A stretch of DNA of 21,883 nucleotides from Vulcanimicrobiota bacterium (GTDB lineage Bacteria; Vulcanimicrobiota; Vulcanimicrobiia; Vulcanimicrobiales; Vulcanimicrobiaceae), in assembly GCA_003133025.1 (NCBI GenBank), contig PKZK01000198.1:1-21883 (forward strand), given 5' to 3'. A program made the translations under genes and the position numbers. Under the pieces are notes generated by a model. It did no database searches and was not told where the DNA came from. It was given only the letters and a program-made list of their open reading frames with translations. This document shows positions 1 to 21,883 of this stretch, one piece after another (the stretch's first letter is position 1; every line of letters begins with the position of its first letter).

Positions 1-999
1 GCGATCGTCGGCTACGGCAGCCAAGGCCGCGCGCACGCGCGTAACCTGCGCGATAGCGGACACGACGTCGTCGTGGGACTTCGCGACGGCTCCCCATCGC
101 GCCACGCCGCGAACGAAGACGGCATCCCATACGATTCGGTCGAGGGCGCGGTGCGGCGCGCCGACGTCGTGATGATCCTCGCGCCCGATGAAGAGCAGCC
201 GGCGATCTTCGCCGCATCGATCGAGGCGAATCTGCGCCGCGGCGCGTATCTCGGCTTCGCGCACGGCTTCGCGGTGCACTTCGGCACGATCGCGCCGCCC
301 GCGCACGCCAACGTGTTCATGGTTGCGCCCAAGGCGCCGGGGCGCCTGGTGCGCAGCGAATACGAAGCGGGACGCGGCACGCCGTGCTTGATCGCGGTCG
401 CGCAGAATCCCGCGGGCGACGCTCGCGACGTGGCGCTGGCATATGCGAGCGCGATCGGCGGCGGCCGGGCCGGCGTGCTCGAGACGACGTTCAAAGAAGA
501 GACCGAGACCGACCTGTTCGGCGAACAGGCCGTGCTCTGCGGCGGCCTGACGCGCTTGGTGACGGCAGGCTTCGAGACCTTGACCGAAGCCGGCTACGCG
601 CCGGAGATGGCCTACTTCGAGTGCCTGCACGAGGTCAAGCTGATCGTCGATCTGATGTACGAACGCGGCATCGAAGGCATGCGCGACGCGATCAGCAACA
701 CGGCGAAGTACGGCGACTACACGCGCGGCGACGCGGTCGTCACCGTGCACACGAAGGCGGCGATGCGTGAGATCCTCACGAGCATCCAGTCGGGCGAGTT
801 CGCGCGCGAATGGGTCGGCGAGCACAAGGCGGGCAAGCCGCGCTTCCAACGCTTCCGCTCGTCGTGGGGCGCTCATCCGATCGAGAAGGTCGGCAAGACG
901 CTGCGCGGCCTGATGCCCTGGATGCGCGGACCCGAGCGCGCGCCGCAGCCGGTGGAAGCCCGTGGCGGAGCTTCCGACTTCGGCTTCCGCATGATGTGA
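1..999 (+). CDS. ilvC: Ketol-acid reductoisomerase (class I), 5'-truncated by window edge
   Basis: Frame is open from base 1: [20 protein letters not shown] (Rossmann GxGxQG), then [42 protein letters not shown] and ISNTAKYG, all KARI hallmarks. Confidence 0.97.
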
Positions 1000-1024
1000 T
1001 GTAAGGCTGCATACGCGCCCCGGG

Positions 1025-1033
1025 TGGTATAAT
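1025..1033 (+). promoter_or_regulatory. Extended -10 promoter (TGGTATAAT) for a probably leaderless msrB mRNA
   Basis: TGnTATAAT ends at 1033, the ATG follows at 1040 after a 6-nt gap, and there is no Shine-Dalgarno. Confidence 0.7.
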
Positions 1034-1039
1034 CGAGTC

Positions 1040-1453
1040 ATGGAAAGCACGGAAAAGATCGAGAAGCCCGAGTCCGAGTGGCGCGCCGAGCTGGATCCCA
1101 ACCGGTACGCCGTCTTACGGCAGGGAGCGACCGAGCCGGCGTTCAGCGGCAAGCTCTATCGCAACAAGGCCGACGGCACCTACACCTGCGGCGCGTGCGG
1201 CGCCGAGTTGTTCCGCTCGGACGAAAAGTACGAGAGCGGCAGCGGCTGGCCGAGCTTTACGGCGCCGCTCGCCGCGGGCACGGTCGAGCTGATCGAGGAT
1301 CGCTCGCACGGCATGATCCGCACCGAGGTGCGCTGCGCGCGCTGTCATTCGCACCTCGGCCACGTCTTCGACGACGGGCCGGGGCCTGCAGGCGAGCGCT
1401 ATTGTATCAATTCGCTTGCACTGGATTTTGCGCCGGAGGCCGATAAGGCTTGA
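1040..1453 (+). CDS. msrB: Peptide-methionine (R)-S-oxide reductase MsrB
   Basis: TEPAFSG, two CxxC Zn motifs (CGAC, CARC), SGSGWPSF, HLGHVFDDGP and catalytic RYCINS. Confidence 0.97.
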   Translation: MESTEKIEKPESEWRAELDPNRYAVLRQGATEPAFSGKLYRNKADGTYTCGACGAELFRSDEKYESGSGWPSFTAPLAAGTVELIEDRSHGMIRTEVRCARCHSHLGHVFDDGPGPAGERYCINSLALDFAPEADKA

Positions 1454-1477
1454 CGAGTTACTCACAGGGGGTATAAT
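1450..1477 (+). promoter_or_regulatory. Sigma70-type promoter upstream of the M-box riboswitch
   Basis: TTGACG (1450-1455), 16-bp spacer, TATAAT (1472-1477). Predicted TSS at about 1483-1485 coincides with the aptamer start. Confidence 0.8.
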
Positions 1478-1483
1478 CAAAAC

Positions 1484-1645
1484 GGAACCTCGTTAGGCGA
1501 GGCGTCCGTACGAGAAAATCGTCGCTACCCGGAAAGGTCGAGAGACCCCAATGGGTGACCAGGCCCCGTCGAATCAAGGCGGGATCTAACGCGACTGAGC
1601 TTCGGCTCTAAGGCGTACGGTGCCAAACCCCGGACGTTGAGGCAC
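1484..1645 (+). ncRNA. M-box (ykoK leader) Mg2+-sensing riboswitch aptamer
   Basis: Collinear match, from memory, to the B. subtilis ykoK leader blocks: CGTTAGGCGAGGC..CGTA, GCTACCCGGAAAGGTCGAGAGACCCCAATGGGT, CAG...TCGAATCAAGG, TAACGCGACTG, TACGGTGCCAAACC..GACGTTGAGG. P1 closes as CCTC/GAGG. Confidence 0.92.
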
Positions 1646-1673
1646 CGTCGAGCCCCAGGGCGAGACGCTAACT

Positions 1674-1711
1674 TCGCCGCCGGATCGTGGATCCGACGGT
1701 GATTTCATTTT
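1674..1711 (+). terminator. Intrinsic terminator in the riboswitch expression platform
   Basis: Hairpin TCGCCGCCGGATC-GTG-GATCCGACGGTGA (one mismatch) followed by TTTCATTTT. CACCGTCG (1643-1650) is complementary to the 3' arm CGACGGTG and offers an alternative pairing. Confidence 0.7.
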
Positions 1712-1751
1712 ACGGCGGCTCGGCCGCACCGAGAGGGGGTGACGACAAGCA

Positions 1752-1844
1752 ATGGACGACGACGGCAGTAGGCGCTTCGACCAGCCTCCGCCTGTAACGG
1801 GCGTAAACGCAGGCGTCGCATTGCGATGCCGCTTCCTCTCCTAA
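1752..1844 (+). CDS. Putative 30-aa small ORF or leader peptide (MDDDGSRRFDQPPPVTGVNAGVALRCRFLS)
   Basis: Extended SD-like GAGGGGGTGA lies 9 nt before the ATG. The TAA stop overlaps the TAAGGAG SD of the next ORF. No homology evidence. Confidence 0.35.
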   Translation: MDDDGSRRFDQPPPVTGVNAGVALRCRFLS

Positions 1845-1855
1845 GGAGACCGACC

Positions 1856-1990
1856 ATGGCTTTTCTCGTTTCCTTTGCGCGTCGCTTGTTCGCGCACGAT
1901 GCCCCGGCTCCGGCCCACCGCGCCCCGCACGACGCGCCCGCGCGCTCCACGAGCCCGACCTCCGCATCCTGGATCCTGCACTCGCGATGA
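1856..1990 (+). CDS. 44-aa small protein of unknown function (MAFLVSFARRLFAHDAPAPAHRAPHDAPARSTSPTSASWILHSR)
   Basis: Strong SD TAAGGAG 7 nt before the ATG, located downstream of the riboswitch, and stop overlaps the next start (ATGA). Confidence 0.65.
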   Translation: MAFLVSFARRLFAHDAPAPAHRAPHDAPARSTSPTSASWILHSR

Positions 1991-2166
1991 GTGCGGCGCG
2001 TCGCGCCGCCGCGGAGTTGGTCGCCCTCTGCGCGGCGCGCGAACGCGCGTTGCGCGCGGGCGACGGCACGACCGCGCTCGCGCTGAGTCTCAAATTGCGC
2101 TCGGAGATGGAGCGCCGTCGCCTCGACGCGGCGCTCCATCCCCCGCGGCGCCGGCCTACTTCTTGA
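1987..2166 (+). CDS. 59-aa small helical, Arg/Ala-rich protein of unknown function (MSAARRAAAELVALCAARERALRAGDGTTALALSLKLRSEMERRRLDAALHPPRRRPTS)
   Basis: ATGA overlap with the 44-aa ORF. It ends with an 11-bp convergent overlap with the lipoprotein gene and fills the intergenic gap exactly. Confidence 0.55.
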   Translation: MSAARRAAAELVALCAARERALRAGDGTTALALSLKLRSEMERRRLDAALHPPRRRPTS

Positions 2167-2959
2167 CGGTGATGTAACCGACCTGAGTGCAGTTGGTCGC
2201 GCTGTAGTAGCCGTAGAAATACAGGTTGCCATAGTTGACCAGGGTCGCGTTGAACGGGCTGCACGAACTGTTGGGTATCGTGATGCTGACCGTCGCGACG
2301 GAGTCGGTGAGCGTGCCCGTGAGGCTGCCCGACGCCTTCTGTCCGGCCACGATCTCCGTGAACGTTCCGGAGAGATCGAAGGTCGGCTGCGAGCCCGTTT
2401 GGCTGAGCTTGAGCTTGCTGATCGTGGCCTGAACTTGGTTCGTCTCGTCGTAGAAGGTGCCGTTGTAGGTGCCCGACGTGTTATATGTCGGGCTCACGTA
2501 CTTGACGGTAACCGTTCCGGAGTTCGTGCACGAACCCGTCGGCGTGTACGAACCGCTGAGCTGTTTGCCCGCAACTTTGGCCGAAAGGTCGTACACGCAA
2601 TTCGTTGCGGCGACGGTCAGCGATCCGGAGAACTCGTTTTTCGTGATGGTCCCGACCACGTTGACGGCCGAGGTTCCCTCATCGGTCACGAGCGTGCCCG
2701 AGCCTTGGACGTTCGGCGCCTGATACTCGACGAGTTGAAGGCTGATCGCTGCGGCCCCGTTGACGCTATCTTGCACGGGGCCCGCGTACGTGCCGGTCAC
2801 GTTGTCGGCAATGACGCCCTGCGGGTCGACGACCGCGTGCGATAGCGTGGACTGGCCGCCGGCCGCGAGCGGCGACGAACCGCCGCTGCCGGCGCAGCCC
2901 GCCGCTGCGAGCAACAGGGACAGCGACGCATAACGAATGGCTGCGTGGGGTGAGCGCAT
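2156..2959 (-). CDS. Lipoprotein with two tandem beta-rich domains, function unknown
   Basis: SD AAGGAG precedes ATG 2959 (MRSPHAAIRY...). Lipobox LAAAGC is followed by a Gly/Ser linker and a Thr/Ser/Gly/Val-rich duplicated domain (NVTGTYAG / NTSGTYNG), each copy with two Cys. Confidence 0.85.
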   Translation of the reverse strand: MRSPHAAIRYASLSLLLAAAGCAGSGGSSPLAAGGQSTLSHAVVDPQGVIADNVTGTYAGPVQDSVNGAAAISLQLVEYQAPNVQGSGTLVTDEGTSAVNVVGTITKNEFSGSLTVAATNCVYDLSAKVAGKQLSGSYTPTGSCTNSGTVTVKYVSPTYNTSGTYNGTFYDETNQVQATISKLKLSQTGSQPTFDLSGTFTEIVAGQKASGSLTGTLTDSVATVSITIPNSSCSPFNATLVNYGNLYFYGYYSATNCTQVGYITVKK

Positions 2960-3055
2960 CCTGGGACTCCTTGGCGTTCCGGTGGGTGGAAACACGGCGC
3001 CGTTCGGAACCTGCCGTAACGCTCCCTCTCCCGGCGAGAGAGCGTGGGGCCTGCT

Positions 3056-4228
3056 TCAGTCGCGCTCGAAGGCGATTTCGCCGGCCTTGAAGACGAGCCG
3101 CGGAGCGCGTAACGGCCGCGCGTCGGAATCGATGTCCGCATCGAGCACGAGCACGTCGGCCACCGCGCCCGCTTGCAGGCGGCCGCGCTCCAAACCGATG
3201 AGGTCGGCGGCATCCGCGGTCGCCACGCGTAGCGCTTCGCGCGGCGACATGCCCAATTCCGACACCATCAGTTCGAACTCTCGCCAGTAGTCTTCATGCA
3301 GGTTGAACGGCGTGCCGGCGTCGGAACCGCCTGCGAACTTCACCCCGGCGGCGCGCGCCGCGCGCAAGTTCTCGTAGGCGTTGACGGCGATCTCGTTGGC
3401 CTTGCGCAACACGAAATCGGGCATTCCCGCTCCGGGTCCGGCCGAGACGATACGATCGATGGCGCTCAGCGTCGGCACCAGCCGCGTGCCGCGCTCGACC
3501 ATGAGCGCGATGCCTTCGGCATCGATCAAGTGTCCGTGCTCGATGGAGTCGATGCCCGCGCGGATCGCGTTCTTGATGCCGTTGGTGCCGATGGCGTGCG
3601 CGGCGCAGTGCATGCCGTGCACGTGTGCCTCGGCGATGCCGGCCCGCAACTCTTCTTCCGAGAGTTGATCGATGCCGGGCACCGCGCCTTTGGTCAGCAC
3701 GCCGCCCGTGGCGATGAATTTGATGCAGTCGGCGCCGCCCATGCGTTGCTCGCGCACCGCCTTGCGCACGTCCCACGGCCCGTCGGCCTGACGGCCGATG
3801 AACCAGCCGTGGCCGCCGGTCATGCAGATCGCACGCCCCGCCGCCACGATCGTCGGACCCTCGGCCGTGCCCGCGGCGATTGCGTCGCGCAAGTCGATCG
3901 AGAGGTTCTCGGTGCTGCCCAGATCGCGCACCGAGGTGACGCCTGCGTGGAGTGCCTTGCGCGCGTTGTCGGCGCACACGTACGCCCGCTGCGTGGGCGT
4001 GGTCAAGACGAAGACGCTCTGCGTCTGCGTTTCACCGCTGGCCTCGAAGTGGGCGTGGCAGTTGATCAAGCCCGGCACCAGCGCAGCCGCTTCGATCGCG
4101 CGCGCCCCGTCGGGCACGCTGTCGCCGATGGCTGCGACGCGGCCGTTCTCGATGGTGAGCACGCCGTTGTGCAGCGGTTCGCCGGCATTGGTGTGCAGCG
4201 TTCCGAAACGGATGGCGAGCGCGCTCAT
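3056..4228 (-). CDS. Amidohydrolase family protein (metal-dependent, prolidase/dipeptidase-like subgroup)
   Basis: PGLINCHAH (HxH), IKFIATGGV (carboxylated Lys), AAHAIG, SIEHG, GSDAG and ADVLVLD. Confidence 0.92.
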   Translation of the reverse strand: MSALAIRFGTLHTNAGEPLHNGVLTIENGRVAAIGDSVPDGARAIEAAALVPGLINCHAHFEASGETQTQSVFVLTTPTQRAYVCADNARKALHAGVTSVRDLGSTENLSIDLRDAIAAGTAEGPTIVAAGRAICMTGGHGWFIGRQADGPWDVRKAVREQRMGGADCIKFIATGGVLTKGAVPGIDQLSEEELRAGIAEAHVHGMHCAAHAIGTNGIKNAIRAGIDSIEHGHLIDAEGIALMVERGTRLVPTLSAIDRIVSAGPGAGMPDFVLRKANEIAVNAYENLRAARAAGVKFAGGSDAGTPFNLHEDYWREFELMVSELGMSPREALRVATADAADLIGLERGRLQAGAVADVLVLDADIDSDARPLRAPRLVFKAGEIAFERD

Positions 4229-4980
4229 GGCTTCTCCCCGAAGAAGACGTCGGTGCGATAGACGATCTCGACGCGCCCGTCGCGTTCGAAGCGTTCGAAG
4301 GCGGCGTCGAGCGCGGCGACCAGCGCCAGGTACGGTGCGCCGTCGCGCGGAGCGTACGACGTGCTGCGCACGCGTCCGAGCAAGCCGTCGTAGTCGAGGC
4401 TCTGGCTATTGTGAAACGACTCGATGCGCACGCCGGCGAACGCCGCTTCGAGCAAGCCGCGGATGACGCTCGAGCCGTTGCGATAGCCCGCCAGCTCCAT
4501 GCGGTCGCTGAAGCCTTCGACGATTTCGCCGTAGGCGCGCGTGAACGGGTCGGCGTCGTCGCGTTCGTTCCAGACCAGCGCGATGCGGCCGCCCGAGCGG
4601 AGCACGCGCGCGAATTCGGCGATCGATTCGGCGTTGGCGAACCAATGGAAGGCTTGGAACGAGGTGACCAGGTCGATGCTGCCCGCCGGTTCGCCGAGCG
4701 CGTCCGCGTGACCGTCGCGCACGGTCAAGCCCGCCGACTCGGCCGACGCGCGCATTTCGGCGTTGGGCTCGATGCCCGTCACGCTTACGCCGCGCGCGGC
4801 GAGCAGACCGGTCGAGATGCCCGTGCCCGCACCGACGTCGAGCGCGCGCAAGCCGTGAGGATCGCCCAGACCGGCCAAGATCGCGTCGATCGCCGCCGCG
4901 GGATACGACGGACGGTAGCGGGCGTAGTCGTCCGAGCGCGCGTTGAAGCGTTGCGGGTTGCCGCGCGGGTCGAAGCTCAT
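4225..4980 (-). CDS. Class I SAM-dependent methyltransferase
   Basis: YARYRPSYP, LDVGAGTG, GIEPN, QAFHWF and LRSGGRIALVWN. The start MSFDP at 4980 overlaps the upstream stop (ATGA). Confidence 0.93.
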   Translation of the reverse strand: MSFDPRGNPQRFNARSDDYARYRPSYPAAAIDAILAGLGDPHGLRALDVGAGTGISTGLLAARGVSVTGIEPNAEMRASAESAGLTVRDGHADALGEPAGSIDLVTSFQAFHWFANAESIAEFARVLRSGGRIALVWNERDDADPFTRAYGEIVEGFSDRMELAGYRNGSSVIRGLLEAAFAGVRIESFHNSQSLDYDGLLGRVRSTSYAPRDGAPYLALVAALDAAFERFERDGRVEIVYRTDVFFGEKP

Positions 4981-6155
4981 CCGGCCACCCCGTCGATGAC
5001 CGCGAAGCACCGCTCGATGTCGTCGATCGTATTGTAGTGCGCCAAGCTGATGCGCAGCGCGCGGCCGTGCCGGTCGGGCGCGAGCTTCTGCATCAAGCGC
5101 GGCGCGTAGTAGTCGCCGTGACGCGCTTCGATGCCGGCGGCTTCGAGCCGTTGCGCGACCTCTTCGCCGTCCACGCCGTCCACGTTGAAGGCGAAGACCG
5201 GCAGTCGTTCTCGATCCGGCGGGCGGCCGTAGAGCGTCACCTTCCCGGCGCGCTCGGCGAAGCCGCGCCGCATGTGCGCCGAAAGCTCGGCTTCGTAGCG
5301 GGCGAAGGCGGCGAGGGCGCGGCGCGGCTCGGGCGCGACGTCGCGCAAGTAGTCCACCGTGCCGAGCCAGCCGGCCAAGGCTTCGTAGGCCTGCGTGCCC
5401 GTCTCCATGGTCCAGTAGCGCGCTTCGCTCGGGATGCGCTCGTCGTCGGCGTGCACGAAGCGCTCGAACGCGCTATCGCTGAGATACCAGAAGGCCAGAT
5501 GCGGCGCGTAACATTTGTAGGCGGAGAAGAAGACGAAGTCGACCGAGCGCGGGATCTCGAGCGGGAAGTGCGGGAACGCCTGCACCCCGTCGACGACGAC
5601 CGTCGCGCCGGCCGTCTTCGCGGCGCGCGACAACGCGCCGACGTCGAAGACGGTGCCGGTGGCATTCGAGGCCCAGGGCAGCGCGACGAGCACCGGTTCG
5701 CTGGCCAGCAGCGTGCGGTACTTCTCTTCGTCGAGGTCGCCGCGCGCGTCGACGGGCACGACGTGCACCTGCGCGCCGAAGCGGCGCAGCCACATCCAGG
5801 GCGCGACGTTGGCTTCGTGATCGGCGGCGGTGACCACGATGCGGTCGCCGCTGCGGATCGAGCCCGCAACCAGGCGCGCGAAGGCGAAGGCCAGCGTCGA
5901 GGAGTTGAGCCCCGTGCCCACGCGTTCGGGCGGAGCGCCGATCAATTCGGCGCACTCGCGCTTGGCCGCGTCGGCGAGTTCGTTCGTGGCCTCGGTGCGC
6001 GCGAAGATGCCGCCGCGTTGCGCGTTGTCGTAGGTGAGATAGCGCTGGATGCGTTCCAGCGCCGAGTCGGGCAATTGCGCGCCCGCGGCATTGTCGACCA
6101 GGATCCGCCCGCGCGCGGCGCACGAGAGCACTGCCGGAAAGCGCTCCTCGTTCAT
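4977..6155 (-). CDS. Class V PLP-dependent enzyme (cysteine desulfurase-like subfamily lacking the catalytic Cys)
   Basis: DNAAGAQLP, DHEANVAPW, ASNATG, VDGVQ, FSAYK (PLP lysine), HGDYYA and LRISLAHYNT. Start MNEERFP at 6155 has an ATGA overlap with the liuE stop. Confidence 0.88.
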   Translation of the reverse strand: MNEERFPAVLSCAARGRILVDNAAGAQLPDSALERIQRYLTYDNAQRGGIFARTEATNELADAAKRECAELIGAPPERVGTGLNSSTLAFAFARLVAGSIRSGDRIVVTAADHEANVAPWMWLRRFGAQVHVVPVDARGDLDEEKYRTLLASEPVLVALPWASNATGTVFDVGALSRAAKTAGATVVVDGVQAFPHFPLEIPRSVDFVFFSAYKCYAPHLAFWYLSDSAFERFVHADDERIPSEARYWTMETGTQAYEALAGWLGTVDYLRDVAPEPRRALAAFARYEAELSAHMRRGFAERAGKVTLYGRPPDRERLPVFAFNVDGVDGEEVAQRLEAAGIEARHGDYYAPRLMQKLAPDRHGRALRISLAHYNTIDDIERCFAVIDGVAG

Positions 6156-7010
6156 GCGGACAACTCGCGCCGCAACACGCCGCCGATGAAGTCCGAAGCG
6201 GCGCGCACCGCTGCGAGGTCGACGCCTGTCTCCAAACCCATGCCGTGCAGCATGTCGAGCAACGCTTCGGTGGCGAGNNTCGAAAGTCATGACCTTCTCG
6301 TGCAGCGCGGCGCGCACGTTGGCCAGCGCCGTGCCGCGCGTATCGTGGAAGTGCATGGCCAGCCGTTCGACGGGCATGACTTGCTGCAACGCTTGCGCGA
6401 CCTCCGATACCTGTTCGGGCACGGCCACGCCGATCGTGTCGCCGATCGAGATCTCGTCGACGCCGAGATCGGCCAGCGCGCTCGCCACGCGCACGACTGC
6501 TTCGAGCGGCACAGCGCCCTCGTAGGGGCAACCGAAGGCCATCGAAAGATAGCCGCGCACCCACACGCCATCCCGTCGCGCCGACTGCACGACGTCGCGA
6601 AACGCGTCGAGCGATTCCTCGATCGACATGTTGATGTTGCGTTTGGCGAAGGTTTCGGTCGCCGAGGTGAAGACCGCGATCGCATCGACGTGGGCCTCGC
6701 GCGCGCGCCGGTAGCCGCGCTCGTTGGGCACCAAGCACAAGTAGGTGACGCCGGGCCGGCGCTCGATGCCGGCCATTACGGCTTCGGCGTCGCTCAACTG
6801 CGGGATAGCGCTCGGGCGAACGAACGAGGTGGTTTCGATCAGCGCGAGTCCGCTGCGACTCAACAGGTCGATGTAGCGGATCTTGTCGGCGGCGGTAACG
6901 ACGCCCGCTTCGTTTTGCAGACCGTCGCGCGGTCCGACTTCGCAGACCTTCACGCGGCGCAGCGTATCGGTCTCCTCGGGCAGCGGCACGGCGTCTTCGA
7001 AATCGTTCAT
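6152..7010 (-). CDS. liuE: Hydroxymethylglutaryl-CoA lyase, interrupted by an assembly gap (NN at 6278-6279)
   Basis: EVGPRDGLQNE, TSFV.P..IPQL.DA, FGCPYEG, IGDTIGVA and HFHDTRGTALAN. After the gap the protein resumes in another frame (LATEALLDMLHGMGLETGVDL...ELSA*). The GGCPYA segment would fall in the gap. Confidence 0.93.
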
Positions 7011-7017
7011 CGCCCGA

Positions 7018-8955
7018 TCACTCGATGTCGAGCAACGTTGCGCCGCCCGCCACGAGCGCGCCCGCGGCGACGGCGACGTTCTTGACGGTGCCGCCGCGTG
7101 CGGCTTCGATGCGGTGCTCCATCTTCATCGCCTCCAAAACGATCAGCAGGTCGCGCTCGGCAACGGTGTCGCCGGTCTTGACCGCCACGCTGACGATCTT
7201 GCCCGGCATCGGCGCCGTCACCGTACCGTCGCCCTTGGGACCGCGTTCGACTCCGGCCGTTTCGAGCGAAGGGGGCGGCGCGAAGTCGAAGCGATACGTC
7301 GCGCCGTCGAAGAGTACCTCGACCCCGCCTGCGTCGACCCGGGCCCGGCCGCCGGTGCGTTCGCCGCGTTCGTCGCGCACGGTAACGCGGTCGCCGGCGG
7401 TCTCCACCACGAAGTCGCCCGCAACGTCGCCCTCGAGGTGCCACGCGTTCTCGCCGCTCGTGCGGCTGCCCACGGCGCGCAGCGTGCGCTCCACGCCGTC
7501 GAGCACCACGGGGATGCCGACGCGGCCGATGCGCCAGGCGCGCGGGTCGGCCAGCGCGGCGACGATTGCGAGCAGCGCCGCACCCCCGGGCTCGCCGCCC
7601 GCGGGCGAGGCGAGAAACGCAGCGCGCTCGCCCAGGAATGCCGTCGTCGTATCGCCGCTTCGGAACGCGTCGTCGCGTACGATGCGCCGCAGCAACGGCA
7701 GGTTCGTGCGTACGCCGTCGATGCGGAACGCATCGAGTCCGGCGCGCAGACGTTCGATGGCGGCGGCGCGATCGGGTGCGTACGCGATCAGTTTGGCCAG
7801 CATCGAGTCGTAATAGATCGTCACCTCGCTGCCGGCGCCCACGCCCGCATCCAGCCGCAATCCGGGTTCGCCGGGCGGCTCCCAGCGCGAGATCGTGCCG
7901 ATCGCCGGCAAGAAGTCATTCGCCGGATCTTCGGCGTTGATGCGCGCTTCGAAGGCCCAGCCGCGCGTCGCGACGTCGTCGCCGGAGAAGGGCAGCGGCA
8001 AACCGTTGGCCACGTCGAGTTGCAGTCGCACGAGATCCACGCCGTGCACGAGTTCGGTGACCGGGTGCTCTACCTGCAGCCGCGCGTTCATCTCGAGAAA
8101 ATAGAACGAGCCGTCTTCGGAAAGAAGAAATTCGACGGTGCCCGCGTTGACGTAGCCCACCGACCGCGCGGCGCGCACCGCCGCCTCGCCCATGCGCGCG
8201 CGCAGTTCCGGCGTCAGCGCGCTCGAGGGTGCTTCCTCGATGACTTTCTGGTGGCGGCGCTGGATCGAGCATTCGCGCTCGCCCAGATGCACGGTGTTGC
8301 CCTGCGCGTCGGCGATGATCTGGAATTCGATGTGGCGCGGGCGGGTGAGATATTTTTCGAGCAGCACGCGCTCGTCGCCGAAGGCCGCGAGCGCCTCGCG
8401 CTTCGCCGCCGCCAGTGCTTCCCCGAAATCGGTGTCGCCCGCAACGATGCGCATGCCGCGCCCGCCGCCGCCGGCCGAGGCTTTGATCAAGACGGGTCGG
8501 CCGATCCCGGCGGCCTCGCGCTCCAACCGTTCGGCGGATTGATCGTCGCCATCGTAGCCGGGCACGACCGGCACGCCGTGCTCGCGCGCGCGGCGCTTCG
8601 CTTCGGTCTTGTCGCCCATCGCTTCGATCGCGTCGGCCGTCGGTCCGACGAAGATCAAGCCGGCGCCGGTGACGGCGCGCGCGAAGTGCGCGCGTTCCGA
8701 AAGAAAACCGTAGCCCGGATGCACGGCGTCGGCGCGCAACTCGCGCGCGGCGTGCAACACGCGCTCGACGTCGAGATACGATTCGCGCGCGGGGGCCGGG
8801 CCCAAGCGCGCCGCGTCGTCCATGAAGCCGAGATGGTACGCGTGCGCGTCGGCGTCGGAGTAGACGCCCAGCGGCACGATGCCGGCCTCGCGGGCGGCGC
8901 GCGCGATGCGCACCGCGATCTCGCCGCGATTTGCGATCAGCAGACGGCGGATCAC
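7018..8955 (-). CDS. liuD: 3-methylcrotonyl-CoA carboxylase alpha subunit (biotin carboxylase + BCCP)
   Basis: GTG start at IRRLLIANRGEIAVR, then HPGYGFLSE, KASAGGGGRGMR, ERECSIQRRHQK, EMNARLQVEHPVTE and the biotin site EAMKME. Substrate is inferred from liuC/liuE context. Confidence 0.9.
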   Translation of the reverse strand: MIRRLLIANRGEIAVRIARAAREAGIVPLGVYSDADAHAYHLGFMDDAARLGPAPARESYLDVERVLHAARELRADAVHPGYGFLSERAHFARAVTGAGLIFVGPTADAIEAMGDKTEAKRRAREHGVPVVPGYDGDDQSAERLEREAAGIGRPVLIKASAGGGGRGMRIVAGDTDFGEALAAAKREALAAFGDERVLLEKYLTRPRHIEFQIIADAQGNTVHLGERECSIQRRHQKVIEEAPSSALTPELRARMGEAAVRAARSVGYVNAGTVEFLLSEDGSFYFLEMNARLQVEHPVTELVHGVDLVRLQLDVANGLPLPFSGDDVATRGWAFEARINAEDPANDFLPAIGTISRWEPPGEPGLRLDAGVGAGSEVTIYYDSMLAKLIAYAPDRAAAIERLRAGLDAFRIDGVRTNLPLLRRIVRDDAFRSGDTTTAFLGERAAFLASPAGGEPGGAALLAIVAALADPRAWRIGRVGIPVVLDGVERTLRAVGSRTSGENAWHLEGDVAGDFVVETAGDRVTVRDERGERTGGRARVDAGGVEVLFDGATYRFDFAPPPSLETAGVERGPKGDGTVTAPMPGKIVSVAVKTGDTVAERDLLIVLEAMKMEHRIEAARGGTVKNVAVAAGALVAGGATLLDIE

Positions 8956-8974
8956 CGCGGCGTCCGCGCGCGGC

Positions 8975-9760
8975 TCACCGCAACGACCATTCCGGGCTGC
9001 GTTTTTCGAGAAACGCGTGCAGGCCTTCCTGACCTTCCGCGCTCGTGCGCTGTTCGGCGATTGCGTGCGCGGTGATGTCGAGCGTGTCGTCGTAGTCGCG
9101 TTCGGCCACGTGCGCGAGCAGACGTTTGATGGCCGCGATGCCCGTCGGGCTCGCGCTCGCAATCTCGCGCAAGATGCGCGCCACCGCGGCGTCGAGTTCG
9201 GCGGCGGGCACGACTTCGTGCACGAGTCCGATGGCCTTGGCCCGCGCCGCGCCGAACCGTTCGCCGGTGAGGCAGAGCGCGCGCGCGTGCGACTGGCCGA
9301 TTTTGGCCAGCACGAACGGCGAGATGACCGCGGGCAAAATGCCGAGCTTGGTTTCGGTGAAGCCGAAGAGCGCGTCGTCGGCCGCCACGACCACGTCGCA
9401 GACGGCCGCAAGCCCGGCGCCGCCGCCCAGCGCCGCACCCTGAATGCGCGCGATCACGGGAACCGGCACGCGGTCGATCGTGCGCAACATGCGCGAGAGC
9501 CGTCGCGCGTCCTCGACGTTCTCCTCGCGCGTGAGCAGCAGCGATTCGCGCATCCAATTGACGTCGGCGCCCCCGCAGAAGGTCTTTCCGGCGCCCGAGA
9601 GGACGATGGCGCGCACGCTCGCGTCGGCGCCGAGCGTCTCGAAGGCCGCGCGCAGCGCCTCGATCAGTTCGGCATTGAACGCATTGCGCACGTCGGGCCG
9701 GCCGAGCACGACGTGGACGTTTGCGCCCTCGCGCCGGACCTCGAGTAGGGAAGGCTCCAT
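8975..9760 (-). CDS. liuC: Enoyl-CoA hydratase family protein, probable methylglutaconyl-CoA hydratase
   Basis: RPDVRNAFN, FCGGADVNWM, GAALGGGAGL, FTETKLGILPAVISPFV and EGQEGLHAFLEKR.P.W. Confidence 0.9.
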   Translation of the reverse strand: MEPSLLEVRREGANVHVVLGRPDVRNAFNAELIEALRAAFETLGADASVRAIVLSGAGKTFCGGADVNWMRESLLLTREENVEDARRLSRMLRTIDRVPVPVIARIQGAALGGGAGLAAVCDVVVAADDALFGFTETKLGILPAVISPFVLAKIGQSHARALCLTGERFGAARAKAIGLVHEVVPAAELDAAVARILREIASASPTGIAAIKRLLAHVAERDYDDTLDITAHAIAEQRTSAEGQEGLHAFLEKRSPEWSLR

Positions 9761-9816
9761 GCCCGCCGCTTTCGCGGGGGAATGTCGGCTCCCTTACGGG
9801 GACGGCCGGGCAATCG

Positions 9817-9825
9817 TGGTAGGAT
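9817..9825 (+). promoter_or_regulatory. Extended -10 (TGGTAGGAT) for a probably leaderless transcript
   Basis: TGnTAGGAT followed by 6 nt and then ATG 9832, the same geometry as at msrB. Confidence 0.5.
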
Positions 9826-9831
9826 GGCATC

Positions 9832-10692
9832 ATGGATGCCGTCGCAGGCGCCGAACGCATGCCGTCGGCCGTATCGCAGACCCGTGAGCCGCTGGTTTAC
9901 CGGCACTCCCTGACCGTGCGGGTGACCCATTGGGTCTTCGCGCTGGCCTTTTTCGTGCTGGTGATGAGCGGGCTGCAGATCTTCAACGCCTCGCCCAACC
10001 TCGACGCCTCCGACAAGAGCGATCCGGCCCGCCGCGTGCTCTCGATCGGCGCCCAGCAACTTCCCGACGGCAAGACCGCGGGCGTGACCACGATCTTCGG
10101 GCACGCCTTTACCACGACGCACGTGTTGGGCTACACCTCGGACGGCATGTCCGGCGAGGCGGAGCGAGCGTTCCCGGGCTGGATCACCTGGCCCGGCTAC
10201 CAGGACCTCGCCGGCGGCCGCCGCTGGCACCTGTTCTTTGCGTGGATCATGATCCTGTGCGGTACGGCCTACTTCATCGGCGGCATCACGCGCAAAGATG
10301 TAGGACTCATCGTGTTACGGCCGAGCGACGTGCCCAAACTCTTGCCCATGCAACTCTACTACCTGCGGCTGCGTCGCGAGCCGCCGCCGCACGGGAAGTA
10401 CAATCCGTTGCAAAAGGCGGCGTACACCTCGGTGCTCTTCGTCTTCGCCCCGCTGATGGTGATCAGCGGCCTCGCGCTCTCGCCGGGCGTCGACGCGATC
10501 GCGCATCCATTGACCACGCTGCTCGGTGGCCGCCAGTTCGCGCGGCTCTGGCATTTCGTCGCCACGGTGGCGCTGGTCGGGTTCTTCGGCATTCACATCA
10601 CGCTGGTCCTGAGCACCGGCGTGTTCAACAACCTGCGCTCGATGGTCACCGGCGAGTATCGCCTGGGCGCGCACGACGGAAACGGCGTATGA
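9832..10692 (+). CDS. Cytochrome b/b6-domain membrane protein (Ni-hydrogenase/thiosulfate reductase cytochrome b-like)
   Basis: YRHSLTVRVTHW, MSGLQIFNA, GRRWHLFFAW, KYNPLQK.AY and ARLWHF..........HI. Four TM segments with heme His residues. Confidence 0.9.
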   Translation: MDAVAGAERMPSAVSQTREPLVYRHSLTVRVTHWVFALAFFVLVMSGLQIFNASPNLDASDKSDPARRVLSIGAQQLPDGKTAGVTTIFGHAFTTTHVLGYTSDGMSGEAERAFPGWITWPGYQDLAGGRRWHLFFAWIMILCGTAYFIGGITRKDVGLIVLRPSDVPKLLPMQLYYLRLRREPPPHGKYNPLQKAAYTSVLFVFAPLMVISGLALSPGVDAIAHPLTTLLGGRQFARLWHFVATVALVGFFGIHITLVLSTGVFNNLRSMVTGEYRLGAHDGNGV

Positions 10693-11441
10693 AGCGGCGC
10701 GAGATCATCACGGGTGCGGCGATGTTCGCGGCGGCTTCGGCGCTCGCCGGCTGCGCCAAGATCACCAACGCGCTCAACGAGAACGATGCGATCAAGAGCG
10801 TGTTGCACGCCGCCGAGCCGCTCAACCACGCCGTGATCGGCACCCGCGGCGAAGCCAAACTCTATCCGGATTCCGCCATCGATCGCGAGTTTCGCGTGAA
10901 CGGTTTCGACACGCCGAGCGACTCGGCATACGCCGCGCTGCGCCGCGACGGCTTCGCTTCGTACAAGCTCGTGGTCGAGGGTTTGGTCGACCGTCCGCAG
11001 GCGTTCACGCTGGCGCAACTGCGCGCGCTCGGTTCGCTGACGCAGACCACGCGACACGACTGCGTCGAAGGCTGGAGCGCGATCGGCAAGTGGAGCGGCG
11101 TGCGCCTCTCATCGGTGTTGGCGCTCGCCGCGCCGCAGACGCGGGCGCGCTACGTTATCTTTCACTGTCTCGATCGCTCGTCCGACGGCGACCCGTATTA
11201 CGAGAGCCTGGATATGCATCAAGCCGCGCATCCGCAAGCATTGCTCGCGCTCGATCTCAACGAACGCCCGCTCGACGCCGATCACGGCGCCCCGGTGCGC
11301 CTGCGCGTGCCCACCCAACTCGGCTACAAGAGCGCAAAGTGGGTCGGCCGCATCGAGGTAGCCGACAGCTTCAAGAACGTCGGCAGCGGAAAAGGCGGCT
11401 ATTGGGAAGATCAGGGCTACGATTGGTATGCCGGCATTTGA
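10689..11441 (+). CDS. Molybdopterin-dependent oxidoreductase (sulfite oxidase/MsrP-like family) with Tat-lipoprotein signal
   Basis: Start MKRREII...SALAGC overlaps the upstream stop (ATGA). Motifs TRHDCVEGWS, HPQALLA, HGAPVRLRVP..LGYKSAKW and GGYWEDQGYDWYAGI. Confidence 0.92.
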   Translation: MKRREIITGAAMFAAASALAGCAKITNALNENDAIKSVLHAAEPLNHAVIGTRGEAKLYPDSAIDREFRVNGFDTPSDSAYAALRRDGFASYKLVVEGLVDRPQAFTLAQLRALGSLTQTTRHDCVEGWSAIGKWSGVRLSSVLALAAPQTRARYVIFHCLDRSSDGDPYYESLDMHQAAHPQALLALDLNERPLDADHGAPVRLRVPTQLGYKSAKWVGRIEVADSFKNVGSGKGGYWEDQGYDWYAGI

Positions 11442-11495
11442 GAACGCGAGATTTACGCCGTAGCGTCGTCGCCCACACGAAAATCTCGCATTCTC
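11440..11495. terminator. Long inverted repeat between convergent genes (possible terminator or stabilising hairpin)
   Basis: GAGAACGCGAGATTT (11440-11454) pairs with AAATCTCGCATTCTC (11481-11495) at 14/15 positions around a 26-nt loop. The mismatch becomes a G-U pair on the minus strand. Confidence 0.45.
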
Positions 11496-11519
11496 CACGT
11501 TTGGTGTGCGGCGATTTCG

Positions 11520-12527
11520 TCAGTCGCCGGGGGCTCCGGAGAGTTGGACTTGCGGCAGCGGTCTGAGCTCGAGTTGCGGTTGCGTGCGCGGCTCGCTTCG
11601 CCTCGCCGGCATGAGTGATAGGGTTACGCCGGCTATGACCAAGGCTGCGCCGAGGATGTCGCGGATGCCGAAGGTTTCGCCGCCGAAGAGGATGCCGACG
11701 GTGACGGCGATGACCGGGATCATCAGGGCGGAGAGACCCATCACTCCCGAGCTGATGCGCTGGAGTAGCCAGTGGTTCAGGTAGAACGCGAGCGCGCTGC
11801 CGCACACGGCGAGGTAGAAGAGCGCGGCGAGCGATGACGGCGCGACGGCGCGCGCGATGTCGACGTGTTCCGCGAGCAGACCCCAGGCCGTCAGGCCGAG
11901 GCCGGCCAGCAGCATCGCGGGCGGAAGCGTCGCGAAGGGTTCGGCGTCGGCGTAGCGCTTGAGGTACACGTTGGCGTAGGCCGATGAGGCCGAAGCGGCC
12001 AGCGCCGCGAGCACGTACCAGATGCTGCCGTGCACGTTGCCCACCGCCGAGATGACGGCGACGCCGGCGAGCGCCAGCAGGGCGCCGGCGATCGTGGCCC
12101 GCGTGGCCCGTTCGCCGACCATGAAATGCGCGAAGCCGAACACGAAGAAGGGCAGCGTTCCGAAGAGCACGGCCACCAGCCCCGAGGCGAGGTGCGTCTC
12201 GGCCAGGTACGTGAGCGCGTAGTTGATGCCGAACATCGTCACGGCCAGGACGAGCACCAGGTGCAGCGGCGGCGCTTTCCGGCGGAAGTCGACCCGCAAC
12301 GCAGCCGCGACCGCATAGAGCACGGTGCCGGCCAGGATGAAGCGGAAACCCGAGCCTGCGATGGGCGGGATCGCCGTCAGCGACACCTTGATGCCGAGCC
12401 AAGTCGTGCCCCAAATCAAGACGGTNNCGGTGGCCGCATAGGCGGCCACGACGGCAACCGGGGACGTGACGAAACGCGCGATCGAGGCACGGATATCGAA
12501 AACCATGGCATTCGGTGAGACTGCCAT
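11520..12527 (-). CDS. EamA/DMT family transporter (start codon uncertain; NN at 12426-12427)
   Basis: LIWGTTWLGIKV, PP...GFRF..AG, SGLVAVLFGTLPFF and YLAVCGSALAFYL. About ten TM helices in two repeats. Confidence 0.92.
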   Translation of the reverse strand: MAVSPNAMVFDIRASIARFVTSPVAVVAAYAATXTVLIWGTTWLGIKVSLTAIPPIAGSGFRFILAGTVLYAVAAALRVDFRRKAPPLHLVLVLAVTMFGINYALTYLAETHLASGLVAVLFGTLPFFVFGFAHFMVGERATRATIAGALLALAGVAVISAVGNVHGSIWYVLAALAASASSAYANVYLKRYADAEPFATLPPAMLLAGLGLTAWGLLAEHVDIARAVAPSSLAALFYLAVCGSALAFYLNHWLLQRISSGVMGLSALMIPVIAVTVGILFGGETFGIRDILGAALVIAGVTLSLMPARRSEPRTQPQLELRPLPQVQLSGAPGD

Positions 12528-12567
12528 GGAGCCGGAATAGTTGCGCCCGGGGCCGGGCTTTTACCGG

Positions 12568-14127
12568 CTAAACGAGGCGGCGTTTCCGCGCTTCGGCGAT
12601 CAATTCAGGTTGAGAGTTGACCCGGAAGGCCTGGTAGACCCAGTGGATGTGGTTGCGCACCGTGTTGGGGCTGCACTCGAGCCGCTCGGCGATCCGGCGG
12701 GCGGTCAGTCCCTCGCAGAGGGCGTGGAAGACCTCGCGCTGGCGCGGCGTCATGCGGTTCCAGGCGTCATCGCCGATGCCGGTCGAGGCGGCGTTGATCT
12801 CCGCGGCGATCCAACTGTCGGGGTAATCCCGGATCTTCACCTTCGCCGTCTCCCACCACGCCTGGTCGCCCGTGACGCGGAAAAGATGCAGTGCGGTTCT
12901 GGCCGCGGGCCAGGCATAGCCGGCCTCGTTCCAAACCGCGTAGACCGACTCGAAGAGGCGCTTCGCCTTGCGTGGCTCGTTTAACGCCTCTTGGATGAGG
13001 GCCGCGGCGTACGAGCGATACGCCTCCGTCCGCGGGTCGTCGCGCATGATCAAGCGCGCGCTGACGCCGTCTTCGACTTCGCTGTACTGCGCGAGCAACG
13101 CGGAGGCTTGGCGCACGTCGATTTCGGCGAAGAGGGCGGCGAGGCCGAGCAGCGCCATACGGCCTTCGTCGGGCGTCGAAGCCCAGTCGATCGTCTGCGC
13201 CAACTCGAGCGCCTCGTAGATGTCGGCATTCGACGATGCGCCTTCACCCGCGCAGCGTTTGAGCGAGGCGCGGTCGGTGAGTGCGAAGACGAGCCACGGC
13301 GCCGAGGGCGCGATCGAACTGGCCTTGTGCAGCAGGCGAAGCGCTTCGAAGTAACGCGACGGGCCCTCCAGGGCCAGCGCCCAGCCCAAGGTCCGCGCGG
13401 ACATGTACTGATCGATCGCGAGATCGGCCGTCCACGGGACGTCGTCGTACAGCTTGCGCGCCGCGGCATGGAGGCCGTGAATTGCAACGTCGCGAGCGAG
13501 CGCGCAGAGCGCGCGACAGGCCGCACCGAGCATGCCGACGTCGACGGGCGCCGCGCTCTGCAACAATTCCACGCCGCGCAGCAGCAGGCGCGCCTGCTCG
13601 TCATAGGAGCCGCGCTTGGCGGCGATCCAGCTCTGGGCGATCGCGTTGCGCCCGACGGCCTTCGGCGAGCGGTCGAAGGCGCTGCGCTCCAAGGCCGTTT
13701 CGGCCTCGACCAGGTCGCCGCGCATCCACGCGATGAGGGCTTCGGCGTGCAGCAGCTCCGAGCGCAGCGAATCGGGGAATGCCTCGACCTCGGGGGCGTG
13801 GAGGCTTTCGACGTACAGGTCGGCGGTGCTGAAGTCGCCGAGCATCGCATGGGCTAAGCCGAGCAACGCTTCGGCCTCGAGTTTGAGCTGGCGCTCCGCG
13901 AAGTCGGGCAACTCGACGGCCAGCAGTTTGACGGCGTCCTTGGGCCGCTGTAAGCGCAAGTAGACCCGCGCGGTGAGCAGCAGGGCTTCGGCGCGCTCCG
14001 GGTGCCCGTCGACCGTCAGCGCCTCGCACGACTCCAGGCACGCCGAATAGCGCCCCGCCAAATAGTCGGAGACAGCCGGTGTCAGCGATTCAGTCGCCGG
14101 GATACGGGCAAGCTGCGCTATATTCAT
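12568..14127 (-). CDS. Transcriptional regulator with long alpha-helical (TPR-like) N-terminal region and C-terminal LuxR/GerE HTH
   Basis: C-terminal MTPRQREVFHALCEGLTARRIAERLECSPNTVRNHIHWVY is a LuxR HTH. The first ~450 aa are Ala/Leu-rich helix pairs (AEALLLTARVYLRLQRPKDAVKLL, EALLGLAHAMLGDFSTA, ALIAWMRGDLVEAETALE). No receiver domain or Walker A seen. Confidence 0.88.
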   Translation of the reverse strand: MNIAQLARIPATESLTPAVSDYLAGRYSACLESCEALTVDGHPERAEALLLTARVYLRLQRPKDAVKLLAVELPDFAERQLKLEAEALLGLAHAMLGDFSTADLYVESLHAPEVEAFPDSLRSELLHAEALIAWMRGDLVEAETALERSAFDRSPKAVGRNAIAQSWIAAKRGSYDEQARLLLRGVELLQSAAPVDVGMLGAACRALCALARDVAIHGLHAAARKLYDDVPWTADLAIDQYMSARTLGWALALEGPSRYFEALRLLHKASSIAPSAPWLVFALTDRASLKRCAGEGASSNADIYEALELAQTIDWASTPDEGRMALLGLAALFAEIDVRQASALLAQYSEVEDGVSARLIMRDDPRTEAYRSYAAALIQEALNEPRKAKRLFESVYAVWNEAGYAWPAARTALHLFRVTGDQAWWETAKVKIRDYPDSWIAAEINAASTGIGDDAWNRMTPRQREVFHALCEGLTARRIAERLECSPNTVRNHIHWVYQAFRVNSQPELIAEARKRRLV

Positions 14128-14186
14128 AACTTGGCGCGGCTTGGCCGGGAAGCGGCGGCGTTCCTACCCGGATTGCCGGAAAACAT

Positions 14187-14208
14187 CCGGACGGCTTGCG
14201 CCGTCCGG
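14187..14208 (-). terminator. Hairpin, probable intrinsic terminator after the repeat-peptide gene
   Basis: Minus strand CCGGACGGC-GCAA-GCCGTCCGG (perfect 9-bp stem, GNRA loop) followed by ATGTTTT. Confidence 0.7.
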
Positions 14209-14230
14209 TCGCTTTCCGACTACGTCGGTC

Positions 14231-14530
14231 TCAGTTGCCCGATCCGACCGCGAGAACGGGCCCGCCGCCGAGCGTGTCGCCCGGCTTGACGCGCTGTTGT
14301 TCCGGGGGCGGAGCCGAGAAGACCGGGCCGCCGCCGAGCGTGTCGCCCGGCTTGACGCGCTGTTGTTCGGGGGGCGGAGCCGAGAAGACGGGGCCGCCGC
14401 CGAGCGTGTCGGCCTGGGCGCGCATGTGGGCCTGCGGCATGAGGCCGGTTCCGGCAGTGCCGCCGCCGGCGCACGCCGCCAGCGACGTCGCCAGAACGGC
14501 GAAGGCAAAAAGTTGGGTAGCGCGTTGCAC
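14231..14530 (-). CDS. 99-aa secreted/lipoprotein precursor with three DTLGGGPV repeats
   Basis: SD GGGAGG precedes a GTG start. Signal peptide ends in lipobox LAAC (Cys20). Repeats have a 22-aa period, and all nucleotide differences within the conserved repeat residues are synonymous in this frame. Confidence 0.85.
   Translation of the reverse strand: MQRATQLFAFAVLATSLAACAGGGTAGTGLMPQAHMRAQADTLGGGPVFSAPPPEQQRVKPGDTLGGGPVFSAPPPEQQRVKPGDTLGGGPVLAVGSGN
14255..14410 (-). repeat. 66-bp tandem repeat, about 2.4 copies, inside the peptide gene
   Basis: Unit gac acg ctc ggc ggc ggc ccS gtc ttc tcg gct ccg ccc ccS gaa caa cag cgc gtc aag ccg ggc. Copies 1 and 2 differ at two Pro third positions. 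Confidence 0.95.
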
Positions 14531-14717
14531 TGGGGTTACGTCCTCCCTGACCGTGCGGTCGGTGCTCGCCCGGACCGTTTCCGGGGCCTACGACCGCGTA
14601 AGTGCCCGCCGGGACACGAAATGTGCCCGTACGTGCGAGGAGCCCACATCCTGAGGCCCCTCGTTTTGCTATCGGTTCCTACCGAGCGCTTTCCTAGCTA
14701 ATTCGATGTGAGACGCG

Positions 14718-16325
14718 TCACATTCTAAAGACGCCGAAATGCGTTTCGCGCGGCGCGGCGTAGGCCGCGCACTCGAGTCCGAGCGCTAGGACCTTACGCG
14801 TGTCGAGCGGATCGATGACGCCGTCGTCCCACAGTCTCGCGCTCGAATAGTACGGATTGCCCTCGCGTTCGTACTTTTCGAGAATAGGCTCTTGGAACAG
14901 CGTCTGCTCTGCGGGCGACATCGTGCGCCCCTTTATCTTTTCGGCATCGAGACGCACGGTCAATAGCGTCGACGCGGCTTGCGCGCCGCCCATCACCGAA
15001 ATGCGCGCGTTGGGCCACATCCAAAGTTGCCTCGGCGAGTAAGCCCGGCCGCACATCCCGTAATTGCCGGCCCCGAAGCTCCCGCCGATCACGACGGTAA
15101 ACTTCGGCACCTCGGCGCACGCGACCGCGGTGACCAGCTTTGCGCCGTCCTTGGCGATGCCTCGATTCTCGTACTCTTTACCGACCATGAACCCGGTAAT
15201 GTTCTGCAGGAAGACGAGCGGCGTGCCGCGCTGCGCGCAGAGCTCGATGAAGTGCGCGCCCTTGAGCGCGCTCTCGGAGAAGAGGATGCCGTTGTTGGCC
15301 ACGATGCCCACGACGTGGCCCTCGATGCGCGCGAACCCGCAGACCAGCGTCGAGCCGTAGCGTGATTTGAATTCGTGGAAGAGCGAACCGTCGACGATGC
15401 GCGCGATCACCTCGCGCACGTCGTAACCGATGCGCGGGTCGCGCGAGACGATGCCGTAGATCTCCGCTGCGGCATAGGCCGGGGGAGCGGGCTCGACGTC
15501 GTCGCGCCGCCGCTCGGGCGGTGCAGCGAGGTTGGCCACGGCGGAGCGCACGATCGCGAGCGCGTGCTCGTCGTCGACCGCGAAGTGATCGGCCACGCCC
15601 GAAATGCGCGTATGCACGTCGGCGCCGCCGAGCGCCTCGGCCGTAACCACTTCGCCGGTCGCTGCCTGCACCAGCGGCGGACCGCCCAGAAAGATCGTGC
15701 CGTACCCGGCCACGATCACCGTTTCGTCCGACATCGCGGGCACGTACGCGCCGCCGGCGGTGCACGAGCCCATCACCGCGGCGATCTGCGGAATGCCCTC
15801 GCCCGACATGCGTGCCTGATTGTAGAAGATGCGGCCGAAATGGTCGCGGTCGGGAAAGACCTCGTCTTGCATCGGCAAGAACGCACCGCCCGAGTCGACC
15901 AGGTAAATGCACGGCAAGTGGTTCTGCTGGGCGATCTCCTGGGCGCGCAGATGCTTCTTAACGGTCAGCGGGAAGTACGTGCCGCCCTTGACCGTTGCGT
16001 CGTTGGCGATCACCACGCAATGCCGGCCTTCGACGGTTACGATGCCGGTCACGATGCCTGCCGCGGGCGCTTCGTCGCCGTAGACGCCGCCCGCCGCGAG
16101 CGCCGAGAACTCCAAGAAGGGCGCGAGCGGGTCGGCCAGCCGGTCGATCCGCTCGCGCGCCGTCAGCTTGCCGCGTTTTCGATGCCGGGCCAGCGCCTCG
16201 GGGCCGCCCCCGCGGCGCACGCGCGCCAAACGATCGCGCAGGTCGGCGACCTGGGCCGAAAGGTGCGCGGCATTGGCGCGGAACTCCGCGCCGTCGCGGT
16301 CCGCCCGCGATTCCAGCAACTTCAT
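14718..16325 (-). CDS. liuB: 3-methylcrotonyl-CoA carboxylase beta (carboxyltransferase) subunit
   Basis: [75 protein letters not shown] and FGVFRM. Start MKLLESR at 16325. Confidence 0.94.
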
Positions 16326-16373
16326 TCCGGCGCCGTTCGAGCAAGTGTGACGACGCTCCGGCCGCCTTGCGGG

Positions 16374-16389
16374 CATCGATTAATCGATG
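16374..16389. promoter_or_regulatory. Perfect 16-bp palindrome CATCGATTAATCGATG in the divergent intergenic region (candidate operator)
   Basis: AT-rich perfect inverted repeat between the divergent liuB and DUF1800 starts. Confidence 0.4.
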
Positions 16390-16446
16390 GTTAAATTGAG
16401 CTGAGCGGCTGATGAGCCACGAAAAAACTTCGTTACGAGGCCACTT

Positions 16447-17925
<1,479 letters not shown>

Positions 17926-17935
17926 GAGAACGACC

Positions 17936-19153
17936 GTGAAGCGCAGCCGCTTTCTCTTGGGATCCGTTGCGGGTCTGACCGTCGCCGCGAACACCGACTC
18001 GCTATTCGCGCGCGCGCTCGCCGCCGCGCCGCTGCCGGGTTTGCCCGGCGACGACCGGGTGCTGGTCGTGATCAACCTGCAAGGCGGCAACGACGGCTTG
18101 AACACGGTCGTGCCGCACGGCATGGAACAGTACTATCGCTATCGCCCCACGCTCGCCGTTCCGCGCGGCGACGTGCTCCAAATCGACCGGAACGTGGGCC
18201 TCAATCCCGCGCTGCGTTCGCTCAAGGGCATGTTCGATGCGGGCAAAGTGGCGATCGTTCAAGGCGCCGGATATCCCCAGCCCGATCACTCGCACTTCCG
18301 TTCGACGGAGATCTGGCAGACGGCCGCGCCGGATCGCATCGAGCGCACCGGCTGGCTCGGACGCTATCTCGATTCCGCCGGCATGCCGGAGAACAATCTC
18401 TTCAACGCGGTCGCGTTGGCGCAGGTCATGCCCGAGGCGTTCGTCGCGCGCAAGGTCGACGTGCCCGCCATCGGCGCGTTTCGAGGCTACGGCTTGTCGA
18501 GCGACAAGCAGGCTTCCACGAAGGCCGCCTTCGCCTCGCTCGTGCGCGACGAACGCGTACCCTTCGATTCACCGTATCTCGGGCGCGTTGCCGAAATCGA
18601 AGATCACGCGCAGCGCGGCTCGCAGGAATTGCCCAGCCTGATCGGCGGTTACAAGACGACCGCCGCGTATCCGGCCACGGGCATCGGGCGCAGTCTGGCG
18701 TTGGCCGCGCAGATGATCGGCAGCCGTCTCGGGACCCGCGTCATCTACGTGCAGCACGGTTCGTTCGACACGCATGCGGCCCAGCGCGGCACCCAGGATC
18801 GTTTGCTGCAAGAACTCTCCGACGGGCTCAAGGCCTTCTACGACGATCTCGCCGAGCACGGCAACGATACGCGGACGCTGACGATGACCTTCTCGGAGTT
18901 CGGTCGGCGCGTCGCCGAGAACGCCAGCCGCGGCACCGATCACGGCGAAGCGAGCCCGATGTTCGTGGTCGGCGGGGGCGTGCGCGGCGGACTTTTCGGC
19001 GCGCATCCGTCGCTCGATGAACTCGACAACGGCGACGTCGTGTACACGGTCGATTTCCGCAGCGTGTACGCGACGATTCTGGAAAAGTGGATGGGGCGTC
19101 CCAGCCGCGAGATCCTGGCCGGCGAGTTTTCGCTCGTTCCGTTGCTGGCGTAA
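17936..19153 (+). CDS. DUF1501 domain protein (Tat-like N-terminus)
   Basis: SD AGGAG plus GTG start. Motifs LVVINLQGGNDGLNTVVP, HSHFRSTEIW, GSFDTH, FSEFGRR..EN...GTDHG and DFRSVYAT. Confidence 0.92.
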   Translation: MKRSRFLLGSVAGLTVAANTDSLFARALAAAPLPGLPGDDRVLVVINLQGGNDGLNTVVPHGMEQYYRYRPTLAVPRGDVLQIDRNVGLNPALRSLKGMFDAGKVAIVQGAGYPQPDHSHFRSTEIWQTAAPDRIERTGWLGRYLDSAGMPENNLFNAVALAQVMPEAFVARKVDVPAIGAFRGYGLSSDKQASTKAAFASLVRDERVPFDSPYLGRVAEIEDHAQRGSQELPSLIGGYKTTAAYPATGIGRSLALAAQMIGSRLGTRVIYVQHGSFDTHAAQRGTQDRLLQELSDGLKAFYDDLAEHGNDTRTLTMTFSEFGRRVAENASRGTDHGEASPMFVVGGGVRGGLFGAHPSLDELDNGDVVYTVDFRSVYATILEKWMGRPSREILAGEFSLVPLLA

Positions 19154-19181
19154 CTGCCGCAGGCACGGGAGCACGCGCAGA

Positions 19182-19212
19182 GAGCGCGAAGGGCGCTGAA
19201 CCTTTCGCGCTC
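19182..19212. other. 12-bp stem-loop between DUF1501 and the next gene
   Basis: GAGCGCGAAGGG-CGCTGAA-CCTTTCGCGCTC, with no U-tract. Confidence 0.4.
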
Positions 19213-19226
19213 GCCGGAGTTCACCG

Positions 19227-20075
19227 TTGCCTCGTCGCCTCGCTCGTCTCGCCGGATCGGCCGCCGTCCTGGCCACGCTGCTCGTGCATGCGTTGCTGCA
19301 GGCGGTGCCCGCGATTGCGGCCGCGCCGCCGACGCAGACTCCGTGCGCCGGCGCGCCGGCGGTCGACGACCCGGCGCCTTCGTTCGTGGATGCGTTTGCC
19401 CAGCCGCTCGCGGACGGCGCCGTGCTCGCGTTGACCGCCCGGATCGTTCGCGCGCCGCAGGACGCGCGCGCCGCGCTGCTGGAGTCGGTGAAGCATCCGC
19501 CGTCGGCAGCGGTGCGCGCCGCGGTGGATCGCGCCGTTCGTGCGAAGTGTGCCGCGCCGCTCATCTCGCAGGCCGCGGTTCGCGCGGCCAACGAACTCGC
19601 CGTCGTCTGGTCGGATCTGCCCTCCGACCGCGTCGACGCTTACATTGCCCAGCGTCTGATTTTCGCGCTAGCCGCCGAAGCCGTACGCGACGCGTTGCCC
19701 GCGGAGACGCTCGCCGCGGCGCTCGACGGTGCGGTGCCGCCCGCCGAAGGTCCGCCCCTCGCGCCGCCGGCTTCGTGCACGGCCGCCGATTCGATTCCCA
19801 AGGTCGTGCATGCCGTGCAACCGCAGTATCCGGCGAATCCCGCCGCCCTGCGCACGGGCGGCTCCGTGCGAGTCGAGGTGCAACTCGACGCGCAGGGTTT
19901 CGTTCGCTCGACGAAATTCCATGGCGCCACGTTCACGGCCGGCGACGGCGATCACGACGCGCTACGCGAATCGGCCCTCGTGTCGGCAGCATCGTCGACG
20001 TATGGCCCGACGACGGCAGGTTGTCCGATCGCGCCCGGGACCTATCTCTTTCGGGTTGATTTCCAAGTCCGTTGA
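19227..20075 (+). CDS. Exported protein with helical N-domain and C-terminal TonB-C-like domain (paralog 1)
   Basis: SD GGAG plus TTG start, signal peptide ending near AIA-AAP. C-terminal PQYP...GSVRVEVQLDAQGFV...A....TY.P.....Y.FRVDF resembles TonB_C. Confidence 0.75.
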   Translation: MPRRLARLAGSAAVLATLLVHALLQAVPAIAAAPPTQTPCAGAPAVDDPAPSFVDAFAQPLADGAVLALTARIVRAPQDARAALLESVKHPPSAAVRAAVDRAVRAKCAAPLISQAAVRAANELAVVWSDLPSDRVDAYIAQRLIFALAAEAVRDALPAETLAAALDGAVPPAEGPPLAPPASCTAADSIPKVVHAVQPQYPANPAALRTGGSVRVEVQLDAQGFVRSTKFHGATFTAGDGDHDALRESALVSAASSTYGPTTAGCPIAPGTYLFRVDFQVR

Positions 20076-20146
20076 CGGCTACGCCCGGTGACGGAAAGCG
20101 CCGCGCGCGGCGCGAAGCCCGAACCACCAACTTCCGGAGGTCGACC

Positions 20147-21028
20147 GTGCGAAGCTTCTCGTCGCGCCTTTTGCAGCGCTCCTCATGTGCCGTACTCACC
20201 GCCTTATTCGTAGGAGCGGCAGTGCCGGTCGCGGCGCAAACGCCCGCTCCGGCCGGCTCTGCAGCGCGGCAATGCGACGGCTTGCCCAAGGGCAACGCGA
20301 ACATCTCGAGCTTAAAGTTATTCGGTTATCCGATCGACGATGCCAGCTTGCTCTTGCTGATGCAAAACGTCGTGCACGCCGGACCCGCCGATCGGAAGGC
20401 GCTTTTGGATTCGGGCGGATCGCGAGATCCGAAGGTTCGCGAGCAGGTCGATGCGGCGGTGCGCAGCGCGTGCGTCGGCGAACTGGTCCGGTACGCGTCG
20501 TTGCGCGCCGCGGTCGAAACCGGATTTCAGTGGGAAACCGCCGACGATGCGCGTCTCGAAGCGTTCGTCAACGGTCCGCTGCTGGTGGCGATCGGTGCGG
20601 AAGCCGCACGCAATGCATTGCCCGACGACGTGCTCGCGGCCGCGCTGCACGGCATTCCGCTCGACGATCCGGGCCTCAGCGTGAACCCGGGCAATCCGCC
20701 ATGCACCGGGGCCGATAACGCCTGGGCCATTCGCGACGCCAAGGAGCCGCTCTATCCCAAGGCCGCGCTCAAGGCCGGCGAGATCGGCAGCGTCAAGCTC
20801 AACGTCGTCGTCGATTCCTCGGGCTTCGTCCGTTACGTCAAAGTCCGCCAGGTCGACGTCGACCTCGACCCGGCCAAGGGCGGCGGCGAGATGGTGTACG
20901 TCTCGCTGGTCGCCGCGGCCGCCGCGCGCTTCCGCCCCGGGAAGTCGACCTGCACCCCGGCGCCGGGCCTGGCCATCGTCAAGGTCGACTTCTCGTACAA
21001 CGGCGTGGCCATCGGCGAAAGCATCTAA
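20147..21028 (+). CDS. Exported protein with helical N-domain and C-terminal TonB-C-like domain (paralog 2)
   Basis: SD GGAGG before GTG 20147, in frame with the 20072 ORF. Signal peptide ends VAA-QTP. C-terminal PLYPKAA....IGSVKLNVVVDSSGFV...AA...RFRP...VKVDF. Confidence 0.8.
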   Translation: MRSFSSRLLQRSSCAVLTALFVGAAVPVAAQTPAPAGSAARQCDGLPKGNANISSLKLFGYPIDDASLLLLMQNVVHAGPADRKALLDSGGSRDPKVREQVDAAVRSACVGELVRYASLRAAVETGFQWETADDARLEAFVNGPLLVAIGAEAARNALPDDVLAAALHGIPLDDPGLSVNPGNPPCTGADNAWAIRDAKEPLYPKAALKAGEIGSVKLNVVVDSSGFVRYVKVRQVDVDLDPAKGGGEMVYVSLVAAAAARFRPGKSTCTPAPGLAIVKVDFSYNGVAIGESI

Positions 21029-21145
21029 CCGGTCAGCCGCCCGTTCCCGGCCGGCAACAATCTCTTTCGCGCCTCGAGGCCCGTGCGGGGAATGGTTTGC
21101 GGGAGAGCGGGGTGGGCGCAGTGCCCATAGGGAAGATACCCATGT

Positions 21146-21580
21146 ATGGACGAAACTGCGGCCTTTTTCGTCGGTCAGACCGCCTCGCTGCGCCGGACGG
21201 TCAGCGCGGCCGACGTCGAAGCCTTCGCGCGAGTCACCGGCGACACCAACCCGGTTCATTTGGATGAGGCCTACGCCGCATCGACGCGCTTCCATCATCG
21301 GATCGCCCACGGAATGCTGGCGGCCTCGTACATTTCGGCGCTGCTGGGAACCGAATTCCCCGGGCCCGGCACGATCTATATCAGCCAGAGCCTGACCTTT
21401 CTGCGGCCGGTCTACCTNNTGTCTGCGGCGGTGAGCACATTCCGTGCCGACAAGTCCATCCTGACCCTCGCGACCGCGGTGAAGAACCAACACGGCGATA
21501 CGGTCGTGTCCGGTGAGGCCGTCTGTCTGGTCTCCGATGTGGTCCGCTCCAACGCTCAATCCGGCGCCGCTGCCGGGTAA
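21146..21580 (+). CDS. MaoC family dehydratase / (R)-specific enoyl-CoA hydratase (PhaJ-like), NN gap at 21418-21419
   Basis: FARVTGDTNPVHLDEAYA, RIAHGML, LLGTEFPGPGTIYISQSLTFLRPV and VVSGEA. Confidence 0.92.
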   Translation: MDETAAFFVGQTASLRRTVSAADVEAFARVTGDTNPVHLDEAYAASTRFHHRIAHGMLAASYISALLGTEFPGPGTIYISQSLTFLRPVYXXSAAVSTFRADKSILTLATAVKNQHGDTVVSGEAVCLVSDVVRSNAQSGAAAG

Positions 21581-21595
21581 AGGGCGCACCTTTTG

Positions 21596-21624
21596 TTGAC
21601 AAGGCGTACACCTATGTGTAAAAT
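21596..21624 (+). promoter_or_regulatory. Near-consensus sigma70 promoter with overlapping inverted repeat TACAC-N4-GTGTA
   Basis: TTGACA (21596-21601), 17-bp spacer, TAAAAT (21619-21624) preceded by TGTG. The palindrome spans 21607-21620. Confidence 0.8.
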
Positions 21625-21636
21625 GCACCTAGAGGC

Positions 21637-21883
21637 ATGAAGAACGCTGTGGGACCCCGGGGCGCGGCTCCGGACGACGACGACGAGTCGCACGAAGCAT
21701 CTCACGGCAAGGCCGAAGCGGGTTTGCCCCCGCGCGGAACTCCCAAGAATTACCTCATGGCGAGGCTGCTCGTGATGCTCAAGGATCACAACCAGCACGG
21801 GTACGAGATCATGAAGGCGCTCAAAGAGAACTTCGCCGTCGTGTCGGATACGGAAACCGTCTATCGAGCGCTTCGGCAACACG
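21637..21883 (+). CDS. PadR family regulator, PhaQ-like (PHB-responsive repressor), 3'-truncated; absent from the ORF track
   Basis: ATG 21637 follows AGAGG. Translation MKNAVG...GTPKNYLMARLLVMLKDHNQHGYEIMKALKENFAVVSDTETVYRALRQ contains the PadR HGY/VYR.LR pattern and a PKN motif recalled from Bacillus PhaQ. Confidence 0.85.
   Translation, partial: MKNAVGPRGAAPDDDDESHEASHGKAEAGLPPRGTPKNYLMARLLVMLKDHNQHGYEIMKALKENFAVVSDTETVYRALRQH

Follow-up and report, generated by a model that had tools for sequence, protein, structure and literature searches.

A candidate peptide-sensing gene pair in Vulcanimicrobiaceae, consisting of a TPR-LuxR regulator and an exported precursor with repeated cores

Introduction

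Two neighbouring genes on the reverse strand of the window (the whole stretch of 21,883 nucleotides of contig PKZK01000198.1 that was analysed) raise the question of whether a small protein with three copies of the octapeptide DTLGGGPV supplies a signal to the helical-repeat regulator encoded beside it. The host belongs to the Vulcanimicrobiaceae, a family of the diderm phylum Vulcanimicrobiota (Eremiobacterota). The RRNPP(A) systems of Bacillota (Rap-Phr, NprR-NprX, PlcR-PapR, AimR-AimP, Rgg-SHP and ComR-ComS) similarly place the gene of a cytoplasmic TPR-superhelix protein, with a fold like that of the window regulator, beside a gene for a small exported propeptide. A preliminary description of the locus had proposed an analogous quorum-sensing-like module with a different architecture. 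This proposal is supported by the recurrent pairing of the two genes, by peptide cores that follow the receptor tree and by a Rap/NprR/AimR-like fold; cleavage, re-import and binding are putative. The pair is not a member of the RRNPP group, but with a probability of about 0.65 its genes supply the signal and the receptor of a circuit that senses peptides in the RRNPP manner with different components.

Results

The precursor gene

The propeptide gene (14231-14530, reverse strand, as are all features below), recognised from its sequence, its tandem repeats (TRF) and its orthologues, encodes a predicted lipoprotein of 99 amino acids. It starts with GTG and is preceded, at a distance of 11 nt, by a Shine-Dalgarno-like GGGAGG (14542-14547). 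The N-terminus consists of a basic n-region, a hydrophobic core and a lipobox, i.e. a lipoprotein signal peptide (residues 1-19) followed by Cys20 (14471-14530), as judged by hydrophobicity and a lipobox rule made for this analysis; two signal peptidase II genes are extant in the same genome. The 99-residue frame with Shine-Dalgarno sequence, signal peptide and lipobox is thus present as the preliminary description had it, and so are the three copies of DTLGGGPV with their RAQA or RVKPG flanks and the spacer. The 8-residue cores occupy residues 41-48 (14387-14410), 63-70 (14321-14344) and 85-92 (14255-14278), the last one ending seven residues before the C-terminus. TRF delimits a tandem repeat at 14253-14411 (66-bp unit, 2.4 copies, 95% matches). 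All codon differences between the copies are synonymous (2 synonymous and 0 non-synonymous over 22 codons; 2/0 and 3/0 over 8 codons) and GC3 is 0.83. A chance ORF or an assembly repeat is ruled out by these synonymous-only differences together with the orthologues described below. Precursor and regulator are each single-copy in their own, 80%-complete genome.

The gap between the two genes (103 bp) holds the terminator-like hairpin that had been attributed to the precursor (14187-14208), seen in the sequence and by folding, which lies within a longer stem and has a short U-tract. The 116-nt gap region folds with a z of -3.41, equalled by none of 200 shuffles, while a hairpin pattern scan alone performed no better than chance (1 found, shuffle mean 2.1). 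No sigma-70 promoter match was found at the window locus.

The regulator and its fold

Family matches, a structural model and fold matches agree that the regulator (12568-14127; 519 amino acids) is a TPR superhelix with a LuxR/GerE helix-turn-helix (HTH). A helical-repeat sensor domain of about 11 helix pairs (residues ~16-431; 12835-14082) was delimited by the AlphaFold2 model, which is all-helical with a pLDDT of 94.8, and by fold matches. The HTH (residues 459-511; 12595-12753) was identified by a GerE match (E 8e-12) and by its similarity to the NarL HTH (1je8; Z 12.3, rmsd 1.4 over 66 residues). TPR family matches all stayed below their cut-offs. Neither a receiver nor an ATPase family was found in the family scan, and the model has no beta-strands. 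The preliminary description of this protein, i.e. helical repeats and a C-terminal LuxR HTH without receiver or ATPase about 100 bp downstream of the precursor, is therefore borne out.

In a comparison with 48,161 chains, the regulator fold matched RapI (Z 20.3, rmsd 5.2, 335 aligned), a phage Rap (Z 20.1), MalT domain III (19.5) and AimR (18.4), generic TPR proteins being nearly as close (APC6 19.1, Pins 18.9), so that eukaryotic TPR proteins lie within 1-2 Z units of Rap, MalT domain III and AimR. MalT domain III, the ligand of which is a sugar, was the top match in another structure comparison (Z 23.1, rmsd 5.1, 330 aligned), and Foldseek alone returned only generic TPR proteins. The expected likeness to RRNPP structures thus holds in that the regulator resembles Rap, NprR and AimR, but not as a distinguishing mark, since the agreement with MalT domain III or with generic TPR proteins is about as good. 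The modelled fold is compatible with a peptide-binding groove, of which so unspecific a match is no proof. The groove of TPR proteins is lined by the first helix of each pair, and the conserved Arg, Asp and Glu residues of the regulator are mostly on this helix. When the regulator (alignment A1) was co-folded with residues 41-70 of the precursor, the score was 0.01 (mark 0.32) in a run whose controls were not folded, which is evidence neither for nor against binding.

Sensor and LuxR domain follow each other as they do in the C-terminal half of MalT, and the ancestor may therefore have been a STAND regulator that lost its ATPase. The NCBIfam MalT match covers the HTH only (19.8 bits, cut-off 537), and TPR_MalT gave no match in the window regulator. 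Look-alikes in the ESM Atlas were Actinomycetota TPR and TPR-LuxR clusters (0.91-0.93, fewer than 170 shared features), which are a lead only, and a cluster look-up of 10 homologues returned generic CsgD-family/TPR names only.

Distribution of the family

Regulator homologues form 139 clusters at 50% identity (E up to 1e-30). A profile built from 126 sequences, with three candidates scored per genome, matched 249 of 401 genomes of the phylum, a tally that takes in five unpublished genomes (G018, G020, G224, G255 and G360). The matches fall in 244 of 296 genomes of the window's own family and in 3/5 and 1/30 genomes of two neighbouring families; none was found in the 69 genomes of the other 18 families. 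The highest numbers of matches per genome were 25 and 11, some of them partial. A search with the window regulator protein alone yielded 3 genome loci and no match in viral contigs, and a tblastn search with its TPR part found none in plasmids or phages. The sequencing runs that contain at least half of the window come from metagenomes of peat or permafrost (14 rows, of which 4 may be the source). Contigs from 4 of 6 RNA runs cover parts of both genes, at a low depth that cannot show transcription. The window pair is a single representative of a large, unnamed family from bacteria of peat and soil. A literature search, with most subscription papers and supplements outside its coverage, found no paper on the regulator/precursor family; the pair is real and, as far as the literature was searched, undescribed, neither the family nor its combination of features appearing there.

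Recurrent pairing of regulator and precursor

From the profile matches, 30 loci were drawn automatically and 40 picked by hand among the 150 listed of 585, and 41 loci from another search were added; after exclusion of 7 partial loci, 4 duplicates and 10 loci without a profile match, the discovery set comprised 99 loci. A partner had to combine a ribosome-binding word, a hydrophobic N-terminus and an Asp/Glu/Asn-x-Gly-Gly-type motif within 300 bp of the regulator. This rule was tuned on the discovery set, where it found partners at 71 of the 99 full-length loci (69/97 without the window and L008, which stems from the unpublished genome G020); in the control it was met at 48 of 746 large genes of the window's own genome. 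Among held-out, more distant loci (46 new ones, of which 8 were left out as partial), 15 of 38 had a partner by the rule, or 13 after removal of the spurious L123 and L154, L121 and L126 sharing one gene. At seven further held-out loci (L128, L155, L156, L158, L160, L162 and L164) a leader with a related element or a different tandem repeat was seen by eye, and many others are true orphans. By the rule alone, 28/99 discovery and 23/38 held-out loci have no partner, among them all of the 10 HTH-less homologues except L043. The preliminary description had expected small exported ORFs with a similar motif beside regulator homologues, and an exported ORF with the same kind of core does recur there.

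A stricter form of the motif occurs in 33 of 61 lipoproteins that adjoin a regulator, whereas none of the 46 other lipoproteins of these loci carries it; in the window's own genome it was seen in 2 of 126 lipoproteins, one being the window precursor; the Asp-x-x-Gly-Gly-type motif is therefore not a general feature of lipoprotein tethers. This alternative is ruled out by the restriction of the motif to regulator-adjacent lipoproteins and by a comparison of DUF4382 lipoproteins, in which the motif lies in a lengthened tether at 8 of 13 loci in regulator context versus 1 of 9 outside it, where the lone match is, by eye, in the folded domain. The comparison comprised 25 loci (3 ORFs were not found) of two subfamilies, and is thus confounded by kinship.

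The three closest named loci (L167, L168 and L169; 58, 50 and 52% identity) are syntenic orthologues that have the upstream carboxyltransferase gene and the precursor position in common with the window; their cores are related and their spacers unrelated. A second precursor lies downstream in L168 and L169, and the downstream precursor and 529-aa regulator frame of L002 (genome G010) are the same as in L168. Among the 83 pairs analysed (L008, L123 and L154 were left out), partners are upstream in 72, divergent in 7, downstream in 2 and convergent in 2, and since their orientation varies, the precursor product would act in trans. No protease or transporter was found to recur beside the pair, nor any enzyme family, the largest neighbour clusters, apart from the regulators and frames antisense to them, reaching at most 12 of 136 loci within flanks of 1.5-4 kb.

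Anatomy of the partners and variation of the core

A script sorted the 83 partners into 42 small lipoproteins (46-221 aa), 33 small proteins without lipobox (40-101 aa) and 8 large ones; CarboxypepD_reg is present in 6 of the 6 large partners scanned and DUF4382 in 4 of these as well. By script count 27 partners are multi-copy and 56 single-copy. The lipid-anchored multi-copy precursor of the preliminary description thus holds for the window copy but does not define the family. A basic n-region of canonical type was seen in 40 of the 42 small lipoproteins. Of the 33 lipobox-free precursors, 32 have no Lys or Arg in residues 2-6, which makes their export route uncertain. Gly-Gly is central in the core (83 and 76 of 83), in part as a consequence of the rule, and Asp usually stands two or three residues before it and Pro two to four after it. 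The residues that precede the core Asp are most often Met (31 counts), Leu (22), Ala (20) and Gly (20). Among 41 single-copy precursors the core lies close to the C-terminal end in 22, and in seven divergent partners the motif follows the Cys almost directly.

Across the family the cores are conserved and the spacers variable, the core being kept in four unrelated carrier types, and carrier type and core both follow the receptor tree. Core similarity drops with receptor distance, from a mean BLOSUM score of 32.6 to 13.1 over five bins of the 83 pairs (rho -0.21, reached in 0 of 999 permutations), and paralogue cores within one genome differ in 36 of 39 pairs. Of the covariation that the preliminary description had expected, what stands is that the core follows the receptor tree; co-adaptation does not follow from it, since kin share labels. 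The agreement shows that the gene pairs travel and diverge together, i.e. co-inheritance, and by itself neither co-adaptation nor physical recognition.

A candidate operator

An unbiased count of inverted words first brought out a 16-bp palindrome, TAG(T/C)-N8-(A/G)CTA, upstream of the precursor genes. Its matrix score exceeds 7 in 64 of 83 upstream regions, 43 of these sites lying at -85 to -40. With each clade in turn left out of training, the palindrome was recovered upstream of 63 of the 83 precursor genes, in 26 of the 28 clades; the controls gave 8 matches in 77 downstream regions and 70 in 830 shuffles (about 10%), and the matrix matched 31 of 1,984 upstream regions of the window's own genome. 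A dyad in a constant position ahead of the neighbouring gene would be bound by a LuxR-type HTH dimer, and we infer that the palindrome is a candidate operator for the HTH dimer of the regulator; it would fit equally well a regulator that merely transcribes a small gene. No genome-wide regulon was visible with the matrix (16 strong sites versus 31-40 in shuffles). A CRP-like box at 14707-14722 was rejected, as just 1 of 73 upstream regions contains it and the last codons of the upstream gene make up half of it.

Discussion

The pair is not an RRNPP member, since domain order, length and host differ. Receptors of that group have an N-terminal HTH or three-helix bundle and a C-terminal TPR domain according to PMC9765709, whereas in the window regulator the TPR domain comes first and the HTH (459-511) last; this HTH is of LuxR/GerE type, and identities in structural alignments are 8-14%. 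Validated RRNPP receptors measure 285-473 aa, within a criterion of 250-500 aa given in PMC10075063, compared with 519 aa here. RRNPP hosts are Bacillota, whereas the window family lives in a diderm phylum and uses lipoprotein carriers. What the pair shares with the group is a propeptide of 99 aa at 103 bp, within the 10-100 aa and -60 to 400 bp described in PMC10075063, and the TPR-like superhelix. None of the best 60 of 175 PDB matches of the A1 profile is an RRNPP receptor, and no RRNPP-type NCBIfam family was among the matches for 10 proteins; remote kinship is possible. PMC10075063 describes the core of RRNPP propeptides as lying near the C-terminus, orphans and duplicated cores occur according to PMC9765709 and PMC11343458, and the latter reports multi-copy propeptides in Rap-Phr, a partial precedent for the several cores of the window precursor.

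MalT and the LAL (STAND-LuxR) regulators have, like the window regulator, a helical-repeat sensor followed by a C-terminal LuxR HTH, but the latter has no N-terminal STAND ATPase and has an adjacent peptide gene; it also lacks the receiver domain of NarL/FixJ two-component response regulators. The enterococcal sex pheromone cCF10 is cleaved out of the lipoprotein CcfA, imported by Opp and read by PrgX, and pheromones cut from lipoprotein signal peptides are a partial precedent (both described in PMC7117660). In Streptomyces, the TPR-domain regulator AfsR neighbours the small repeat protein AfsS, which it activates and which is bound through its repeats; however, AfsR has a SARP-ATPase-TPR architecture, and AfsS is described as an intact co-regulator in the main text of PMC10832544, from which the string 'secret-' is absent, while the window precursor carries an export signal.

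What the sequences themselves show is a gene pair with an export signal and a conserved core and, in most relatives, the palindrome; processing, import, binding and signalling would be the working of the following circuit. The precursor would be exported and, in the window copy, lipidated at Cys20. An envelope protease would cut ahead of the core Asp and the C-terminal side would be trimmed near the Pro, yielding up to three copies of a 7-9-residue peptide per precursor. The peptide would be taken up by an importer of the Opp/Dpp ABC type, bind the groove of the TPR superhelix and switch DNA binding by the HTH dimer, which would control the precursor promoter as a feedback together with other targets. 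With a core of its own for each receptor clade, many private channels would be possible in one genome. The window's own genome has 14 SBP_bac_5 genes over the cut-off and two adjacent oligopeptide ABC ATPase genes, and SbmA/BacA was not found in it at its 80% completeness. The outer membrane, reported with LPS for the cultured relative Vulcanimicrobium in PMC9758169, is an obstacle absent from Gram-positive systems and counts against the circuit. A wider reading has about even odds: that Vulcanimicrobiaceae evolved an independent peptide language between cells, with a MalT-like sensor, a LuxR HTH and up to ~25 receptor genes per genome, in which the same core is delivered from lipid-anchored multi-copy, unanchored hydrophobic-leader and large-lipoprotein tether carriers and crosses a two-membrane envelope.

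Unlikely, if worth serious weighing, is that the small gene is a target only, i.e. that a MalT-like sensor without ATPase binds another ligand and transcribes a gene for an envelope or secreted effector, or for the signal of another receptor. The palindrome upstream of the precursors, the top rank of MalT domain III in one fold comparison with the TPR-then-LuxR order common to both, the many homologues without a partner and the eight partners that are large folded lipoproteins with DUF4382 and/or CarboxypepD_reg are all in its favour; an effector, however, would not need cores that differ between paralogues, and a short core is kept over four unrelated carrier types, in DUF4382 tethers mainly in regulator context, while spacers change freely. 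A little less likely again, the repeats may be a ligand but no intercellular signal, binding the receptor as an intact or cell-retained chain in a circuit that would register, within one and the same cell, failed export, proteolysis in the envelope or damage to the membrane. Canonical n-regions such as those of the small lipoprotein precursors should lead to export, the recurrent Met, Leu, Ala or Gly before the Asp resembles a cleavage site, and up to 25 profile matches per genome, with cores that differ where examined, suit private channels better than one stress sensor. What speaks for retention is that a lipid anchor in a diderm would favour it, that lipobox-free precursors without N-terminal positive charge could insert with the core towards the cytoplasm, and that AfsS, an adjacent small repeat protein, is activated by AfsR and bound via its repeats (PMC10832544).

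That the precursor is the substrate of a RiPP pathway is very improbable: a leader followed by repeated cores is a known layout of RiPP precursors and is seen here, but no enzyme family recurs within the flanks surveyed and no RiPP modifying enzyme was found among the 17 window ORFs scanned. That the small ORF works in cis, as a leader or ribosome-arrest peptide acting through the hairpin on expression of the downstream regulator, is hardly credible; the strong hairpin between the window genes and the 72 of 83 partners upstream on the same strand would suit it, but not the 11 that are divergent, downstream or convergent, the second precursor downstream in L168 and L169, or cores that are often internal and repeated.

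Signalling by re-imported peptides and cytoplasmic TPR receptors has been described for Bacillota; if the circuit is real, this logic was built twice, here in diderms of peat and soil, and would offer a first approach to the social behaviour of a phylum with hardly any cultivated members. RRNPP_detector, in a study that concerns Firmicutes, discards N-terminal TPR architectures by design (PMC10075063), so a standard detector would miss a family of this type. The candidate ligands and operator and the many naturally occurring pairs of receptor and peptide named here make binding, specificity and feedback testable without culture of the host.

In the window copy itself the feedback loop may be altered or lost, given the erosion of its palindrome and the change of three acidic or basic residues that are otherwise conserved in the receptor. 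A degenerate remnant of the family palindrome, a candidate operator aligned by eye with L169 (-45) and L167 (-47), lies at 14561-14579; the best matrix score in the window is -2.2 (no scoring site), compared with 12.6 in L169 and 8.2 in L167. The receptor differs from its nearest relatives by Glu322Gly, Glu331Ala and Arg407Pro, positions 322 and 407 being Glu and Arg in 8 of the 8 relatives compared and position 331 Glu in six. Overall decay of the receptor is not supported: with 10 deviations among 56 conserved columns it is no outlier (the median is 7, its rank 29 of 83). Codons 322, 331 and 407 have the reading of the window also in contigs of runs X17 and X18, whose rows are identical and count as one.

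The genetic context of the peptide-regulator pair

A perfect palindrome of the CRP type (consensus TGTGA-N6-TCACA) lies at positions 14707-14722, 192 nt upstream of the gene of the precursor (the predicted lipoprotein carrying three 8-residue cores). Half of its length is made up by the final codons of the carboxyltransferase gene, and it was found in one of 73 upstream regions; at L169, a syntenic orthologue locus, the alignment showed a partial look-alike. The genes at 6284-9760 and 14718-16376, encoding HMGL-like, biotin carboxylase, enoyl-CoA hydratase and carboxyltransferase proteins, form a leucine-catabolism-type set; a cytochrome b561/molybdopterin oxidoreductase pair (9832-11441), an EamA gene and the peptide-regulator pair interrupt it. 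A 677-aa ORF (4977-7010) runs across ambiguous bases (XX) and, by the domain scan, links a class V aminotransferase to an HMGL-like gene; it is probably two genes joined by an assembly gap. Each protein of a tandem pair at 19227-21028 has a TonB_C domain at its C-terminus, and the N-terminus of both is hydrophobic.

Unusual partners and regulator homologues

Seven regulator loci (L033, L060, L064, L082, L099, L104 and L105) form one clade in which the partner, that is the adjoining exported ORF with an Asp-x-x-Gly-Gly-type core, is a divergently oriented lipoprotein whose motif follows the Cys almost immediately and whose tail is, in most cases, Pro/Ser/Thr-rich. The flanks of these loci often hold Cys-containing lipoproteins of 130-170 aa, which matched none of the families tested. 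The partner ORFs of L007 and L034, two loci of one genome, share their leader, but the one at L007 ends early and lacks a core, probably due to a frameshift.

An eight-member clade (L015, L017, L045, L047, L049, L153, L158 and L162) is devoid of the HTH, and three of its members stand in tandem in genome G004. Upstream of L158 and L162 is an ORF with a hydrophobic leader and a long perfect tandem repeat with a different core. The homologues of this clade are possibly Rap-like members working via protein contacts.

Contig G140:C6 carries five regulator copies in tandem (L124, L129, L133, L141 and L144); for the three full-length ones the partner rule (ribosome-binding word, hydrophobic N-terminus and motif, within 300 bp) gives no partner, and the other two are partial. 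Another homologue, P0009 (837 aa), has one HTH and two matched stretches, perhaps reflecting a doubled sensor domain.
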